Shown: piece after piece, positions 1-64,000 of the stretch
How the letters are laid out: every line of letters begins with the position of its first letter
How positions within the stretch are numbered: position 1 is the stretch's first letter
DNA from: Escherichia phage EC128
Sequence record: ON210139.1
DNA: 64,000 nt
Direction: 5' to 3' (one strand)
The notes under the pieces: generated by a model
What the model was told of the DNA's origin: nothing
The model's database searches: none
The model's input: the letters and a program-made list of their open reading frames with translations, nothing else
Position numbers and translations under genes: made by a program

Positions 1-741
1 ATAGGTCTTGAATATAAAAAGGCCAAAGCAAAAGGAATGACAGGAAAGCAATTTGCTGAAGAAAGAGGAATCAAATACTCTACGTTTACTTCAGCAATGT
101 CAAAATATGCTTCAGGAATTAAAACGGCTGAAAAGATTCAAAAGCTTGAATCAAAACCAATGAATAAACTCAATAAGCAAGAAAGACAACTGCTTATGAT
201 AAATTCATTCAGACAAACATTGCGTGATAAAATTCGTAATGAAGGTGCAGCAATTAATAATAAAACCAGAAAGTGGTTTGCTGAAACTATTAAGCAAGTA
301 AAAGGACATAAAGTTGTTCGCCCGCAGCCGGGACGAATATATGCTTTTGCTTATGATGCTAAACACAAGGAAACTCTTCCTTATTGGGATAAATTTCCTT
401 TGATAATTTACCTTGGTTTAGGTAAGCATAATTTAATGTACGGATTAAACTTGCACTATATTCCACCTAAAGCTCGTCAGCAATTCCTAGAAGAGCTTTT
501 AAAGCAATATGCAAATACACCTACTATTACTAATAAAACGAAATTAAAAATTGATTGGAGTCAAGTGAAAGGATTTAGGGGTGCAGACCAAATGATTAAG
601 GCATATATACCTGGTAATATTATGGGTAGCCTTGTTGAAATCGCCCCGAAAGATTGGGCGAACGTTGTGTTGATGCCACTCCAAAGCTTCTACTCAAAAG
701 GAAAACGTTTCTCTGCAAACAAAGTCTGGTCAAATATCTAA
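1..741 (+). CDS. 2: gp2-like DNA end-protector protein, 5' end cut by window edge
   Basis: Frame open from nt 1, stop 739-741; lies directly upstream of genes 3, 1, 57A as in T-even phages; assigned by synteny and size only. Confidence 0.5.
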
Positions 742-847
742 TTCTATTATCTTCCATTCTTTTCTGTTGTTTGTTCTAAATGGAATTGAATGGAAGGGAC
801 TTAGACCCATTATACCACCAACAGTTATAAAGCATTATGAGGAATAT

Positions 848-1378
848 ATGTCGCAAGCTCTGCAACAAATTTTTAACCAAGCAAATACAACTAACTTTGT
901 AGTATCAATACCACATAGTAATACTACATCTGCTTTTACTTTAAATGCTCAGTCAGTTCCTATTCCAGGAATTAGAATACCTGTTACTGATACCGTGACT
1001 GGGCCGTTTGGATTGGGCCGAGCACAACGTCCAGGTGTTACATTTGAGTATGATCCACTCATTGTGAGATTTATAGTTGATGAAGAACTTAAATCATGGA
1101 TAGGAATGTATGAATGGATGCTAGGAACTAGCAACTATCTTACAGGTGAAAATACTGCCCAAAAAACAGGTCCTGAGTACATTACGCTTTACATCTTAGA
1201 TAATAGCAAAACTGAAATCGTGATGTCAATAAATTTTTATAAGCCTTGGGTTTCTGACCTATCTGAAGTAGAATTTAGCTACACAGAAGATTCAGACCCG
1301 GCTTTAGTATGTACTGCAACGATTCCTTACACATATTTTCAAGTAGAAAAAGATGGAAAAATTATAGCAGAAGTTTAA
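848..1378 (+). CDS. 3: gp3-like tail completion / sheath stabiliser
   Basis: ATG at 848 preceded by GAGG gives a 176-aa product; ORF is open from a TTG at 767; position between 2 and 1. Confidence 0.5.
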   Translation: MSQALQQIFNQANTTNFVVSIPHSNTTSAFTLNAQSVPIPGIRIPVTDTVTGPFGLGRAQRPGVTFEYDPLIVRFIVDEELKSWIGMYEWMLGTSNYLTGENTAQKTGPEYITLYILDNSKTEIVMSINFYKPWVSDLSEVEFSYTEDSDPALVCTATIPYTYFQVEKDGKIIAEV

Positions 1379-1412
1379 TGCTTCAGTTTTGTGTGTTATA
1401 ATCTTAATTAAA
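1376..1412 (+). promoter_or_regulatory. middle-type promoter (MotA-box-like AATGCTTCA, then TATAAT about 11 nt downstream)
   Basis: tgcttca at 1379-1385 and tataat at 1397-1402, just upstream of gene 1. Confidence 0.4.
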
Positions 1413-1427
1413 TTTGAGGAGAAACAC

Positions 1428-2140
1428 ATGAAACTAATCTTTTTAAGCGGTGTAAAGCGTAGTGGAAAAGATACTACTGCTGATTTTATCATGAGCAATT
1501 ATTCTGCAGTTAAATACCAACTTGCTGGTCCTATTAAGGATGCATTGGCTTATGCATGGGGAGTATTTGCAGCAAACACTGACTATCCTTGCTTAACTCG
1601 TAAAGAGTTTGAAGGAATTGACTATGATCGTGAGACTAATTTAAATCTGACTAAATCAGAAGTAATCACGATTATGGAACAAGCATTTTGCTATCTTAAC
1701 GGTAAAAGCCCAATTAAAGGTGTGTTTGTTTTTGATGACGCAGTTAATTTCGTAGCATTTAACAAGATTGCTGACGTTATAAATAATATTGAAGATCAAT
1801 GGTCAGTCCGTCGTCTGATGCAAGCCCTAGGTACGGATTTGATTGTTAATAACTTCGACCGCATGTATTGGGTAAAATTATTTGCTTTAGATTATCTTGA
1901 TAAATTTAACTCAGGTTATGATTATTATATCGTTCCTGATACTCGTCAAGATCATGAAATGGATGCGGCTAGGGCGATGGGTGCTACAGTAATTCATGTA
2001 GTTCGTCCTGGTCAAAAATCCAATGATACTCATATTACAGAAGCTGGATTGCCAATTCGTGATGGCGATTTAGTAATTACAAACGATGGTTCTCTTGAAG
2101 AACTTTTTTCTAAAATTAAAAATACACTAAAGGTACTATA

Positions 2141-2141
<1 letters not shown>
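1428..2141 (+). CDS. 1: deoxynucleoside monophosphate kinase
   Basis: GGAG RBS then ATG; N-terminal MKLIFLSGVKRSGKDT phosphate-binding loop; size and position match T4 gp1. Confidence 0.85.
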
Positions 2142-2838
<697 letters not shown>

Positions 2839-2850
2839 TTTCACAAAGTT

Positions 2851-2888
2851 GTTTACATACTGATGAGGTAGTGATACTATTATCTCAT
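2851..2888 (+). promoter_or_regulatory. early promoter (GTTTAC -35, TGATACTAT -10 region)
   Basis: tttcacaaagttgtttaca motif shared with the promoter at 3217 and others. Confidence 0.55.
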
Positions 2889-2910
2889 CAAAATTAATTA
2901 GGAAAATAAA

Positions 2911-3198
2911 ATGAAAACTTTCAAAGAATTTACTTCTACAACTACCCCGGTTTCTACTATTACTGAAGCTACTCTTACTTCTGAAGTTATTAAAGCAAAT
3001 AAAGGACGAGAAGGTAAACCAATGATTAGTTTAGTTGATAGCGAAGAAATCAAAGGTACTGTTTACCTAGGTGATGGGTGGTCTGCTAAAAAGGATGGTG
3101 CTACAATCGTTATCTCTCCTGCTGAAGAAACTGCGTTGTTTAAAGCTAAACACATTTCTGCGGCACATCTCAAGATTATTGCTAAAAATCTTTTGTAA
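2911..3198 (+). CDS. ipI: internal protein I-like, capsid-targeted
   Basis: 95 aa; N-terminus MKTFKEF...TEA resembles the capsid targeting sequence cleaved after Glu; between 57B and tRNAs. Confidence 0.6.
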   Translation: MKTFKEFTSTTTPVSTITEATLTSEVIKANKGREGKPMISLVDSEEIKGTVYLGDGWSAKKDGATIVISPAEETALFKAKHISAAHLKIIAKNLL

Positions 3199-3216
3199 TA
3201 AATATTTCACAAAGTT

Positions 3217-3254
3217 GTTTACATAGGGTTTTAGTAGTGATACTATTACCCTAT
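3217..3254 (+). promoter_or_regulatory. early promoter
   Basis: Near-duplicate of promoter at 2851 (aatttcacaaagttgtttacata...gtgatactatta). Confidence 0.55.
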
Positions 3255-3274
3255 CAACTACTGAGGAGAATAAA

Positions 3275-3460
3275 ATGAAACGTTGTGAATTAATTCGAAA
3301 TGTTGCTATTGCAATTTCTGCTTCTGCTTTTAGTTTTTCAATGTTTGTTGGATTTATATGTGGATTATTAACTACAGCAGAAAATGTGTTTTCACTTGTA
3401 GTAGCATTTTTAATTGGTTTAATCGCTATCGTTATGGATAAAATTTCTAAAGGTGAATAG
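3275..3460 (+). CDS. small hydrophobic membrane protein
   Basis: 61 aa, GAGGAG RBS, two predicted TM helices. Confidence 0.5.
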   Translation: MKRCELIRNVAIAISASAFSFSMFVGFICGLLTTAENVFSLVVAFLIGLIAIVMDKISKGE

Positions 3461-3842
3461 AATGTATAAAGTGTATGCGGATTATCAGGCTAATCCATCT
3501 GAAAAGCCAGGTTGTCAAATTGGATGGGCTCATGATACTTTGCTTGAAGCAGTAGATGCTGCCCAAAAATTGGGATATAAATATGTAGAGATTGTTCAAC
3601 CGTCAGGAAAAGTTATTACTCTTGAAGAGTTCAATAATATTAAACCAAACTTTTTACTTTTTGCAGGTGATAATTATTATCCTCGTGGTGGATATGCTGA
3701 TTTAATCGCGAAAGCCGCTACCGAAGATGAACTTCGTGATATTATTAAAGAAAATGAAAATAAACCGATGTATGGTTCTAATCGTTTTGACTGGTGGCAA
3801 ATTGTAAATGCCCATACGCATACTATTGTTGATGAAGGTTGA
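3453..3842 (+). CDS. hypothetical protein
   Basis: 129-aa ORF, start overlaps upstream stop (translational coupling). Confidence 0.5.
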   Translation: MNRMYKVYADYQANPSEKPGCQIGWAHDTLLEAVDAAQKLGYKYVEIVQPSGKVITLEEFNNIKPNFLLFAGDNYYPRGGYADLIAKAATEDELRDIIKENENKPMYGSNRFDWWQIVNAHTHTIVDEG

Positions 3843-4132
3843 TAATGATTCTTTATGCGAAAGTATCATCCATTGAAAATGGATATAAATATGATCAAGA
3901 AGCAGCTAAAGCCTTGATTGATGATTATGGCATTTTAACATATTTTGAAGTTGAAAAGGTTTACATTGACCGTTCATCTTCTCAAGTTAAATTAGTAAAG
4001 GAAGACCGTAAATTTAATACAGTAAATTTTGATTTCTTTATTGAAACAGAAAAAGGTCCTCTTGAATATGATATTTTCAAGAATCCTTTGGGTCTTGAAT
4101 GCATCGTAAATATGTATTATCATAAATGGTAA
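3839..4132 (+). CDS. hypothetical protein
   Basis: 97-aa ORF coupled to upstream gene (ATGA overlap). Confidence 0.5.
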   Translation: MIMILYAKVSSIENGYKYDQEAAKALIDDYGILTYFEVEKVYIDRSSSQVKLVKEDRKFNTVNFDFFIETEKGPLEYDIFKNPLGLECIVNMYYHKW

Positions 4133-4229
4133 ATATGCTTTAAGAATTATTTGTTATTATTAACTCATATCGCACTGATTAATACCCTCTATCATCAAGG
4201 GTTCTTGCTTAAGAGCCTTTGTTAATAAT

Positions 4230-4302
4230 TGGGAATTAGCCAAGTTGGTAAGGCACTGGATTTTGATTCCAGGATGCAAAGGTTCGAGTCCTTTATTCCC
4301 AG
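4230..4302 (+). tRNA. tRNA-Gln (anticodon UUG)
   Basis: Cloverleaf: acceptor TGGGAAT/ATTCCCA, anticodon loop TTTTGAT, T-loop TTCGAGT. Confidence 0.85.
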
Positions 4303-4303
4303 C

Positions 4304-4390
4304 GCGAGAATGGTCAAATTGGTAAAGGCACAGCACTTAAAATGCTGCGGAATGATTTCCTTGTGGGTTCGAGTCCCACTTCTCGCACCA
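4304..4390 (+). tRNA. tRNA-Leu (anticodon UAA), long variable arm, CCA encoded
   Basis: Acceptor GCGAGAA/TTCTCGC, anticodon loop CTTAAAA, T-loop TTCGAGT, 3' ACCA. Confidence 0.85.
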
Positions 4391-4395
4391 AATTT

Positions 4396-4469
<74 letters not shown>

Positions 4470-4479
4470 ATTTAATTTA

Positions 4480-4553
4480 CTCCGTGTAGCTCAGTTTGGT
4501 AGAGCGTCTGCTTTGGGAGCAGAATGTCGTAGGTTCAAATCCTGCCACGGAGA
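4480..4553 (+). tRNA. tRNA-Pro (anticodon UGG)
   Basis: Acceptor CTCCGTG/CACGGAG, anticodon loop TTTGGGA, T-loop TTCAAAT. Confidence 0.8.
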
Positions 4554-4555
4554 CT

Positions 4556-4642
4556 GGAGGCGTGGCAGAGTGGTTTAATGCACCGGTCTTGAAAACCGGC
4601 AGTCGCTCCGGCGACTCATAGGTTCAAATCCTATCGCCTCCG
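4556..4642 (+). tRNA. tRNA-Ser (anticodon UGA), long variable arm
   Basis: Acceptor GGAGGCG/CGCCTCC, anticodon loop CTTGAAA, T-loop TTCAAAT. Confidence 0.8.
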
Positions 4643-4644
4643 TT

Positions 4645-4720
4645 GCTGATTTAGCTCAGTAGGTAGAGCAACTCACTTGTAATGAGAAGGTCGGCGGTTC
4701 GATTCCGTCAATCAGCACCA
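4645..4720 (+). tRNA. tRNA-Thr (anticodon UGU), CCA encoded
   Basis: Acceptor GCTGATT/AATCAGC, anticodon loop CTTGTAA, T-loop TTCGATT. Confidence 0.85.
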
Positions 4721-4721
4721 A

Positions 4722-4793
4722 GGCCCTGTAGCTGGAAGGTTCAAGCAAGCGACTCATAATCGCCAGATGGTGGTTCAATTCCACCCAGGGCCA
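4722..4793 (+). tRNA. tRNA-Ile (anticodon CAU, AUA-reading type)
   Basis: Acceptor GGCCCTG/CAGGGCC, anticodon loop CTCATAA, T-loop TTCAATT. Confidence 0.75.
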
Positions 4794-4834
4794 TATTTTG
4801 GGAACATAAATACTCTTAGAAATAGGAGATATTT

Positions 4835-5500
4835 ATGTTCCATTACACTTATAAAATAACAAATAAAATTAATAATAAAATTTATATTGGTGTGCATTCT
4901 ACCGAAAATTTAGATGATGGATATATGGGTTCTGGTAAATTATTAAAAAGAGCCCAAGATAAATATGGTATAGAAAATTTTTCTAAAGAAATATTAGAGT
5001 ATTTTGATGATAAAGAATCTATGCTTGAAGCCGAGAAAAATATTGTCACAGAAGAGTTTTTAAATAGACCAGATGTGTATAATTTAAAACTTGGCGGTGA
5101 AGGTGGATGGGACCATATAAATATTCCTGGGATGCTAAACCAGAAGAAAGACGCTAGTTTAAAAGGAGCTAAATCGTTTAAGTCACGTTTTAAAAATGAT
5201 ATTTTACTTCAAGAAAAATATCGTAAACATGGTTCAAATGTATTTAAACGCTTGTGGTCAACTCCTGAATACAGGGAAAAATTTTTAAATAATAGCAGAT
5301 TTTTAAATAAGCATCATACTCCTGAAACTATTAATAAAATGAAAGAATCTCACGCCAGAAATAAACACCAACAGGGCGAAAAGAATTCCCAATTTGGTAT
5401 GATGTGGATTCATTCATTAGATGAAAAAGTTTCTAAACGTATTAAGAAAACTGACCCAATTCCAGAAGGATGGTTTAAAGGTCGAAAAATGAAATTTTAA
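4835..5500 (+). CDS. segB: GIY-YIG homing endonuclease SegB-like
   Basis: 221 aa; N-terminal YTYKITNKINNKIYIGVHS...DGYMGSG; NUMOD-like basic repeats; inserted between tRNA-Ile and tRNA-Arg. Confidence 0.8.
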   Translation: MFHYTYKITNKINNKIYIGVHSTENLDDGYMGSGKLLKRAQDKYGIENFSKEILEYFDDKESMLEAEKNIVTEEFLNRPDVYNLKLGGEGGWDHINIPGMLNQKKDASLKGAKSFKSRFKNDILLQEKYRKHGSNVFKRLWSTPEYREKFLNNSRFLNKHHTPETINKMKESHARNKHQQGEKNSQFGMMWIHSLDEKVSKRIKKTDPIPEGWFKGRKMKF

Positions 5501-5503
5501 TTA

Positions 5504-5580
<77 letters not shown>

Positions 5581-5895
5581 AACAAGAAGCCGGGTCGCTA
5601 CCGGTAAGTCGTCGGACTGATGTTCCCTGAGTAAGGAATTGCGTTAATAATCTTTGCGTTTATTGATGCCCTCTTACATCACAGCAGAAACGGCGCACCG
5701 AATTATCGATTCGAGGAAATATCTTTGCCGTAAGCCGAGTAGCGTTTTTGACGGAACGTTCGGATATGGTCGAGATATGGCCTTTTAAAAATATTGAGTA
5801 GCGTCAACTACTTAATAACCGGGTTCAAGTCCCGGCGTTTCGTACAAACACTTGCCTTAGCAGGTGGAACCCCGACAAGGTTGCCGCAAGGCTTA
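5581..5895 (+). ncRNA. stable small RNA region downstream of tRNA-Arg (T4 RNA C / RNA D-like)
   Basis: GC-rich non-coding stretch with tRNA-like T-arm CCGGGTTCAAGTCCCGG, ending at a terminator; exact RNA ends not determined. Confidence 0.4.
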
Positions 5896-5922
5896 GCCCC
5901 GACCGAAAGGTTGGGGCTTTTT
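5896..5922 (+). terminator. rho-independent terminator
   Basis: GCCCCGACC-GAAA-GGTTGGGGC stem followed by TTTTT; near-identical copy at 6452. Confidence 0.7.
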
Positions 5923-5924
5923 AG

Positions 5925-5932
5925 TATAAATA
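5925..5932 (+). promoter_or_regulatory. late promoter TATAAATA
   Basis: Exact TATAAATA about 35 nt upstream of the 5969 start. Confidence 0.55.
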
Positions 5933-5968
5933 AGTATATTAAAACCACGATTTAAAACAGGAAATAAG

Positions 5969-6443
5969 ATGAAATCATATGCTCAATTTTTAAATGAAGC
6001 GGTGTTAAATGAAGCATCTAGCACCGAAATTCAAGCTGTCGCAAAAGCAGCCATTGCCGCGGGTAAATATTCCTATAAAGATGCTTCCGATGAATCGCGA
6101 TTCCAGTTCGCACGCGACATGAAAGCGGAAGGATTTACGGGAAATGCAGTTAGTATGGCCTGGAAAAGTTTAGTTGCTACTGGAGCTGCTTTTGCAAAGG
6201 CTTCAGGTAAACCTGCTCCTAAAGCAGATCCTAAAGCTGCACAAGAAAAAAAATATTGTTAAAGGAATTATCTCCAAATATGAAGCTATCCTTAAAGAGC
6301 TTTTAGTAATCAAAACTGAAGGCCAAAAGCTAGCTCGTGCTTATAGTTTCAAAGATAATCCGCATGCTCATGACCTAGAGTATGTTGAAGACATCCAAAA
6401 AATTATTAAAGACCGCATTTGGTCTGCTAAACAAATCAAATAA
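5969..6443 (+). CDS. internal-protein-like gene with capsid-targeting N-terminus, interrupted by a frame change at an A8 run (6246-6253)
   Basis: N-terminus MKSYAQFLNEA; frame A stops at 6260-6262; the next 64 sense codons (to 6443) are in another frame and contain no Met; one fewer A would fuse them. Confidence 0.5.
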
Positions 6444-6451
6444 CATTCTTA

Positions 6452-6478
6452 GCCCCGACCAAAAGGTTGGGGCTTTTG
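6452..6478 (+). terminator. rho-independent terminator (duplicate of 5896 hairpin)
   Basis: AGCCCCGACC-AAAA-GGTTGGGGCTTTT. Confidence 0.65.
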
Positions 6479-6590
6479 GTATCTAGGCCTTTCTGGGCCT
6501 CTCTAGGCATTATTTAGTTTCTACCCTTTATAATATATTATCCTATCTTTTAATTGCCCCTCCTGACCCTAGAATTCCCTAAAACTTTTT

Positions 6591-6672
6591 AAAAATTTTT
6601 TCACAAAACTGTTTACATCCCTGTTCTTCCATGGTACTATACAACTATCAACTACTGATACAGAAAACAACT
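6591..6672 (+). promoter_or_regulatory. early promoter inside a conserved cassette (copy A)
   Basis: aaaaattttttcacaaaactgtttaca...atggtactatacaactatcaactactgatacag; near-identical to 50011-50097 and 21347-21433. Confidence 0.6.
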
Positions 6673-6683
6673 TGGAGAACGAA

Positions 6684-6947
6684 ATGGATAATTACGGCGA
6701 ACTGTTCAACTTCTTTATGAAATGTGTTTCAGAAGATTTCGGTCGTACAGTGAATGATATTAAAGTTATCGGTCCTGATCATCCGATGTTTGAAACTTAT
6801 GCGGTAATGGGCAATGAAGACGGTCAGTGGTATACTGTAAAGGTTGTGATTAACATGTTCACTGCTGAAAGTTATGTTAAACTGTCTTCTAAAGTTTACC
6901 ATGATAACGACGAAATCGCAGAAGAATATTTCAATAATATGAAATAA
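6684..6947 (+). CDS. hypothetical acidic protein
   Basis: 87 aa from ATG 6684 with GGAG RBS; ORF open from TTG 6672. Confidence 0.5.
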   Translation: MDNYGELFNFFMKCVSEDFGRTVNDIKVIGPDHPMFETYAVMGNEDGQWYTVKVVINMFTAESYVKLSSKVYHDNDEIAEEYFNNMK

Positions 6948-6985
6948 GTTTACATAGGCTCATGATTGAGATATTATGAGCCTAT
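6948..6985 (+). promoter_or_regulatory. early promoter
   Basis: GTTTACA then GAGATATTAT; overlaps inverted repeat GGCTCAT...ATGAGCC. Confidence 0.5.
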
Positions 6986-7003
6986 ACAAATGAGGAAAAC
7001 ATT

Positions 7004-7339
7004 ATGAAACGTAACTTTAGTAAAGCTTTTTGTAATAGAAATAATTATCCTGAAGAGCTTTTTGAATCTAAGGAATTTAAAGAGTTTAACGAACGTTCTC
7101 AAAACATGCCTGTACAATGGGTGTTAGATTATGCCAATCGTATCTTTGAAGGTGTGCGGGATATTTGTCCTGATGATGAAACTCCTTATTTTAAAAAGGC
7201 TTGGGAACTCGTCAATCAAGCATATATCAATGCTTCAGAATCTTATAAAGGTACTGACGATGATTTTACTTTATTGGCTATCAATGATGCCGTTATCGAG
7301 GCCATTGACGTCTTTATCGATGAGATAGACGAAGAATAA
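7004..7339 (+). CDS. hypothetical acidic protein
   Basis: 111-aa ORF with GAGGAAAA RBS. Confidence 0.55.
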   Translation: MKRNFSKAFCNRNNYPEELFESKEFKEFNERSQNMPVQWVLDYANRIFEGVRDICPDDETPYFKKAWELVNQAYINASESYKGTDDDFTLLAINDAVIEAIDVFIDEIDEE

Positions 7340-7377
7340 GTTTACAATCTATTAAAAACGTGATATTATCTAATTGT
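7340..7377 (+). promoter_or_regulatory. early promoter
   Basis: GTTTACA ... TGATATTAT upstream of 7397. Confidence 0.5.
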
Positions 7378-7396
7378 ATCAATCTAAGGAAATACT

Positions 7397-7990
7397 ATGA
7401 ACACACTGAAGAAAATTGTTGAGTTTATTCGCACTAAACTTGGTTCTGCTATGGCTAAAAATCTATCTGTTGAAGAACAGTATACTGCTGCAGCAGCAAA
7501 ACTACTTGATAAGATTAAAGATCTAAAAACTGCTTCTGTTAAATCTATTAATGAAGAAAAGCGTATTCGTGAACTTATTGTCGAAAAGAATAAGCAGGCC
7601 GAATCAAAAGAGCGTGAAATTCGCAAGCTTCTTTCGGAAGGTCAAGATGTAACAATGCATGCTAAACTTGGTTTACTATATCGTCGAACAGCTGAGCAGT
7701 TGACTACTAAAGCTGATGGTTATGCTGAAATGCGAATTGAAATCGCCAAGAAAGTAGTTGAGTTAGATGATGCTCGCCAAGAACTTGCAGTTAAATTGGA
7801 ATATATCCGTGAAACTCGCGCCGCGAATGCCCTCGGAATTAGTACTGCCGATGATGTAGTTGAAATTGCAGCACTGACTAAGGTTGATATTGAAGATACT
7901 CTTGCTCGAGTTGAAACCTTTAATGGTAATATTTCTGGGGTTGAAACTACCTCTGCCGATGTCCAGGAATATATTAATTCTCTGAAATAA
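7397..7990 (+). CDS. coiled-coil hypothetical protein
   Basis: 197 aa, AAGGAAA RBS, heptad-rich. Confidence 0.55.
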
Positions 7991-7995
7991 TGATA

Positions 7996-8011
7996 AGGGG
8001 CTTCGGCCCCT
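7996..8011 (+). terminator. UUCG-tetraloop hairpin AGGGGCTTCGGCCCCT (terminator-like, weak U tract)
   Basis: Perfect 6-bp GC stem; identical 16-mer at 47142. Confidence 0.4.
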
Positions 8012-8031
8012 ATTACTTGGAGTAAATAGGA

Positions 8032-8637
8032 ATGAAAATGCAAAGTGATTTCAATTCAATGTTTGAAGAGTTCCAAAGACAGGTTGATGTTCCAGATCAA
8101 TTACTAAATGCTCTTAAACGTATGGCAGAAGGACGTAATTACTATTGGGGGTCTTCATACGAAACTGATGAAAGTCTTTCTGGATTTTATAAAGGTAAAA
8201 AGTCTTTAATACGTCCTGGAATACTCATTAAAAGTATTGAATCAATTCATTCATTGACGTGTGATTTTGATGTTGAATTTACTGATTTCATTTCTCCTGA
8301 ATGGACAGTTTGTTATTTAAATGACGATTATGATTATCTTGGCGTTTACAGTTTAAGTGACGCATGGTTTAAACGTAATTTACAAAAGTCAAATTTGTTC
8401 TATATTGATACTACGGTAAAATTTCAGGGAAAGAAATATTTCTTTACTCTTATAGTTGACTCTGAAACAAAATATGAAAATAAGCGTATTCTTAATAAAA
8501 AGAATATCTTAACTATCGTTGATGATCTTTTTGATAAATTCGTGGAAAATCCTAATTTTGAAAGCGATTTATTATTAGAAAAATTTGTTAAGGAATGTAG
8601 AGAATATGTCAAAGCCATCACTATACCTTCCAAGTAA
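8032..8637 (+). CDS. hypothetical protein
   Basis: 201-aa ORF; 3' end carries the conserved junction sequence that forms the next gene's RBS. Confidence 0.55.
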   Translation: MKMQSDFNSMFEEFQRQVDVPDQLLNALKRMAEGRNYYWGSSYETDESLSGFYKGKKSLIRPGILIKSIESIHSLTCDFDVEFTDFISPEWTVCYLNDDYDYLGVYSLSDAWFKRNLQKSNLFYIDTTVKFQGKKYFFTLIVDSETKYENKRILNKKNILTIVDDLFDKFVENPNFESDLLLEKFVKECREYVKAITIPSK

Positions 8638-8836
8638 ACCTGTGAAGTATGAACTAAAGCGTCAGCTAATTCCTACTGATGTATTAATAGGTCCTGTGAC
8701 AGCTATATCATTTGTAATTCTATTGGTTGTTGGAATGGTTATAGACTTTATGACTGATATTGAATCTGGCGTAATATTTTTGTTAGTATTAATTCTTCCA
8801 TTAGTAGTTCCATTTTTATTGGTACCTGTAAATTGA
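8606..8836 (+). CDS. small membrane protein ending at an in-frame TGA
   Basis: 76 aa with two hydrophobic helices; TGA at 8834-8836. Confidence 0.5.
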   Translation: MSKPSLYLPSKPVKYELKRQLIPTDVLIGPVTAISFVILLVVGMVIDFMTDIESGVIFLLVLILPLVVPFLLVPVN

Positions 8837-9001
8837 GTAGGATATTGGTATCAAGGAAGGCATTATCGTAAACGTGTACGTGAATGGAAAGCTCAGTGTA
8901 AAAAGATTAAAAAGGAACACCAGCTTAAATTAGATATGCATGAATTTAACGAAATTATGAAATTTGTTAAGGAATCACGATGCAAAAGCCAAAACTAAAT
9001 A
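8837..9001 (+). pseudogene. start-less open frame continuing in-frame after the TGA (readthrough extension or gene remnant)
   Basis: 54 sense codons in the same frame as 8606..8836, with a basic tail resembling the C-termini of the 8980 and 9351 products. Confidence 0.3.
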
Positions 9002-9354
9002 AAGTCAAATATTCTTTTTCTGAGTCATTTTTAATTTTTGCTGTGGCGTTGGCTGCAGCTCTTGCTGGTAGTCTTATTGGATTAATGATTGACTGTATTA
9101 TTTTAAACATCCGCAGTAATGTCAGCGGTATAGTAGATATAATAGAAGTTTGGAGTGAACTTCACTATACTAAAATTATTTCATTATTTTCATTCTTTGG
9201 TACCATGTTATATTTTCATTATGATAATTTTAAAATAAATTGGCAAAGAAAAAAAGATTACAAAATACAATTAAAAGAATATAATAGCTACATGTCTTAT
9301 ATTGAAAAAGAATCAATGGAAGAGTTTGTGAGTGATTGTAGGAAAATTAAATGA
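8980..9354 (+). CDS. small membrane protein
   Basis: 124 aa, N-terminal TM segments, C-terminal ...DCRKIK. Confidence 0.55.
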   Translation: MQKPKLNKVKYSFSESFLIFAVALAAALAGSLIGLMIDCIILNIRSNVSGIVDIIEVWSELHYTKIISLFSFFGTMLYFHYDNFKINWQRKKDYKIQLKEYNSYMSYIEKESMEEFVSDCRKIK

Positions 9355-9839
9355 TTTTAAAAACTCGCTGGTATGATTTAGATGATGGGGATGATGGCAT
9401 TTCAGTTGATAGAGTTGACTGGAATGGTTGTTCCGAAGATATGAAAAATTTGTTGATTAGGGAGTTTAGAATGGGATATCAAGCAGCTAAGCCATTTACT
9501 GTAACAGATGATAAGTTCGTATGTATTCAAAACGGTCGCGCTAAGTTAACGAACGCTGATTGGTTCACAGATAAAATTATGATTCTGTGGTATATTATTA
9601 GTCTTCCTGTGACATCATTCGTATTTTGCTTCTTTGGAGAAAGTCCAATGGACAAAACAGGAGATTGGGTTATTTTAACCATACTTGTTAATATTTTTAC
9701 AGCAGCAATATTATCTGGGATATGGTACACGTTCATTGAAATGCCATGGCGTTTACGCAGACAGCAAAAGATTTTTGATGAAAAGAAATATACTCAAAAT
9801 TTAAATAACTTTATCACTGAATGCAGGAAATTAAAATGA
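9351..9839 (+). CDS. membrane protein
   Basis: 162 aa, hydrophobic core, C-terminal ...ECRKLK; ATGA coupling. Confidence 0.55.
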   Translation: MILKTRWYDLDDGDDGISVDRVDWNGCSEDMKNLLIREFRMGYQAAKPFTVTDDKFVCIQNGRAKLTNADWFTDKIMILWYIISLPVTSFVFCFFGESPMDKTGDWVILTILVNIFTAAILSGIWYTFIEMPWRLRRQQKIFDEKKYTQNLNNFITECRKLK

Positions 9840-10276
9840 AAACACTATCAGCTGGTATTATCTTTATGACAGAAGATAAAGATTTATTCATGGGACGGGT
9901 TACTGGTTCTCGTAAGCCTGGAATGATGGCACATCGCTGGGATATTCCAAAAGGCCGTGTAGAAAATTCTGATTTGAGCGCACTAGATGCAGCACGAAGA
10001 GAATGCTTAGAAGAGACCGGTTTTAGCAATTATAATCCAGACCTTCTAGAAGACCTAGGTGTATTTAAATATTCTAGTAATAAAGACTTACAGCTGTTTT
10101 ATTATACGATTCCAGTAGAGCATGAGATGTTTAGAAATTGCCATTGCGAGTCTTATTTTGAAAATAAAGATGGTGTTATGATTCCAGAGATGGATGCTTT
10201 TGCTCTTATTCCTCGTACTCAGTGGCAATATGTGATGGGTCCTTCACTTTACCGAATAATGAACAGCCTCTTTTAA
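9821..10276 (+). CDS. nudE: Nudix hydrolase NudE
   Basis: 151 aa; Nudix box GRVENSDLSALDAARRECLEETGF. Confidence 0.8.
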   Translation: MQEIKMKTLSAGIIFMTEDKDLFMGRVTGSRKPGMMAHRWDIPKGRVENSDLSALDAARRECLEETGFSNYNPDLLEDLGVFKYSSNKDLQLFYYTIPVEHEMFRNCHCESYFENKDGVMIPEMDAFALIPRTQWQYVMGPSLYRIMNSLF

Positions 10277-10807
<531 letters not shown>

Positions 10808-10811
10808 AGTT

Positions 10812-10850
10812 GTTTACTTTCTCCTAGAATTGTGATAGTATATTCACAGT
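10812..10850 (+). promoter_or_regulatory. early promoter
   Basis: GTTTAC ... TGTGATAGTATAT upstream of denV. Confidence 0.5.
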
Positions 10851-10866
10851 TACTTGGAGGGATAAA

Positions 10867-11283
10867 ATGACTCGTATTAATTTGACTTTAGTATCTGAAC
10901 TTGCTGATCAACATTTAATCGCAGAATACCGTGAATTGCCGCGTGTTTTTGGTATAGTTCGTAAGCATGTGGCAAACGGTAAGCGCGTTAAAGATTTTAA
11001 AATATCTTCTAAATTTATTTTAGGTTCTGGTCATGTTACTTTCTTTTACGATAAGTTAGAATTTTTGCGAAAGCGTCAATCGGACATTATAACGGAATGC
11101 TTAAAACGCGGGTTCAGTATAAAAGATACTGAAGTTCCTGACATCAGCGATATTCCAGTAGAATGGAAAAATGATTATAATCCATGCAAATCAGCTATTA
11201 AGTTGAGTCAACAACGACTCGATGAAAAAATTTTAATGAAGCCACACTGGTATAAGTATTACGGCAAAAATATTTACATTTAA
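10867..11283 (+). CDS. denV: endonuclease V, pyrimidine-dimer DNA glycosylase
   Basis: 138 aa, [29 protein letters not shown]..., GGAGG RBS. Confidence 0.9.
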
Positions 11284-11380
11284 ATAACATGGGAATAACC
11301 TGGACCTCATGATTCTGTGAGGGATTCCCGCCAACCTGTAATAAGGTCGAGCCCAAGTGCGGTAATGGGTAAATACAGAA

Positions 11381-11968
11381 ATGGACAATTCATGCGCCAT
11401 GGAATGGCCCAAACCTAGAGATAACAAAATGAGAACATTTTTAACTGGTCCTTATCTATCCCTGATGAATGCTTTTACACACCATTCTGATGCTAGAGTA
11501 GAAGAAATTTGTAAAAACGAATATATCCCGCCATTTGAAGACTTACTTAAACAGTATTGCACACTTCGACTAGACGGTGGACGTCAATCTGGTAAATCAA
11601 TTGCTGTGACTAACTTTGCTGCTAATTGGTTGTATGATGGCGGAACAGTTATTGTTCTTTCTAATACTTCAGCTTACGCTAAAATTTCTGCAAATAACAT
11701 TAAAAAGGAATTTTCGCGTTATTCTAATGATGATATACGTTTTCGTTTATTTACTGATTCTGTACGCAGTTTTATTGGTAATAAAGGAAGCAAGTTCAGA
11801 GGTTTATCGCTTTCGCGAATTTTGTATATAATTGATGAGCCTGTCAAATCTCCTGATATGGATAAGATTTATAGTGTCCATATTGACACTGTACACTGCT
11901 GCTGTAATATTAAATGTTGTATTGGTGGTATTACTCGTCCACAGTTTTTCGTAATCGGAATGCAATGA
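11381..11968 (+). CDS. hypothetical protein with Walker-A-like GGRQSGKS and a Cys-rich tail
   Basis: 195-aa ORF; start uncertain (alternative ATG 11429); CCCNIKCC near C-terminus. Confidence 0.4.
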   Translation: MDNSCAMEWPKPRDNKMRTFLTGPYLSLMNAFTHHSDARVEEICKNEYIPPFEDLLKQYCTLRLDGGRQSGKSIAVTNFAANWLYDGGTVIVLSNTSAYAKISANNIKKEFSRYSNDDIRFRLFTDSVRSFIGNKGSKFRGLSLSRILYIIDEPVKSPDMDKIYSVHIDTVHCCCNIKCCIGGITRPQFFVIGMQ

Positions 11969-12294
11969 TGACAGACACTCAGCTTTTCGAATATCTTTAT
12001 TTTTCGCCAAAAACTATTAAAAATAAATTGGTGAATCATTTTGAAATTTTGGCAAATAACAACGTCTTGAGCGAATTTTATCCTAAGCAATACAAATTAC
12101 AAAAAGGCGTATTCAAAGGATGTAGAGTTTTATGTACTGCTCCTAATGCACGGCTAATGAATAAAATTCCATATTTTACCATGGAATTTATTGATGGGCC
12201 TTTTAAAGGACTAATCACACAGAGTTTAATGGCATATGATTCTGAGCCATTTTTAATTAAAGAACAATCTTGGATAAATTTATTTTCTAATTGA
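11965..12294 (+). CDS. hypothetical protein
   Basis: ATG overlapping upstream stop (ATGATG); about 110 aa. Confidence 0.4.
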
Positions 12295-12301
12295 GGTTTA
12301 T

Positions 12302-12664
12302 ATGAAAGCATATCAAATTCTTGAAGGCACACATAAAGGTACTATTTATTTTGAAGATGGTATTCAAGCACGAATTATCGTTTCTAAAACCTTTAAAGAG
12401 GACTCTTTTGTAGACCCAGAAATTTTCTATGGTTTGCATGCCCGTGAAATTGAAATTGAGCAACAGCCTACAGTTAAAATTGAAGGTGGTCAACACCTGA
12501 ACGTTAACGTTCTGCGTCGTGAAACTCTGGAAGATGCAGTTAAGCATCCGGAAAAATATCCGCAGCTGACCATCCGTGTATCCGGTTATGCAGTTCGCTT
12601 TAACTCTCTGACTCCGGAACAGCAGCGCGACGTTATCGCTCGTACCTTTACCGAGAGTTTGTAA
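12302..12664 (+). CDS. grcA: autonomous glycyl-radical cofactor, GrcA/YfiD-like
   Basis: C-terminal ...[29 protein letters not shown] matches the glycyl-radical domain of E. coli YfiD/pyruvate formate-lyase; 3' half uses host-like CTG/CGT/CCG codons. Confidence 0.85.
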
Positions 12665-12885
12665 TGGCAAAGATAATTATTGAAGGTTCTGAAGATGTGC
12701 TAAATGCTTTCGCCGAATGGTTTAGTAATTCAGGCGAACAGCAATTTAACGAAGCATGGAACATGGGTGATATTAATGGAATTTATCCTACTACAGAAAT
12801 TTCTGTTCAGGGATATGGCATTCATGAACCTATTCGTTTAGTTGAATACGATTTATGTACTGGTGAGGAAGTCAAATATGATTGA
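12664..12885 (+). CDS. hypothetical small protein
   Basis: 73 aa, TAATG coupling to grcA-like gene. Confidence 0.5.
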   Translation: MAKIIIEGSEDVLNAFAEWFSNSGEQQFNEAWNMGDINGIYPTTEISVQGYGIHEPIRLVEYDLCTGEEVKYD

Positions 12886-13144
12886 AGATATTAAAGGTTA
12901 TAAGCCACATACTAACGAAAAAATCGGTAAAGTAAATGCTATTAAAGACGCTGAAGTTCGTTTAGGACTTATCTTTGACGCTTTATACGATGAATTCTGG
13001 GAAGCACTAGATAATTGCGAAGACTACGAATTCGCAAAGAATTATGCTGAAAGCCTCGATCAGCTAACTATTGCTAAAACGAAACTCAAAGAAGCTAGTA
13101 TGTGGGCTTGTCGCGCGGTATTCCAACCAGAGGAAAAATATTAA
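12878..13144 (+). CDS. hypothetical small protein
   Basis: 88 aa from ATG 12878 with GAGGAAG RBS. Confidence 0.5.
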
Positions 13145-13422
13145 TGGCTCAATTAAGCGCAGGGTTTGGTTATGAGTATTATACTGCCCCTCGTCGTGTA
13201 TCTGTTGCTCCTAAGAAAATTCAAAGTCTTGATGATTTCCAGGAAGTAATTCGTAACGCTTTCCAGGACTATGCGCGTTATCTTAAAGAAGATTCACAGG
13301 ACTGTCTCGAAGAAGATGAAATTGCTTATTATGAGCAGCGTCTTGAACAGCTTAAAAACCTACATGAGGTTCGTGCAGAAGTTACAAAGTCTATGAATAA
13401 ATTGATTAGATTTAAAGAATAA
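13144..13422 (+). CDS. hypothetical small protein
   Basis: 92 aa from ATG 13144 with GAGGAAAAA RBS. Confidence 0.5.
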
Positions 13423-13424
13423 TT

Positions 13425-13462
13425 GTTTACTTTTCCTCTTGACTGTGGTATAATTTTTCTAT
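13425..13462 (+). promoter_or_regulatory. early promoter (GTTTAC, TGGTATAAT)
   Basis: Close match to sigma70-like consensus, upstream of 13482. Confidence 0.6.
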
Positions 13463-13481
13463 CAGTTAAGAGGAGAATAAC

Positions 13482-13943
13482 ATGACTATCAACACAGAAG
13501 TTTTTATCCGTCGAAATAAGCTCCGTCGTCACTTTGAGTCGGAGTTTCGTCAAATTAACAATGAGATTCGTGAGGCATCAAAAGCAGCAGGAGTCTCATC
13601 GTTTCATCTAAAATATTCTCAACATCTTCTTGATCGTGCAATTCAACGGGAGATTGATGAGACATATGTTTTTGAATTATTCCACAAAATAAAAGACCAT
13701 GTTTTAGAAGTTAATGAATTCCTGAGTATGCCTCCGCGTCCTGACATTGACGAGGATTTTATTGATGGGGTTGAATATCGTCCTGGGCGTTTAGAAATCA
13801 CAGATGGAAATCTTTGGCTTGGATTTACAGTTTGTAAACCTAATGCGAAGTTCAAAGACCCGTCACTTCAATGTAGGATGGCCATTATCAACAGTCGTCG
13901 TTTACCAGGAAAGGCTTCTAAAGCAGTAATTAAAACTCAATGA
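13482..13943 (+). CDS. regB: RegB-like endoribonuclease (by size and position)
   Basis: 153 aa, AGGAG RBS, own early promoter; lies between denV and tk as regB does in T4. Confidence 0.5.
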   Translation: MTINTEVFIRRNKLRRHFESEFRQINNEIREASKAAGVSSFHLKYSQHLLDRAIQREIDETYVFELFHKIKDHVLEVNEFLSMPPRPDIDEDFIDGVEYRPGRLEITDGNLWLGFTVCKPNAKFKDPSLQCRMAIINSRRLPGKASKAVIKTQ

Positions 13944-13950
13944 GGTAAGC

Positions 13951-14496
13951 ATGAGAAAAGCACTACTCGCTGGTCTATTGGCCATTTCTATGATGGCACA
14001 TAGCTCCGAGCATACTTTCAGTAATGTCCAACTCGATAACATGCGTTACGCGTATCAATTCGGGGAACAATTTTCCAAGGATGGAAAATATAAAACACAT
14101 AAAAATATCCACAAGAGCGGATTAGGTCATATAATGGCTGCTATTTTATGGCAAGAAAGCTCTGCCGGAGTTAATTTAAAATCTAAACCAAAGCATCATG
14201 CCTACGGAATGTTCCAAAACTATTTGCCGACCATGCGAGCAAGAGTTAAGGAACTTGGTTATAATATGACCGATGCTGAAATAAAAAGAATGTTGAATAA
14301 ACGGTCCAATTCAGCTTCCTGGGCGTACATTGAACTTTCTTATTGGTTAAATATACATAAGGGCGATATAAGAAAAGCAATATCCTCTTATAATTCGGGA
14401 TGGAATGTTAAAGCAGGTTCTAAATATGCTTCTGAAGTCCTAGAAAAGGCTAACTACCTTAAAAATAATAAACTGTTGGAAATAGTAAATGACTAA
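13951..14496 (+). CDS. secreted lytic-transglycosylase-like protein
   Basis: Signal peptide MRKALLAGLLAISMMAHS; motifs WQESS, YGMFQ, SYNSGW typical of SLT domains. Confidence 0.55.
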   Translation: MRKALLAGLLAISMMAHSSEHTFSNVQLDNMRYAYQFGEQFSKDGKYKTHKNIHKSGLGHIMAAILWQESSAGVNLKSKPKHHAYGMFQNYLPTMRARVKELGYNMTDAEIKRMLNKRSNSASWAYIELSYWLNIHKGDIRKAISSYNSGWNVKAGSKYASEVLEKANYLKNNKLLEIVND

Positions 14497-14830
14497 AATT
14501 TTGGTTTTATGTGTAGGATTAATTTCATTTTCTGCGTTAGCAGATATATCATATTCTGAAGTTAGAGAGTATGTAAACCGTACTGCCGCGGATTATTGTG
14601 GGAAAAATAAAGCATGCCAAGCTGAATTTGCGCAGAAATTAATATATGCATATAAAGACGGAGAAAGAGATAAATCAAGCAGATATAAAAATGATACATT
14701 GTTAAAACGATATGCTAAAAAGTGGAATACTTTAGAATGTTCAGTTGCGGAGGAGAAAGATAAAGCCGCTTGTCATTCAATGGTTGACCGTTTGGTAGAT
14801 TCTTATAATCGAGGATTGAGTACTAGATGA
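14489..14830 (+). CDS. secreted Cys-containing small protein
   Basis: 113 aa, signal peptide MTKILVLCVGLISFSALA, 4 Cys; coupled to upstream gene. Confidence 0.5.
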   Translation: MTKILVLCVGLISFSALADISYSEVREYVNRTAADYCGKNKACQAEFAQKLIYAYKDGERDKSSRYKNDTLLKRYAKKWNTLECSVAEEKDKAACHSMVDRLVDSYNRGLSTR

Positions 14831-15306
14831 TTGTAAAATATATCAAGGGCGATATTGTCGCCCTATTTCTTCAAGGTAATATTATTGCGCACGGGTGTAA
14901 CTGTTTTCATACTATGGGTTCAGGTGTAGCGGGTCAATTAGCAAGGGCCTATCCTAAAATTTTAGAAATAGATAAAACCACTACCGAGTACGGTTCTCGT
15001 GATAAATTAGGCGATATGTCTATTGTTTTTAAACATAATCCTACAGGATTTGGTATATGCTATAACCTGTATACACAATACGAACCGGGTCCTAATCTTG
15101 ATTATGGTGCTTTAGTAAACTGCATGATAGAATTAAATCTACAGGCAGAGACTCTTTTGTTTAAACCAGTAATTTACATTCCACGCATAGGTTGTGGTAT
15201 TGCTGGCGGCGATTGGGATAAGGTTTCTAAATTAATCGACATGTTTACTCCTGATATTGATTTGATAGTGGTGGATTATGAAAGTACATTACCCGCATCC
15301 GTTTGA
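14827..15306 (+). CDS. macro-domain (ADP-ribose binding/processing) protein
   Basis: GDI...HGCNCFHTMGSGVAGQLA and PRIGCGIAGG match macro-domain glycine-rich loops; ATGA coupling. Confidence 0.6.
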   Translation: MIVKYIKGDIVALFLQGNIIAHGCNCFHTMGSGVAGQLARAYPKILEIDKTTTEYGSRDKLGDMSIVFKHNPTGFGICYNLYTQYEPGPNLDYGALVNCMIELNLQAETLLFKPVIYIPRIGCGIAGGDWDKVSKLIDMFTPDIDLIVVDYESTLPASV

Positions 15307-15490
15307 TCCTAAAAACAAAGCGGAAATTATTCGTCAATGGGAACGCATTTGCCGTACTAAATGCCCAATTAATAGTCCTCATGATGTAGATAAAGACTAT
15401 ATTGGAACATTCGTTGAATATACCTTTATTGATAGGAAAGGTCGTAAACAACATGTAGAAGAATATTGCTTAAAGGTTACATGGTTATGA
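15278..15490 (+). CDS. hypothetical small protein
   Basis: 70-aa ORF overlapping the macro gene's end. Confidence 0.4.
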   Translation: MKVHYPHPFDPKNKAEIIRQWERICRTKCPINSPHDVDKDYIGTFVEYTFIDRKGRKQHVEEYCLKVTWL

Positions 15491-15693
15491 GCCAAACTAG
15501 TATTCTTAAAAATGCCCATTGTGAAAATTGTAAATGGCCTGTTGTTTTTGCTTTATGTAATGATGAAATGGCCTGTGATTTTGACTATTGGTGCTATTGT
15601 TCTAATAAAGGATGCATCAATCATAAAGGTGAAGGATTTTATTCAGGATTTTATCCTTATCCTGATTTCGTTAAAGAAGGTAAACCAAAATGA
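15487..15693 (+). CDS. Cys-rich small protein (possible zinc binding)
   Basis: CENCKW...CNDEMACDFDYWCYCSNKGC. Confidence 0.4.
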   Translation: MSQTSILKNAHCENCKWPVVFALCNDEMACDFDYWCYCSNKGCINHKGEGFYSGFYPYPDFVKEGKPK

Positions 15694-15863
15694 ATAATTT
15701 TGAGTTACAATATGAAGTGTTACGTGAACTTGATAATTTAATTGAACTCGCTGTTAATAAAGGTTTTGCCATTGGAATTGGTCAAAAAGATACTGATCAT
15801 TTAACTATGGAAATATTTAAGCAAAAACGAATTATTTTAAAACTTCTGGAAATTAATATATGA
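15690..15863 (+). CDS. hypothetical small protein
   Basis: 57 aa, ATGA coupling on both sides. Confidence 0.4.
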   Translation: MNNFELQYEVLRELDNLIELAVNKGFAIGIGQKDTDHLTMEIFKQKRIILKLLEINI

Positions 15864-16045
15864 GTCTGAGCAAAGAACAAAAAGATAAATTGTTTGAGCT
15901 TATCCATGAACTTCTAGATGAGCATACAGAAGTAAACACCTTTTATGATGAATACGGCCCGCTATCTCCCGAACAGCAAGAAGAATTTGCTGACCGGTTT
16001 GATAAGAAAGAAAACGAATTAATAGCTTATGTGAATACGCTTTAA
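15860..16045 (+). CDS. hypothetical acidic small protein
   Basis: 61 aa. Confidence 0.5.
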   Translation: MSLSKEQKDKLFELIHELLDEHTEVNTFYDEYGPLSPEQQEEFADRFDKKENELIAYVNTL

Positions 16046-16054
16046 GAAGGTGAT

Positions 16055-16636
16055 ATGGCGAGTTTAATTTTTACTTATGCGGCAATGAATGCTGGAAAAT
16101 CTGCTTCTCTTTTGACTGCTGCACATAATTATAAAGAACGCGGAATGAGTGTATTAGTTCTTAAGCCTGCTATTGATACTCGCGATTCTGTCTGTGAAGT
16201 CGTTTCTCGCATTGGAATTAAGCAGGAAGCGAATATTATTACGGATGATATGGATATTTTTGAGTTCTATAAATGGGCTGAAGCACAAAAAGATATTCAT
16301 TGTGTATTTGTAGATGAGGCCCAGTTTTTAAAAACTGAACAGGTGCATCAATTAAGCCGAATTGTTGATACATATAATGTTCCTGTTATGGCTTATGGGC
16401 TAAGGACTGATTTCGCTGGAAAATTATTTGAAGGTTCTAAAGAACTTTTAGCGATTGCAGATAAACTTATTGAACTAAAAGCAGTTTGTCATTGCGGCAA
16501 AAAAGCGATTATGACAGCTCGATTAATGGAAGATGGAACACCAGTTAAAGAAGGTAATCAAATCTGTATTGGTGATGAAATTTATGTTTCTTTGTGTAGA
16601 AAACATTGGAATGAATTAACTAAAAAGCTCGGTTAG
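16055..16636 (+). CDS. tk: thymidine kinase
   Basis: 193 aa; P-loop YAAMNAGKSASLL, CVFVDEAQF, C-terminal CHCGKK...C zinc ribbon. Confidence 0.9.
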   Translation: MASLIFTYAAMNAGKSASLLTAAHNYKERGMSVLVLKPAIDTRDSVCEVVSRIGIKQEANIITDDMDIFEFYKWAEAQKDIHCVFVDEAQFLKTEQVHQLSRIVDTYNVPVMAYGLRTDFAGKLFEGSKELLAIADKLIELKAVCHCGKKAIMTARLMEDGTPVKEGNQICIGDEIYVSLCRKHWNELTKKLG

Positions 16637-16645
16637 TGCAAAAGT

Positions 16646-16653
16646 TATAAATA
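16646..16653 (+). promoter_or_regulatory. late promoter TATAAATA
   Basis: Exact motif about 25 nt upstream of 16679. Confidence 0.4.
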
Positions 16654-16678
16654 GGTTTATCTAACTAAAGGGGTATAT

Positions 16679-16891
16679 ATGCTACAATTAACTGAAAAGC
16701 AACTTCGCAATCTTACTGTTCTTCAATTAGATGAAATTCGTAGGGAAGTTGGAAATATCATTTCAGCTTTGCGTCGAGAAGTATCACTCAACCAATCTCC
16801 GGCAGACTATACTAGATTGCGAAATTTTGAAAAATACCTTGATAAAGTTAAGGCCGTGCACCGGCACAAAGTAAATACAGGACAAAAATGA
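16679..16891 (+). CDS. hypothetical small protein
   Basis: 70 aa, AAAGGGG RBS. Confidence 0.5.
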
Positions 16892-16903
16892 TAGGAGGCC
16901 TTT

Positions 16904-17197
16904 ATGGCCTTAAAAGCAACGGCACTATTTGCCATGCTAGGATTAGCGTTTGCTTTATCTCCACCAATTGAAGCGAATGTCGATCCTCATTTTGATAAAT
17001 TTATGGAATCTGGTATTAGACACGTTTATATGCTTTTTGAAAACAAAAGCGTAGAATCATCTGAACAGTTCTATAGTTTTATGCGAACGACTTATAAAAA
17101 TGACCCGTGCTCTTCCGATTTTGAATGTATAGAGCGAGGCGCGGAGATGGCACAATCATACGCTAGAATTATGAACATTAAATTGGAGACTGAATGA
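16904..17197 (+). CDS. rI: lysis-inhibition regulator RI-like periplasmic protein
   Basis: 97 aa with N-terminal signal/anchor MALKATALFAMLGLAFALS; position next to tk. Confidence 0.75.
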   Translation: MALKATALFAMLGLAFALSPPIEANVDPHFDKFMESGIRHVYMLFENKSVESSEQFYSFMRTTYKNDPCSSDFECIERGAEMAQSYARIMNIKLETE

Positions 17198-17580
17198 AAT
17201 TCAGCGACTTTTCACAAAGTGGAAAACCTTCAAAGGCAGATGAATACTTAGGTTTATTAATGGCTGCACAAGCTTATTTTCATTCTGCGCATTTTGAAAC
17301 TAAAAGTTATGCTAGACACAAAGCATACGATTTTATTTTCTCTGAGTTGCCAGATTTGATTGATAAATTTGGTGAGCAATATTTGGGGTATTCTGGTAGA
17401 AAATACACGCCTTCTATTCCAGATGCCAGTAAACTTCCTACCGACACAATTAAAATGATTGATCGCATACTAGACCAATCTAACAGCATTTACAAAGAAA
17501 TGCCTCCAGCCATTCAAAGCACGATAGATGATATTACTGGAATGTTTTACCAGAGCAAATATCTTCTTTCCCTCGAATAA
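17194..17580 (+). CDS. hypothetical protein
   Basis: 128 aa, ATGA coupling to rI. Confidence 0.55.
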
Positions 17581-17584
17581 CATT

Positions 17585-17608
17585 AGTCTCCTTCGGGAGA
17601 CTTTTTTC
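17585..17608 (+). terminator. rho-independent terminator
   Basis: AGTCTCC-TTCG-GGAGACT then TTTTTT. Confidence 0.7.
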
Positions 17609-17618
17609 ATTTTACCGG

Positions 17619-17656
17619 TTTACTTTCCATTTGAGCTGTGATACTATACAACCATC
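17619..17656 (+). promoter_or_regulatory. early promoter
   Basis: GTTTAC ... TGTGATACTATAC. Confidence 0.5.
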
Positions 17657-17675
17657 GGATAAAGAGGAGAACATC

Positions 17676-17864
17676 ATGAAAATTGAAGCACTTAATCAAG
17701 AAGGAAATATCTACGTCATCATTAACGGCGATTTTTTCGTCGACATGGATGAAGTTACCAGTGAAGAACTTGAAGAACTTCTTAAGAAACGTTATGATAT
17801 GTGTGATGAAGCTGCAACTCATATGGCGTGTGCAATATTCTCTCTTTCATATGTGGTGGAATAA
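17676..17864 (+). CDS. hypothetical acidic small protein
   Basis: 62 aa, AGAGGAG RBS. Confidence 0.5.
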
Positions 17865-18067
17865 TGATTAGTATCGAACAAGCAGATAAAATTAAAGAAT
17901 TGGTAGCTTTAATTCGCAAAGCAGATGAGGAACTTAGTGACTTTGCTTGGTTTTCGGCAGGCATTGCAAATAAAGGTATTGAAGAATTTGAAGCTAAAGT
18001 TGATAATGCTGTAGAAGCTTTAGATATGTTTCTTGATGAAATTATCGATCACAATACGAGAGTTTAA
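17864..18067 (+). CDS. hypothetical small protein
   Basis: 67 aa, coupled. Confidence 0.5.
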   Translation: MISIEQADKIKELVALIRKADEELSDFAWFSAGIANKGIEEFEAKVDNAVEALDMFLDEIIDHNTRV

Positions 18068-18069
18068 GT

Positions 18070-18264
18070 ATGCTGACACACGAACAGTTTGAAAAAATCA
18101 TTAAATTAGCACGTGATGTTGAAATAGATTCATATCAATTAGCAGTTGAGCATTGTGAAGGATATTCATACGAAGGTATAGCAGCAGCTAAAAGAGATTT
18201 GGATGAATCTAAAGCTAAGTTAGTTCAATATCTTGAAATGATTAGGTGGAATAATGAAAACTGA
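18070..18264 (+). CDS. hypothetical small protein
   Basis: 64 aa. Confidence 0.5.
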   Translation: MLTHEQFEKIIKLARDVEIDSYQLAVEHCEGYSYEGIAAAKRDLDESKAKLVQYLEMIRWNNEN

Positions 18265-18427
18265 AAAGCAGATGTTTTTAATGAAGCTAATTGAAGAATA
18301 TGCTAATGCAGTTTCTGACTATGAGTGTTCTTCTCGTGAAAGGGGTATAGCTTTCGCAAAGGAAGAAATGAAAATCATGGTTGATGCTCATACAAAGCTT
18401 CAGAATTTTATCGAAAACGTCATTTAA
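18254..18427 (+). CDS. hypothetical small protein
   Basis: 57 aa, overlaps previous stop. Confidence 0.4.
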   Translation: MKTEKQMFLMKLIEEYANAVSDYECSSRERGIAFAKEEMKIMVDAHTKLQNFIENVI

Positions 18428-18429
18428 TG

Positions 18430-18467
18430 GTTTACAAGTTGGCAAGGTTATGGTATAGTAATCTTGT
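18430..18467 (+). promoter_or_regulatory. early promoter (GTTTACAAG...TATGGTATAGTA)
   Basis: Near-duplicate of the dmd promoter at 56382. Confidence 0.5.
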
Positions 18468-18591
18468 CAACTGCCAAGGAGAAGAGAATGAAAGTTTTGT
18501 TTGTTGTGTATGTGATGATTCAATATAATTACCCAATGTTTACTTATAATCTGGTGAACAACATTATTGATATTATTCAAAGGAGTATGTA

Positions 18592-18777
18592 ATGACAAGT
18601 GAGCAGGCTTTTAAATTAAGAGAATTAATTGAGACGTATAGTAAAGCTGTTCATACATCAACAATTATTGATGAATCAGCTTTCTCCGGACATGCTAACA
18701 AGATTAAATACAAAACTCTTATGGAAGAAGCTAAAGTAAATCTTGATTCTTATATTGAAACTTTAATTGGTAAATAA
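18592..18777 (+). CDS. hypothetical small protein
   Basis: 61 aa, AAAGGAG RBS. Confidence 0.5.
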   Translation: MTSEQAFKLRELIETYSKAVHTSTIIDESAFSGHANKIKYKTLMEEAKVNLDSYIETLIGK

Positions 18778-18778
18778 T

Positions 18779-18928
18779 ATGAAAGCTGTAATTGAAACAA
18801 CTGATTTGTTCGGTGACCTAGTTATCGAAAAACGCGGTAATGTATACGTTCTGACGCAGGAAGACGATAGTATTACTATTCTTCCTATGGAACTGGCTGC
18901 GATTTTATCTTATGCTCCCTCAAACTAA
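18779..18928 (+). CDS. hypothetical small protein
   Basis: 49 aa, below the ORF-track cutoff. Confidence 0.35.
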   Translation: MKAVIETTDLFGDLVIEKRGNVYVLTQEDDSITILPMELAAILSYAPSN

Positions 18929-19307
18929 TATTACAGGTGACCTCCAAGTTCGTTTTTATCGTGGCCTTTACGGCGGTAATATTGAAACTGAATTTATGTG
19001 TCTTTCTATCAACAATTGGGCAACATTCGTTGCCAAGGTGAAAGAATTCTTAGAATCTGAAACAGTCGAAACACCCGAAAAGGCTAAACTTCAATGGGCT
19101 AAAGATCGCGGTGCTAACATTATTAATCCAGTAGCTGCAAACTATACTACGACTTTGGATGTCAAGACTTCTTATGAAGATGGCGATGTCGTACTTGTTC
19201 GCCAAAATGATGATTCTCGAGCACATATTGTCACATTTACCAAAGACGAAGCTATTGCGCTAAAGACTTATCTTGATTCTGTCATTCCAACTATGATTTC
19301 AAAGTGA
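18912..19307 (+). CDS. hypothetical protein, paralog of the next gene
   Basis: 131 aa; C-terminus TKDEAIALKTYLDSVIPTM resembles SKSEAEAMIKYLTTVTPSM of the 19314 product. Confidence 0.5.
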   Translation: MLPQTNITGDLQVRFYRGLYGGNIETEFMCLSINNWATFVAKVKEFLESETVETPEKAKLQWAKDRGANIINPVAANYTTTLDVKTSYEDGDVVLVRQNDDSRAHIVTFTKDEAIALKTYLDSVIPTMISK

Positions 19308-19313
19308 GGAAAT

Positions 19314-19841
19314 ATGTTTATTTCAAGTGGAAGTGGTTTAATTCGTGTTGAATTTAAAAATGACATCTTTCTTATTCAAGGAGATGATATTATTAAAATG
19401 AGTTATGACGAAATCAAGAAAATTTGTCATGCTCTTGAAAGTCATGGAAAAGTGAACGCTGTTATTGATATTGGCGATTTATGGGTGACACTTTATGAAG
19501 TATCCGAAGGATTTAACATTGAAGATGAAAATAACATTTTAGCTATTGATAAAAGAAGTGATTTGTTTGATGTATTAAAAGTTTATGAACAGTCAAATGG
19601 CGGAAGAAAAGCTGCATTGATTTATCAAAAACCACATTCATGTGGAACTGCTTCAATCATTTCAAATATTGAAGATGAAGATGAAGTTGATACTTATATG
19701 TGTGTTTTAAAAGCTGGTGGTGACCGTCATCCGGATTTTATTTCTATTCGTCAAAACAATGGAGAAATTTCATTATCAAAATCAGAAGCTGAAGCTATGA
19801 TTAAGTATTTAACAACTGTTACGCCTTCAATGAAAGGATAA
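19314..19841 (+). CDS. hypothetical protein, paralog of the previous gene
   Basis: 175 aa, GAGGAAA RBS. Confidence 0.55.
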   Translation: MFISSGSGLIRVEFKNDIFLIQGDDIIKMSYDEIKKICHALESHGKVNAVIDIGDLWVTLYEVSEGFNIEDENNILAIDKRSDLFDVLKVYEQSNGGRKAALIYQKPHSCGTASIISNIEDEDEVDTYMCVLKAGGDRHPDFISIRQNNGEISLSKSEAEAMIKYLTTVTPSMKG

Positions 19842-19843
19842 TT

Positions 19844-20305
19844 ATGATTATTAATGAAAACTCTTGGCACTATAAATTATTCAAATTGTTTAACGATGAA
19901 TGGCAACGACCTAAGACACTATGCGCATATTTTTGGTCTATTGCTATTCCTACATTTTTCGTTTCTATTTTTGGATGTGCTATACTCGTAGGGCTAACAA
20001 TTATTTGCGCAGAAAGCCTACAGCGTTGGCTTATTTTTGGTAGTTTATGGACTTTGCTTCCATCAGCATTTATACTTGCGCTTTTGGTTGTTTTACTTAT
20101 TATCGGTTCATTTGTTATTCCTGCACATTTGCGTGAAAAATATAAAGATTATAAATGGAAAAAGGATTATGCTTTACACGTAGAAAATATTGATAGGGCG
20201 TATAAAGGTTTACCTCCTATTCAACCAAAGAAATCGATTATCGTTGAATTTTTAAAAGCTCGTAAAGCTAAAGTATGTCCTGTTATTGAATATAAGGCTG
20301 AATGA
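19844..20305 (+). CDS. membrane protein
   Basis: 153 aa with two long hydrophobic segments. Confidence 0.55.
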   Translation: MIINENSWHYKLFKLFNDEWQRPKTLCAYFWSIAIPTFFVSIFGCAILVGLTIICAESLQRWLIFGSLWTLLPSAFILALLVVLLIIGSFVIPAHLREKYKDYKWKKDYALHVENIDRAYKGLPPIQPKKSIIVEFLKARKAKVCPVIEYKAE

Positions 20306-21315
20306 TGAAAACAGTAATGAAAAGTTATTTTGGCAGTCATCTTTATGGAACTTCTACTCCAGAATCTGATGTAGATTTTAAAGAAATCTTTGTTCCTCCT
20401 GCTCGCGATATTCTTATCGGAAGTGTCAAAGAGCACATGAGTAAAAACACTAACAACACATCATCTAAAAACACTAAAGATGATATTGACCATGAACTAT
20501 ACAGTCTTAAATATTTCTTTAAATTAGCAGCAGATGGTGAAACTGTAGCATTGGATATGCTTCACACTCCACCTGAACTAGTGGTTAAATCTGATTTGCC
20601 TGATGTGTGGAAGTTTATTCAAGACAACCGTTCTCGTTTTTATACGACTAACATGAAATCATATTTAGGATATGTCCGCAAGCAAGCTTCTAAATACGGT
20701 GTCAAGGGTTCTCGTTTGGCTGCATTACGTGATGTATTGAAAGTAGTTAATCAAATCCCTGAGCAATGGATTGATTACCAAGAAGATGGTTCTATTAAGC
20801 AGCGTCGCACTAAAGTTGAAGATATTAAGCATCGTCTTCCAGAAAACGAATTCTGTGAATGGGTGTTCCATAATCATGAGAAAACAGGCCCACAAACGTT
20901 CTACACTGTGTTGGGTCGTAAATATCAGACAACTCTTTCTCTTATTGAGCTTAAGCAGTCACTGAACAAATTAGATGCTGAATACGGTGAACGTGCTCGT
21001 AAGGCCGAAGCCAATGAAGGTATTGACTGGAAAGCTCTGAGCCATGCCTGCCGTGGTGGACTTCAACTATTGGAAATTTACAAAACTGGCGACTTGATTT
21101 ATCCACTCCAAGATGCTCCATTTATTCTCGACGTGAAGTTGGGTAAACATCCATTTAAAACAGTTCAAGAGTTTTTGGAAGATGTGGTCGATCAAGTAGA
21201 AGCAGCATCTACTGAAGCTTCTAAGAACGGTATGCCTAAAACAGTAGACATGAGTTTCTGGGATGACTTCCTTGAGAAGGTCTATCTTGAAAACCACCGA
21301 AGTTATTATAAATGA
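20302..21315 (+). CDS. Pol-beta-superfamily nucleotidyltransferase-like protein
   Basis: 337 aa; N-terminal GSHLYGTSTPESDVDF (GS...D-x-D) with downstream acidic VALDML; ATGA coupling. Confidence 0.55.
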   Translation: MMKTVMKSYFGSHLYGTSTPESDVDFKEIFVPPARDILIGSVKEHMSKNTNNTSSKNTKDDIDHELYSLKYFFKLAADGETVALDMLHTPPELVVKSDLPDVWKFIQDNRSRFYTTNMKSYLGYVRKQASKYGVKGSRLAALRDVLKVVNQIPEQWIDYQEDGSIKQRRTKVEDIKHRLPENEFCEWVFHNHEKTGPQTFYTVLGRKYQTTLSLIELKQSLNKLDAEYGERARKAEANEGIDWKALSHACRGGLQLLEIYKTGDLIYPLQDAPFILDVKLGKHPFKTVQEFLEDVVDQVEAASTEASKNGMPKTVDMSFWDDFLEKVYLENHRSYYK

Positions 21316-21317
21316 TA

Positions 21318-21343
21318 GGGAGCCTTCGGGCTCCCTTTTTTTA
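21318..21343 (+). terminator. rho-independent terminator
   Basis: GGGAGCC-TTCG-GGCTCCC then TTTTTTT. Confidence 0.75.
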
Positions 21344-21346
21344 TTT

Positions 21347-21433
21347 CAAAAATTTTTCACAAAACGGTTTACAAGCATAAAGCTTTATGGTACTATACAA
21401 CTATCAACTACTGATACAGATTTGGAGAATAAA
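21347..21433 (+). promoter_or_regulatory. early promoter inside a conserved cassette (copy B)
   Basis: caaaaatttttcacaaaacggtttaca...atggtactatacaactatcaactactgatacagatttggagaataaaATG. Confidence 0.6.
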
Positions 21434-22402
21434 ATGAAAACTGTAACTATCAATAAGGGTATCTACTTCGGTAAAGAAATCTCTGGAACTTTTGAGCTCT
21501 TAGGTGAATGGTTCCCAGATAATGCTCCGGTAGATGCACAAGGAGATGGTAAAGTTTTTGTTGAAATTGACGGTAAGCGTCGCGGTGTTTGGGTTTACAA
21601 ATCAGACATTTCATATGATGGTGTAAAAGTTGAAGAAGTTAAAGAATCATATGAAGATATGAAAACCCGCATTAATAAAAGATTTAATGTTATGGGAATG
21701 ATGACGAATGGTATTATTAACGGAAACATTCGTTCATTAATTATCTCTGGTGCGGCGGGTATTGGTAAAACGTATTCTTTAGATAAAGCTTTGAATAAAG
21801 CAAATGATAATGGATACATTGAATATAAAAGCATTAACGGTAAAATCTCCGGTATCGGTCTTTATGAACAACTTTGGAATAATCGTGAAGAGAATTCTGT
21901 CCTTTTGATTGATGATGTGGATGTTTTCTCTGATATGGACATTCTTAATCTTCTGAAAGCTGCTCTGGACACTGGAGAGACCCGTAAAGTCTGCTGGAGC
22001 ACTGCATCTTCTTACTTAGAAGAAAAAGGCATTGAGCGTGAGTTTGAATTTAAAGGAACGATTGTTTTTATCACAAACGTTGACATTGACCGCGAATTAG
22101 ACCGTGGTACTAAACTTGCTCCACATTTACAAGCATTAGTGTCCCGCTCAGTTTATTTAGATTTGGGTGTTCACACTAATGAAGAAATTATGGTCAGGGT
22201 TGAAGATGTTATTCTTTCAACTGACATGATGCAAAAGCGCGGTCTTTCTGATGAAGAAACTTATAAAGCATTATCATGGATGAAAGTCAATGTTAATCGT
22301 TTACGCAATGTTTCACTGCGTACTGCTCTTTATCTTGCTGACTTTATTATGACCGACAAAAACGGTTGGGAAGAAATCGCTGAAACAGTATTATTAAAAT
22401 GA
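21434..22402 (+). CDS. AAA+/P-loop ATPase
   Basis: 322 aa; Walker A GAAGIGKT, Walker B LLIDDVD; ORF-track start at 21263 reads through the promoter and is rejected. Confidence 0.6.
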   Translation: MKTVTINKGIYFGKEISGTFELLGEWFPDNAPVDAQGDGKVFVEIDGKRRGVWVYKSDISYDGVKVEEVKESYEDMKTRINKRFNVMGMMTNGIINGNIRSLIISGAAGIGKTYSLDKALNKANDNGYIEYKSINGKISGIGLYEQLWNNREENSVLLIDDVDVFSDMDILNLLKAALDTGETRKVCWSTASSYLEEKGIEREFEFKGTIVFITNVDIDRELDRGTKLAPHLQALVSRSVYLDLGVHTNEEIMVRVEDVILSTDMMQKRGLSDEETYKALSWMKVNVNRLRNVSLRTALYLADFIMTDKNGWEEIAETVLLK

Positions 22403-23118
22403 AAAAATATTTTACTATCTATAAAACTGAAATATTAAATTTAAAGACAGGTATTAAGAAATACTATTATGGTCGACATATAACTAATAATATCAATGAT
22501 TCGTATGTTGGTAGTGGAAATTATATAGAACGTGTAAAAGTGTCAAATGACCACATATTATCAAAAACGGTTTTAGAAGTTTTTGATAATTATGATAAAA
22601 TGGTACAAGCTGAAATATTATATATCATGGCAGGTAAATTGAAATATGGGAAAAACTGTGTTAACCTGTCATACGGGGGTGAAGGAGGAAAGGTTGCAGA
22701 TGAAACTAGGATAAAATGCAAAAAGCATTCTATAAATTTATGGAAAAATCCTAATCATATACAGCATATGAAGAAAAAGATGAAAGAGGTCACATCCACG
22801 CCGGAAGCTAAATTAAACACTTCAATAAAAACTTCGCAACGATATAAGGACCCGGTTTTTGTTAGAAAAGTTAGTAATATTATTAAAAAGAAACTAAGCA
22901 ATCCTGTAGTAAAAGAAAAGCATATTAATGGAATTAAAGCTGCAAAGCGTTCTCATTTAACTATATGGCAGTATGAAGATGAATTATTCGAGCTCTGGAA
23001 AGAAACTAAATGTGGATGGAGAAAATTTACAAAGGAAGCTATAAAACACGGATATCCAAATGAACCGTATCGTAGTATGGTATCAACTTTTCAGAAAAGA
23101 CATTTAGAAGAATCCTAA
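22399..23118 (+). CDS. GIY-YIG homing endonuclease (seg-like)
   Basis: 239 aa; N-terminal KYYYGRHITNNINDSYVGSG; basic C-terminal DNA-binding-like repeats. Confidence 0.7.
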   Translation: MKKYFTIYKTEILNLKTGIKKYYYGRHITNNINDSYVGSGNYIERVKVSNDHILSKTVLEVFDNYDKMVQAEILYIMAGKLKYGKNCVNLSYGGEGGKVADETRIKCKKHSINLWKNPNHIQHMKKKMKEVTSTPEAKLNTSIKTSQRYKDPVFVRKVSNIIKKKLSNPVVKEKHINGIKAAKRSHLTIWQYEDELFELWKETKCGWRKFTKEAIKHGYPNEPYRSMVSTFQKRHLEES

Positions 23119-23200
23119 GACAAAAAGGCAGTTCAGAAATAGATTATATGGACTGCCATTAAAAAGATGACTAGAATTAAACTGGTGAATGGAGGTAGTG

Positions 23201-23503
23201 ATGTTATACTCAAAGGCTCGTGAAATTTACGAAACTAAGATTAAAGAAGCTGTATTTCAGTTCGCAACGACAATGCGATGGACAAATGATTGGGAGTATT
23301 CAAAAAATCATAAGAAGCCCATGGTGACAAGAAAGGCTCATATGTTAGTGTTAATAGACCGTGAGCAGATTAAAGCCCGAGAAGCCCTCCAGAATCATAA
23401 AAAGGCTGCCTTTGAATGGTTTATGGATAACACTGCTCCTGAGACTAAGAAAGCGGTAAGCGCGTGGTTCAGTGGAAAAAATTGTGAAAGAAGTTTCTTT
23501 TAG
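23201..23503 (+). CDS. hypothetical protein
   Basis: 100 aa from ATG 23201 after GGAGG. Confidence 0.5.
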   Translation: MLYSKAREIYETKIKEAVFQFATTMRWTNDWEYSKNHKKPMVTRKAHMLVLIDREQIKAREALQNHKKAAFEWFMDNTAPETKKAVSAWFSGKNCERSFF

Positions 23504-23505
23504 TG

Positions 23506-23543
23506 GTTTACAAGACCGTTCCTCTGTGGTACTATACAACTAT
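23506..23543 (+). promoter_or_regulatory. early promoter
   Basis: GTTTACA ... GTGGTACTATACAACTATCAACTAC (partial copy of the cassette). Confidence 0.5.
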
Positions 23544-23563
23544 CAACTACGGAGGAACAGAAA

Positions 23564-24091
23564 ATGAACGCTAAAGATATTTTCAACCTGGTAAATTACA
23601 ACGATGGTAAATTTAAATCAGAAGCACAAAGCAAGTTCTTTAATGACATCTCAATCGGAGGTGAAATCACTGTTAATGGAGGACAAATTTACAAATCCCG
23701 TTGGAATTGGATCGTTATTATCGATGAGATTGGTATTGTAGAAATTTACAAGAATACGAATAAAAATCGTACATTACACTGGTCTCGTGATACTAACGAA
23801 CAGTACAAAAAGGATAAAGCATCTAAATTATCTCGTGTAACTCAAGAAGATATTGAGTTCATCAAGAAAGATATTTTAATGTATGATAACTTAATTGCTG
23901 AAGAGCAAGCTGTTATTGATAAATTTGACGAAATTAAAGCTTCTCGTGAAATTCCTGATTTTATGAAAGAATCAGTAAATGAACGATACTCTCTCATTTC
24001 AGAGCGTATTGAAACTTACAAAAAGCAAAGAGCTGAACGCCAAAATACTCTTCGGAAGTTTGAAGAACGGTTAAAGACGGTACTCGCATAA
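23564..24091 (+). CDS. hypothetical protein
   Basis: 175 aa, GGAGG RBS. Confidence 0.55.
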   Translation: MNAKDIFNLVNYNDGKFKSEAQSKFFNDISIGGEITVNGGQIYKSRWNWIVIIDEIGIVEIYKNTNKNRTLHWSRDTNEQYKKDKASKLSRVTQEDIEFIKKDILMYDNLIAEEQAVIDKFDEIKASREIPDFMKESVNERYSLISERIETYKKQRAERQNTLRKFEERLKTVLA

Positions 24092-24146
24092 CTGCTTTAT
24101 ACCAAGGATGGTATAATGGTTCTAAGCCCTTTTAATTGAGATTATT

Positions 24147-24548
24147 ATGAAACAGTTGATAATTAAAAGATTGAATTTATTGATATGTTGTTTATGTATA
24201 GTAATTGCATATGGTTATTATGCTATTAATGATTATATGCATTATAAAGATTATGATGTTACTGTAGTTAATACCCTTACAGGAACTCAAGGAAAGGGGT
24301 CTAGTTTATCGTTTATTGCTGTATATGAACTAAATGACGGTTATAGATTTAGTGAATATATTTCACCAGAGATGTATTCTTCAATAGAAAAAGGCGATAA
24401 TATTACTGTAAGTTTACGTCCTTTCGACGTAAAACAGACATGGTTTGATAATATTGTTTGGTTCTTTGGAATGGTATTAGTTCAATCTGTGTGTGGTGCT
24501 TATATAGTCTTTTCAATCTTATTCTGTGTATTTAGTAAAATTGAGTGA
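24147..24548 (+). CDS. membrane protein
   Basis: 133 aa, N- and C-terminal hydrophobic helices. Confidence 0.5.
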   Translation: MKQLIIKRLNLLICCLCIVIAYGYYAINDYMHYKDYDVTVVNTLTGTQGKGSSLSFIAVYELNDGYRFSEYISPEMYSSIEKGDNITVSLRPFDVKQTWFDNIVWFFGMVLVQSVCGAYIVFSILFCVFSKIE

Positions 24549-24555
24549 GGAAAAT

Positions 24556-25443
24556 ATGTCAGCGGTAATTAATAATGTCAATGCAGTAATTAAATCTTTA
24601 GTTAATAAAAAATCAAATGAATGGACTGTACTTCAACGCGACAAGTCAGATAAATTTTTTCATAAATTTAACCCAGTACTAAATTTAAATGTTATTGATA
24701 AAGATGTTCACGCCGAAATTTTAGATAAGTTTAAAGTTGATATTGGATTTGGATTAGAAAAACATTTACAACGAACAAACGAGTCTGGAATGCTTTTATC
24801 TAATCGCATCATGAAAGCCCTTAATAAAATTGGAGCATTGTCTCGCATTAACGCGAGTGAAATTCTTCGCAATTATAATAAAGGATATGACCTTTATGGC
24901 CGACTAATGCCAAAATTATCATTCGACCAAATGATTGCGGATTTGTGGGAAAATCAACGACGATTATTAGCATTAGGTGCTCGATTAGCTAAAGGTCTAG
25001 ATAAACAAATGATTTTTAAAACTAATAATACAGAAGACCTTAAATGCTTTAAATTTAGTACTCGTGGAGATGATTATTACGTCAGAGCTCACTCTACAGA
25101 TTATGTTAATATGGGGCATCATCTCTGTTTAGCTTTTGAAGTTTTAAAAGAAGCTGGAACATTAGAATATGTGTCTGGTGCTAAATGCCCGATTGGTTCA
25201 AGTTGTATTTTAATTTATCGCCCGGATGAATCCAGTTCATCTAAATTGCCTACAAAACCTGCACCAGTTCGTAGTAACGAAAAACATTCTGAACAAATTG
25301 ATTATTTTAATAAGCAAATTGAAGAGCTGAATATTTCTATTCAACGATATGACGATGAAATTTTCAGACTATCTGGATTGAGTAGTAAAGCTAAATCTGA
25401 ACGTGAAAAATTAATTAAAATTGTTGATTTACTTAAATCTTAA
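24556..25443 (+). CDS. paralog family member 1 (coiled-coil C-terminus)
   Basis: 295 aa from ATG 24556 with GAGG RBS. Confidence 0.55.
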   Translation: MSAVINNVNAVIKSLVNKKSNEWTVLQRDKSDKFFHKFNPVLNLNVIDKDVHAEILDKFKVDIGFGLEKHLQRTNESGMLLSNRIMKALNKIGALSRINASEILRNYNKGYDLYGRLMPKLSFDQMIADLWENQRRLLALGARLAKGLDKQMIFKTNNTEDLKCFKFSTRGDDYYVRAHSTDYVNMGHHLCLAFEVLKEAGTLEYVSGAKCPIGSSCILIYRPDESSSSKLPTKPAPVRSNEKHSEQIDYFNKQIEELNISIQRYDDEIFRLSGLSSKAKSEREKLIKIVDLLKS

Positions 25444-25451
25444 GGAACACC

Positions 25452-26471
25452 ATGAAAACTCGTTCTCAAATTGAAGATATGGTTCGTAATGCCAGTTATA
25501 CTCGTGATGTTATGACATTTTTGTGCCAAAATAATTTAGACCCTGATAAAGTTAATCGTGATATTCACTTTAAATATCTAAATAGCATTGAATTGTTACG
25601 TCATTTTAGTAAAGCGGGGTATATTACACAAATGACTGCTCGTGAGCAGCTCACCGATTTCTGTAAAACTATTGATTATAAAAATCCTCTATTTGTTCAA
25701 GGCGTTGGTCAGAGTAAGGTCGATTTATCATCTGGATTTTTCAATCCAAATCATTATCGTCTTGAATGGAGATTTATTGCTCTATTCCGTAAACAATTAA
25801 AGCAAATTTTGTCTACTGCTAGTCGATTAAAAGGTTCTGATATTAACTTAAAGAATCTGAAATTTGATGGTTATACTCTTCAAATGGAAGTAAGACCATC
25901 TAAAGAAAATAATAGAACTGCACGAATTAGCTTTAAGCCTAATACTAAAAATTCTCTTTCAATTTGTGAATGCCTTAAATCGCAGTTGACAGAAGCATTT
26001 AAGTATATGGATGTTGTTGCTGCTGTTCAATCTAAGATTTTACCTCGTTTTGAGCGAAATTGGGAACATACAACAACATATGAACTTGATATGATCGTTT
26101 CATTTAAATACGATTTTTTGAGAAAGGACGAAGTCCCGCAAGAGAAAAAGCAAGAAGTGCAAGATAACTTAAATTTATCCAATTACTCATCAAACGATCC
26201 TAAATTTTGGATGTATAGTTCAGGTAATAAAGATGCATGGAAATTCAATAAAGTGAATTTTCTTCCTGTTGAAAATCCGAGTCTTAAACCTGTTGAAAAA
26301 TGGCACGCGGATGCGATTGAGAAGTCTATCAAGGCAGTAGATGATGAACTCGTTAAAGCAACTAATGAAGTGTTAGAAGCTGAAAAGATGTTAGAAAAAG
26401 CTCAAGAAAAAGTCAAAAATCTCGCGAAGCAACGTTCTAAACTGAACAATGCACTAAATGCACTAAACTAG
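25452..26471 (+). CDS. paralog family member 2
   Basis: 339 aa; shares R.I..FR.FKKQILKSASKL-type motif with member 3. Confidence 0.6.
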   Translation: MKTRSQIEDMVRNASYTRDVMTFLCQNNLDPDKVNRDIHFKYLNSIELLRHFSKAGYITQMTAREQLTDFCKTIDYKNPLFVQGVGQSKVDLSSGFFNPNHYRLEWRFIALFRKQLKQILSTASRLKGSDINLKNLKFDGYTLQMEVRPSKENNRTARISFKPNTKNSLSICECLKSQLTEAFKYMDVVAAVQSKILPRFERNWEHTTTYELDMIVSFKYDFLRKDEVPQEKKQEVQDNLNLSNYSSNDPKFWMYSSGNKDAWKFNKVNFLPVENPSLKPVEKWHADAIEKSIKAVDDELVKATNEVLEAEKMLEKAQEKVKNLAKQRSKLNNALNALN

Positions 26472-26528
26472 TTTACTTTGCCACAAGGATGTGGTATAAT
26501 GTTCTTACTTTCTACTGAGGAGATTATT

Positions 26529-27530
26529 ATGACTCGTAACGAATATATCAAATCATTCAATAGCGTTATTGATGATAAAGTTAAACCTGTGTTTAGTCAG
26601 AATAGTGTTATTTCCATTATCAATCAATGGCTAAATAATATTGATGTAAGCATTGTTTCTTCCAGCAAATTTATTCACGAAGTTCGTGAAATTTCTAGTC
26701 GTACAGATAAAGATGACATTAAGAAAACCTTTAAAGGGTCTCGTCTTCTTTCATACTTAGTCAACAGAGATATTCTTGGTAAATTTGGGAAAGAAATTAA
26801 ACGAACTAAAGATGTAATAGGATACAGTTGGTTCGGTGATGTTAATTCTTATCATCTTAATAATAAAGAAGACCCTGAGAATATTTTTACTCGTCGTTGG
26901 ATTAGTAATTTTAGACTTTTCAAGAAGCAAATTCTAAAATCAGCTTCTAAATTATGCTATGGTGATTATCGTCAAATCCATCCTTGGGCTTCTGATATGA
27001 TTATCATAAAAGAATATGAGCTTGATAAAAATAAAGCAGCTATTTTTGTGAATTATGAATTTTTTACACCAGAAGCTAATCAAAAGAACATTAATAAATT
27101 TTTCTCAATTGCTAGCGATATAACTCGTCAGTTAGAGACCGCATTACTTTGTATGGAAACAGTAGAAAATATTCATACTTATCCTTTTAAGAATATATGC
27201 GGTTGGGAAGGATATAAAATTGTAGTTAGTCTCCGTGAAGTAAAGTGTGCGTACTCACCGACTGATAAAGAAATTTACCAACAAAAATGTGATGAAATTG
27301 TGAATACTCCTAAAGAAGAAACTACCCTTGAGGAACTAATGGAATGTCTTGACGATTCGCCTGAACCAGTAGAAATTCGTCCAGAAGTTATTGCACTAGA
27401 AAAAGCTTATAAAGAAGTTCTAGAAATTTCTAATAAAGCGCAGAAAGAATATGAGCAGGCTAAAAGGATTTGGGAAGAATCTGTTAATCGCCTGGATCGT
27501 CTTGAACAAGCTTTACAGTTAATTAAGTAA
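26529..27530 (+). CDS. paralog family member 3
   Basis: 333 aa from ATG 26529 with GAGGAG RBS. Confidence 0.6.
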   Translation: MTRNEYIKSFNSVIDDKVKPVFSQNSVISIINQWLNNIDVSIVSSSKFIHEVREISSRTDKDDIKKTFKGSRLLSYLVNRDILGKFGKEIKRTKDVIGYSWFGDVNSYHLNNKEDPENIFTRRWISNFRLFKKQILKSASKLCYGDYRQIHPWASDMIIIKEYELDKNKAAIFVNYEFFTPEANQKNINKFFSIASDITRQLETALLCMETVENIHTYPFKNICGWEGYKIVVSLREVKCAYSPTDKEIYQQKCDEIVNTPKEETTLEELMECLDDSPEPVEIRPEVIALEKAYKEVLEISNKAQKEYEQAKRIWEESVNRLDRLEQALQLIK

Positions 27531-27582
27531 TTTAAAGCCAAGGATGGCTCGGAGTATAAATCATTAACCAAGTGAGAAGAAC

Positions 27583-28512
27583 ATGAAAACTCGTAAACAT
27601 TATATTGATTATTTTGACAGCCTTATTACTAAACATCGTAATTATCAGATCGGGCACAGAGCAGTAATCAATAATATTCTTCGTGATTTCCTTCAATATG
27701 TTGGCCAGGAAAATCATATCTGTAAAGATACTCAGAACGCTTATTCTCATTCGTTAGGCAATTTGCTTCAATGGTTTAAACGTTCTCGTCTGTTATCTTC
27801 TACTGTAGCTCGTGATAACATTGAAAACTTTATGAAGCCGAGCTTCATTAAATCTGCGACATCTATAACCGATTTGGTTGAATTTACTATTGTTAACGAT
27901 GTTAAAAAGACCCATTTGGCTGATTGGTTATCTACCATTCCCGAAACTAAATTTGCTGATAAATTCGCTTGTCAATTCAATGACCAAGTGAATATGCTTT
28001 TTAAGCATGCTCGTAAACTATTTACCGCGGGCGATGACCGTACAAATACAGTTCATGTTAAGGATTGGGTTATTGCTGATGAAGTAACACATAAGCCAGG
28101 TGGTTCATCAGTATTAATTAATATCCAGGTTCCTTATTATTACTCACGTAATCTCGGCACCATGAACTCTAGAGAAATTAATAAGCACAACAAAACTATT
28201 CGTTCGTTGTCTTATAAACTCCGCATGATGTTAAAAATCATGGACGTAGTAGAAATGTATGACGAAACCGAAGATAATGGTTCAATGCTGTACAGTTCAC
28301 GCATTCTAATTAAACTGAAGAACCCTAATACATATAAGCCAGTTGTAAAAGAACCTAAAGCAGAAAAGGCTGATAACCTGAGTGAAGAACGCGAATATCT
28401 CAAATCTCGACTGGTTGAAGTTGAAGCCCAGATTGCCGAACACACCAAATTGTTAAAAGCTCTTAATGCAAAAGCAAATGGTTTACGTAATGCTATTGAG
28501 GTACTGAAATGA
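27583..28512 (+). CDS. paralog family member 4
   Basis: 309 aa; N-terminus MKTRKHYIDYF resembles member 2 MKTRSQIEDMV. Confidence 0.6.
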   Translation: MKTRKHYIDYFDSLITKHRNYQIGHRAVINNILRDFLQYVGQENHICKDTQNAYSHSLGNLLQWFKRSRLLSSTVARDNIENFMKPSFIKSATSITDLVEFTIVNDVKKTHLADWLSTIPETKFADKFACQFNDQVNMLFKHARKLFTAGDDRTNTVHVKDWVIADEVTHKPGGSSVLINIQVPYYYSRNLGTMNSREINKHNKTIRSLSYKLRMMLKIMDVVEMYDETEDNGSMLYSSRILIKLKNPNTYKPVVKEPKAEKADNLSEEREYLKSRLVEVEAQIAEHTKLLKALNAKANGLRNAIEVLK

Positions 28513-28805
28513 AAAAGCGCTTATTAGAAGATATTGCCGAAGCTTCAGATTTTCCTGAATGGACTCCATGCGCTGGGTTTGATAAAGGGCTGCTAGTTAC
28601 CGACGATTTAGACTTTAAACCTCCAGCATGGGATGCCATTATGGCTATGGTTAGTCGTCGTGAGCAATCTTCTAAGAATGTTCCAAACTGCCCAAAGTGT
28701 GGTACTGAACAGGTACAATTAGTTCATTGGCAGACTAGTATTCTTCGTTATAAATGTCGTCATTGCAAACACCGATTTAACCGAGAAGAAAATGACCAAG
28801 CGTAA
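28509..28805 (+). CDS. zinc-ribbon small protein
   Basis: 98 aa; CPKCG...CRHCKH. Confidence 0.5.
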
Positions 28806-29034
28806 AGAATATATGGAGATTGCTGAAAAGGCAGTCCGTGAATTAGCAATAGCGTATTATAATGAACATGGTAAATTTCCTGATAGATACAGCGTGCTTA
28901 AATCTGCTTTAACTCGTTCATATAAAAATATGCTATCAGAAGTAAGTGATATTATATACAAACATAAAGAACAAACAGGCCAAAGTCTTGATTACGACGA
29001 GACTTTTAAACAAGTATTAGGAATTAAGGAATAA
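28792..29034 (+). CDS. hypothetical small protein
   Basis: 80 aa. Confidence 0.5.
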
Positions 29035-29035
29035 T

Positions 29036-29299
29036 ATGTTTAAAGTATATGGTTATGATAGCAACATCCACAAATGCGTGTATTGCGATAATGCAAAACG
29101 TCTTTTGACCGTGAAGAAACAGCCGTTTGAATTTATCAACATTATGCCGGAAAAAGGTGTTTTTGATGATGAGAAAATCGCTGAGCTTCTGACTAAACTA
29201 GGTCGTGATACTCAAATCGGCTTAACAATGCCTCAGGTATTTGCTCCTGATGGAAGTCATATTGGTGGATTTGACCAATTGCGGGAATACTTTAAATGA
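29036..29299 (+). CDS. nrdC: phage glutaredoxin/thioredoxin NrdC
   Basis: 87 aa, MFKVYGYDSNIHKCVYCDNAKRLL with CVYC active site. Confidence 0.9.
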   Translation: MFKVYGYDSNIHKCVYCDNAKRLLTVKKQPFEFINIMPEKGVFDDEKIAELLTKLGRDTQIGLTMPQVFAPDGSHIGGFDQLREYFK

Positions 29300-29511
29300 T
29301 GCTCGAAGGAACTGATTATATCCATGATTACCGCGGAAGCGCGGTATATGTAGGTGATGAAGTTGTAGTTTATTATGGGTATGGAACTTTGATGACAGCA
29401 AAGGTTATTCAAATTAAAAATAATCGTGCTAAACTTGAAGTTTATTATTCTAATGGTGAAAAGTCTATTTCTAAGTGGAAATATGGCGATTGTATGGTCA
29501 AACTGGGGTAA
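29296..29511 (+). CDS. hypothetical small protein
   Basis: 71 aa, ATGA coupling to nrdC. Confidence 0.5.
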   Translation: MMLEGTDYIHDYRGSAVYVGDEVVVYYGYGTLMTAKVIQIKNNRAKLEVYYSNGEKSISKWKYGDCMVKLG

Positions 29512-29513
29512 AT

Positions 29514-29684
29514 ATGATTTACGATATTAATGTAGCAAGAGCTCCGTCAATGGTTACTATTCCTGCTAAAGAACTAGATCGTCTTCATAAAATTGAAGAA
29601 CTTCTTTGGGAAATTGAATCTGATTTGCCATCAGGATTAGAATCCTGGATTGATTATGAAGAACTTAATAAGCTTCGGGGTTAA
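29514..29684 (+). CDS. hypothetical acidic small protein
   Basis: 56 aa from ATG 29514. Confidence 0.4.
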   Translation: MIYDINVARAPSMVTIPAKELDRLHKIEELLWEIESDLPSGLESWIDYEELNKLRG

Positions 29685-29806
29685 ACCTTGGTGGGCGGCT
29701 AGATGGGAAACTGTAGAGCCAGAGCCGGAAGAACCGGTTTACACTGATGAAGAAACAGTATATAATGAACCAACGATAAATGACTTAATTGATATGGAGA
29801 TGGGAC

Positions 29807-30292
29807 ATGATTACAGTAGATAAGTGGTTTAGAATTAATCGTGCTGATACAGGGCTATGTAATTACTGGCCGGAACTTAGTGCAGGTACTGTCTTTAAAG
29901 TTCGTGAACTTGCAAAAGAATGTGAAGATGATATAGAGCCTGACACTGGAATTGTTGAAATTGAACTTTCCGACGGAAAGATTATTAATATCTATGATAA
30001 GCCAATTACATATTGGTGCTTATGGAATACTGAATCAGTCGAAAATGGCGAAATTGAAGAAGTTGTAGAGCGAACTAATCAAGTTGTTCAGAAGCCTAAA
30101 GCCGATTTTCAAGGTGAACGTATTTCATACGCACTAGCTAAATTAGCTGCGCAAGAAAATAACGATGGCTATGAAGGTAACCTGATGCAAGCTGCCGCAG
30201 AGTACATTGAATGGCTTGAAACTCAAATTTCTTTTTCTGACCAAAAGATTCGGCAATATAAGCGATTGAATCAAATGTTTTACAATACTTGA
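29807..30292 (+). CDS. pin: Pin-like protein (host protease inhibitor position)
   Basis: 161 aa from ATG 29807; just upstream of gene 49; assigned by size and synteny. Confidence 0.5.
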   Translation: MITVDKWFRINRADTGLCNYWPELSAGTVFKVRELAKECEDDIEPDTGIVEIELSDGKIINIYDKPITYWCLWNTESVENGEIEEVVERTNQVVQKPKADFQGERISYALAKLAAQENNDGYEGNLMQAAAEYIEWLETQISFSDQKIRQYKRLNQMFYNT

Positions 30293-30333
30293 AAATAATA
30301 AATACCCTTATCTATTTAAGGTAAGGGTTTATT

Positions 30334-30807
30334 ATGTTATTGACTGGCAAATTATATAAAAAAGAAAAACAGAAATTTTATGATGCACAAAATGGTAAAT
30401 GCTTAATTTGCCAACGAGAACTAAATCCTGACGTTCAAGCTAATCACCTCGACCATGACCATGAATTAAATGGACCAAAAGCAGGAAAGGTACGTGGATT
30501 GCTTTGTAATCTATGCAATGCCGCAGAAGGTCAAATGAAGCATAAATTTAATCGTTCTGGCTTAAAGGGACAGGGTGTTGATTATCTTGAATGGTTAGAA
30601 AATTTACTTACTTACTTAAAATCCGATTACACCCAAAATAATATTCACCCTAACTTCGTTGGAGATAAATCAAAGGAATTTTCTCGTTTAGGAAAAGAGG
30701 AAATGATGGCTGAGATGCTTCAAAGAGGATTTGAATATAATGAATCTGACACCAAAACACAATTAATAGCTTCATTTAAGAAGCAGCTTAGAAAGAGTTT
30801 AAAATGA
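30334..30807 (+). CDS. 49: endonuclease VII (Holliday-junction resolvase)
   Basis: 157 aa; CLICQ...HLDHDH...CNLCN His-Me finger/zinc motif. Confidence 0.9.
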   Translation: MLLTGKLYKKEKQKFYDAQNGKCLICQRELNPDVQANHLDHDHELNGPKAGKVRGLLCNLCNAAEGQMKHKFNRSGLKGQGVDYLEWLENLLTYLKSDYTQNNIHPNFVGDKSKEFSRLGKEEMMAEMLQRGFEYNESDTKTQLIASFKKQLRKSLK

Positions 30808-31341
30808 CAATTGAAAAAGAAATTGAAGGATTGATTCATAAAACTAATAAAGACCTTTTGAACGAGAATGCTAATAAAGATTCTCGTGTTTTTCCAACTC
30901 AACGGGACCTTATGGCTGGTATTGTGTCTAAACACATTGCCAAAAATATGGTCCCGTCTTTTATTATGAAAGCGCATGAAAGCGGAATTATCCATTTCCA
31001 TGATATTGATTATTCCCCTGCTCTTCCATTTACTAATTGCTGTTTAGTAGATTTAAAAGGAATGCTTGAGAACGGATTTAAGCTCGGTAATGCACAGATT
31101 GAAACTCCTAAATCAATTGGCGTTGCTACTGCAATTATGGCACAAATTACTGCACAGGTTGCTTCCCATCAATATGGCGGAACGACTTTTGCGAATGTAG
31201 ATAAAGTACTTTCTCCTTATGTTAAACGCACCTATGCAAAACATATTGAAGATGCAGAAAAATGGCAAATCGCCGATGCGTTGAATTATGCTCAATCTAA
31301 AACAGAAAAAGACGTATACGATGCATTCCAAGCTTATGAGT
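30804..31341 (+). CDS. nrdD: anaerobic ribonucleotide reductase NrdD, exon 1
   Basis: Frame runs to 31349 but homology to exon 2 resumes at 32381; splice after U31341 inferred. Confidence 0.8.
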
Positions 31342-31545
31342 TAACGTAAGTCAAGCTCATGTAAAATCTGCCTAAAACGGGAAACTCTCACTGAGACAAT
31401 CCGTTGCTAAATCAGCGGTAGCTGTAAATGCCCAACGACTATCCCTGATGAATGTAAGGGAGTAGGGTCAAGCGACCCGAAACGGCAGACAACTCTTAGA
31501 GTTGAAGATATAGTCTGAACTGCATGGCGACATGCAGCTGTTTAT

Positions 31546-31569
31546 CCTCGTATAAATACGAATACGAGG
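31546..31569 (+). promoter_or_regulatory. late promoter TATAAATA embedded in a hairpin that sequesters the intron-ORF RBS
   Basis: CCTCGTA-TAAATACGAA-TACGAGG; GAGG of the stem is the SD for the ATG at 31577. Confidence 0.6.
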
Positions 31570-31576
31570 TGAAACG

Positions 31577-32353
31577 ATGAAATGGAAATTAAGAAAAAGC
31601 TTAAAAATTGACAATTCTGTAGCATTTACCTATATGGTAAGATTTCCTGATAAGTCTTTTTATATAGGTTTTAAAAAATTCAAAACTATATATGGTAAAG
31701 ATACAAATTGGAAAGAATACAATTCGTCATCTAAGCTTGTTAAAGAAAAGCTTAAAGATTATAAAGCTAAGTGGATAATTCTTCAAGTTTTTGATTCTTA
31801 TGAATCGGCCCTTAAACATGAAGAAATGCTTATTAGGAAACATTTTAATAACGAATTTATTCTTAATAAATCTATAGGTGGATATAAATTTAACAAATAT
31901 CCGGATTCAGAAGAACATAAGCAAAAACTTAGTAATGCCCATAAAGGTAAAATCTTATCTTTAAAACATAAAGATAAGATACGAGAGAAATTGATTGAGC
32001 ATTATAAAAATAATAGTAGAAGTGAAGCTCATGTTAAAAATAATATTGGTAGTAGAACGGCTAAAAAGACTGTTTCTATAGCTTTAAAATCCGGAAATAA
32101 ATTTAGAAGTTTTAAATCAGCTGCAAAATTTCTTAAATGCTCTGAAGAACAGGTTAGTAATCATCCAAATGTTATAGATATAAAAATAACAATTCATCCC
32201 GTCCCAGAATATGTTAGAATAAATGACAATATCTATAAATCATTTGTGGATGCTGCTAAAGATTTAAAACTCCACCCAAGTCGTATTAAAGATTTGTGCT
32301 TAGATGACAATTATCCAAATTACATTGTTTCATATAAACGGGTAGAGAAGTAG
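31577..32353 (+). CDS. intron-encoded GIY-YIG homing endonuclease, I-TevII-like
   Basis: 258 aa; FTYMVRFPDKSFYIGF; located inside the nrdD intron. Confidence 0.75.
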   Translation: MKWKLRKSLKIDNSVAFTYMVRFPDKSFYIGFKKFKTIYGKDTNWKEYNSSSKLVKEKLKDYKAKWIILQVFDSYESALKHEEMLIRKHFNNEFILNKSIGGYKFNKYPDSEEHKQKLSNAHKGKILSLKHKDKIREKLIEHYKNNSRSEAHVKNNIGSRTAKKTVSIALKSGNKFRSFKSAAKFLKCSEEQVSNHPNVIDIKITIHPVPEYVRINDNIYKSFVDAAKDLKLHPSRIKDLCLDDNYPNYIVSYKRVEK

Positions 32354-32380
32354 CGAACTCTACTGAACACATTGATGAAG

Positions 32381-33654
32381 TGAACACGTTATTCAGTTCA
32401 AACGGACAAACGCCTTTTGTAACAATTACATTTGGTACGGGAACTGACTGGACTGAACGAATGATTCAGAAAGCAATTTTGAAAAATCGTATTAAAGGTC
32501 TTGGTCGTGATGGGATAACTCCTATTTTCCCTAAGCTTGTTATGTTCGTTGAAGAAGGTGTTAATCTTTATAAAGACGATCCGAACTATGATATTAAGCA
32601 GCTTGCTCTAGAGTGTGCAAGCAAAAGGATGTATCCTGATATTATTTCAGCTAAGAACAATAAAGCTATCACTGGTTCATCTGTTCCTGTTTCTCCAATG
32701 GGTTGCCGTAGTTTCTTGAGCGTATGGAAAGATTCGACTGGTAATGAAATTCTTGATGGACGTAATAATCTTGGTGTTGTAACACTGAATCTTCCTCGCA
32801 TCGCGTTAGATTCTTATATTGGAACACAGTTCAATGAACAGAAATTTGTTGAATTATTCAATGAACGAATGGATTTGTGTTTTGAAGCATTGATGTGTAG
32901 AATTAGTTCCTTAAAAGGAGTTAAAGCTACTGTTGCTCCTATTCTTTACCAAGAAGGTGCATTCGGGGTTCGTCTTAAACCTGATGACGATATAATTGAG
33001 TTATTTAAAAGCGGTAGAAGTTCAGTGTCCCTAGGATACATTGGTATTCACGAATTGAATATTCTTGTTGGTCGTGATATTGGACAAGAAATTTTAACTA
33101 AAATGAATACTCATCTTAAACAATGGACTGAAAGAACTGGTTTTGCTTTTAGTTTGTATTCTACTCCTGCTGAAAACCTGTGCTATCGCTTCTGTAAACT
33201 TGATACCGAAAAATATGGAAGTGTAAAAGATGTTACCGATAAAGGCTGGTACACTAACAGTTTCCACGTTTCGGTAGAAGAAAATATTACTCCATTTGAA
33301 AAGATTTCTCGCGAAGCCCCATATCATTTCATTGCGACAGGTGGTCACATTTCTTATGTTGAACTTCCTGATATGAAAAATAACTTAAAAGGTCTTGAGG
33401 CCGTATGGGATTATGCTGCACAACATTTAGATTATTTTGGTGTTAACATGCCGGTAGATAAATGTTTTACATGCGGAAGTACCCATGAAATGACTCCTAC
33501 TGAAAACGGATTTGTTTGTTCTATTTGTGGAGAAACTGATCCTAAAAAGATGAACACCATAAGAAGAACATGCGGATATCTTGGAACTCCTAGCGTTGTT
33601 CCATGGAATTTAGGTAAAATGAAAGAAATGGTAAAACGAGTAAAACATGCATAG
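32381..33654 (+). CDS. nrdD: anaerobic ribonucleotide reductase NrdD, exon 2
   Basis: Zinc site CFTCGSTH...CSICGE and glycyl-radical motif RRTCGYLG near the C-terminus. Confidence 0.85.
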
Positions 33655-34477
33655 GTATTATATAATTTATAAAATAACAAATATAATTAATTCAAAGGAA
33701 TATATCGGTGCGCATAGCACCGATAACATAAATGACGGTTATATGGGGTCAGGAACATTGATTCGTGCCGCTTTATTAAAATATGGTAGAAAAAATTTTA
33801 ATAAAGAAATTTTACATGTTTTTGATAATGAAAAACAAATGTATGATAAAGAAGCTGAACTTGTAACCGAAGAGTATTGTCTAAAAGAAAATACATATAA
33901 TATTAAACCTGGTGGAAAAGGTGGAACTGCCTATGAACAGACACTTGAACATCGCCGCAAAAATAGTTTAGCAAATAAAGGTAAAAAGAGAACAGAAGAA
34001 ACTAAAATAGCTATTTCACGTGCTTTAAAGAAATATAAACGTACGCCAGAGCATCAAGCAAATTTAAATAAAGCCGTAAGCATAGCTATGAAGCGAAAAG
34101 ATGTTAGAAGTAAATTAGCTGGAGAGCGGTCTGAGAAAGATAAATTATCTATATCAAACGGTGTTAAAAAATATTACAATTCTTTGAGTGAAGAAGAACG
34201 CGAACTTCATCGCAAGCGAATTATTGAAGGTAAAAAGAATTCTCCCATGTCATTGGAATCTAGACAAAAGCTTTCAAAAGCTTTAAAAGGACTTCAAGTT
34301 GGTTCAAAAAATCCAATGTATGGAAAAATTTCTCCAACTAGCAAAACCGTTTCAGTTGACGGTATTAAATATGATTCAATTAAAAAGTGCTCAAATGCCA
34401 TAAAAGTTTCTAGACATCTTATACTAAAACGCTGTAATTCTACTGATGAAGCTTGGAAAAATTGGATATTATTATGA
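33647..34477 (+). CDS. GIY-YIG homing endonuclease (seg-like) between nrdD and nrdG
   Basis: 276 aa; YYIIYKITNIINSKEYIGAHSTDNINDGYMGSG; overlaps the nrdD stop and the nrdG start. Confidence 0.75.
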   Translation: MHRYYIIYKITNIINSKEYIGAHSTDNINDGYMGSGTLIRAALLKYGRKNFNKEILHVFDNEKQMYDKEAELVTEEYCLKENTYNIKPGGKGGTAYEQTLEHRRKNSLANKGKKRTEETKIAISRALKKYKRTPEHQANLNKAVSIAMKRKDVRSKLAGERSEKDKLSISNGVKKYYNSLSEEERELHRKRIIEGKKNSPMSLESRQKLSKALKGLQVGSKNPMYGKISPTSKTVSVDGIKYDSIKKCSNAIKVSRHLILKRCNSTDEAWKNWILL

Positions 34478-34944
34478 ATTATGACAGAATATACCCGTGC
34501 TGCTTTGTGAATGGCCCTGGATGCAGGGTCGTTCTTTTCGTTACAGGTTGTTTGCATAAATGTGAAGGGTGTTATAATAAATCAACATGGAATGCTAGAA
34601 ATGGTGTTCCATTCACTGGTGAAACACTAGAACAATTAATTGAATGTTTGAATAATGATTATATAGAAGGATTGACTATAACCGGAGGTGACCCTCTTTA
34701 TCCTGATAACAGAGACGTGATTCACTCTGTGGTTCAAACTATTAAAAATCTTTATCCCAATAAAAGCATTTGGTTGTGGACAGGATATAAGTTTGAAGAT
34801 ATTAAACAACTAGAAATGCTTAAATATGTTGATGTTATTATTGATGGGAAGTATGAGAAAAATCTTCCGACTAAAAAGCTGTGGCGAGGATCAGATAATC
34901 AGCGACTTTGGTCAAATACCGATGGGGTGTGGACACATGATTAA
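34474..34944 (+). CDS. nrdG: anaerobic RNR activating enzyme NrdG (radical SAM)
   Basis: 156 aa from ATG 34474; CLHKCEGCYN radical-SAM cysteine motif. Confidence 0.85.
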   Translation: MNYDRIYPCCFVNGPGCRVVLFVTGCLHKCEGCYNKSTWNARNGVPFTGETLEQLIECLNNDYIEGLTITGGDPLYPDNRDVIHSVVQTIKNLYPNKSIWLWTGYKFEDIKQLEMLKYVDVIIDGKYEKNLPTKKLWRGSDNQRLWSNTDGVWTHD

Positions 34945-35059
34945 ATTGAATTACATTATGGATACTATAAATGATATGATTTTTCATTTTGGTCCAGAAT
35001 TTTATTCGCAATATAGTTTAGTGCTTATCAATGCTTGGTTAATCAATTAAGGGTAAAAT

Positions 35060-35275
35060 ATGTATAAATTTCGTAAAGGTTTAGCTGATTTTCTTACAAC
35101 TGTAACATTCTTTCTGTTTATGGCAGTTGGAGCTATTTTCCTTATTCCTTTTATTGCTATATTTTTCGTGATTAGTTTAATTTCTCCAGAAAAGGGCTTA
35201 TCTTCTAGTGAGTTCAATGAGCGTCTGGATAAAATTACTAACAAGCTGAATGCGGTTCTTGATAAAAAGGATTAA
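35060..35275 (+). CDS. small membrane protein
   Basis: 71 aa with one long hydrophobic helix. Confidence 0.45.
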   Translation: MYKFRKGLADFLTTVTFFLFMAVGAIFLIPFIAIFFVISLISPEKGLSSSEFNERLDKITNKLNAVLDKKD

Positions 35276-35277
35276 TT

Positions 35278-35589
35278 ATGATTAGTTTTGAGCGGTATGT
35301 AGTAGAGAGTTGGAAGGGTTTTGATATGTTCGGTAATGACTATTATTTTTACGAATGTAGTCTAAATCCTAGTTTTTGGGCTGGACGTGAACGAGATCTC
35401 GAAGAAATTAATGCTCGTGCCGAATTGTTAGGTGAACTGCCTACGGTTTATTTTACCTTTGATGCATCTGGATTTGTTATCCAGGTTTATTTTCCTGAAG
35501 AAAACTCTGGCGAGAATTCTGTTAATCCTCCTTATTGGGCTTACCAAGGAATTATTTCTCGTGGAACAAAACTCGAACTTAAAGAATAA
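35278..35589 (+). CDS. hypothetical protein
   Basis: 103 aa, ATG overlapping the upstream stop. Confidence 0.5.
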   Translation: MISFERYVVESWKGFDMFGNDYYFYECSLNPSFWAGRERDLEEINARAELLGELPTVYFTFDASGFVIQVYFPEENSGENSVNPPYWAYQGIISRGTKLELKE

Positions 35590-35884
35590 GATTGAAGTCT
35601 ATGGAATTCCAGATGAAGTAGGTCGTTGTCCTGGATGTCAATCAGTTACAAAACTTCTAAAGGAGCTCAATGCTCCTTTTACTTTCTATAAAGTTCTTAC
35701 AAATAATGGTAAGATTGAGTATGATCGTCCGCTGATTGTATCTCTTGCTAAACGCGCTGGATTCACATCTCTTAACATTCGTTATCCAGTCATTTTCATT
35801 AATGATTCTAGACAAAAGAACATTAAACACTTCAAAGAAACTCTCATTTCACTTGGATATGATAGAGATATCATAGAAGATTAA
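35588..35884 (+). CDS. glutaredoxin/NrdH-like redoxin frame with no canonical start codon
   Basis: 98 sense codons with CPGC motif and no Met; begins right after the upstream stop in the +1 frame; possible ATT start at 35591. Confidence 0.45.
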   Translation, partial: KIEVYGIPDEVGRCPGCQSVTKLLKELNAPFTFYKVLTNNGKIEYDRPLIVSLAKRAGFTSLNIRYPVIFINDSRQKNIKHFKETLISLGYDRDIIED

Positions 35885-35885
35885 G

Positions 35886-35908
35886 ACGGGCCCTCTGGGC
35901 CTTTCTTT
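35886..35908 (+). terminator. hairpin GGCCC-TCT-GGGCC followed by T-rich tract
   Basis: Short GC stem, TTTCTTTC downstream. Confidence 0.4.
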
Positions 35909-35982
35909 CTCACATTCTGTATATTACCATTCTAAGCTATCGTTCCTTTCTTATCATTCCCTAAAATATTTTTCACAAAGTT

Positions 35983-36020
35983 GTTTACAACAAGTTCAAA
36001 CTATGGTATTATTAACATAT
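35983..36020 (+). promoter_or_regulatory. early promoter
   Basis: tttttcacaaagttgtttaca ... TATGGTATTAT. Confidence 0.55.
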
Positions 36021-36042
36021 GAATTACCTTTGAGGAATTGAT

Positions 36043-36219
36043 ATGGTTGATAAAGAGATTAAAATTGACCAGTATTATCGTGTTAACGGACATATCGTTA
36101 TTGTTACAGCAGTCGATGATCTAGATGTTCATTATACTGTGATTAAATGGAACAAACGTATGATTTGTGATCGTGCTGTATTTAGTTCAGTTGCTAAGGA
36201 AATTAAACTCCATGGGTAA
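36043..36219 (+). CDS. hypothetical small protein
   Basis: 58 aa, GAGGAA RBS. Confidence 0.45.
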   Translation: MVDKEIKIDQYYRVNGHIVIVTAVDDLDVHYTVIKWNKRMICDRAVFSSVAKEIKLHG

Positions 36220-36505
36220 AACGTATCGTCGTAAAGACTTGAAAGTTCGTGATTATGACTATTTCGGAAAGCGTAAAGCTCCTGATGGTGTAAGTCATAA
36301 AGATATGGTTGAAAACATTTTTCGCTCAGATAAATGGCGTAGAATGAAAGGTATTGATTCAGAAGTTAAAGATGAGTTAAATCGTCAATTACGCGGTGAA
36401 GTAAGAAAGTTGAAAAAATCAGTTTACATTGACGATGATTTTGATTATAATACTTCTCAACGAGTTGCTAAACGTAAATCAAACGAGTGTTATCGTTACA
36501 GCTGA
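36212..36505 (+). CDS. basic small protein
   Basis: 97 aa from ATG 36212, Lys/Arg rich. Confidence 0.5.
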   Translation: MGKTYRRKDLKVRDYDYFGKRKAPDGVSHKDMVENIFRSDKWRRMKGIDSEVKDELNRQLRGEVRKLKKSVYIDDDFDYNTSQRVAKRKSNECYRYS

Positions 36506-36512
36506 GGAAAAT

Positions 36513-36644
36513 ATGAATATCAAACGCATGCTTTTTAAACAAGGGTTATACACTTTAAATGTTACTCCAAAAGGCGATACAACTAAGTGGTCAGTAAATG
36601 ACTGGATTAAATTTATTGATGAAAATGGCAATTGGGAAATTTAA
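36513..36644 (+). CDS. hypothetical small protein
   Basis: 43 aa, GAGGAAAA RBS. Confidence 0.35.
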   Translation: MNIKRMLFKQGLYTLNVTPKGDTTKWSVNDWIKFIDENGNWEI

Positions 36645-36845
36645 ATGAATCCTGAATCTAAATTATCGCAGCGAATTGCTGAAGAACGCGCCAAATTTTT
36701 CCAGAACATGAAACACAATGGTATTGAGGATGAAGTTTTTCTAAATTGGTTCTGGAATAATAAGTATGCAGCATGTGAAGGAGCTTTGTCATTGTCAGTC
36801 GCAATGATGTATGAAGGCTGGAAGGGTGCCAAAAAGTTTAGCTAA
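36645..36845 (+). CDS. hypothetical small protein
   Basis: 66 aa, coupled. Confidence 0.5.
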   Translation: MNPESKLSQRIAEERAKFFQNMKHNGIEDEVFLNWFWNNKYAACEGALSLSVAMMYEGWKGAKKFS

Positions 36846-36862
36846 GGGCTTCGGCCCTTTTT
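36845..36862 (+). terminator. rho-independent terminator
   Basis: AGGGC-TTCG-GCCCT then TTTT. Confidence 0.65.
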
Positions 36863-36897
36863 GGATAATAAAATTTTAACGTAATTGAGGATAATGT

Positions 36898-37224
36898 ATG
36901 ACTATTCAAATTAAAAACGCCATCAATTCTTACGCATATGATAAAGTAGTTTCTTTGCTAGAAAAAGGCGATATTGTAACTCCTCAAATTTTGGATAAAT
37001 GGGAAAAAGAGCTTCATCAGACGATGAAACAGAATGATCAGAAGATTGGACGTAATACTGTCCGTGAATTGCTGGTTCAATATATCTTGTCAGAATTTGA
37101 TGTTAAAGCTTTTGGTGTAGAATCTAAAGCTTATCAAAAGCATGAAATTTCCGATAAGACTATTCGTCGCATGAAAAATCAACGCAAGAAAAAATTTGCA
37201 GACCTGAAAATTACTAAGGTATAA
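36898..37224 (+). CDS. hypothetical protein
   Basis: 108 aa, GAGGA RBS. Confidence 0.55.
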   Translation: MTIQIKNAINSYAYDKVVSLLEKGDIVTPQILDKWEKELHQTMKQNDQKIGRNTVRELLVQYILSEFDVKAFGVESKAYQKHEISDKTIRRMKNQRKKKFADLKITKV

Positions 37225-37226
37225 TT

Positions 37227-37442
37227 ATGAACGAAGCTCTTATTAACGATTTGCGTCTTGCTGGATATGAAGTAAATACAAATGGCATTGGTTTAACTCA
37301 AATTGAAGGAAATGGATTCATCCTTGAGTATGAATTTAGCCAATGGTGGTTATACGCTAATTACGGCGAATTGATTGAATACGTTGACCAATTTGATTCA
37401 CTAGATGCAGCTCTCGAAGCGGCTAAGTTGATGAATGTATGA
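37227..37442 (+). CDS. hypothetical acidic small protein
   Basis: 71 aa. Confidence 0.5.
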   Translation: MNEALINDLRLAGYEVNTNGIGLTQIEGNGFILEYEFSQWWLYANYGELIEYVDQFDSLDAALEAAKLMNV

Positions 37443-37708
37443 AATTTATTAATATTTCTATTACTATTGAAAATTATGGCATTTTCTATGTTGACCAATA
37501 CATGAAAATTTCATTTTTCCCAAATAAGACTGGTGTTGGATATTGGGAAAGTCATGTTTCTGAATTAAATGAAAGTGAATATGCTAGCACACATGAAAAG
37601 TTTTTAGACTTTTTATATCATGCTGATTTAACTAGTCATTATATAGATATTCATGAATTTAAAAAGATGATGGAGAAAGTGTTCCAAGCATACTGTTTAC
37701 TTAGATAA
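37439..37708 (+). CDS. hypothetical small protein
   Basis: 89 aa, ATGA coupling. Confidence 0.5.
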   Translation: MKFINISITIENYGIFYVDQYMKISFFPNKTGVGYWESHVSELNESEYASTHEKFLDFLYHADLTSHYIDIHEFKKMMEKVFQAYCLLR

Positions 37709-37788
37709 CTGATTCATCCTCTATGCTTTAAGATAGATCTTCAAATATTATGATATAATAGATCTATGAATTGAGCTAAGAGGTGAAA

Positions 37789-38346
37789 ATGTCAGAAACT
37801 AAGCCTAAATATAATTACGTAAACAATAAAGAGCTTTTACAAGCTATTATTGATTGGAAAACAGAATTAGCAAATAATAAAGACCCAAATAAAGTAGTTC
37901 GTCAGAATGATACTATCGGATTAGCCATTATGCTTATTGCAGAAGGCTTATCTAAACGTTTCAACTTTTCAGGATACACCCAGTCTTGGAAACAAGAAAT
38001 GATTGCAGATGGTGTAGAAGCTTCTATTAAGGGGCTTCACAATTTTGATGAAACGAAATATAAAAACCCACATGCGTATATAACTCAAGCTTGTTTTAAT
38101 GCATTCGTCCAACGTATTAAAAAAGAACGTAAGGAAGTTGCAAAGAAATATAGTTACTTCGTTCACAATGTCTATGACAGCCGTGACGACGATATGGTTG
38201 CGTTAGTAGATGAAACTTTTATTCAAGACATCTACGATAAAATGACGCATTACGAAGAATCAACCTATAGAACACCGGGGGCTGAAAAGAAAAGTGTTGT
38301 AGACGATTCTCCTAGTTTGGATTTTTTATATGAGGCTAACGATTAA
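37789..38346 (+). CDS. 55: late-transcription sigma factor gp55
   Basis: 185 aa from ATG 37789; size and position upstream of a-gt as in T4. Confidence 0.75.
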
Positions 38347-38548
38347 CCTCTCCGGATTCTTGGAAGAAATACCTGAAGTTGAAGCTATTCCCTATTTACT
38401 TAAAATGTATCTCAGGGAAGTTTTAGCTCTTGACATTGATATTGATCCAGAAAATCCGTATGATACCGCTTTTAAATCTAATGGTGTAGAATTAAACTAT
38501 CGGTATCATTTAACAGATGATGATTTTTATTTTATATTAGAGAAATAA
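38330..38548 (+). CDS. hypothetical small protein
   Basis: 72 aa, overlaps the gene 55 end. Confidence 0.45.
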
Positions 38549-38549
38549 T

Positions 38550-38867
38550 ATGACTGATAAACCCGAAATTAATGATGAAGTGGAAAAGCTTATTTCTTCT
38601 ATTGAAGAAAAGAACCGTCTTGAAGCAGAAAGAAAAGCAAATAAGTTATTGTCTAAAAACAAACGCGAACTGAATCGTCTTTATAAGCACGCTCAGATTG
38701 CAGCTGAAAATAATAATTTTGCTCAATACGAATATGCTATCAAGAAAAGTCGGGATATTCTGAAACAGCCATATAACGATGAACTCATCAGTATTCTTTG
38801 GAAGACTACTAGATCGCAGATTGAGGATATGATTGATGCTTACACACGTAAAATTCAAGCGTCTTAA
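38550..38867 (+). CDS. hypothetical coiled-coil protein
   Basis: 105 aa. Confidence 0.5.
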   Translation: MTDKPEINDEVEKLISSIEEKNRLEAERKANKLLSKNKRELNRLYKHAQIAAENNNFAQYEYAIKKSRDILKQPYNDELISILWKTTRSQIEDMIDAYTRKIQAS

Positions 38868-39039
38868 AATTAATGCAGGATTTACTGAATCTTTGAATGG
38901 TCATCTTTGTGTGAAAATTTCTGAAAAAGAATACCATGATAGTTCAATTAAAGAAGTTAATCCTCCTATTGTAAGAGCAGACCCTAATATGAAAGTGTGG
39001 GTTGATTCTTATCAAGTCAAAAAATGGTGGCAGTTATGA
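38833..39039 (+). CDS. hypothetical small protein
   Basis: 68 aa. Confidence 0.45.
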   Translation: MMLTHVKFKRLKINAGFTESLNGHLCVKISEKEYHDSSIKEVNPPIVRADPNMKVWVDSYQVKKWWQL

Positions 39040-39214
39040 AAGATGAACATCCAGACTTCTGAAATAGATTATAATAAAATTCGTTCCTCTAAAGAGGAAA
39101 TGATGAGACGCTTTAAAGAGTCTCATGATAAAGCTAAAGCAGAAGGAACTATAACATATAAGCGCATAAAATTTAAAAGTTCTAATGAGCCTCTGTATGG
39201 CGTATTATGTGGAT

Positions 39215-39230
39215 AGGAGCTTCGGCTCCT
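39215..39230 (+). terminator. UUCG-tetraloop hairpin AGGAGCTTCGGCTCCT
   Basis: 6-bp stem, weak U tract. Confidence 0.4.
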
Positions 39231-39231
39231 A

Positions 39232-39265
39232 TATTGCTTTATAAAATTTTGGTAAAATAAACCAA
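39232..39265 (+). promoter_or_regulatory. middle-type promoter (MotA-box-like TTGCTTTA, TAAAAT -10)
   Basis: tgcttta at 39235-39241, taaaat at 39253-39258, upstream of a-gt. Confidence 0.4.
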
Positions 39266-39282
39266 AACAAAGAGGATATTAA

Positions 39283-40485
39283 ATGAAAGTATGTATTTTT
39301 ATGGCTCGAGGTCTTGAAGGTTGTGGTGTAACTAAATTTTCTCTTGAGCAACGTGATTGGTTTATTAAAAATGGTCATGAAGTAACTTTGGTTTATGCTA
39401 AAGATAAATCATTTACTCGTACAAGTTCTCATGACCACAAATCATTTTCAATTCCAGTTATTTTAGCTAAAGAATACGATAAAGCACTTAAGCTGGTAAA
39501 TGATTGTGATATTCTAATTATTAATTCTGTTCCTGCTACTTCCGTTCAAGAAGCCACGATTAATAACTATAAAAAACTTTTAGATAATATTAAACCTTCT
39601 ATTCGTGTTGTAGTTTATCAGCATGATCATTCTGTTCTTTCTTTGCGTCGAAATTTGGGATTAGAAGAAACTGTTCGTCGAGCTGATGTTATTTTTAGCC
39701 ATTCTGATAATGGTGATTTTAATAAAGTTCTGATGAAAGAATGGTATCCAGAAACTGTTTCTCTGTTTGATGATATTGAAGAAGCACCAACAGTATATAA
39801 CTTTCAGCCTCCTATGGATATTGCGAAGGTTCGGTCAACTTATTGGAAAGATGTTTCTGAAATTAACATGAACATCAACCGTTGGATTGGTCGTACGACT
39901 ACATGGAAAGGTTTTTATCAGATGTTTGATTTTCATGAAAAATTCTTAAAACCTGCTGGTAAATCCACTGTAATGGAAGGTCTTGAACGTTCCCCTGCTT
40001 TTATTGCAATTAAGGAAAAAGGTATTCCGTATGAATATTATGGTAATCGTGAGATTGATAAAATGAATCTCACGCCGAATCAACCGGCACAAATCCTAGA
40101 TTGTTATATTAATAGTGAAATGCTTGAACGAATGAGTAAATCTGGCTTTGGATATCAGTTGAGTAAACTTAACCAGAAATACTTACAACGCTCACTCGAA
40201 TATACTCATCTTGAATTAGGTGCTTGCGGTACAATTCCTGTTTTCTGGAAATCAACGGGTGATAATTTAAAATTCCGTGTTGATAATACTCCTTTGACCT
40301 CACATGATAGCGGTATCATTTGGTTTGATGAAAATGACATGGAATCAACATTCGAGCGTATTAAAGAATTGTCATCTGACCGAGCTCTTTATGACCGTGA
40401 GCGAGAAAAAGCATATGAATTTTTGTATCAGCACCAAGATTCAAGCTTCTGTTTTAAAGAACAGTTTGACATTATTACAAAATAA
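39283..40485 (+). CDS. agt: DNA alpha-glucosyltransferase
   Basis: 400 aa, CIFMARGLEGCGVTKFSLEQRDWFIKNGHEV...; recognisable as T4-type a-gt. Confidence 0.9.
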   Translation: MKVCIFMARGLEGCGVTKFSLEQRDWFIKNGHEVTLVYAKDKSFTRTSSHDHKSFSIPVILAKEYDKALKLVNDCDILIINSVPATSVQEATINNYKKLLDNIKPSIRVVVYQHDHSVLSLRRNLGLEETVRRADVIFSHSDNGDFNKVLMKEWYPETVSLFDDIEEAPTVYNFQPPMDIAKVRSTYWKDVSEINMNINRWIGRTTTWKGFYQMFDFHEKFLKPAGKSTVMEGLERSPAFIAIKEKGIPYEYYGNREIDKMNLTPNQPAQILDCYINSEMLERMSKSGFGYQLSKLNQKYLQRSLEYTHLELGACGTIPVFWKSTGDNLKFRVDNTPLTSHDSGIIWFDENDMESTFERIKELSSDRALYDREREKAYEFLYQHQDSSFCFKEQFDIITK

Positions 40486-40507
40486 AGGGCTTCGGCCCTT
40501 TAGCTTT
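40485..40507 (+). terminator. terminator hairpin AAGGGCTTCGGCCCTT
   Basis: Identical 22-mer AATAAAGGGCTTCGGCCCTTTA also at 45191. Confidence 0.55.
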
Positions 40508-40524
40508 ATGCGGAGTTTGATATA

Positions 40525-40665
40525 ATGATATTTCTTGGATATGTGATACTTTTTCTCGCGCTTTATCTTTTCACTAGAGCATGTTGGATTGGGTTCTTTA
40601 GCACACCAGATGGGTTTATTTCAATAATTTTATTTTGCATTTCAATGACGGTTCTTGATATATGA
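40525..40665 (+). CDS. small hydrophobic peptide
   Basis: 46 aa, stop overlaps the gene 47 start. Confidence 0.35.
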   Translation: MIFLGYVILFLALYLFTRACWIGFFSTPDGFISIILFCISMTVLDI

Positions 40666-41681
40666 AAATTTTAAATTTAGGTGATTGGCATTTAGGCGTT
40701 AAAGCTGATGATGAGTGGATTCGCGGTATTCAAATTGATGGAATTAAACAAGCAATAGAATATTCTAAGAAAAATGGAATTACTACCTGGATTCAATACG
40801 GTGATATTTTTGATGTGCGAAAAGCAATCACGCATAAAACTATGGAGTTTGCCCGTGAAATAGTTCAAATGCTTGATGGTGCTGGAATCACATTACATAC
40901 TATTGTAGGAAATCACGATCTTCACTACAAAAATGTAATGCATCCAAATGCCTCTACTGAGCTTTTGGCTAAATATCCTAATGTTAAAGTATATGATAAG
41001 CCTACTACAGTAGATTTTGACGGATGTTTGATTGATTTAATTCCTTGGATGTGTGAAGAAAATACTGGTGAAATTCTTGAGCATATCAAAACTTCATCTG
41101 CTTCTTTTTGTGTTGGTCACTGGGAACTGAATGGATTTTATTTTTATAAAGGAATGAAATCTCACGGTCTTGAACCTGATTTCCTTAAGACTTATAAAGA
41201 AGTGTGGTCTGGTCACTTCCATACTATCTCTGAGGCTGCAAACGTCAGATATATTGGGACACCATGGACACTAACTGCAGGTGACGAGAATGACCCTCGT
41301 GGGTTCTGGATGTTTGATACAGAAACAGAACGAATGGAATTTATTCCAAACAATACTACCTGGCATCGTAGAATTCATTATCCATTTAAAGGAAAAATTG
41401 ACTATAAAGATTTTACAAATCTATCAGTACGTGTTATAGTAACTGAAGTAGACAAAAATCTGACGAAGTTCGAATCTGAACTAGAAAAAGTTGTGCATTC
41501 ATTACGAGTTGTGTCAAAGATTGATAACTCTGTCGAGTCAGATGACAGTGAAGAAGTTGAAGTTCAATCGCTTCAGACGTTGATGGAAGAATACATTAAT
41601 GCAATTCCAGACATCACTGATTCTGACCGTGAAGCACTTATTCAATATGCAAATCAGTTATATGTAGAGGCAACACAATGA
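40662..41681 (+). CDS. 47: recombination nuclease subunit gp47 (SbcD/Mre11-like)
   Basis: 339 aa; phosphoesterase motifs LNLGDWHLG, GDIFD, GNHD, GHWE. Confidence 0.9.
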   Translation: MKILNLGDWHLGVKADDEWIRGIQIDGIKQAIEYSKKNGITTWIQYGDIFDVRKAITHKTMEFAREIVQMLDGAGITLHTIVGNHDLHYKNVMHPNASTELLAKYPNVKVYDKPTTVDFDGCLIDLIPWMCEENTGEILEHIKTSSASFCVGHWELNGFYFYKGMKSHGLEPDFLKTYKEVWSGHFHTISEAANVRYIGTPWTLTAGDENDPRGFWMFDTETERMEFIPNNTTWHRRIHYPFKGKIDYKDFTNLSVRVIVTEVDKNLTKFESELEKVVHSLRVVSKIDNSVESDDSEEVEVQSLQTLMEEYINAIPDITDSDREALIQYANQLYVEATQ

Positions 41682-41941
41682 CTTTTGATGAATTTAAAAA
41701 TGTTATGATGGGTCAGCATTTTGAATGCGAAGTAAAAGATGATATTGGGCATAAAGAAATTATTGAATATTGGTTTGAACCGCTAGAGGTTGAAGATAAT
41801 TGTATTAAAAAGGTTACGGTCTGCACTGATTGGGCTGTATCTTTTAACTTCAACATTTTAGATAATGACACACCTAAATCATTACGAGATATGGCTGTAT
41901 CTTGTATTAAGGATGCATACTGTGAAGTTTTCGACATTTGA
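41678..41941 (+). CDS. hypothetical small protein
   Basis: 87 aa, ATGA coupling to 47. Confidence 0.5.
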   Translation: MTFDEFKNVMMGQHFECEVKDDIGHKEIIEYWFEPLEVEDNCIKKVTVCTDWAVSFNFNILDNDTPKSLRDMAVSCIKDAYCEVFDI

Positions 41942-42128
41942 CATTAATGATGAATTCATAGCAAATATTGATTACACCGAAGAAGATTCTAGATATGTTG
42001 GAATAATTTATATCACATCAAAAGCAGCACAAGGTGTTGTTTGCATGGCTGAATTTGATGAATACTTTTTAGATTATGATGATATGATAGAATGGTCTAA
42101 AAGATACATTAAAAGGAATCTTTTGTGA
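41913..42128 (+). CDS. hypothetical small protein
   Basis: About 71 aa; start uncertain (ORF open from 41865). Confidence 0.35.
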   Translation: MHTVKFSTFDINDEFIANIDYTEEDSRYVGIIYITSKAAQGVVCMAEFDEYFLDYDDMIEWSKRYIKRNLL

Positions 42129-43807
42129 AGAATTTTAAACTAAACCGAGTTAGGTATCAAAATATAATGTCAGTAGGTGGAAATCCTATTGACATTCAAC
42201 TAGATAAGGTTCAAAAAACTCTTATTACTGGACGAAATGGCGGTGGTAAGTCTACTATGTTAGAAGCCATCACATTTGGGCTTTTTGGCAAGCCATTTCG
42301 TGATGTAAAGAAAGGTCAATTAATAAACAGCACAAATAAGAAAGAACTTTTAGTTGAACTGTGGATGGAATATGATGAGAAAAAGTACTATATCAAAAGA
42401 GGACAAAAACCAAACGTTTTCGAAATCACCGTTAACGGTACACGTCTTAATGAATCTGCCAGCAGTAAAGATTTCCAAGCAGAATTTGAACAGCTTATCG
42501 GAATGTCATATGCCAGTTTCAAGCAGATTGTTGTCCTTGGTACAGCAGGGTATACCCCTTTCATGGGTTTGTCGACCCCTGCGCGAAGAAAGCTTGTGGA
42601 AGACCTGCTTGAGGTAGGAACATTAGCTGAAATGGATAAGCTTAATAAAGCACTAATACGTGAATTAAATTCACAAAACCAAGTGCTTGATGTTAAAAAA
42701 GATAGTATTATCCAACAAATTAAAATATATAATGATAATGTTGAACGCCAGAAAAAATTAACTGGTGAAAACCTTATTCGTCTGCAAAATATGTATGATG
42801 ATTTGGCAAAAGAAGCTAGAACGCTAAAATCGGAAATAGAAGAAGCTAATGAAAGATTAGTTAATATTGTTTTAGATGAAGACCCGACTGATGCATTTAA
42901 TAAAATCGGTCAAGAAGCAGTTTTAATTAAATCAAAAATTGACTCGTATAATAAAGTCATTAATATGTATCACGAAGGTGGATTATGTCCAACCTGTTTG
43001 TCACAATTAAGTTCCGGTGATAAAGTTGTTTCTAAAATTAAAGATAAAATTTCTGAATGCACGCATTCGTTTGAACAGCTTTCAACACATCGTGATAATT
43101 TAAAAGTTCTTGTTGATGAATACCGAGATAATATTAAAACTCAGCAGTCGTTGGCAAATGATATTCGCAATAAAAAGCAATCTCTGATCGCAGCAGTAGA
43201 TAAAGCTAAAAAAGTTAAAGCGGCTATAGAAAAAGCATCTTCTGAGTTTATTGACCATGCTGATGAAATAGCACTGCTTCAAGAAGAACTTGATAAAATT
43301 GTTAAGACAAAAACTAATTTAGTAATGGAAAAATACCACCGAGGAATTTTGACTGATATGCTCAAAGATTCTGGTATTAAAGGTGCTATTATTAAAAAGT
43401 ACATTCCATTATTTAATAAGCAGATTAACCATTATCTTAAAATAATGGAAGCGGATTATGTGTTTACATTAGATGAAGAATTTAATGAGACAATTAAATC
43501 CCGTGGTCGCGAAGATTTTAGTTATGCTTCATTTAGTGAAGGTGAAAAAGCGCGAATTGATATTGCTCTTTTATTTACTTGGCGTGATATTGCTTCTATT
43601 GTATCTGGTGTTAGTATTAGTACATTAATACTCGATGAAGTGTTTGATGGGTCATTTGATGCCGAAGGTATTAAAGGTGTAGCTAATATTATAAATTCAA
43701 TGAAAAACACTAATGTTTTTATAATTTCGCATAAAGACCATGACCCGCAAGAATACGGTCAGCATCTTCAAATGAAGAAAGTTGGTCGATTTACTGTAAT
43801 GGTTTAA
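42125..43807 (+). CDS. 46: recombination nuclease subunit gp46 (SbcC/Rad50-like ATPase)
   Basis: 560 aa, GTG start after AAGGA; Walker A GRNGGGKST, CPTC zinc hook, Walker B LILDEVFDG. Confidence 0.9.
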   Translation: MKNFKLNRVRYQNIMSVGGNPIDIQLDKVQKTLITGRNGGGKSTMLEAITFGLFGKPFRDVKKGQLINSTNKKELLVELWMEYDEKKYYIKRGQKPNVFEITVNGTRLNESASSKDFQAEFEQLIGMSYASFKQIVVLGTAGYTPFMGLSTPARRKLVEDLLEVGTLAEMDKLNKALIRELNSQNQVLDVKKDSIIQQIKIYNDNVERQKKLTGENLIRLQNMYDDLAKEARTLKSEIEEANERLVNIVLDEDPTDAFNKIGQEAVLIKSKIDSYNKVINMYHEGGLCPTCLSQLSSGDKVVSKIKDKISECTHSFEQLSTHRDNLKVLVDEYRDNIKTQQSLANDIRNKKQSLIAAVDKAKKVKAAIEKASSEFIDHADEIALLQEELDKIVKTKTNLVMEKYHRGILTDMLKDSGIKGAIIKKYIPLFNKQINHYLKIMEADYVFTLDEEFNETIKSRGREDFSYASFSEGEKARIDIALLFTWRDIASIVSGVSISTLILDEVFDGSFDAEGIKGVANIINSMKNTNVFIISHKDHDPQEYGQHLQMKKVGRFTVMV

Positions 43808-43862
43808 TTTATAAGAGATTATGCTTTAATTTATTAGAGTATAATCTCTATGGAGGAAAAAC

Positions 43863-44051
43863 ATGGAATATTCAACTGGACAGCATCTATTAACTTTTCC
43901 TGAAATAAAACGATATATTCTGAGAAATAATTTTTCTAATGAAGAGCATATAGTTACTGAATCTATGCTTAGGAATGCATTTAAAGCAGAATATACAAAA
44001 ATAATGTCCAATAGAAATGAAGCTTGGACTGTTACTGATTATTATGACTAA
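43863..44051 (+). CDS. hypothetical small protein
   Basis: 62 aa, GGAGGAAAAA RBS. Confidence 0.5.
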   Translation: MEYSTGQHLLTFPEIKRYILRNNFSNEEHIVTESMLRNAFKAEYTKIMSNRNEAWTVTDYYD

Positions 44052-44060
44052 AGGTGTATT

Positions 44061-44450
44061 ATGACTAAAATTACTGTGAATTATACTGTTGATGTAAAAG
44101 ATATTCAGCCAAAACACGTGCGTTCTGAATCAAATCCACAAAACCAAAATAAAATTCGTCGAGCATGGGTTTTGTCTCTTTCTGATAACGCAATGGAAGT
44201 TATTCAGAACAAAATTAAATCTGCACCTGCTCGTCATGCGTATTATGAAGCTATCGATCGTGAAGTAAGTAATAAATGGATTGAACTAATGCGCAAACAT
44301 ACTACAGAATCCCTAAACGCCGGTGCTAAATTTATTATGACTTCATGTGGTGAACGCCTTGAAGATGATTATTGCGGTAATGCAGATGAACGTCTAATTG
44401 TTGCTGCTCAAATTGTCGCTGAAACAATTGCGGCTGATTTTAATCGTTAA
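44061..44450 (+). CDS. rpbA: RNA polymerase-binding protein RpbA-like
   Basis: 129 aa, immediately upstream of gene 45. Confidence 0.55.
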
Positions 44451-44457
44451 TTGCTTT

Positions 44458-44492
44458 ATTAAATTAGTTATAAAATTAAATCTCATTTGAAT
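44458..44492 (+). promoter_or_regulatory. middle-type promoter upstream of gene 45
   Basis: ttgcttta at 44460-44467, tataaaat at 44478-44485. Confidence 0.45.
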
Positions 44493-44505
44493 TGAAGGAA
44501 ATTAC

Positions 44506-45192
44506 ATGAAACTGTCTAAAGATACTACTGCTCTGCTTAAAAATTTCGCTACTATTAACTCCGGTATTATGCTTAAATCCGGTCAATTTATTATGACTCG
44601 CGCAGTTAATGGTACAACTTATGCAGAAGCAAATATTTCTGACGTTATTGATTTTGATGTAGCGATTTACGATTTGAACGGTTTTCTCGGTATTCTGTCT
44701 CTAGTTAATGATGATGCAGAAATTTCCCAGTCAGAAGATGGAAATATTAAAATTGCTGATGCTCGTTCAACAATTTTTTGGCCAGCAGCCGATCCGAGTA
44801 CAGTAGTTGCTCCTAATAAACCAATTCCATTCCCGGTAGCATCTGTTGTTACTGAAATTAAAGCTGAAGACCTTCAACAACTGTTGCGTGTATCTCGCGG
44901 TCTGCAGATTGATACAATTGCTATCACAGTAAAAGAAGGTAAAATCGTAATTAACGGTTTTAATAAAGTAGAAGATTCTGCTTTGACCCGTGTTAAATAT
45001 TCTTTGACTCTTGGTGATTATGATGGTGAAAATACATTTAATTTCATTATCAATATGGCAAATATGAAAATGCAACCAGGAAATTATAAACTTCTGCTCT
45101 GGGCAAAAGGTAAACAAGGTGCTGCTAAATTTGAAGGTGAACACGCGAATTATGTAGTAGCTCTTGAAGCTGATTCTACCCACGACTTTTAA
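44506..45192 (+). CDS. 45: sliding clamp gp45
   Basis: 228 aa acidic protein; first gene of the 45-44-62-regA-43 run. Confidence 0.85.
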   Translation: MKLSKDTTALLKNFATINSGIMLKSGQFIMTRAVNGTTYAEANISDVIDFDVAIYDLNGFLGILSLVNDDAEISQSEDGNIKIADARSTIFWPAADPSTVVAPNKPIPFPVASVVTEIKAEDLQQLLRVSRGLQIDTIAITVKEGKIVINGFNKVEDSALTRVKYSLTLGDYDGENTFNFIINMANMKMQPGNYKLLLWAKGKQGAAKFEGEHANYVVALEADSTHDF

Positions 45193-45194
45193 TA

Positions 45195-45212
45195 AAGGGC
45201 TTCGGCCCTTTA
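45195..45212 (+). terminator. terminator hairpin AAGGGCTTCGGCCCTT
   Basis: Duplicate of the 40485 hairpin. Confidence 0.5.
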
Positions 45213-45243
45213 TAATTTACACTAAAACTTGAATGAGGAAATT

Positions 45244-46203
45244 ATGATTACTGTAAATGAAAAAGAACACATTCTTGAACAGAAATATCGTCCATCTACT
45301 ATCGATGAATGTATTCTTCCCGCCTTTGATAAAGAAACCTTTAAATCTATTACAAGTAAAGGTAAGATTCCACATATTATTCTTCATTCTCCTTCTCCAG
45401 GAACAGGTAAAACAACCGTAGCAAAAGCATTGTGTCATGATGTAAATGCTGATATGATGTTTGTGAATGGGTCAGATTGTAAAATTGATTTCGTTCGTGG
45501 TCCTTTGACTAATTTTGCCAGCGCCGCTTCATTTGATGGTCGTCAAAAAGTAATCGTTATTGATGAATTTGACCGCTCAGGGTTAGCAGAGTCTCAGCGA
45601 CATCTTCGTTCCTTTATGGAAGCTTATAGTTCAAACTGTAGTATTATTATTACTGCTAACAATATTGATGGTATTATTAAACCACTTCAGTCACGCTGTC
45701 GAGTTATTACATTCGGTCAACCGACCGATGAAGATAAAATTGAAATGATGAAGCAGATGATTCGTCGATTGACTGAAATCTGTAAGCATGAAGGAATTGC
45801 TATAGCTGATATGAAAGTTGTAGCAGCTTTGGTTAAAAAGAATTTTCCTGATTTTCGTAAAACTATTGGCGAGCTCGATAGTTATTCATCTAAAGGTGTT
45901 TTGGATGCTGGTATTTTATCACTGGTTACTAACGATCGTGGTGCTATTGATGATGTTCTTGAGTCTCTCAAAAATAAAGATGTTAAACAACTCAGAGCTT
46001 TAGCACCAAAATATGCAGCTGATTATTCGTGGTTCGTGGGTAAACTTGCTGAAGAAATCTATTCACGTGTAACACCACAGAGTATTATTCGTATGTACGA
46101 AATTGTCGGCGAAAATAATCAGTATCATGGTATTGCAGCTAATACGGAATTGCATCTAGCTTATCTTTTCATTCAGTTAGCATGTGAAATGCAGTGGAAG
46201 TGA
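45244..46203 (+). CDS. 44: clamp-loader large subunit gp44 (AAA+)
   Basis: 319 aa from ATG 45244; Walker [11 protein letters not shown], Walker B VIVIDEFD. Confidence 0.9.
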
Positions 46204-46204
46204 T

Positions 46205-46768
46205 ATGAGCTTATTTGAAGATGATATTCAATTAAACGAGCATCAAGTTGCTTGGTATTCAAAAGATTGGACCGCTGTCCAATCCGCTGCTGATTCTTTT
46301 AAAGAAAAAGCTGAAAATGAATTTTTTGAAATAATTGGAGCTATTAATAATAAAACTAAATGCTCTATTGCTCAAAAAGATTATTCAAAATACATGGTTG
46401 AGAATGCATTATCACAATTTCCTGAATGCATGCCAGCTGTATATGCAATGAATTTAATCGGTTCTGGATTAAGTGATGAAGCTCATTTTAATTATCTGAT
46501 GGCTGCAGTTCCTCGTGGTAAAAGATATGGTAAATGGGCAAAACTGGTTGAAGATTCCACCGAAGTATTGATTATTAAGTTACTTGCTAAACGGTATCAA
46601 GTTAATACAAATGATGCAATTAACTATAAATCAATTCTTACTAAAAATGGAAAACTTCCTTTAGTATTAAAAGAACTAAAAGGTTTAGTCACGGATGATT
46701 TTTTGAAAGAAGTGACTAAGAACGTAAAAGAACAGAAACAACTCAAAAAACTAGCATTGGAATGGTAA
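46205..46768 (+). CDS. 62: clamp-loader small subunit gp62
   Basis: 187 aa from ATG 46205, coupled to 44. Confidence 0.75.
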
Positions 46769-46769
46769 A

Positions 46770-47138
46770 ATGATTGAAATTACTCTTAAAAAACCTGAAG
46801 ATTTTCTGAAAGTAAAAGAAACTTTGACTCGTATGGGAATTGCTAATAATAAAGATAAAGTTCTGTATCAGTCCTGTCATATTCTTCAGAAAAAAGGACT
46901 ATATTATATCGTTCATTTTAAAGAAATGCTTCGTATGGATGGTCGCCAAGTTGAAATGACAGAAGAAGATGAAGTTCGTCGTGATTCGATTGCATGGCTG
47001 TTAGAAGATTGGGGACTGATTGAAATCGTTCCTGGTCAAAGAACTTTTATGAAAGATTTAACTAATAACTTCCGAGTTATTTCTTTTAAACAAAAACATG
47101 AATGGAAACTCGTTCCTAAATATACGATTGGTAATTAA
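46770..47138 (+). CDS. regA: translational repressor RegA
   Basis: 122 aa, MIEITLKKPEDFLKVKETLTRMGIANN... Confidence 0.8.
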   Translation: MIEITLKKPEDFLKVKETLTRMGIANNKDKVLYQSCHILQKKGLYYIVHFKEMLRMDGRQVEMTEEDEVRRDSIAWLLEDWGLIEIVPGQRTFMKDLTNNFRVISFKQKHEWKLVPKYTIGN

Positions 47139-47141
47139 GCA

Positions 47142-47160
47142 AGGGGCTTCGGCCCCTTAT
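47142..47160 (+). terminator. UUCG-tetraloop hairpin AGGGGCTTCGGCCCCT
   Basis: Identical to the 16-mer at 7996. Confidence 0.5.
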
Positions 47161-47180
47161 TTGGAGTATAATATATCAAG

Positions 47181-47216
47181 AGCCTAATAACTCGGGCTAT
47201 AAACTAAGGAATATCT
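47181..47216 (+). promoter_or_regulatory. gene 43 translational operator (hairpin with AAUAACUC loop, then SD)
   Basis: AGCC-TAATAACTC-GGGCT at 47181-47198, AAGGA SD, ATG 47217; matches the gp43 autoregulatory operator. Confidence 0.65.
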
Positions 47217-49913
47217 ATGAAAGAATTTTATATCTCTATTGAAACAGTCGGAAATAACATCGTTGAACGTTATATTGATGAAAACGGAAAGGAACGTACT
47301 CGTGAAGTAGAATATCTTCCGACTATGTTTAGGCATTGTAAGGAAGAGTCAAAGTACAAAGACATCTATGGTAAAAATTGCGCTCCTCAAAAATTTCCAT
47401 CAATGAAAGATGCTCGAGATTGGATGAAGCGAATGGAAGACATCGGTCTCGAAGCTCTCGGTATGAACGATTTTAAACTCGCTTATATCAGTGATACATA
47501 TGGTTCAGAAATTGTTTATGACCGAAAATTTGTTCGTGTAGCTAACTGTGACATTGAGGTTACTGGTGATAAATTTCCTGACCCAATGAAAGCTGAATAT
47601 GAAATTGATGCTATCACTCATTATGATTCAATTGACGATCGTTTTTACGTCTTTGATTTGTTGAATTCAATGTACGGTTCAGTATCAAAATGGGATGCAA
47701 AGTTAGCTGCTAAGCTTGACTGTGAAGGTGGTGATGAAGTTCCTCAAGAAATTCTTGACCGAGTAATTTATATGCCATTTGATAATGAGCGTGATATGCT
47801 CATGGAATATATCAATCTTTGGGAACAGAAACGACCTGCTATTTTTACTGGTTGGAATATTGAGGGATTTGACGTTCCGTATATCATGAATCGCGTTAAA
47901 ATGGTTCTCGGTGAACGCAGTATGAAACGTTTCTCTCCAATCGGTCGAGTAAAATCTAAACTAATTCAAAATGTGTACGGTAGCAAAGAAATTTATTCTA
48001 TTGATGGCGTATCTATTCTTGATTATTTAGATTTGTATAAGAAATTCGCATTTACTAATTTGCCGTCATTCTCTTTGGAATCAGTTGCTCAACATGAAAC
48101 CAAAAAAGGTAAATTACCATACGACGGTCCTATTAATAAACTTCGTGAGACTAATCATCAACGATACATTAGTTATAACATCATTGACGTAGAATCAGTT
48201 CAAGCAATTGATAAAATTCGCGGGTTTATCGATCTAGTTTTAAGTATGTCTTATTACGCTAAAATGCCTTTTTCTGGTGTAATGAGTCCTATTAAAACTT
48301 GGGATGCTATTATTTTTAACTCATTGAAAGGTGAACACAAGGTTATTCCTCAACAAGGTTCGCACGTTAAACAAAGTTTTCCGGGTGCATTTGTGTTTGA
48401 ACCTAAGCCAATTGCTCGTCGATATATTATGAGTTTTGACTTGACGTCTCTGTATCCGAGTATTATTCGTCAGGTTAACATTAGTCCTGAGACTATTCGT
48501 GGGCAGTTTAAAGTTCATCCAATTCATGAATATATCGCAGGAACAGCTCCTAAACCGAGTGATGAATATTCTTGTTCTCCGAATGGATGGATGTATGATA
48601 AGCATCAAGAAGGTATCATTCCAAAGGAAATCGCTAAAGTATTTTTCCAGCGTAAAGATTGGAAAAAGAAAATGTTCGCTGAAGAAATGAATGCCGAAGC
48701 TATTAAAAAGATTATTATGAAAGGCGCAGGGTCTTGTTCAACTAAACCAGAAGTTGAACGATATGTTAAGTTCAGTGATGATTTCTTAAATGAACTATCG
48801 AATTATACTGAATCTGTTCTCAATAGTCTGATTGAGGAATGTGAAAAAGCAGCTACACTTGCTAATACAAATCAGCTGAACCGTAAAATTCTCATTAACA
48901 GTCTTTATGGTGCTCTTGGTAATATTCATTTCCGTTACTATGATTTGCGAAATGCTACTGCTATCACAATTTTCGGCCAAGTTGGTATTCAGTGGATTGC
49001 TCGTAAAATTAATGAATATCTGAATAAAGTATGCGGAACTAATGATGAAGATTTCATCGCAGCAGGTGATACTGATTCGGTATATGTTTGCGTAGATAAA
49101 GTTATTGAAAAAGTTGGTCTTGACCGATTCAAAGAGCAGAACGATTTAGTTGAATTCATGAATCAGTTCGGTAAGAAAAAGATGGAACCTATGATTGATG
49201 TTGCATATCGTGAGTTATGTGATTATATGAATAACCGCGAGCATCTGATGCATATGGACCGTGAAGCTATTTCTTGCCCTCCACTTGGTTCAAAGGGCGT
49301 TGGTGGATTTTGGAAAGCGAAAAAGCGTTATGCTCTGAACGTTTATGATATGGAAGATAAACGATTTGCTGAACCGCATCTAAAAATCATGGGTATGGAA
49401 ACTCAACAGAGTTCAACACCAAAAGCAGTGCAAGAAGCTCTCGAAGAAAGTATTCGTCGTATTCTTCAGGAAGGTGAAGAGTCTGTCAAAGAATACTACA
49501 AGAACTTCGAGAAAGAATATCGTCAACTTGACTATAAAGTTATTGCTGAAGTAAAAACTGCGAACGATATAGCAAAATATGATGATAAAGGTTGGCCAGG
49601 ATTTAAATGTCCGTTCCATATTCGCGGTGTGCTAACTTATCGTCGAGCTGTTAGTGGTCTGGGTGTAGCTCCAATTTTGGATGGAAATAAAGTAATGGTT
49701 CTTCCATTGCGTGAAGGAAATCCATTTGGTGACAAGTGCATTGCTTGGCCGTCGGGCACAGAACTTCCAAAAGAAATTCGTTCTGATGTACTGTCTTGGA
49801 TTGACTACTCAACTTTGTTCCAAAAATCGTTTGTTAAACCGCTTGCGGGTATGTGTGAATCGGCTGGTATGGACTATGAAGAAAAAGCTTCGTTAGACTT
49901 CCTGTTTGGCTGA
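47217..49913 (+). CDS. 43: DNA polymerase (family B) gp43
   Basis: 898 aa; exo motif VANCDIEVTG, pol motifs FDLTSLYPSII and AAGDTDSVYV. Confidence 0.95.
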   Translation: MKEFYISIETVGNNIVERYIDENGKERTREVEYLPTMFRHCKEESKYKDIYGKNCAPQKFPSMKDARDWMKRMEDIGLEALGMNDFKLAYISDTYGSEIVYDRKFVRVANCDIEVTGDKFPDPMKAEYEIDAITHYDSIDDRFYVFDLLNSMYGSVSKWDAKLAAKLDCEGGDEVPQEILDRVIYMPFDNERDMLMEYINLWEQKRPAIFTGWNIEGFDVPYIMNRVKMVLGERSMKRFSPIGRVKSKLIQNVYGSKEIYSIDGVSILDYLDLYKKFAFTNLPSFSLESVAQHETKKGKLPYDGPINKLRETNHQRYISYNIIDVESVQAIDKIRGFIDLVLSMSYYAKMPFSGVMSPIKTWDAIIFNSLKGEHKVIPQQGSHVKQSFPGAFVFEPKPIARRYIMSFDLTSLYPSIIRQVNISPETIRGQFKVHPIHEYIAGTAPKPSDEYSCSPNGWMYDKHQEGIIPKEIAKVFFQRKDWKKKMFAEEMNAEAIKKIIMKGAGSCSTKPEVERYVKFSDDFLNELSNYTESVLNSLIEECEKAATLANTNQLNRKILINSLYGALGNIHFRYYDLRNATAITIFGQVGIQWIARKINEYLNKVCGTNDEDFIAAGDTDSVYVCVDKVIEKVGLDRFKEQNDLVEFMNQFGKKKMEPMIDVAYRELCDYMNNREHLMHMDREAISCPPLGSKGVGGFWKAKKRYALNVYDMEDKRFAEPHLKIMGMETQQSSTPKAVQEALEESIRRILQEGEESVKEYYKNFEKEYRQLDYKVIAEVKTANDIAKYDDKGWPGFKCPFHIRGVLTYRRAVSGLGVAPILDGNKVMVLPLREGNPFGDKCIAWPSGTELPKEIRSDVLSWIDYSTLFQKSFVKPLAGMCESAGMDYEEKASLDFLFG

Positions 49914-49924
49914 TAGAATAAATC

Positions 49925-49946
49925 TAGGGACCTCCAGGTCCCTTTT
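49925..49946 (+). terminator. rho-independent terminator
   Basis: GGGACC-TCCA-GGTCCC then TTTTT. Confidence 0.75.
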
Positions 49947-50010
49947 TCATACAAGTAATATAAATCTATACTTAGGAAAAATAGATGATTCTAGGTCCTG
50001 TAAATTCATT

Positions 50011-50097
50011 AAAAATTTTTTCACAAAACTGTTTACAAGACTGTTCTTCCATGGTACTATACAACTATCAACTACTGATACAGATTTGGAGAATAAA
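50011..50097 (+). promoter_or_regulatory. early promoter inside a conserved cassette (copy C)
   Basis: Near-identical to 6591-6672 (5' part) and 21347-21433 (3' part, through the start codon). Confidence 0.6.
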
Positions 50098-50334
50098 ATG
50101 AAAATTGTTATGGGGTGCTTAGCAGTTTGTTTAGTTGCATTAGCAGCAGTTCCATTTGTTAGTGTTGAAAATGATACTCAACCTGTGATTGAATCTAGCA
50201 CCGTTATTCACACTAATGGTAAAATATCAGTTAAAATTGATGATAATCTTCATGTGAATACTAATGGAACGCTGGGTGTTCAATTAGGTAATATCTGTGT
50301 AAGCACTACTGGAGTAATTACTACTTGTATTTGA
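50098..50334 (+). CDS. small secreted/membrane protein
   Basis: 78 aa from ATG 50098; hydrophobic N-terminus MKIVMGCLAVCLVALAAVPF; ORF-track extension from 49906 rejected. Confidence 0.5.
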   Translation: MKIVMGCLAVCLVALAAVPFVSVENDTQPVIESSTVIHTNGKISVKIDDNLHVNTNGTLGVQLGNICVSTTGVITTCI

Positions 50335-50344
50335 GGAAATTATT

Positions 50345-50725
50345 ATGAAAATCGCTATTTTGGTTATTGCATTAGGTCTTACTGGTTGTGTAGCTCAAGG
50401 ACCGGTAGTAAATCAGTCTGATGTAGGAAAAATTGTAAACTGTTCAAGCAAATTTTATAATCCTAATGTCAAGTGTTATAAAGAAGCTCCAAAACAGACA
50501 GTAGAACAAATGCAGGCGAATTTTGACGAGGCTATTCGTCCAGATGAATCTGCTCAAGCATATCGTAATTCGGATGTAATTACACGCGAAGAAAAAATTG
50601 AAAACTACTGTGCAGAACTTTGGGCAAATTGGGCTAATAATTACCAATGGCGTACAGGTAAAAATGCTCCGATGGAGTATGTAGTGAATTCTTATAATTC
50701 ATGTGTAAAAAATTTGACTAAGTGA
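50345..50725 (+). CDS. putative lipoprotein
   Basis: 126 aa; lipobox MKIAILVIALGLTGC. Confidence 0.55.
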   Translation: MKIAILVIALGLTGCVAQGPVVNQSDVGKIVNCSSKFYNPNVKCYKEAPKQTVEQMQANFDEAIRPDESAQAYRNSDVITREEKIENYCAELWANWANNYQWRTGKNAPMEYVVNSYNSCVKNLTK

Positions 50726-50732
50726 GGAAAAC

Positions 50733-50984
50733 ATGGAAACTTTAGTAGCAGGTTCAATTTTTATGGTTTTAGTTTCAGGTGTGTTGGCTATTATTATATA
50801 CATGCTTCCATGGTTTATCGCCTTGATGCGTGGGTCAAAATCGACAGTAGGAATCTTTTTCACATCTTTACTGTTTAACTGGTCAATCATTGGTTGGTTT
50901 ATTACATTTATTTGGTCAATTGCAGGTGAAACTAAAAAGTCTGCGCAGCCAAATCAGGTAATTATCATCAGAGAGAAGGAATGA
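50733..50984 (+). CDS. imm: superinfection immunity membrane protein Imm-like
   Basis: 83 aa, two TM helices, upstream of gene 42. Confidence 0.65.
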   Translation: METLVAGSIFMVLVSGVLAIIIYMLPWFIALMRGSKSTVGIFFTSLLFNWSIIGWFITFIWSIAGETKKSAQPNQVIIIREKE

Positions 50985-51130
50985 AAAGCAAAATTATAGC
51001 AGCATTGCTTTTAATCTTGATGGTTATAATAAGTATATACTATAGTGTAACGGTTCCTCTTATGATTCCAACTATTATTTTAGGTTGGAGTTTATTACTG
51101 TTACAAATTAAATATGAATGCATCAATTGA
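50981..51130 (+). CDS. small membrane peptide
   Basis: 49 aa, ATGA overlap with imm. Confidence 0.4.
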   Translation: MKSKIIAALLLILMVIISIYYSVTVPLMIPTIILGWSLLLLQIKYECIN

Positions 51131-51137
51131 GGTTTAA

Positions 51138-51878
51138 ATGATTAACGATTATATGACAGTTGAAGAAATCCGTCTTGATTTGGGTCTTGCATTAAAGGAA
51201 AAAGATTTCGTAATTGATAAAACCGGGGTTAAAACTATTGAAATTATTGGTGCATCATTTGTAGCAGATGAACCTTTTATTTTTGGCGCTCTTAATGATG
51301 AATACATTCAGCGTGAACTTGAATGGTATAAATCTAAGAGCTTGTTCGTTAAAGATATTCCAGGTGAAACACCGAAGATTTGGCAGCAGGTAGCATCTTC
51401 TAAAGGCGAAATTAACTCGAATTATGGTTGGGCTATCTGGTCAGAAGATAACTATGCTCAGTATGATATGTGTTTAGCTGAACTTGGTCAAAATCCTGAT
51501 TCTCGACGTGGTATCATGATTTATACTCGTCCATCCATGCAATTTGACTACAATAAAGATGGTATGTCAGATTTCATGTGTACGAATACAGTACAGTACC
51601 TGATTCGTGATAAGAAAGTCAATGCGGTTGTTAGCATGAGAAGCAATGATTGCTGGGCAGGCTATCGTAATGATTATGCTTGGCAAAAATACGTACTAGA
51701 TAAATTAGTATCTGATTTGAATGCAGGCGACCCATCGCGGCAATATAAAGCAGGTTCTATTATATGGAACGTTGGAAGTCTTCATGTGTACGAAAATCAG
51801 TTTTATTTAGTTGACCATTGGTGGAACACCGGTGAGACTCATATTGCTAAAAAGGATTATACTGGAAAATGGAAGTAA
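51138..51878 (+). CDS. 42: dCMP hydroxymethylase gp42
   Basis: 246 aa, thymidylate-synthase-like fold cues (DFMCT nucleophile region). Confidence 0.85.
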   Translation: MINDYMTVEEIRLDLGLALKEKDFVIDKTGVKTIEIIGASFVADEPFIFGALNDEYIQRELEWYKSKSLFVKDIPGETPKIWQQVASSKGEINSNYGWAIWSEDNYAQYDMCLAELGQNPDSRRGIMIYTRPSMQFDYNKDGMSDFMCTNTVQYLIRDKKVNAVVSMRSNDCWAGYRNDYAWQKYVLDKLVSDLNAGDPSRQYKAGSIIWNVGSLHVYENQFYLVDHWWNTGETHIAKKDYTGKWK

Positions 51879-52510
51879 ATGTGCCACATGTTTATAAGTA
51901 TAAACATCCTAAAACTAAAAAGTGGTATATAGGAAGTCATGATGGTCACAACCCGAATTATGACGGTTCGGGTGTAGTTTGGCAACATGCTAAAAAGAAA
52001 TATGGAATAAAATCCTTTAATAAAGAAATATTATATGAAGGACCAATGTTTAGACAGGTTGAAGAAATTATTTTAACTTGTTTAGATGCTGCTAATTGTC
52101 CGGATTCATATAATTTAAAGAATGAAGCATGGGGAGGAAGTTTTCCAGGCAAATTAAATGGAATGTACGGTAAAAAACTATCTCCAGAAGAAAGATATAA
52201 GTGCGGAAATGCCTTTCGTGGAATCAAGCGTCCTGATCATTCTAAAAGAATGAAAGGCGAAGGTAATCCAATGTATGGTAAAAATGAGCAGGCATATGGA
52301 ATTATAAATCGAGCAAAGGAAAATTCTGGTAAAACTTATGAAGAAATTTTTGGCGCAGAAAAAGCTAAAATAATTAAAGAAACGATGTCTAAAAATCGTA
52401 AAGGAAAACCTCATAATTTGATAGAAAAAATATGTCCGCATTGCGGACTAAAAGGACGTGGGCCAAATATGACAAGATACCATTTTGACAAATGTAAGGC
52501 ACTTAAATGA
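51869..52510 (+). CDS. GIY-YIG homing endonuclease (seg-like)
   Basis: 213 aa; HVYKYKHPKTKKWYIGSHDGHNPNYDGSG; overlaps flanking genes at both ends. Confidence 0.7.
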   Translation: MEVNVPHVYKYKHPKTKKWYIGSHDGHNPNYDGSGVVWQHAKKKYGIKSFNKEILYEGPMFRQVEEIILTCLDAANCPDSYNLKNEAWGGSFPGKLNGMYGKKLSPEERYKCGNAFRGIKRPDHSKRMKGEGNPMYGKNEQAYGIINRAKENSGKTYEEIFGAEKAKIIKETMSKNRKGKPHNLIEKICPHCGLKGRGPNMTRYHFDKCKALK

Positions 52511-53349
52511 TTCAATTCGTAATTCCAAGCTATCAACGCGTAGGGGCAGTTTCTGCCCTTGATATGTTTCCGACTGATTATGAACCACATATTGTAGTGC
52601 GTGAACACGAAGAAAAAGCTTATTATGATGCTTATGGGTCTAAAGCTAAAATTGTAACTATTCCTGATGATGTTAATGGAATTGCCGGTACTCGTAAAGC
52701 AATTACTGATATGTATGCAGGTCAACGAATCTGGATGATTGATGATGATACTACTATTCGTATGAGTTCAATACGAAAGAGAGACGATAAACGGCGCGTA
52801 GATAAAATTAATCAATTAACTCGTGAACAGTTCTATGAATTAATTCAATACGTTGAGGATGCTATGGATTGCGGGTATTATCACGGTCATGCTCGTCTAC
52901 CAATTTTTAAAATTACTTCATCTTGGGGTAATTATCGTGAAAACTCATATGGATTCACGAATACATGGTATGACCTCGGAAAACTTACGACAGAACAAAT
53001 TGGGTATGGAAAAATTGATTTATGTGAAGATATGTACGCATTTCTCAATTTAATTAATCAAGGTTATCCGCATTTGGCCTTGTTCAAATATCTAGTTGTA
53101 TCTGGAAAATCACACGCTCCCGGCGGGTGCAGTTCAATTCGTAGTAATTCTAAACATAATAGAGCGCTTGAACAAATCAATAGAGAGTTTCCAGAGCAAG
53201 CTTGTTGGAAAACTTCTAATATTGAAAAACGAAAATCGTTGGGTGAAGAAGACGAGCCATTAAAGGTTCTTCGCATGTGTGTTTCTCGTAAAGAAAAATC
53301 AGAAGCATTTCATAAGTTTAATGCTATTCATCCAATAGCAGTTGATTAA
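52507..53349 (+). CDS. GT-A-type glycosyltransferase at the beta-gt locus (candidate HMC-DNA glucosyltransferase)
   Basis: 280 aa; N-terminal FVIPSYQR and DxD motif WMIDDDT; sits between 42 and uvsX where T4 carries beta-gt. Confidence 0.5.
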   Translation: MIQFVIPSYQRVGAVSALDMFPTDYEPHIVVREHEEKAYYDAYGSKAKIVTIPDDVNGIAGTRKAITDMYAGQRIWMIDDDTTIRMSSIRKRDDKRRVDKINQLTREQFYELIQYVEDAMDCGYYHGHARLPIFKITSSWGNYRENSYGFTNTWYDLGKLTTEQIGYGKIDLCEDMYAFLNLINQGYPHLALFKYLVVSGKSHAPGGCSSIRSNSKHNRALEQINREFPEQACWKTSNIEKRKSLGEEDEPLKVLRMCVSRKEKSEAFHKFNAIHPIAVD

Positions 53350-53426
53350 TGCCTAAATTTATTGTGTTATAATTACTCTATCTTTAACCAGTGAGGAAAA
53401 TATAATGATGCCTATGGAAAAAATGA

Positions 53427-54608
53427 ATGTCTATTGCAGATTTAAAATCCCGTTTGATTAAAGCTTCCACTTCTAAAATGACTGCTGAACTGACTACATC
53501 TAAATTCTTTAATGAAAAGGATGTAATTCGTACAAAAATTCCAATGCTTAATATTGCTATTTCTGGTGCGATTGATGGTGGTATGCAGTCTGGTTTAACT
53601 ATTTTCGCAGGGCCTTCTAAACACTTTAAATCAAATATGTCTTTGACTATGGTTGCGGCGTATTTGAACAAATATCCTGACGCGGTTTGTCTATTCTATG
53701 ATAGCGAATTTGGTATTACTCCAGCTTATTTGCGATCCATGGGAGTTGACCCGGAACGAGTAATTCATACGCCGATTCAGTCAGTTGAACAACTGAAAAT
53801 TGATATGGTGAACCAGCTTGAAGCTATTGAGCGTGGTGAAAAGGTTATTGTATTCATCGACTCAATCGGTAATATGGCTTCTAAGAAAGAAACGGAAGAT
53901 GCCTTGAATGAAAAATCTGTGGCAGATATGACTCGTGCTAAATCACTGAAGTCATTATTCCGTATTGTTACTCCTTATTTTAGCATTAAAAATATTCCAT
54001 GTGTTGCGGTTAACCATACAATTGAAACAATTGAAATGTTTAGTAAAACCGTGATGACAGGTGGTACAGGCGTAATGTATTCGGCTGATACTGTATTCAT
54101 TATCGGTAAGCGTCAGATTAAAGATGGTTCTGATCTTCAGGGGTATCAATTTGTTCTAAATGTAGAAAAATCTCGTACCGTTAAAGAAAAAAGTAAATTC
54201 TTTATTGATGTTAAATTTGACGGTGGTATCGATCCTTATTCTGGATTGTTAGATATGGCTCTAGAATTAGGATTTGTAGTAAAACCTAAAAATGGCTGGT
54301 ATGCTCGTGAATTTCTTGACGAAGAAACCGGCGAGATGATTCGCGAAGAAAAATCTTGGCGTGCAAAAGATACCAACTGCACTACATTCTGGGGTCCTTT
54401 ATTTAAGCATCAACCATTCCGAGATGCTATTAAACGTGCTTATCAGTTAGGTGCTATTGATAGTAATGAAATTGTTGAAGCTGAAGTTGATGAATTGATT
54501 AACTCAAAGGTTGAAAAATTTAAATCTCCAGAAAGTAAAAGTAAATCAGCTGCTGATTTAGAAACTGACCTCGAACAGTTAAGTGATATGGAAGAATTTA
54601 ATGAATAA
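53427..54608 (+). CDS. uvsX: RecA-like recombinase UvsX
   Basis: 393 aa; Walker A GPSKHFKS; acidic C-terminal tail. Confidence 0.9.
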   Translation: MSIADLKSRLIKASTSKMTAELTTSKFFNEKDVIRTKIPMLNIAISGAIDGGMQSGLTIFAGPSKHFKSNMSLTMVAAYLNKYPDAVCLFYDSEFGITPAYLRSMGVDPERVIHTPIQSVEQLKIDMVNQLEAIERGEKVIVFIDSIGNMASKKETEDALNEKSVADMTRAKSLKSLFRIVTPYFSIKNIPCVAVNHTIETIEMFSKTVMTGGTGVMYSADTVFIIGKRQIKDGSDLQGYQFVLNVEKSRTVKEKSKFFIDVKFDGGIDPYSGLLDMALELGFVVKPKNGWYAREFLDEETGEMIREEKSWRAKDTNCTTFWGPLFKHQPFRDAIKRAYQLGAIDSNEIVEAEVDELINSKVEKFKSPESKSKSAADLETDLEQLSDMEEFNE

Positions 54609-54945
54609 AGATGATTTAGACTTAGATCTAGAAATTATCGATGAATCCCCCTCTTCGGAGGGGGAAGAAGAAAGAAAAGAACGTCTTTTTAATGAATCTC
54701 TTAAGATAATTAAATCTGCCATGGAAAATGTTATCCAGGAGATTGTCATTAAACTAGAAGATGGTTCTACACACATTGTGTATGTGACAAAATTAGATTG
54801 GGTTGATGGAAAGGTTGTAATGGACTTTGCTGTTCTTGACCAAGAAAGAAAAGCTGAGTTAGCTCCTCATGTAGAAAAATGTATTACAATGCAACTGCAA
54901 GATGCATTTAATAAAAGGTCAAAGAAAAAGTTTAAATTCTTTTAA
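54601..54945 (+). CDS. 40: gp40-like head-assembly protein
   Basis: About 114 aa, acidic; between uvsX and 41; start uncertain (ORF open from 54583). Confidence 0.5.
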   Translation: MNKDDLDLDLEIIDESPSSEGEEERKERLFNESLKIIKSAMENVIQEIVIKLEDGSTHIVYVTKLDWVDGKVVMDFAVLDQERKAELAPHVEKCITMQLQDAFNKRSKKKFKFF

Positions 54946-54954
54946 GGAGTAAGT

Positions 54955-56382
54955 GTGGTAGAAATTATTCTTTCTCATCTTATATTTGATCAAGCTTATT
55001 TTTCAAAAGTTTGGCCATATATGGATTCAGAATATTTTGAAAGTGGTCCAGCTAAAAATACATTCAAATTAATTAAATCTCATGTCAATGAGTATCATAG
55101 CGTTCCATCTATTAATGCGTTAAATGTTGCATTAGAAAATAGTTCATTTACTGAAACAGAATATTCTGGTGTAAAAACACTTATTTCAAAACTAGCTGAT
55201 TCTCCGGAAGACCACAGCTGGTTAGTAAAAGAAACAGAAAAATATGTTCAGCAAAGGGCGATGTTTAATGCTACGTCTAAAATAATCGAAATTCAAACTA
55301 ATGCTGAGCTTCCTCCGGAAAAACGAAATAAGAAAATGCCAGATGTAGGTGCTATTCCTGACATCATGCGCCAAGCATTATCAATTTCATTTGATAGTTA
55401 CGTTGGTCATGATTGGATGGATGACTACGAAGCACGCTGGCTATCTTATATGAATAAAGCTCGTAAAGTTCCGTTTAAACTCAGAATTCTAAACAAAATT
55501 ACGAAAGGCGGAGCTGAAACTGGAACACTGAACGTTTTAATGGCTGGCGTTAACGTTGGTAAGTCATTAGGTCTGTGTTCATTGGCAGCAGATTATTTGC
55601 AGCTCGGACATAATGTTCTTTACATTTCCATGGAAATGGCAGAAGAAGTCTGTGCTAAGCGTATTGATGCTAATATGCTTGATGTTTCTCTTGATGACAT
55701 TGATGATGGGCATATTTCTTACGCTGAGTATAAAGGAAAAATGGAAAAATGGCGTGAGAAATCTACTCTCGGTCGTTTAATCGTTAAACAGTATCCTACT
55801 GGTGGAGCAGATGCTAATACATTTCGGTCGCTTTTAAATGAATTAAAGCTCAAGAAGAATTTTGTTCCAACAATCATTATTGTTGACTATCTAGGTATTT
55901 GTAAATCTTGCCGCATTAGAGTTTATTCAGAAAATAGTTACACAACTGTTAAAGCCATCGCAGAAGAATTGCGTGCTCTGGCTGTTGAAACTGAAACTGT
56001 TCTTTGGACTGCAGCACAGGTTGGTAAACAGGCTTGGGATTCTTCTGATGTTAACATGAGCGATATTGCAGAATCTGCTGGTCTTCCAGCAACAGCTGAT
56101 TTTATGCTTGCGGTCATTGAAACCGAGGAGTTAGCAGCTGCTGAACAACAACTCATTAAGCAAATCAAATCACGATATGGTGATAAGAATAAGTGGAATA
56201 AGTTTTTGATGGGTGTTCAAAAGGGAAATCAGAAATGGGTAGAAATTGAACAAGATTCTACTCCAACTGAAGTGAACGAAGTAGCAGGTTCACAACAGAT
56301 TCAGGCTGAGCAGAATCGCTATCAAAGAAATGAATCCACTCGAGCTCAGTTAGATGCTTTGGCGAATGAATTAAAATTTTAG
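54955..56382 (+). CDS. 41: replicative DNA helicase gp41 (DnaB-like)
   Basis: 475 aa, GTG start after AAGGAG; Walker A GVNVGKS, Walker B IIVDYLG. Confidence 0.9.
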   Translation: MVEIILSHLIFDQAYFSKVWPYMDSEYFESGPAKNTFKLIKSHVNEYHSVPSINALNVALENSSFTETEYSGVKTLISKLADSPEDHSWLVKETEKYVQQRAMFNATSKIIEIQTNAELPPEKRNKKMPDVGAIPDIMRQALSISFDSYVGHDWMDDYEARWLSYMNKARKVPFKLRILNKITKGGAETGTLNVLMAGVNVGKSLGLCSLAADYLQLGHNVLYISMEMAEEVCAKRIDANMLDVSLDDIDDGHISYAEYKGKMEKWREKSTLGRLIVKQYPTGGADANTFRSLLNELKLKKNFVPTIIIVDYLGICKSCRIRVYSENSYTTVKAIAEELRALAVETETVLWTAAQVGKQAWDSSDVNMSDIAESAGLPATADFMLAVIETEELAAAEQQLIKQIKSRYGDKNKWNKFLMGVQKGNQKWVEIEQDSTPTEVNEVAGSQQIQAEQNRYQRNESTRAQLDALANELKF

Positions 56383-56419
56383 TTTACAAGCTGACGAGAC
56401 TATGGTATAGTAGTCTTGT
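56382..56419 (+). promoter_or_regulatory. early promoter
   Basis: GTTTACAAG ... TATGGTATAGTA, twin of 18430. Confidence 0.55.
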
Positions 56420-56440
56420 TGGTTAAATGAGGAGATTGTT

Positions 56441-56623
56441 ATGGAATTGGTAAAGGTAGTTTTTATGGGGTGGTTTAAGAATGAAAGCATGTTTACTAAA
56501 GAAACCACAATGATGAAAGATGACGTTCAATGGGTTACTACTCAGTATGCTGAAGTTAATAAAGCATTAGTTAAAGCTTTCATTGATGACAAGAAAGTAT
56601 GTGAAGTGGATTGCCGAGGATAA
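56441..56623 (+). CDS. dmd: Dmd antitoxin (discriminator of mRNA degradation)
   Basis: 60 aa, MELVKVVFMGWFKNESMFTKE... Confidence 0.8.
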   Translation: MELVKVVFMGWFKNESMFTKETTMMKDDVQWVTTQYAEVNKALVKAFIDDKKVCEVDCRG

Positions 56624-56624
56624 T

Positions 56625-56882
56625 ATGCATATTGTTTTATTTAAACCTACTCCGTATAACGTCAGGAAAAATACGCAATTCAAAGCACTTATTGCAGATA
56701 CGTGGGAATTGGTGCTAGATATTCCAGCAGAAGAAAGTCCTCCATTTGGTCGAGTGGAATTTATTAAGTTTGCTGTACGTCCTACGAAGCGACAGATTCG
56801 TCAATGTAAAAGATACTTTCGTAAAATCGTCAAGCTAGAGAAACAGTTTGTAACATGTGATTACGCAGAAGTTTTAAAATAA
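56625..56882 (+). CDS. hypothetical basic protein
   Basis: 85 aa from ATG 56625. Confidence 0.5.
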   Translation: MHIVLFKPTPYNVRKNTQFKALIADTWELVLDIPAEESPPFGRVEFIKFAVRPTKRQIRQCKRYFRKIVKLEKQFVTCDYAEVLK

Positions 56883-56884
56883 CT

Positions 56885-56922
56885 GTTTACTTTTGTTGGA
56901 AATTGAGATATTATATAAACAT
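56885..56922 (+). promoter_or_regulatory. early promoter
   Basis: GTTTAC ... GAGATATTAT. Confidence 0.5.
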
Positions 56923-56942
56923 AAACTACTGAGGAGATTATC

Positions 56943-57236
56943 ATGAAAAAATTTGTTTTTGCTGCAATTTTTGCTTTAGCTTCTTGTGCTGCTCAGCCTG
57001 CTATGGCAGGTTATGATAAAGATTTGTGCGAATGGTCTATGACTGCAGATCAGACTGAAGTTGAAACTCAAATTGAAGCGGATATTATGAATATCGTTGA
57101 GCGCGATCGTCCTGAAATGAAAGCTGAAGTGCAAAAACAACTTAAGTCTGGTGGTGTAATGCAGTATAATTATGTTCTGTATTGCGATAAAAACTTTAAT
57201 AATAAAAATATCATCGCTGAAGTGGTAGGTGAATAA
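56943..57236 (+). CDS. sp: periplasmic superinfection-exclusion protein Spackle-like
   Basis: 97 aa with signal peptide MKKFVFAAIFALASCAAQPAMA. Confidence 0.7.
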   Translation: MKKFVFAAIFALASCAAQPAMAGYDKDLCEWSMTADQTEVETQIEADIMNIVERDRPEMKAEVQKQLKSGGVMQYNYVLYCDKNFNNKNIIAEVVGE

Positions 57237-57862
57237 TGCTTTATCAAATGCACAAGTGTAAAGACACGTACAAATATAAAGGTGCCCAGTGTTATATCAT
57301 TAATCGTGAAAACGCAGGTCCAGGCCATTCGCATCAATCACGGTTTGTATTCGTTAAAAATAATGAAATTATAGCAGTTGCTAATTATATGCTTGTGACC
57401 AATGATGTTAATCCGGTGCCTTTCACATATGACAATCTAATGGACTTGGCATATGATTATAATTGGTTTAATCATGATACTTTGGCTCATATTGAAGGCG
57501 TAGGATTTGACATCTCTTATTCTAGTTATTCGTTGTGCCCTATGAGCCGAGCTCATAAAGAGCCTGAATATTTTTCATTTCGTCGGCGTGTAGACTTTAA
57601 ACGCAGTACAGAGTATGTCGGTGGAATCTTTGTTAAAGATAATCGAATTACTCGCATTATTTATCCTTTGGGCTTTGGTCAAAAAGATATTGATGTTGAT
57701 TTAGACTTTACTGAAAATATCATTAATCATATTGCTTCTGTGTATTTTGATATTGATCACAAAATTGTAATATGTGGATATGAATTGCCATCTGAAAAAC
57801 AGTCTAAAGTAAATGTTTCTATTGATGACCAAATTTTTAATGCTTTTATGAATAGAGGTTAA
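57236..57862 (+). CDS. hypothetical protein
   Basis: 208 aa, coupled to sp. Confidence 0.55.
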   Translation: MLYQMHKCKDTYKYKGAQCYIINRENAGPGHSHQSRFVFVKNNEIIAVANYMLVTNDVNPVPFTYDNLMDLAYDYNWFNHDTLAHIEGVGFDISYSSYSLCPMSRAHKEPEYFSFRRRVDFKRSTEYVGGIFVKDNRITRIIYPLGFGQKDIDVDLDFTENIINHIASVYFDIDHKIVICGYELPSEKQSKVNVSIDDQIFNAFMNRG

Positions 57863-57863
57863 T

Positions 57864-58028
57864 ATGAAAACATATAAAGAATTTATTAAAGAAGATATGG
57901 TCGCTGGAGATTCAGGTGGTAATCCTGAAAATATCTCTACTGGAACAACATCAGGTGCTGTAGTAAATAAAGGTCCTGAACAGATTCCTAAAAAGAAAAA
58001 AGAGGAATCTAAAGAAAAAGAAGAGTAA
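57864..58028 (+). CDS. small protein with capsid-targeting-sequence-like N-terminus
   Basis: 54 aa, MKTYKEFIKE...; below ORF-track cutoff; directly upstream of gene 61. Confidence 0.4.
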   Translation: MKTYKEFIKEDMVAGDSGGNPENISTGTTSGAVVNKGPEQIPKKKKEESKEKEE

Positions 58029-58030
58029 AA

Positions 58031-59059
58031 ATGTCATCAATACCTTGGATTGATAATGAGTTTGCATACCGTGCATTAGCTCATTTACCTAAATTCACAC
58101 AAGTAAATAATAGTTCAACTTTTAAATTACGGTTTAGATGCCCAGTGTGTGGAGATTCAAAAACCGACCAGAATAAAGCTCGTGGATGGTATTATGGCGA
58201 TAATAATGAAGGAAATATTCATTGTTATAACTGTAACTATCATGCACCAATCGGAATATATTTAAAGGAGTTTGAACCTGATTTATATCGTGAGTATATC
58301 TTTGAAATAAGAAAAGAAAAAGGTAAAAGTCGTCCAGTAGAAAAACCTAAAGAACTTCCTAAACAACCTGAGAAGAAAATAATTAAATCTCTTCCGTCAT
58401 GTGTTAGATTAGATAAACTGACGGAAGACCATCCAATTATAAAATATGTAAAAGCTCGTTGTATTCCAAAGGATAAATGGAAATATCTTTGGTTTACAAC
58501 CGAATGGCCTAAATTGGTTAATAGCATAGCACCGGGAACATATAAAAAGGAAATACCTGAGTCTCGTCTTGTTATTCCAATTTATAATGCTAATGGAAAA
58601 GCTGAGTCTTTTCAAGGACGTGCATTAAAGAAAGATGCTCCTCAAAAATATATCACCATCAAAGCTTATCCTGAAGCAACAAAAATCTATGGAGTCGAAC
58701 GAGTTAAAGATGGTGATGTATATGTTCTAGAAGGACCTATAGATTCACTTTTTATTGAAAATGGTATAGCTATTACGGGTGGTCAATTAGACCTAGAAGT
58801 TGTTCCATTTAAAGATAGACGAGTGTGGGTCTTAGATAATGAACCTCGTCACCCTGACACTATTAAACGAATGACTAAATTAGTTGATGCAGGAGAAAGG
58901 GTTATGTTTTGGGATAAATCTCCCTGGAAATCAAAAGATGTTAATGATATGATTAGAAAGGAAGGTGCAACCCCTGAACAAATTATGGAATATATGAAAA
59001 ATAATATTGCCCAGGGGTTAATGGCTAAAATGCGGCTATCTAAATATGCTAAGATTTAA
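58031..59059 (+). CDS. 61: DNA primase gp61
   Basis: 342 aa; zinc ribbon CPVCGDS...CYNCNYH; Toprim-like core. Confidence 0.9.
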   Translation: MSSIPWIDNEFAYRALAHLPKFTQVNNSSTFKLRFRCPVCGDSKTDQNKARGWYYGDNNEGNIHCYNCNYHAPIGIYLKEFEPDLYREYIFEIRKEKGKSRPVEKPKELPKQPEKKIIKSLPSCVRLDKLTEDHPIIKYVKARCIPKDKWKYLWFTTEWPKLVNSIAPGTYKKEIPESRLVIPIYNANGKAESFQGRALKKDAPQKYITIKAYPEATKIYGVERVKDGDVYVLEGPIDSLFIENGIAITGGQLDLEVVPFKDRRVWVLDNEPRHPDTIKRMTKLVDAGERVMFWDKSPWKSKDVNDMIRKEGATPEQIMEYMKNNIAQGLMAKMRLSKYAKI

Positions 59060-59256
59060 ATTAACCCAACTAAAGCAAATGCTAAATCTACGAATGTATC
59101 AAGAGTAACTACTGGAATACTAACGCCATGAGCAATAGCAACTGGCGATAAAACAAAATTCCAAAGTAAAATTCCTATCATAGCAGAAATAGTAAAAGCT
59201 ATACGTTTCTTATTACCTTTTATGGCATTAACAAGTGCCATTAATTTTTGTACCAT
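59056..59256 (-). CDS. antisense small hydrophobic membrane protein
   Basis: 66 aa on the minus strand in an intergenic gap; AAGGAGG SD 4 nt before the ATG; tail-to-tail 4-nt overlap with gene 61. Confidence 0.5.
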   Translation of the reverse strand: MVQKLMALVNAIKGNKKRIAFTISAMIGILLWNFVLSPVAIAHGVSIPVVTLDTFVDLAFALVGLI

Positions 59257-59291
59257 ATGTCCTCCTTTAAATTAATATTTATCATAAATTT

Positions 59292-59329
59292 GTTTACTTT
59301 CTCAGCTTGTTATGGTATTATAAAATAAA
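59292..59329 (+). promoter_or_regulatory. early promoter
   Basis: GTTTAC ... TATGGTATTAT. Confidence 0.55.
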
Positions 59330-59346
59330 TTGCTGAGGATGATATA

Positions 59347-60686
<1,340 letters not shown>

Positions 60687-60748
60687 TTGCTTACATATTC
60701 AAATGATATAATTATTTAACTTATTGATGAATTGAAAGGAAAAATAAC

Positions 60749-61264
60749 ATGCCACATTTCAACGAATGTAGTCAACTGATCGAAGGCGCTGATAAAGCTC
60801 AAAATGAGTATTGGGATATTCTCGGTGATGAAAAAGACCCGCTGCAGGTTATGCTTGATATGCAGAAATCTTTACAGGTTCGTTTAGCAAATGACCGCGA
60901 ATACTGTTATCATCCAGATAAATTAGAAACTGCCGGTGATGTTGTTTCTTGGATGCGTGAACAAAAAGACTGTATTGATGATGAATTCCGCGAACTTCTG
61001 ACTTCTCTTGGTGAAATGTCACGTGGTGAAAAAGATGCATCGGCAGTTTGGAAAAAATGGAAAGCACGTTATATTGAAGCGCAAGAAAAACGCATTGATG
61101 AAATGTCCCCAGAAGATCAGCTCGAAATTAAATTTGAGCTTGTGGATATATTTCATTTCGTATTAAATATGTTTGCTGGCCTTGGAATGAATGCGGAAGA
61201 AATCTTTAAACTTTATTATTTGAAAAATAAACATAATTTTGAACGTCAAGATAATGGGTATTAA
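60749..61264 (+). CDS. 56: dCTPase/dCTP pyrophosphatase gp56
   Basis: 171 aa, MazG-like acidic helical protein at the T4 gene 56 position. Confidence 0.75.
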   Translation: MPHFNECSQLIEGADKAQNEYWDILGDEKDPLQVMLDMQKSLQVRLANDREYCYHPDKLETAGDVVSWMREQKDCIDDEFRELLTSLGEMSRGEKDASAVWKKWKARYIEAQEKRIDEMSPEDQLEIKFELVDIFHFVLNMFAGLGMNAEEIFKLYYLKNKHNFERQDNGY

Positions 61265-61928
61265 ACAAAAATTTTATAGAACATATATAGTAAAAGTTAG
61301 GACGCCGAAAGGCGTCTTTTGGTACGCTGGGAAACATGAATCATTTATTGTAAATCCATATGATGATAAATATCCGGGGTCAGGCAAAATACTATGGAAC
61401 ATATATCGTAAGTATGGTTTTAATTATAAAATACGTTGGTCAAAATGCCATGGTTCTAGAGAAAAATCATATGAAGTTGAACGCGAGCTAATATCTGCAT
61501 TAAAACGTAAACACCCAGATACTTGCATTAATATTTCTCCTGGTGGTCAGGGTGGAGAAGGAAGAAAATGGACTGAGCAACAACGATTAGAACATAAACT
61601 TAGATTAAACAATCCTGAAACAAAAACTCGGATGAAGAATTCACAACGTATAGCCCAAAATAGAGCAGAACGAAAAGCTCGGCAATCTGAAGTAATGAAA
61701 AAGTTTTATTCGAATGGCGGAAATAAAAAGATTTCAGAAGGAACTTCAAGGGCGCAAAGAAAAGCGCCGCATTGGCATGAACCGCTTAAAAGCGAAATAC
61801 ATGAGTTATGGGTTTCTTTAGGTAAACCAGCAACAGGCCCGGTTGTAAAGGCGCTTAAAGGAAAATATGATGTAACAAGTTCAGCTCTTAAGAATTTAAT
61901 TTACTTATTCAGAAAAGAAGATATATAA
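61254..61928 (+). CDS. segF: GIY-YIG homing endonuclease SegF-like
   Basis: 224 aa from ATG 61254; YRTYIVKV...FWYAGKHES...YPGSG; between 56 and soc. Confidence 0.75.
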   Translation: MGIKQKFYRTYIVKVRTPKGVFWYAGKHESFIVNPYDDKYPGSGKILWNIYRKYGFNYKIRWSKCHGSREKSYEVERELISALKRKHPDTCINISPGGQGGEGRKWTEQQRLEHKLRLNNPETKTRMKNSQRIAQNRAERKARQSEVMKKFYSNGGNKKISEGTSRAQRKAPHWHEPLKSEIHELWVSLGKPATGPVVKALKGKYDVTSSALKNLIYLFRKEDI

Positions 61929-61929
61929 A
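61922..61929 (+). promoter_or_regulatory. late promoter TATAAATA
   Basis: Exact motif about 33 nt upstream of soc. Confidence 0.65.
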
Positions 61930-61961
61930 TAATCATGTAATTTAAATAAAAGGAGAATTAC

Positions 61962-62207
61962 ATGGCTAGTACTCGCGGTTATGTTAATATCAAAACATTT
62001 GAGCAGAAATTAGATGGAAATAAGAAAATTGAAGGAAAGGAAATTTCAGTAGCTTTCCCTCTTTATTCTGATGTTCACAAAATTTCTGGCGCTCATTACC
62101 AGACATTCCCTTCAGAAAAAGCAGCATATACTACTGTATATGAAGAAAATCAGCGTACTGAATGGATTGCTGCAAACGAAGATTTGTGGAAAGTAACTGG
62201 TGAATAA
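61962..62207 (+). CDS. soc: small outer capsid protein Soc
   Basis: 81 aa, MASTRGYVNIKTFEQKLDGNKK... Confidence 0.85.
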   Translation: MASTRGYVNIKTFEQKLDGNKKIEGKEISVAFPLYSDVHKISGAHYQTFPSEKAAYTTVYEENQRTEWIAANEDLWKVTGE

Positions 62208-62213
62208 ATTCAA

Positions 62214-62237
62214 GGACTCCTTCGGGAGTCCTTTTTC
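62214..62237 (+). terminator. rho-independent terminator
   Basis: GGACTCC-TTCG-GGAGTCC then TTTTT. Confidence 0.75.
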
Positions 62238-62246
62238 ATTTAAATG

Positions 62247-62284
62247 GTTTACTTTCCAAAATGAGTATGGTATAATAGAATTAT
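62247..62284 (+). promoter_or_regulatory. early promoter
   Basis: GTTTAC ... TATGGTATAAT. Confidence 0.55.
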
Positions 62285-62302
62285 CTTATAGAGGAGAGCA
62301 CT

Positions 62303-62509
62303 ATGTTAAATCGCTGGATTAAACCAAATGAAGATTTAGATATTATCATTTCACGACATGTAATGAAGAAATATGAACTACAACCATGGTCTACAGAAGT
62401 TGTTGTGCATTCATTTATGATGTACGCAGATGGTTCTGTCGAATTTAATGCAGAGATTCGATATGATTATGGTGAAAAGCAAGTCGAATTCAAAAGAGGC
62501 TTTTTGTAA
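62303..62509 (+). CDS. hypothetical small protein
   Basis: 68 aa, GAGGAGAG RBS. Confidence 0.5.
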   Translation: MLNRWIKPNEDLDIIISRHVMKKYELQPWSTEVVVHSFMMYADGSVEFNAEIRYDYGEKQVEFKRGFL

Positions 62510-62850
62510 TGTTTATCTTTAATTGGTTTAAAAGTTTCTTTACAGATTTTTTCTCTACGACTCCTGGAGAAGGTGTAGTTCCTATTTCAAATGACTACCT
62601 TCCTTTAACTGTAGTTGAATATGTTTATATGGGAGATGGAACAGTCGAAGCAGTCACTATGACTTATGAAGAAGCCCAAGAATATTATAAAAATCCTTGG
62701 CGCTGGTCAGTACCTACTACATCATCTAATGCACAGAATACACAGTCTAGTTCTGATTCATATGATACTAATGTTCCTGTTCATGTATGGATGGGCGATT
62801 CATGTGGAAGTTCTTGTGATTCTGGTTGTTCATCTACATCTTGCGATTGA
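62509..62850 (+). CDS. hypothetical protein with Cys/Ser-rich C-terminal tail
   Basis: 113 aa ending ...[18 protein letters not shown]. Confidence 0.5.
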
Positions 62851-62858
62851 GGAAAATT

Positions 62859-63344
62859 ATGGAAGCGATTTTGTTTGAAATGTATATTAGCAGTAATAGC
62901 ATGTCGTTTGCTAAAGATGTTCCAATTACTGTAGCCGTAGTGATTGATAAGGGTTATTGTAACCCTATGTATCTCGTAGAAAATTTCGTTTCAATGCCAG
63001 TTCCAGAAGATGTTGAAATAAAACTTAAAAAGATCGGAATTATTGAAACTGTGCCAAATAGTCCGTTTAGAGCAATTGAAGCATTTACTAAATCCGAATA
63101 CATTAATGTTAGCGCAGAACAATATAATGGTAATCCTTTATCTTTTTATTCGTACGATTCAGTATATGACTGGAAAATAAATGAAGGAAATAAATTTATA
63201 ATTGCGAGTGAAGATGCTTTATCATACTTTATTTATTATGTATGGAATAATTTAAACCCAAATTTGCTAAAAATTCATGAATTTGACGATGCTCCTACTA
63301 TTGTTTTAGGTAAAATAAATGAAAGTTCTGAAGAAGATTCTTGA
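62859..63344 (+). CDS. hypothetical protein
   Basis: 161 aa from ATG 62859 with GAGGAAAA RBS. Confidence 0.5.
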
Positions 63345-63522
63345 ATGGCTCAATAGACCAAACTCAATGTATATTGATGATGGCTGTGTTGAACAAGCAA
63401 ATAAAGAAATGCAGAACGAATCAGAAGAGTGGATGAAATCTATGATTAAAGCTGAGCAAGAAAAGAAATTAGAGCGCTCAGCTCTTAAATTAATGAGAGA
63501 TATTTACGGTGATAAATCATGA
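63319..63522 (+). CDS. hypothetical small protein
   Basis: 67 aa. Confidence 0.45.
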
Positions 63523-63683
63523 GCAAAGATATGACGTTAGAAGAGGCCAAAGCAAAAGCAAATGAAGCCTTGGATTTGCTTCTTAAAATTGGCAGTAAAA
63601 TGATGGAAGAAAATGAGAAATATATCCAGGAAAACAAAATTCCTGACGGTCCATTAGTAGGCAAAAGGAAATCACATGATTGA
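63519..63683 (+). CDS. hypothetical small protein
   Basis: 54 aa, ATGA coupling. Confidence 0.4.
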
Positions 63684-64000
63684 AGTAGCAAAACATTATT
63701 CAATAGAATTTATGTCCAAAGAAGGTAAATCAGTAAATACACTTGATAAAAATTGCTCGTTAATTATTCCTTTAGCAGAAAATCCGGATATTTTAATTAA
63801 AGATATAAAAGAAAGAAAATATCCAGAAAATATTATTCTAATTATAAAGCATACTGAAGATATTTTGCAGAATACTGATTCACCGTTTTCTTCTTCTGAA
63901 GCTTTAACTATTAAAGGCTATAAAAGAGCTCATGAATATGGTCTTTTTGACATGTTTGAAGACGATAAAGTTAAATTAGCGAGTCAACCTTCTAAAAGTA
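63676..64000 (+). CDS. hypothetical protein, 3' end beyond window
   Basis: Frame open from ATG 63676 to the window edge. Confidence 0.45.

Follow-up and report, generated by a model that had tools for sequence, protein, structure and literature searches.

Repeated early-promoter cassettes in a T4-like coliphage: probable shared descent, exchange between copies and a part in small-gene turnover

Introduction

T4-type phages carry promoter-early stem-loop (PeSL) cassettes, which have been described in RB49 and phi1 (Arbiol 2010, PMC2839356) as well as in T4 and PST (Comeau 2014, PMC4122927) and which were proposed as linkers for modular shuffling (PMC2839356, PMC4122927). The PeSL definition sorts subclasses by the position of the stem-loop (PMC2839356), and for T4 and PST the -35 and -10 elements follow TTTACW N17 TAYWAT and an exchange of ndd.4/.5 genes between the two phages has been illustrated (PMC4122927). 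The early promoters of T4 have GTTTAC at -36 to -31, an A-rich stretch at -40 to -44, an upstream A/T tract, TGn and a -10 element (PMC1524935, PMC2988021), and their consensus is unusually long as it reaches past the hexamers (PMC2988021). In addition, the Shine-Dalgarno regions of early T4 genes contain the strong RegB/S1 cleavage consensus GG*AGRAYARAA (Uzan and Miller 2010, PMC3014915).

Here, we analysed 64,000 nucleotides of Escherichia phage EC128 (ON210139.1); this whole stretch is called the window and its positions are used throughout. For this DNA, the original prediction had put forward terminator-plus-early-promoter cassettes, repeated nearly verbatim, that could act as recombination substrates and shuffle the genes behind them. 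The cassettes are already known T4-type early promoters and the linker idea was published in 2010 and 2014. We present the copies of this phage in comparison with these systems.

Genomic context of the cassette copies

The region around the cassettes had ~97% identity to many Tequatrovirus genomes in sequence searches that matched roughly 550-790 Tequatrovirus records, and the window was collinear with the T4 map between ~77 kb and 13.5 kb, running in the descending direction, its plus strand being the direction of early transcription and the minus strand of T4. The window is assigned to Tequatrovirus, that is, to DNA of a T4-like coliphage. The four copies of the repeat all lie on the plus strand, and their locations were named from annotated relatives and T4: copy A (GTTTAC at 6611) is upstream of e.8, copy B (GTTTAC at 21367) upstream of nrdC.10, copy D (GTTTAC at 23506) upstream of nrdC.8 and copy C (GTTTAC at 50031) between gene 43 and an ORF of 78 amino acids that is followed by imm.1. 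T4 has cassettes at the four orthologous loci (before e.8, nrdC.10 and nrdC.8, and between gene 43 and imm.1) and also a related copy upstream of cef. In two relatives (L009 and L016) the cassette core is found before the well-known early gene motA as well, where the 211-aa product, recognised from its sequence, is taken by us to be a MotA-type protein, and phage G8 (L017) bears the core twice, as D-type, in its denB-ndd region.

Besides the cassettes, the window contains a group I intron (Rfam RF00028, 98 bits) at 31306-31537, which is the position of the T4 nrdD intron, and a cluster of eight tRNA genes within 4230-5577, the last of which is tRNA-Arg (5504-5577). Direct repeats of 75-83% identity were found at three sites, 4849-5083, 33667-33841 and 51998-52037, presumably paralogous GIY-YIG (seg-type) homing-endonuclease genes; the first of them lies in a region homologous to segB as annotated in phage PP01.

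Identity of the copies beyond the promoter hexamers

The 23-mer GGTACTATACAACTATCAACTAC is present exactly at 6633, 21389, 23528 and 50053 on the plus strand (four in the window against zero expected), and 100 dinucleotide-preserving shuffles of the window gave no match to it even when three mismatches were allowed. The repeat search recovered a single 83-nt family, in which C, B and D have 93%, 78% and 67% identity to A, respectively. The near-verbatim copies had been placed at 6591-6672, 21347-21440 and 50011-50103, and their sequences and coordinates were found as described; the partial copy reported at 23506-23563 is D, with the exact 23-mer and its 67% identity to A.

The copies are more alike than generic early promoters even with the hexamers excluded, a comparison on which the original prediction had been made to depend. 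The comparison set consisted of 18 intergenic early-promoter-like sites of the window (GTTTAC, 18 nt, TAnnnT) in a gapless alignment. With the -35 and -10 hexamers left out, identity over 79 aligned positions was 86% for A-C, 76% for B-C and 73% for A-B, against a mean of 39% (sd 7, max 65) for the remaining 147 pairs among the 18 sites. Copies B and C show no difference from the -10 hexamer through ATGAAAA, A departs after GATACAG, and D has in common with A, B and C only the -35, the TGG, the -10 and the first ~14 transcribed bases. Since A carries an insertion of 6 nt and begins differently (MDNY), the proposed continuation of identity into the first codons (MKTV/MKIV) holds for B and C and fails for A. 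Among 55 cassettes from relatives, every column of GTTTAC and of TGGTACTATACAACTATCAAC is at least 90% conserved.

Two further pairs of promoters are also alike beyond the consensus, a terminator-plus-promoter pair at 17588-17629 and 62217-62258 (88% over 42 nt) and a promoter-hairpin pair at 18430-18467 and 56382-56419 (84% over 38 nt), and hence other cassette subfamilies exist.

Architecture of the promoter units

All four copies have TTTACA, a 17-nt spacer, TG before the -10 and TACTAT. Copies A, B and C carry an A/T-rich UP-like tract with AAAAATTTTTTCACAAAAC directly upstream of GTTTAC, and the tract of D is weaker; A/T tracts of this kind resemble the UP consensus of E. coli. Cassette C (50008-50097, plus strand) is composed of the UP-like tract (50008-50030), GTTTACA (50031-50037), the 17-nt spacer, TGG (50052-50054) and the -10 TACTAT (50055-50060), followed by a predicted start at A 50067, a leader of 50067-50097 and GGAGAATAAAA at 50088-50098. 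In cassette B (21344-21433, plus strand), GTTTACA (21367-21373) is joined by the palindromic spacer CATAAAGCTTTATG to the -10 (21391-21396), and the predicted start at 21403 and GGAGAATAAAA at 21424-21434 are followed by nrdC.10 (21434-22402); cassette B is orthologous to that of T4. Cassette A (6588-6683, plus strand) has GTTTACA at 6611-6617, the -10 at 6635-6640, a predicted start at 6647 and GGAG at 6674-6677, and is followed by e.8 (6684-6947); it too is orthologous to the T4 cassette at its locus. Cassette D (23506-23563, plus strand) has its predicted start at 23542 and lies upstream of nrdC.8, whose ATG is at 23564. The GGAG Shine-Dalgarno of the cassettes stands 6-7 nt before the ATG. 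The predicted starts were derived from T4 numbering (GTTTAC = -36 to -31, PMC1524935), which gives leaders of ~30 nt. The early promoter plus terminator originally proposed is in agreement with these features, as the four sites fit the T4 early pattern and are orthologous to intergenic sites of T4; each repeat is a copy of the same strong, predicted early promoter from a T4-like coliphage.

Terminators and promoter-spanning hairpins

Upstream of C, an intrinsic terminator follows gene 43 (DNA polymerase, ending at 49913) at 49926-49948 on the plus strand. Its hairpin (49926-49943; AGGGACC/GGTCCCT) has seven pairs, five of them GC, and a T5 tail in a T run, and it lies 88 nt upstream of the C -35; T4 has this hairpin too, and in phage DalCa it carries a terminator annotation. 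The intrinsic terminator after nrdC.11 (21317-21343, plus strand; stem AGGGAGCC/GGCTCCCT, then T7) has its hairpin at 21317-21336, 31 nt upstream of the B -35. Near A, there is a terminator-like hairpin on the plus strand (6451-6477, with the hairpin itself at 6451-6474) 137 nt upstream of the A -35. It belongs to a 30-nt direct repeat as the second of two copies, the first being at 5892-5921. The terminator hairpin that had been claimed before each copy is thus present for A, B and C at these distances. No terminator was found upstream of D, which has a 13-bp hairpin around the promoter instead. Its inverted repeat (23518-23530 and 23546-23558) leaves the -10 to the loop and takes the GGAGG Shine-Dalgarno into the 3' arm, and the fold of -20.9 kcal/mol (z = -4.9) was matched in stability by 0 of 200 shuffles. 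A, B and C are assigned to the PeSL class with an upstream stem-loop and D to the class in which the stem-loop overlaps the -10.

The two 30-nt direct repeats near A (5892-5921 and 6448-6477) are 97% identical copies of one terminator hairpin and flank a 521-bp insert (5928-6448) that is absent in T4 and carries a 97-aa ORF (5969-6262) with no Pfam match. T4 has one copy only of this hairpin, and the insert looks like an indel that arose via the stem-loop rather than the promoter.

The positions of stem-loops were also compared among the early promoters of the window, these four included. Six have a terminator at most 200 nt upstream (6611, 17618, 21367, 35983, 50031 and 62247), and these have no spanning hairpin (z -1.3 to +1.7). 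Eleven have no upstream terminator (2851, 3217, 6948, 7340, 10812, 13425, 18430, 23506, 26471, 56382 and 56885), and eight of the eleven lie in strong inverted repeats that form a spanning hairpin (2851, 3217, 6948, 10812, 13425, 18430, 23506 and 56382; z -2.7 to -5.3). Across the window, an upstream terminator and a spanning hairpin were never found at one promoter. The counts of 0/6 and 8/11 gave p ~0.007 by Fisher's test in our own calculation, with site 59292, which has a doubtful terminator and z = -2.0, left out of the classes. In promoters with a spanning hairpin, base pairing joins the spacer to the first transcribed bases and leaves the -10 in the loop, and the 3' arm takes in the Shine-Dalgarno at 10812 (denV), 13425 (regB) and 23506 (nrdC.8). 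At 10812, 13425 and D, the Shine-Dalgarno would be masked in read-through RNA and free in RNA started at the promoter. Masking by the spacer GTTCTTCCA of A and C in read-through RNA was weak or absent (z = -1.3 for A and +1.7 for C), the value for B was z = +0.6, and D alone among the four copies shows masking.

Leader and RegB site

Folding from the predicted starts gave -0.6 to -3.8 kcal/mol for the leaders of A, B and C, with z -0.3 to +1.2 against shuffles, and 0 kcal/mol for that of D, which is unstructured. The A and C leaders could form a 5-bp TATCA/TGATA pairing. At gathering score, Rfam matched tRNAs and the group I intron only in the whole window, and no family was matched at any cassette. 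The sequence GGAGAATAAAA in B (21424) and C (50088) is an exact match to the strong RegB/S1 consensus GGAGRAYARAA, A of the window reads GGAGAACGAAA, which has one mismatch to it, and D does not match. This consensus occurs three times in the window against 0.44 expected, and the third occurrence (3265) belongs to a different early promoter. Collinearity of the window with T4 extends through the regB region, and a promoter with a GGAG Shine-Dalgarno is found at 13425, at the expected regB start.

As the leaders are unstructured, no Rfam family was matched and the consensus match is exact, the likely RNA signal of B and C is the Shine-Dalgarno together with the RegB site, which would permit shut-off after the early period. 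The regulatory RNA element that had been suggested for the shared leader is retained in this modest form for B and C, with GGAG in an exact RegB consensus, and is not borne out as a folded structure or an Rfam family.

Exchange between cassette copies

The 55 cassettes were collected from ~30 related genomes and metagenomic contigs, to which IMG/VR contributed only ~5 Tequatrovirus contigs. Site C is mosaic, with 13 haplotypes among 18 sequences. Its spacer is identical at 18/18 positions to the site-A spacer atccctgttcttccatgg in some genomes (e.g. L024) and at 18/18 to the site-D spacer aagaccgttcctctgtgg in L028, and that of T4 and the window combines D and A in a chimera (aagactgttc + ttccatgg). 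These alleles differ from each other at 3-4 positions together, in an 18-nt segment that is otherwise unconstrained (40% identity, sd 12, among other promoters), and therefore ectopic exchange explains them better than parallel mutation. The B and C leaders of the window are identical (CTACTGATACAG) and all six other genomes with an intact B leader have CTGATACGG at site B; as this TAC difference lies in an ACTACT repeat where slippage could repeat it, it is weak evidence for conversion.

In the contig L047 (Logan SRR22328048, 4226 nt), gene 43, a C-type cassette and nrdC.10 are joined, possibly as an assembly artefact; it may be a short-read assembly mis-joined at the ~50-nt exact repeat or a genuine B x C recombinant. 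The first base of each of three more Logan contigs (L048, L050 and L051) lies exactly 55 nt upstream of nrdC.10. Taken together, the genomes compared suggest that the cassette copies exchange sequence, hybrid cassettes being seen across them.

Gene gain and loss at the cassettes

Directly behind C, the window has the 78-aa ORF (50098-50334, plus strand) with a hydrophobic N-terminus and no Pfam match, and then imm.1 (50345-50725, plus strand), which has DUF5481 and the lipobox LTGC. In T4 the ORF is absent and imm.1 is the gene directly behind cassette C. By tblastn, the ORF was found in 325 phage records, one per record. Site C reads cassette-ATGAAAAT-CGCT (imm.1) in T4 and cassette-ATGAAAAT-TGTT..., 237 nt of ORF, ATGAAAAT-CGCT (imm.1) in the window, and thus the 78-aa ORF is an indel bounded on both sides by ATGAAAAT. 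Identical imm.1 genes are found in genomes both with and without the ORF. The right end of the indel has 8-bp microhomology only, which slipped mispairing would explain as readily as recombination at the cassette. At site B of two relatives (L015 and L045), ~720 bp with three small ORFs lie between the cassette and nrdC.10, and the left breakpoint of this block is immediately after ACTATCAA. The search of related genomes for the same cassette before different genes, which had been suggested as a check, thus returned the 78-aa ORF or imm.1 at C and nrdC.10 or the three-ORF block at B. The view of the cassettes as recombination substrates gains from the A- and D-type spacer alleles at C and from these two indels that begin inside cassettes, among ~30 genomes.

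Against T4, the window has ~22 indels, of which 2-4 touch an early-promoter cassette or its terminator, and so the cassettes are at most a minor route of gene turnover; with 2-4 of ~22, no general enrichment of indels at cassettes is claimed for window versus T4. Direct contact with an early promoter is seen only for the indels at 50112 and 59284. Two others are nearby, namely the 521-bp insert (5928-6448) with its terminator repeats and an ipII/ipIII gap beside promoter 10812, and of the rest at least one, the indel at 22382-23114 between B and D, contains a seg-like homing-endonuclease gene.

Compared with T4, the window has at 59284-59819 an additional early promoter and 186-aa ORF (59347-59907), which immediately precede dam (GATC methyltransferase). 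This ORF weakly matched the Pfam DpnII restriction endonuclease family below threshold (E = 0.0045, 16.8 bits; cutoff 23), and DpnII is likewise specific for GATC. T4 ipII and ipIII (T4 65360-66453) are missing at window 10856-10863, where gene e is directly followed by promoter 10812 and denV; the IP loci are a variable region.

Origin and maintenance of the repeats

We consider it highly probable that the repeats are paralogous T-even immediate-early promoter cassettes, related by shared descent and ectopic exchange, that serve as junctions for small-gene turnover in the manner of the PeSL model. Transcription starts, promoter activity, termination and RegB cuts are all predicted here from the sequence and from T4 orthology. 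Unmodified host sigma-70 RNA polymerase would bind the A5T6 UP-like tract, GTTTACA (-36 to -30), the 17-nt spacer, TGn and TACTAT, and would start ~7 nt past the -10 at the A of ATCAACTAC. The product would have a ~30-nt leader without stable structure and with the GGAG Shine-Dalgarno 6-7 nt before the ATG, and the unit would be shielded from upstream transcription by the upstream terminator (A, B and C) or by the hairpin around the promoter (D). As the Shine-Dalgarno region of B and C is a perfect strong RegB/S1 site, the mRNAs of these two are probably shut off after the early period by the phage nuclease RegB. The likeness of the copies would result from shared descent and repeated mutual exchange (ectopic gene conversion through the phage recombination system), for which selection on promoter strength alone appears insufficient. 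The same patches of homology may double as junctions at which small genes are inserted, lost or swapped.

It is conceivable, though rather unlikely, that the near-invariant 23-mer from TGG to ~+14 (TGGTACTATACAACTATCAACTAC) is kept for a sequence-specific role past sigma-70 binding, in which case frequent ectopic conversion would keep this promoter subfamily together as a coordinated regulon comprising e.8, nrdC.10, nrdC.8, the imm.1 locus, motA and cef. The 23-mer may bind a phage factor for early shutoff or for modification of RNA polymerase, fix the 5' end and thereby the fate of the mRNA, or act as a preferred recombination hotspot.

The likeness of the copies could also have arisen by convergence only, with each promoter selected independently to the optimum of RNA polymerase and no exchange. 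This agrees with the long T4 early consensus that goes past the hexamers (PMC2988021) and with the presence of the transcript-start motif TATCAACTAC in less related promoters (at 3217 in the window and upstream of the MTRI ORF in T4), yet site C bears whole A and D spacer alleles in a spacer that is unconstrained elsewhere (40%, sd 12), and the identity of B and C runs on through non-promoter bases to ATGAAAA, which makes convergence alone an unlikely account. The near-invariance from the -10 to ~+14 in the 55 cassettes, together with the TATCA/TGATA pairing possible in the A and C leaders, might instead be attributed to a structured cis-regulatory RNA that the downstream genes share (a riboswitch, a thermosensor or a hairpin that binds a protein). 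However, we rejected a structured leader, which we hold to be very unlikely, as the folds are no better than those of shuffles (z -0.3 to +1.2) and no Rfam family was matched at the cassettes; moreover, the natural variants CTGATACGG and CTAATACGG drop 3 nt of the putative stem, and the predicted leader has just ~30 nt.

An autonomous mobile element (MITE-like, or a homing-endonuclease recognition site), with the repeats as its ends or targets, might be suggested by the several seg/mob-type homing-endonuclease genes in the window, one of them seg-like and between B and D, and by the likening of PeSL+ORF units to integron cassettes (PMC2839356). But the cassettes have no terminal inverted repeats or target-site duplications, every copy is oriented along early transcription, T4 and relatives have the four sites at orthologous rather than variable places, and the endonuclease-associated indels of the window do not adjoin cassettes. 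We rejected this reading for its want of inverted termini and target duplications and for the orthology of the sites across genomes, and regard it as extremely improbable. Shared descent with exchange between early-promoter cassettes is preferred here.

Comparison with known systems

The original prediction was essentially right in its description and its interpretation. The analysis adds independent support for the PeSL model in the T4 species group, the route being minor relative to other sources of indels, and it has little weight for discovery as the cassettes were already catalogued. In practical terms, the ~50-nt exact repeat breaks or mis-joins short-read assemblies of these phages.

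For the T4 genes e, soc and 49, the ribosome-binding site is masked in read-through transcripts and free in transcripts that start inside the hairpin. Copy D and the promoters at 10812 and 13425 resemble these genes in having the Shine-Dalgarno in the 3' arm and a predicted start inside the loop; the internal promoter is late or middle in e, soc and gene 49, whereas here an early promoter is predicted. The cassettes are also similar to morons and integron gene cassettes, small genes that move together with a promoter and a terminator of their own. Insertion is attributed to illegitimate recombination for morons and to an integrase for integron cassettes, whereas in this phage there is no part for an integrase and the proposed homology lies in the regulatory cassette.

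T4 early promoters (Pe) combine 'uber' UP, -35, TGn and -10 elements that are used by unmodified E. coli sigma-70 RNA polymerase (Hinton 2010, PMC2988021; Nolan 2006, PMC1524935), and the present copies share with them GTTTAC, the A/T tract, TGn, TAnnnT, the position before early genes, the four orthologous T4 sites and a T4-type motA promoter. There is no essential difference from Pe, the four copies being an unusually similar subfamily whose likeness extends into the leader. In comparison with the RegB/S1 sites of early T4 (PMC3014915), B and C are alike in the exact consensus within an unstructured intergenic leader, with cleavage here predicted, whereas A differs from the strong sites by one mismatch and D falls outside the consensus.

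The copies have the elements of the PeSL sequence definition, namely a repeated A/T tract, sigma-70-like -35 and -10, a Shine-Dalgarno and a start codon, and the stem-loop is supplied by the terminators upstream of A, B and C and by the 13-bp stem around the -10 of D. As with PeSLs, they are repeated and have small ORFs of variable occurrence next to them, and the proposal is that they supply the homology for insertions, deletions and exchanges. Mini-circles and reporter activity belong to the PeSLs of RB49 and phi1, whereas for the present copies recombination and promoter activity are predicted, and in contrast to PeSLs it is a minority of the indels against T4 that touch a cassette here.

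Follow-up and report, generated by a model that had tools for sequence, protein, structure and literature searches.

Genes between gene 42 and uvsX

The window analyzed here is a stretch of 64,000 nucleotides from Escherichia phage EC128 (ON210139.1), a T2/T6-like Tequatrovirus with 98.8% identity to Yersinia phage fPS-2. All of the features described lie on the + strand. Gene 42 (51138..51878) encodes dCMP hydroxymethylase, an enzyme of the thymidylate-synthase (TS) fold (Pfam Thymidylat_synt, E 1e-14). It is followed by a free-standing gene (51869..52510) encoding a seg-like, putatively homing GIY-YIG endonuclease of 213 aa, which matches phrog_314 'homing endonuclease' with an E value of 2e-31, and then by a gene (52507..53349; phrog_842, E 4e-87, and PF20691) encoding a protein of 280 aa, the beta-glucosyl-HMC-alpha-glucosyltransferase called ggt, ba-gt, or TAGT. 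The right-hand border of this glycosylation slot is formed by uvsX (53427..54608; Pfam T4_UVSX_C, E 5e-39). Gene 42 and the 213-aa ORF overlap by 10 nt, the ATG of the endonuclease falling within ...AAATGGAAGTAA, and the 213-aa and 280-aa ORFs overlap by 4 nt (ATGA). The ORF layout is as first described, its coordinates and overlaps having been reproduced, and profile matches and homologue counts indicate that both ORFs are real genes, not chance open reading frames.

The corresponding region of T4 consists of gene 42, a 351-aa beta-gt, segA, and uvsX. The slot of the T4 beta-gt is indeed occupied, as the original prediction had it: the 280-aa gene, like T4 beta-gt, has gene 42 on one side and uvsX on the other, and ggt is found there in T2 and T6 as well as in the window. 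There is no segA in the window, and its uvsX is the allele of phages lacking SegA: over the 5' ~400 nt, identity is 95-100% with PST, T2, and T6 but 66-89% with T4 and PD112, both of which carry SegA.

A promoter specific to the endonuclease gene was looked for. The T4 late promoter TATAAATA was not found near 51-53 kb, and matches to a sigma-70-like promoter were no more frequent than in shuffled sequences. A GC-rich hairpin in ggt codons 12-18 (52541..52561), with a T-rich stretch after it, gave a terminator-like match; it is annotated as a 'terminator' in fPS-2 and is kept in T2 and T6. Within its 101-nt context, it folds no better than shuffled sequences (z 0.44).

The transferase

The 280-aa gene is the T2/T6-type beta-glucosyl-HMC-alpha-glucosyltransferase, an object already known, named, and characterized for decades. 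The original cloning of the T2 and T6 genes was reportedly that of Winkler and Rueger in 1993. Alignment of the EC128 protein with the two enzymes gives 269 identical residues of 280 with T2 (96%) and 267 of 280 with T6 (95%), and the 11 to 13 substitutions all lie outside invariant columns. What had been proposed as a protein that fits the situation in T2 and T6 is thus the T2/T6 enzyme itself. The protein scores 39.1 bits against PF20691 (TAGT), above the cut-off of 27.5, over profile positions 2-205 of 205. It begins MIQFVIPSYQR (FVIPSYQR at 52516-52539) and contains WMIDDDT, in which the DDD (DxD) comprises residues 79-81 (52741-52749). The IPSYxR and DDD motifs are invariant among homologues ranging from 96% down to 31% identity, and D79, D80, and D81 are each invariant in the alignment of TAGT homologues.

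Searches of PDB sequences gave no meaningful match, whether made with the transferase, with the endonuclease, or with a Seg profile of four members, and fold comparison was therefore used; nor does any NCBIfam model match the transferase. The AF2 model is of GT-A type (pLDDT 69, pTM 0.73), residues 1-90 mostly exceeding 80. Confidence in it is only moderate, because two loops (residues 127-149 and 195-210) have pLDDT below 50. The PF20691 match, the invariant motifs, and the predicted fold together support the proposal of a GT-A glycosyltransferase of the DxD type, and TAGT has been described in papers as GT-A and as syntenic with T4 beta-gt.

The EC128 gene shares with its T2 and T6 counterparts its length, its slot, alpha-gt as a partner, the IPSYxR and DDD motifs, and the predicted fold. 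It differs in that its start overlaps the stop of the inserted endonuclease gene, whereas in T2 and T6 the start overlaps the stop of gene 42. Also, the T6 gene has a lesion in both public records, while the EC128 copy is intact. The resemblance to T4 beta-gt (PF09198) is confined to the gene 42-uvsX slot and the use of UDP-glucose to glucosylate hmC in phage DNA (PMC13216743). The T4 enzyme has a GT-B rather than a GT-A fold and no similarity in sequence: blastp found only chance matches of 7-11 residues (E >4), and a beta-gt HMM found no match in a related IMG/VR locus (L020). The T4 acceptor is bare hmC; that of the EC128 enzyme would be alpha-glucosyl-hmC.

The source of that acceptor would be alpha-gt (39283..40485), which encodes a DNA alpha-glucosyltransferase essentially identical to that of T4 (1XV5, 1Y6F; phmmer against the PDB, E 1.4e-276, full length). 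The window thus holds both the enzyme that would make the acceptor and, in gene 42, the hmC pathway. The chemistry of the 280-aa enzyme, as predicted from its identity with a characterized enzyme and from published work, would be the addition of a second glucose to yield gentiobiosyl-hmC. Deletion of ba-gt in T6 leaves only alpha-glucosyl-hmC and increases sensitivity to Brig1 (PMC11078745), and gentiobiosyl-hmC has been detected by LC-MS in related Tequatroviruses bearing TAGT (PMC13390438). How much of the hmC in EC128 would be so modified is not predictable, since T2 and T6, with nearly identical enzymes, have widely different shares of gentiobiosyl-hmC (about 5% and 72%, respectively, cited in PMC13390438).

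Perhaps the enzyme uses another acceptor or sugar, acting on beta-glucosyl-hmC, bare hmC, or a substrate other than DNA. TAGT homologues are found alongside alpha-GT, alongside beta-GT, or with neither (PMC13216743), so specificity is not uniform across the family, and there are the residues that differ from T2 and T6. That the EC128 enzyme departs from its close relatives is nevertheless exceedingly improbable, considering the near identity to both, the retention of every residue invariant in the family, the near-identical copy of T4 alpha-GT as sole partner transferase in the window, and the LC-MS result from its relatives.

In phage records, 688 match the 280-aa protein. The slot holds TAGT in other genera too: in Jiaodavirus and Karamvirus, the identity is 64%, and TAGT is therefore old there. 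In Karamvirus, TAGT and beta-gt stand in tandem; the two are therefore not alleles of one gene, and differential loss would account equally well for the difference between T4 and T2. Published work describes TAGT as the common state in Tequatrovirus; alpha-GT with TAGT is the usual combination, and the pair carried by T4 is rare, found in 6 of 753 (PMC13216743).

The endonuclease

The claim that the upstream neighbor is a seg-like GIY-YIG endonuclease overlapping both flanks agrees with the profile match, the predicted fold, and the ORF coordinates. The 213-aa ORF is an intact member of this class; its cleavage and homing are predicted from sequence and model. The AF2 model (pLDDT 88) has as its top fold match the catalytic domain of I-TevI. 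A GIY-type VYKY (51890-51901), YIG (51926-51934), E66, and N82 are present, and VYK, YIG, E66, and N82 align with GIY, YVG, E75, and N90 of I-TevI. The equivalent of I-TevI Arg27 is not evident in the alignment, and the same holds for the active SegA of T4. The middle of the protein consists of NUMOD3-like repeats, and its C-terminus has a C-x2-C...H-x3-C knuckle (52433-52495), the CCHC residues of which are invariant. The protein falls below threshold with the Pfam GIY-YIG models, and NCBIfam gives only a sub-threshold match to a group-I-intron endonuclease. A literature search, from which most subscription journals fell outside so that absence is not proof, found no paper naming or testing this endonuclease.

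Like T4 SegA and the other Seg proteins, the protein has an N-terminal Seg-type GIY-YIG domain, a YxGSG motif, and a length of about 210-220 aa. The gene, too, behaves like theirs: intergenic, oriented with its neighbors, sporadic, and accompanied by a diverged tract in an adjacent conserved gene. SegA, which cuts uvsX, borders the same glycosylation slot, but on the uvsX side (PMC2988022); the 213-aa gene is on the gene 42 side, and its product ends in a CCHC knuckle missing from SegA. With only 32% identity to SegA over 167 residues and about 35% to SegC, it has no orthologue among the T4 seg genes. The possibility that it is SegA moved across the slot was rejected for the same low identity and because the true SegA adjoins ggt elsewhere.

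A second comparison is with I-TevI (td intron) and I-BmoI (thyA intron), GIY-YIG enzymes that target thymidylate synthase genes, as the 213-aa protein is tied to a TS-fold gene. Those two are encoded by introns, whereas the 213-aa gene is free-standing and lies beyond a stop codon, at a distance of about 210-350 nt from the patches described below as candidate targets. Its presumed DNA-binding region, comprising the repeats and terminal knuckle, has no match to the DNA-binding domain of I-TevI.

The gene is found at identities of at least 95% in about 77 records, and ggt in about 470 TAGT-bearing relatives. About 84% of TAGT-bearing Tequatroviruses lack the endonuclease gene, as do T2, T6, and PST, in which the gene 42 stop overlaps the ggt start exactly at the insertion point. 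The insertion is exact, between gene 42 stop and ggt start, with both start/stop overlaps kept. The neighbor on the left is consistent. Nine of nine contexts in phage records (fPS-2, Mexia, MHG19, and six with an annotated neighbor) adjoin gene 42, and the 213-aa family is shared by 87 of 87 records. The protein has 64 homologous clusters in metagenomes; a TS-fold gene is directly upstream in all six metagenome contigs and in 16 of 16 IMG/VR loci with at least 47% identity, falling to 5 of 64 among more distant relatives. The genes downstream, in both metagenome contigs and IMG/VR loci, are unrelated to one another. By these associations, the 213-aa protein belongs to a subfamily dedicated to TS-fold genes.

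Gene 42 and its diverged 3' tract

The gp42 of the window is 92-93% identical to those of T4 and T2. Divergence is concentrated in the tract (51545..51878) that accompanies the endonuclease gene: over the last ~330 nt of gene 42, identity to PST, T2, T6, and T4, which lack that gene, is 82-90%, and in the flanks it is 96-100%. Across phage records, identity to the tract is bimodal, with 82 records at 95% or more and 420 at 80-90%. The same break between gene 42 alleles is seen in Jiaodavirus, in the comparison of Mexia with KP179.

Two patches stand out within the tract, MRSND-CWAGY (patch A, 51636-51665) and ENQ (patch B, 51792-51800). In three to four genera, CWA and NQ, as opposed to VVF and RH, co-vary with the presence of the seg-like gene, and only these two replacements do so consistently. 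Patch A is homologous to the segment of T4 td containing the I-TevI homing site; its counterpart there, QRSVDVFLG, bears the cleavage motif of I-TevI and the intron insertion site. CWA and NQ are not found in all of the more distant contigs bearing the seg-like gene, and the notion of a CWAGY common to all TS-fold genes so accompanied was rejected. Changes of Arg and Ser codons within patch A (CGC TCA to AGA AGC) were considered as recoding for immunity, but this idea was weakened because in other genera alleles without the seg-like gene use AGC or TCG and those with it use CGC or CGA.

The endonuclease probably targets gene 42, within which patch A, by its homology to td, is one candidate site. 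Alternatively, the tract could be a patch imported by recombination and not an immunity allele.

One may ask whether the 213-aa ORF homes at all, or is instead a decaying or domesticated remnant whose link to gene 42 stems from one past recombination. PD112 has the linked gene 42 allele and no seg-like gene, and Klebsiella phage GF has only its last ~30 codons, from which it follows that the gene does decay. Moreover, no late or middle promoter was recognized near the gene, and it is so nearly invariant (73 records at 99% identity or more) that it shows little sign of ongoing selection. A remnant seems unlikely to us all the same. The ORF is of full length, with its GIY, YIG, Glu, and Asn positions and its invariant knuckle. 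Its pairing with a TS-fold gene is seen again in phage backbones unrelated to one another, at protein identities of 45-70%, which requires repeated mobility, and the allele break in Jiaodavirus is independent. Finally, nearly identical copies are found with diverged ggt backgrounds (in SHFML-11, the endonuclease gene is 100% identical to that of the window and ggt only 97.1%), indicating recent horizontal spread.

Discussion

The original prediction was correct as to the transferase, its slot, its T2/T6 identity, and the type of endonuclease, but its suggestion that the endonuclease drove the exchange of beta-gt for TAGT found no support in that form. According to that idea, the endonuclease homed in together with the transferase gene, displacing a T4-type beta-gt. 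Homologues of the endonuclease do adjoin both TAGT (the window, Mexia) and beta-gt (MHG19), but most TAGT phages do without one, and the ggt of the window is of the local type: its DNA is 98-100% identical to that of PST, which has no seg-like gene (99.3% for ggt of PST), and only the gene 42 tract and the endonuclease gene look foreign. Cassette and flanking endonucleases do reassort, for a T4-type SegA (98% identical to that of T4) lies beside ggt in PD112 and seven other phages, and both endonucleases flank ggt in Salmonella phage Manna. Even so, the distribution of records suggests that the ggt alleles of genomes with and without the 213-aa gene are interleaved. In addition, the age of TAGT in Jiaodavirus and Karamvirus, the rarity of the T4 pair, and the sufficiency of differential loss from a tandem all count against a replacement by homing. 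Also in favor is a mechanical argument. Since beta-gt and TAGT share no homology, repair of a break in gene 42 opposite a T4-type partner would copy through to uvsX, an extension of the established SegF/SegG model of co-conversion (PMC2988022). On the whole, we consider it quite improbable that the endonuclease caused the replacement, and it is not a demonstrated cause of the difference between beta-gt and TAGT.

Because the endonuclease family follows TS-fold genes and a diverged gene 42 tract while ggt is of local type, the insertion appears to be a later event directed at gene 42. Very probably, then, the 280-aa gene is a T2/T6-type ggt, and the 213-aa protein is a GIY-YIG endonuclease homing on gene 42 that did not bring ggt with it. 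In such a phage, gp42 would make hm-dCMP, and after replication alpha-GT would add glucose to hmC in alpha linkage. The GT-A DxD enzyme would then add the second glucose, from UDP-glucose in beta-1,6 linkage, so that the end product would be gentiobiosyl-hmC, with beta-monoglucosyl-hmC expected to be absent. In a mixed infection, the endonuclease would cut the gene 42 allele of a phage lacking it, probably in a patch coding for the active site, either codons ~167-176 (homologous to the I-TevI td site) or ~217-221. Repair from the genome bearing the endonuclease would copy its gene and, along with it, the last ~330 nt of gene 42, which would confer immunity. The 3' end of the insertion supplies TAAGG as the ribosome-binding site for ggt. 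With a T4-type partner (gene 42, beta-gt, segA, uvsX), repair would copy the entire nonhomologous cassette. Forced co-conversion of the cassette in crosses with T4-type phages is thus plausible.

Which host defenses a T-even phage evades is decided by the pattern of sugars on hmC. The Brig1 glycosylase attacks alpha-monoglucosyl-hmC; gentiobiosyl-hmC withstands it in vitro. Glucosylated hmC is the target of GmrSD-type enzymes (PMC11078745, PMC13216743). To annotators and users of phage therapy, recognition of ggt marks the phage as having the T2/T6 type of modification, but it tells biology nothing new. What is added, modestly, comes from the endonuclease: its strict link to TS-fold genes and the co-variation of two active-site patches of gene 42 with its presence across genera provide a directly testable candidate target, and both also offer a concrete model for exchange of the glycosylation cassette between phages.

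A broader proposal, which taken whole is rather unlikely, is that the 213-aa protein exemplifies a hitherto undescribed subfamily of free-standing GIY-YIG homing endonucleases specialized for TS-fold genes, that its immunity alleles recode active-site loops of gp42, and that together with SegA it brackets the glycosylation cassette and forces its exchange. If this is true, then one recoded loop of gp42 would be the very segment homologous to the homing site of I-TevI and I-BmoI, and homing against a heterologous partner, whichever side it began from, would swap the entire cassette, whether beta-gt, TAGT, or both. Such exchange would help explain the patchy patterns of hmC sugars among T-even phages.

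The transferase in the beta-gt slot

The genes of the region all lie on the + strand: the DNA polymerase gene (gp43, 47217-49913), imm.1 and imm, gene 42 (dCMP hydroxymethylase, 51138-51878), a 213-amino acid ORF (51869-52510) sharing 10 nt with gene 42, a 280-amino acid ORF (ggt, 52507-53349) overlapping its predecessor by 4 nt (ATGA), and uvsX (53427-54608), after which come genes 40 and 41. At the corresponding place, between gene 42 and uvsX (here, the slot), T4 carries the 351-amino acid beta-gt and then segA. Over 3 kb, the region shares 98.8% identity with Yersinia phage fPS-2 and 97-98% with many other Tequatrovirus genomes. The original prediction described this ORF arrangement correctly, as judged also by comparison with the T4 interval: both overlaps exist, and both quoted motifs are found in the 280-amino acid protein (FVIPSYQR at residues 4-11, DDD at residues 79-81).

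That the transferase resembles the T2/T6 situation turns out to have been an understatement: it is the very enzyme of those two phages. The alignment that had been proposed gives 269/280 residues identical to the T2 enzyme and 267/280 to that of T6, and the T2 and T6 genes are also located between gene 42 and uvsX. Profile searches place it in Pfam PF20691 (TET-associated glycosyltransferase, TAGT), with a score over the gathering cut-off, and in PHROG 842 (beta-glucosyl-HMC-alpha-glucosyltransferase, E = 4e-87); sequence comparison detects no similarity to T4 beta-gt. The DNA alpha-glucosyltransferase (39283-40485), essentially the protein that has been crystallised from T4 (E = 1e-276), is predicted to supply the alpha-glucosyl-hmC acceptor.

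Published work covers the same ground. The usual combination is alpha-GT with TAGT, T4's pair of alpha-GT and beta-GT occurring in only 6 of 753 genomes, and T6 TAGT, as modelled with AlphaFold3, adopts a GT-A fold and groups beside GT2 (PMC13216743). LC-MS of TAGT-encoding Tequatroviruses found hmdC, alpha-glucosyl-hmdC, and alpha-gentiobiosyl-hmdC (PMC13390438). T6 with ba-gt (ggt) deleted carries alpha-glucosyl-hmC only and is more sensitive to the Brig1 glycosylase (PMC11078745). The transferase and its synteny with T4 beta-gt are textbook matter, recently re-described; this part of the prediction is correct yet already known.

Both public T6 genome records have a lesion in ggt, a different one in each. 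In MH550421 (ggt at 3138-3980, minus strand of the locus), codon 10 is TAG where AP018814 has CAG, and in AP018814 (2135-2974, minus strand of the locus), a 3-nt deletion reduces the invariant DDD to DD. T6 is the phage classically associated with gentiobiosyl-hmC, so the lesions may reflect loss of function in laboratory stocks or errors of sequencing. Also, codons 12-18 of ggt contain a GC-rich hairpin (GGGGCAG-TTT-CTGCCCT, window 52541-52561, +) with a T-rich stretch after it. The fPS-2 annotation calls the hairpin a terminator, and it is conserved in T2 and T6; its shuffled-fold z-score is not significant.

A Seg-type endonuclease

The 213-amino acid protein belongs, as predicted from its sequence, to the well-known Seg class of GIY-YIG endonucleases, as an uncharacterised member. 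PHROG 314 (homing endonuclease) is matched at E = 2e-31, and identity is 32% to T4 SegA (E = 5e-9) and about 35% to SegC. Matches to NUMOD3 and TIGR01453 are both sub-threshold, and PDB sequence searches gave no matches. Aligned with I-TevI from the T4 record, its VYK, YIG, E66, and N82 correspond to GIY, YVG, E75, and N90; no equivalent of I-TevI Arg27 is evident in the alignment, as is true also of SegA, an active enzyme. Unlike SegA, the protein carries a C-terminal CCHC knuckle (C189, C192, H205, and C209, invariant in 34 homologues). The start as annotated is supported by homologues at 65-70% identity, in which the ATG overlapping the gene 42 end is conserved. With the two overlaps and these alignments, the view of the upstream neighbour as a seg-like enzyme reaching into both flanks stands.

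A second seg-like GIY-YIG ORF (276 amino acids, 33647-34477, +) lies between nrdD and nrdG in the T4 mobC position. It matches NUMOD3 (3e-8), I-TevI_DNA-bd (3e-4), and SegE_GIY-YIG (2e-3) in Pfam, and we take it to be, probably, a SegH-type gene.

The endonuclease and the transferase swap

The original prediction saw in the endonuclease a plausible driver of the exchange of transferases. For the lineage of the window, this did not hold up: the adjoining ggt is the local Tequatrovirus type, most TAGT phages lack the endonuclease, TAGT holds the slot in other genera too, and it is the T4 arrangement that is rare (PMC13216743). The transferase is encoded, at no less than 95% identity, in about 470 phage records, the endonuclease in only about 77. 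T2, T6, and PST are without it, the stop of gene 42 overlapping the start of ggt (ATGA) exactly at the window's insertion point. Shigella phage SHFML-11 has an endonuclease 100% identical to the window's and a ggt only 97.1% identical, while in PST the endonuclease is missing and ggt is 99.3% identical, so the endonuclease gene has spread across ggt backgrounds. Enterobacter phage fGh-Ecl04 (Karamvirus, locus 567-3204) carries gene 42, TAGT and beta-gt in tandem, and then uvsX. The slot is therefore able to hold both transferases at once, and differential loss could give rise to T4-type as well as T2-type slots.

Association with gene 42

One neighbour alone is constant throughout the endonuclease subfamily: a gene of the thymidylate-synthase fold, immediately upstream and in the same orientation. 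All 87 records share the endonuclease family, and in the nine whose context was inspected (fPS-2, Mexia, MHG19, and six others with the neighbour named in their annotation) gene 42 adjoins the endonuclease gene. A thymidylate-synthase-fold gene is upstream also in 6/6 metagenome contigs with homologues of 45-58% identity, the downstream genes being mutually unrelated (IMPDH-like, helicase, NTP transferase, dCMP deaminase plus family-A polymerase, hypotheticals), and at IMG/VR loci in 16/16 cases at 47% identity or above, as against 5/64 of more distant relatives. TAGT is downstream, among the loci compared, only at the T-even locus. With one neighbour constant and the others varied, the endonuclease goes with gene 42 rather than with the transferase. 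The strict association, of which no description was found in an incomplete searchable literature, is mildly new, and it makes the active-site-coding part of gene 42 a candidate target.

Compared with PST in 100-nt bins, the window is 96-100% identical everywhere but in the 3'-terminal ~330 nt of gene 42 (83-88%), returning to 98-100% directly past the endonuclease gene. Identity of this tract across the phage collection is bimodal, at least 95% in 82 records, approximately the number bearing seg (the gene-42-side endonuclease), and 80-90% in 420. The break recurs in Jiaodavirus: seg-bearing Mexia and seg-less KP179 share 93-100% identity in the first ~450 nt of gene 42 and 56-83% beyond, with transferases identical at 275/278 residues. 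Two short patches of gp42 co-vary with the endonuclease across genera: D-CWA-G and [E/Q]NQ where it is present (window, Mexia, MHG19), D-VVF-G and [S/E]RH where it is absent (T4, T2, PST, KP179, fGh-Ecl04). Both presumably fall in conserved thymidylate-synthase active-site motifs. The first (window 51636-51665) is homologous to QRSVDVFLG of T4 td. This td segment, which we take to be the I-TevI cleavage region, includes CAACGCTCAGTAGATG, and the T4 record puts the intron insertion at its end.

PD112 (locus 1527-3776) has the seg-linked gene 42 allele without seg. In Klebsiella phage vB_KpnM_GF (locus 1864-2600), an apparently truncated gene 42 (...IIWNAPSP stop) is followed directly by the last ~30 endonuclease codons and then the transferase, either a deletion across the 3' end of gene 42 and most of seg or an artefact of partial-genome assembly.

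Reassortment of slot cassettes

The slot is flanked by two endonuclease insertion sites, and endonuclease/transferase combinations reassort. With ggt in the slot, T2 has neither endonuclease, the window only seg, PD112 and seven others only SegA on the uvsX side, and Salmonella phage Manna both; with beta-gt, T4 has only SegA and MHG19 only seg. In Manna (PP987310, about 24900-26530), ggt lies between the two endonucleases. The ggt-segA junction occurs in nine records (8 phages). Yersinia phage MHG19 (locus 1767-4237), the only case of seg with beta-gt among 87 records, has a 65%-identical endonuclease homologue, which lies between gene 42 and a beta-gt of T4 type; identity of this beta-gt to that of T4 is 57%.

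SegA cleaves uvsX (PMC2988022), and genomes with SegA diverge from those without it in the 5' part (~400 nt) of uvsX, in the manner of the gene 42 tract. Window 53473-53900 is 95-100% identical to SegA-less PST, T2, and T6 and only 66-89% to SegA-bearing T4 and PD112, a SegA-linked diverged tract mirroring that of gene 42. No homology links beta-gt to TAGT. By the established co-conversion model of SegF and SegG, a break in gene 42 or uvsX that is repaired against a partner with the other cassette would therefore require copying of the cassette as a whole. A facilitating role of the endonuclease in cassette exchange is thus plausible.

Follow-up and report, generated by a model that had tools for sequence, protein, structure and literature searches.

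The window, i.e. the whole stretch of DNA that was analysed, comprises 64,000 nucleotides of a T4-like (Tequatrovirus) genome that is reversed in comparison to NC_000866. It contains a small open reading frame (ORF) in a region of 2.2 kb which is 98 % identical to T4. The initial annotation had given this ORF 54 amino acids, and its coordinates turned out to be exact; it starts with ATG and lies on the + strand. The stop codon of the preceding gene 61.2, or adfA (57860–57862), is placed between a GAGG Shine-Dalgarno sequence and the start codon of the ORF, which begins 1 nt past this stop. Only 2 nt separate its end from the ATG of the primase gene (58031), in line with the position upstream of primase that had been described. 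However, the ORF is not unannotated as had been stated: it is T4 gene 61.1 (NP_049649.1, 'gp61.1 hypothetical protein'), which is annotated in many T4-like records. Its product is 96 % identical to the T4 protein with two differences, Y4F and T26I, the N-terminus in T4 being MKTFKEFIKE; from D11 on the peptide reads DMVAGDSGGNPENIS[T/I]GTTSGAVVNK. The profile of PHROG 1823 matches over the full length of the family (E 7e-34, residues 1–54 on 54 positions). No family for gp61.1 was found in Pfam, NCBIfam or PADLOC, and no Rfam RNA family lies within 56300–59400. The features of the locus, together with the comparator gene ipI, are summarized in Table 1.

Table 1 Features at the gene 61.1 locus and the comparator gene ipI in the window. 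CTS capsid-targeting sequence, aa amino acids
Feature	Position	Strand	Description
ipI (internal protein I), comparator	2911..3198	+	Six-frame scan; matches T4 IPI; sole other CTS gene in the window
Gene 61.2 = adfA (anti-DarT factor A)	57236..57862	+	Pfam PF23813 AdfA, E 4.9e-137
GAGG Shine-Dalgarno	57855..57858	+	5 nt before the gene 61.1 ATG; read from the sequence
Gene 61.1 ORF	57864..58028	+	ATG, 54 codons and TAA stop; translation MKTYKEFIKEDMVAGDSGGNPENISTGTTSGAVVNKGPEQIPKKKKEESKEKEE
MKTYKEFIKE, codons 1–10	57864..57893	+	CTS-like propeptide; predicted gp21 cut after Glu10 (I-K-E)
Conserved core DMVAGDSGGNPENISTGTTSGAVVNKGP, codons 11–38	57894..57977	+	Homologous to the N-terminal 28 residues of gp23* (66–93, N-arm/N-fist)
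Lys-rich tail EQIPKKKKEESKEKEE, codons 39–54	57978..58025	+	From alignments
Gene 61 (DNA primase)	58031..59059	+	98 % identical to T4 gene 61; 342 aa

The genes upstream of 61.1 are dmd, tifA (61.4), sp and adfA (61.2), forming with it an early operon; gene 61.1 is located in this operon between helicase gene 41 and primase gene 61. A sigma-70-like promoter was recognized ahead of dmd and a terminator-like hairpin after the primase gene. The name adfA was introduced by Srikant et al. (2022), who described this stretch as a possible anti-TA island in which they took the other genes for candidates. Dmd, TifA and AdfA are, like gp61.1, small proteins of adjoining genes in the same early operon, but they have no sequence relation to gp61.1, which shares with these anti-toxin factors of the 41–61 island its position alone. 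Moreover, they are patchily distributed. In a set of 71 loci, which all contain 61.1 by construction, dmd is present within 2.5 kb upstream in 14, tifA in 23, sp in 33 and adfA in 7. All 71 have a primase homologue downstream of that of 61.1, usually within 60 nt, also in phages whose primases share just 36–60 % identity with that of T4 and even at the low end of 36–45 %. Gene 61.1 hence behaves like a core gene and not like an accessory or arms-race gene. The head-assembly gene 40 belongs to the same early cluster, which speaks for a role in head assembly.

According to tblastn some 1,500 phage records contain homologues of gp61.1 (Escherichia, Klebsiella, Aeromonas, Acinetobacter, Vibrio and other hosts), and an exhaustive HMMER search as well as a scan of IMG/VR added further, metagenomic members. 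Two architectures exist, a short form of 50–64 aa (PHROG 1823) and a long form of about 120–250 aa (PHROG 2086) in which a domain of ~100 residues precedes the core. The core of gp61.1 matches the C-terminus of PHROG 2086 with an E-value of 2.6e-16, and the protein of the window represents the minimal form; both PHROGs are labelled 'unknown function' and both are located upstream of primase. The invariant part of the family is [hydrophobic]-x-E-[DEAS]-MVAGDSGG-x4-IA-x-G-x-TSG-x-V-x3-GP, and a tail rich in Lys and Arg comes next; G15, D16, G27 and G31 are the invariant residues of the gp61.1 core. According to the alignments, the tail has a mixed K/E composition in T4-type phages and is strongly basic in most relatives. 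The GDSGG motif resembles that of trypsin-like serine proteases, and this assignment was considered and rejected: many homologues have Ala in place of Ser17 (GDAGG), the length is 54 and not about 220 residues, and coil is predicted for gp61.1. Gene 61.1 is under strong purifying selection. Among the short-form relatives dN/dS amounts to 0.087 overall at a pS of 0.56, to 0.23 for codons 1–10 and to 0.067 for the core.

Ahead of the core stands a putative cleavage motif. Of 128 distinct junctions in homologues, 126 have a Glu one or two residues in front of MVAGD, and position P3 is occupied by L or I in 98 of the 128 and by M, V or F in 25. By its sequence, the junction motif is a match to the L/I-x-Glu specificity of the prohead protease gp21. 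In the long forms the motif is internal, at about residue 105, and it is therefore not merely a feature of N-terminal translation.

The N-terminus of gp61.1 had been noticed to be very close to the capsid-targeting sequence (CTS) of the T-even internal proteins (IPs), and the alignments bear this out. Eight of ten positions are identical to MKTYQEFIAE of T4 IPII and IPIII. The first seven residues agree with MKTFKEF of IPI, whose N-terminus in T4 is MKTFKEFTSTTTPVSTITE, in six positions here and in all seven in T4 gp61.1. A scan of the whole T4 genome in all six frames found MKT[FY]xEF four times, exclusively in IPI, IPII, IPIII and gp61.1, at an expectation of 0.005 from composition and with no occurrence in 100 shuffled genomes. 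Within the window the motif is found in two genes, ipI (at 2911) and 61.1. Both genes are 55 kb apart, and ipII and ipIII are deleted in this phage; the remark that the ORF lies far from the ip loci is thus correct. In the mutagenesis of Mullaney and Black, as reviewed, it is mainly residues 4 and 7 of the CTS that are responsible for targeting and residues 8 and 10 for processing (PMC9026906). All four positions of gp61.1 (Y4, F7, I8, E10) are as in IPII and IPIII, and the two residues that differ from T4 IPIII, K5 and K9, each occur in CTSs of the JS98 ip loci (MKTYKEFIAE in JS98 IPIII, MKTYQEFIKE in an ORF of the JS98 ipI locus). As judged from these comparisons, the N-terminus of gp61.1 is a genuine CTS-type sequence.

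The conservation of this N-terminus in homologues is limited to one of its parts: the cleavage motif is present in essentially all of them, but the full CTS just in T-even-like relatives. A CTS-like beginning (K[TS][FY]xEF...) recurs among the short forms, not in all; JS98-like phages begin with MKSFKEVMNE, RB49-like phages with MIGFKQFVEENKLKE and a further clade with MTLLEKYKQSLSE. In JS98 the 61.1 protein has V at position 7, yet five ORFs of the ip loci keep MKTYxEF, and within this phage no co-variation between the N-terminus of 61.1 and the CTSs of the IPs was seen. Since it has drifted in JS98 while the IPs have not, the N-terminus of 61.1 seems to be less constrained than a working CTS. 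Most of the distant homologues lack a CTS-like N-terminus and instead have the domain of ~100 residues, which is of unknown fold. Both observations speak against packaging.

A second relationship connects gp61.1 with gp23, the major capsid protein. In a BLASTP comparison residues 2–38 of gp61.1 align without gaps to residues 57–93 of T4 gp23 with 16 of 37 identical (pairwise E 1e-8). The aligned pair is KTYKEFIKE/DMVAGDSGGNPENISTGTTSGAVVNKGP and QAFGSFLTE/AEIGGDHGYNATNIAAGQTSGAVTQIGP, the slash marking the cut, and Glu10 of gp61.1 is in register with Glu65 of gp23, the cut site of gp21. By hhalign the short-form family matches the N-termini of gp23 with a probability of 95.5 % (E 1.4e-8), residues 4–50 corresponding to gp23 59–105; in this profile alignment the tail of gp61.1 lies opposite gp23 94–105 (AVMGMVRRAIPN). 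The long forms gave 95.2 % in a profile–profile comparison, which did not show the homology extending into their N-terminal domain. When the 61.1 profile was compared to all PDB sequences, T4 gp23 was the sole match (E 1.2e-5). A search of word-indexed proteins that started from the N-terminus of gp23 gave fragments only. In some GenBank and UniRef records a homologue is labelled 'major capsid domain-containing protein'. Nevertheless gp61.1 is outside the Gp23 family (PF07068), as no Pfam match was obtained at E-values up to 10; the Pfam model spans gp23 88–517, whereas the homology to gp61.1 is restricted to gp23 57–105. Both proteins have the cleavage Glu in register and the motif GD-G...NIA-G-TSGAV...GP, but the HK97-fold body of gp23 has no counterpart in gp61.1.

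The two families are well separated. [DE]MVAGDSGG together with NKGP-x4-KKKK is the signature of the 61.1 family and AEIGGDHGY together with QIGPAVMGMVRR that of gp23, and they are distinct in every phage compared. Gene 61.1 and gene 23 share 52 % nucleotide identity and 35 % at third codon positions. A recent duplication of gene 23, or gene conversion from it, was rejected on these values and on the separate signatures per phage; the low third-position identity indicates that the duplicate arose in ancient times and was kept. An IMG/VR scan for gp23 yielded mostly marine phages and three matched phage pairs. The N-fist motif occurred in none of 76 marine T4-like gp23 sequences, in which the hydrophobic-x-E|A cut was kept. 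The gp23 motif and the 61.1 family accordingly co-occur only in Straboviridae.

The protease gp21 removes the first 65 residues of gp23; in the unexpanded head residues 66–105 of the processed protein (gp23*) are disordered inside, and a contact with the scaffolding core is assumed for them, and in the expanded head they form the external N-arm and the N-fist (PMC9546572). The head-length mutations A66D, A94V and G97S map to the same segment (PMC9546572). The CTS positions 4, 7, 8 and 10 correspond to F59, F62, L63 and E65 of gp23, which points to one pre-cleavage pattern common to the CTS, gp61.1 and gp23, with an aromatic residue at −7, hydrophobic residues at −4 and −3 and Glu at −1. The prediction of a cut in gp61.1 is strengthened by its homology to a segment that spans a real gp21 site, with Glu10 placed on Glu65.

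An AlphaFold2 model of the 54-aa form, calculated with the family alignment, has a helix at residues 4–13 and coil elsewhere (pLDDT 59). On its own gp61.1 is thus predicted to be disordered, and the combination of helix and coil is what would be expected of a peptide that folds on a partner. For one long form a helical N-terminal domain was modelled with moderate confidence (pLDDT about 80), the 61.1-like core remaining below 50; a Foldseek comparison of this domain with PDB folds gave no match (best E 4.7).

The closest known proteins at the N-terminus are IPI, IPII and IPIII with their CTS (Mullaney and Black 1996), which have the same MKT[FY]xEF[I]xE beginning that ends in the L/I-x-Glu motif of gp21. 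Measured against such CTS-bearing internal head proteins, gp61.1 has the CTS residues 4 and 7 and the gp21 motif I8-K9-E10. However, the IPs are basic in their mature part and are encoded in variable ip loci, whereas gene 61.1 lies outside of these at a constant locus conserved throughout the T4 family (Straboviridae). Its predicted mature part of 44 residues is homologous to gp23 and not to any IP. It is acidic in T4-type phages, with a net charge of −2 and a pI of about 5 here, which speaks against packaging; in most relatives the net charge is +1 to +7. By its sequence gp61.1 may be said to work like the CTS-bearing internal proteins, and possibly to belong with them.

Several data on expression may speak against packaging as well. 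On the coding strand no late promoter (TATAAATA) is found within 26 kb upstream, and the operon that gene 61.1 shares with primase and the anti-toxin genes is an early one. The RNA-seq time-course of T4 by Wolfram-Schauerte et al. places the transcript of 61.1 in the early class, where ipI–III are clustered, too. In the table of a time-resolved, whole-cell T4 infection proteome gp61.1 (UniProt P39228) is absent; Sp (P39230) and gp61.2 (P39229) are listed, and the next entry is P39226. A virion proteome with gp61.1 among its entries was not found either.

The explanation that we tentatively prefer, and consider quite possible, is based on the homologies described above: gp61.1 would be a conserved, disordered mimic of the gp23 N-arm which is docked on the core of the prohead and cleaved by gp21. 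The amphipathic N-terminal helix and the gp23-like core would attach to the scaffolding core of the assembling prohead, in the same manner as the N-terminal region of gp23 and the CTSs of IPI–III. Subsequently gp21 would cut past Glu10 (I-K-E|D) and release a peptide of 44 residues and 4.6 kDa, DMVAGD...KKKKEESKEKEE, which could serve either the assembly of the head or, inside it, as an internal peptide; it might also be kept there or be injected.

A different use of the same likeness would keep the protein in the cytoplasm. Here gp61.1, made early and never packaged, would occupy a partner of the nascent or unassembled gp23 N-terminal region, for instance a chaperone, the gp21 zymogen, EF-Tu or a host sensor of capsid protein, and in this way tune head assembly or blunt capsid-sensing immunity. 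The homology to gp23 57–105, the early expression and the predicted disorder agree with this, and so do the neighbours dmd, tifA and adfA, which encode direct inhibitors of host toxins. In addition, gp23 is known to trigger or bind host factors, namely Lit by means of the Gol peptide and EF-Tu, and CmdTAC by means of the chaperone CmdC. The Gol peptide, the activator of the Lit protease through EF-Tu, is according to a review the most conserved region of gp23. From alignment invariants and the description in the review it probably lies at about residues 100–128; like the segment resembled by gp61.1 it is short and derived from the first quarter of gp23, but it is located downstream of that segment, a place where gp61.1 offers nothing but the Lys-rich tail. 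One would also expect that imitating a trigger activates a sensor and does not block it, and the conservation in the whole family speaks against a host-specific target. Furthermore, neither the protease-type hydrophobic-x-Glu motif of 126 of the 128 junctions nor the complete CTS of the T-even forms is explained by a cytoplasmic mimic, which we regard as somewhat unlikely. As a further proposal, gp61.1 could be an accessory factor of replication working with the primase-helicase gp61/gp41, for example by its Lys-rich tail on DNA or an acidic partner, the likeness to gp23 being a relic of its origin. The linkage to primase in all loci, retained next to quite divergent primases, fits such a role equally well and in this respect counts against packaging; the position in the early operon between the helicase and primase genes and the Lys/Arg-rich tail of all members are in agreement with it. 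Yet synteny is weak evidence alone, given a gene order conserved throughout the module, and one T4-like cyanophage as well as one Ackermannviridae phage have related primases with unrelated genes and no 61.1 homologue upstream, from which it follows that the primase does not need 61.1. Besides, what is conserved is the gp23-like core with the cleavage motif and no recognisable DNA- or primase-binding domain. We know of no such subunit from the reconstituted T4 replisome, and a replicative function appears quite improbable.

The anti-defence role proposed by the initial annotation, a small injected peptide to counter the host, is the part of that annotation with the least support. It fits poorly to a gene that adjoins primase in all Straboviridae loci examined and has a dN/dS of 0.087, the ip genes being variable. 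The one observation in its favour is the position of gene 61.1 at the end of the dmd–tifA–adfA anti-toxin island. In a broader form gp61.1 would be a further member of this island, a small cytoplasmic inhibitor of host TA or abortive infection systems, either injected or made early. It follows directly on adfA, shares the early operon with dmd and tifA, and CTS-bearing internal proteins such as IPI are anti-restriction factors. Against this stand the scattered occurrence of dmd, tifA, sp and adfA (14, 23, 33 and 7 of the 71 loci) beside a core-like 61.1, the core dN/dS of 0.07 with no sign of arms-race diversification, and the missing match in PADLOC and Pfam, all of which make a membership very unlikely. 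Finally, shortness, the lack of a Pfam family and the protein not being detected in one proteome could be taken to mean a non-functional relic of a partial gene 23 duplication or a spurious ORF. This is extremely improbable and effectively refuted by conservation: the gene occurs in the roughly 1,500 records mentioned above, dN/dS is low at considerable synonymous divergence, reading frame, Shine-Dalgarno sequence and position are all conserved, and the third-position identity to gene 23 is that of an ancient and maintained copy.

The docking and cleavage of a gp23 N-arm mimic can be extended to a more far-reaching proposal, which taken as a whole we hold to be unlikely. According to it, gp61.1 would be a universal and overlooked part of the Straboviridae prohead, a free-standing version of the segment by which gp23 docks to the scaffold and is recognized by the protease, which would enter the core and be cut by gp21. 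Its Lys-rich product of 40–45 residues would either tune capsid geometry, in competition with the N-arms of gp23 for the core, or remain with the DNA and pass into the next host. The 61.1 family would then be the evolutionary source of the CTS of the IPs, and the shared pattern before the cut one docking code.

The head assembly of T4 is among the best-studied morphogenetic pathways. In the literature that was searched gp61.1 is found in gene tables only and has no assigned function. The architecture composed of a CTS, a copy of the gp23 N-arm and a Lys-rich tail, the register with the gp23 cut and the family-wide cleavage motif appear to be new to this literature. Should packaging be refuted, gene 61.1 stays a conserved gp23 mimic adjoining primase. 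If gp61.1 is packaged and cut, it would be the fourth CTS-bearing protein of T4 and, unlike IPI–III, one conserved throughout the family. The common register of gp23, gp61.1 and the CTS would in that case explain the CTS as a mimic of the pre-cleavage segment of the capsid protein, a view that also bears on the loading of foreign proteins into T4 heads.

Capsid-targeting sequences (CTS) of the MKT[FY]xEF type mark the internal proteins of T4. Of their genes, ipI is retained in EC128, and both ipII and ipIII are absent: T4 65359-66454 is missing at window position 10856-10863, and the gap between the lysozyme gene e and denV, where these two genes are located in T4, amounts to about 6 bp in the window compared with 1.1 kb in T4. 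At least five ORFs of phage JS98 carry a CTS, among them orf112, orf114, ipIII and orf135. A 97-aa ORF in that phage's ipI-locus region is missing from the feature table of the JS98 record. With a relaxed pattern, Ndd.1 was the only further ORF of T4 whose N-terminus loosely resembles a CTS; it has neither F7 nor the hydrophobic-x-E motif.

Features in the window and in related phages (window coordinates unless stated)
Feature	Position	Strand	Remark
ipI	2911-3198		retained in window
dmd	56441-56623	+	anti-toxin island
61.4/tifA	about 56583-56882	+	Pfam DUF7279
sp	56943-57236	+	anti-toxin island
61.2/adfA	57236-57862	+	Pfam AdfA, E 4.9e-137
186-aa ORF	59347-59907	+	between primase and dam; insertion relative to T4
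97-aa ORF of JS98	22554 (JS98)	-	starts MKTYQEFIKES; ipI-locus region
ndd.1	T4 166316	-	start MKSFKDVKVG, loosely CTS-like

The T4 anti-toxin island occupies 56441-57862 (+), from helicase 41 to gene 61.1. Beyond the primase gene, 537 bp are inserted in the window compared with T4 17709-17711. The 186-aa ORF found here, a GATC-type endonuclease-like gene adjoining the GATC methylase Dam, matches the DpnII restriction endonuclease weakly (Pfam E 0.0045, short of the cut-off), as it does a type II REase model from PADLOC (E 9e-5). The corresponding site is annotated as 'dam.1' in T4T.

In five T4-like human-gut contigs from IMG/VR (L038, L043-L046) the 61.1 homologues contain in-frame TAG codons (about 2498-2680) and read MVK*LKQLVEEVVAGD... 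(asterisk, TAG). A TAG in L043 (NP*NIAS) stands where L038 has a Gln codon (NPQNIAA), which suggests TAG-to-Gln recoding in these phages.

In the distant relatives L041, L071, P0030, P0045 and P0048 the 61.1-like core and its Lys-rich tail are followed in the same ORF by a second module that opens with a CTS-like FKxF motif, as in ...KKKKRKPIKTFKEFKNS... and ...KRKMNEVSNFKQFVEGL... This arrangement suggests that the 61.1-like gene is fused to a downstream gene in some distant phages.
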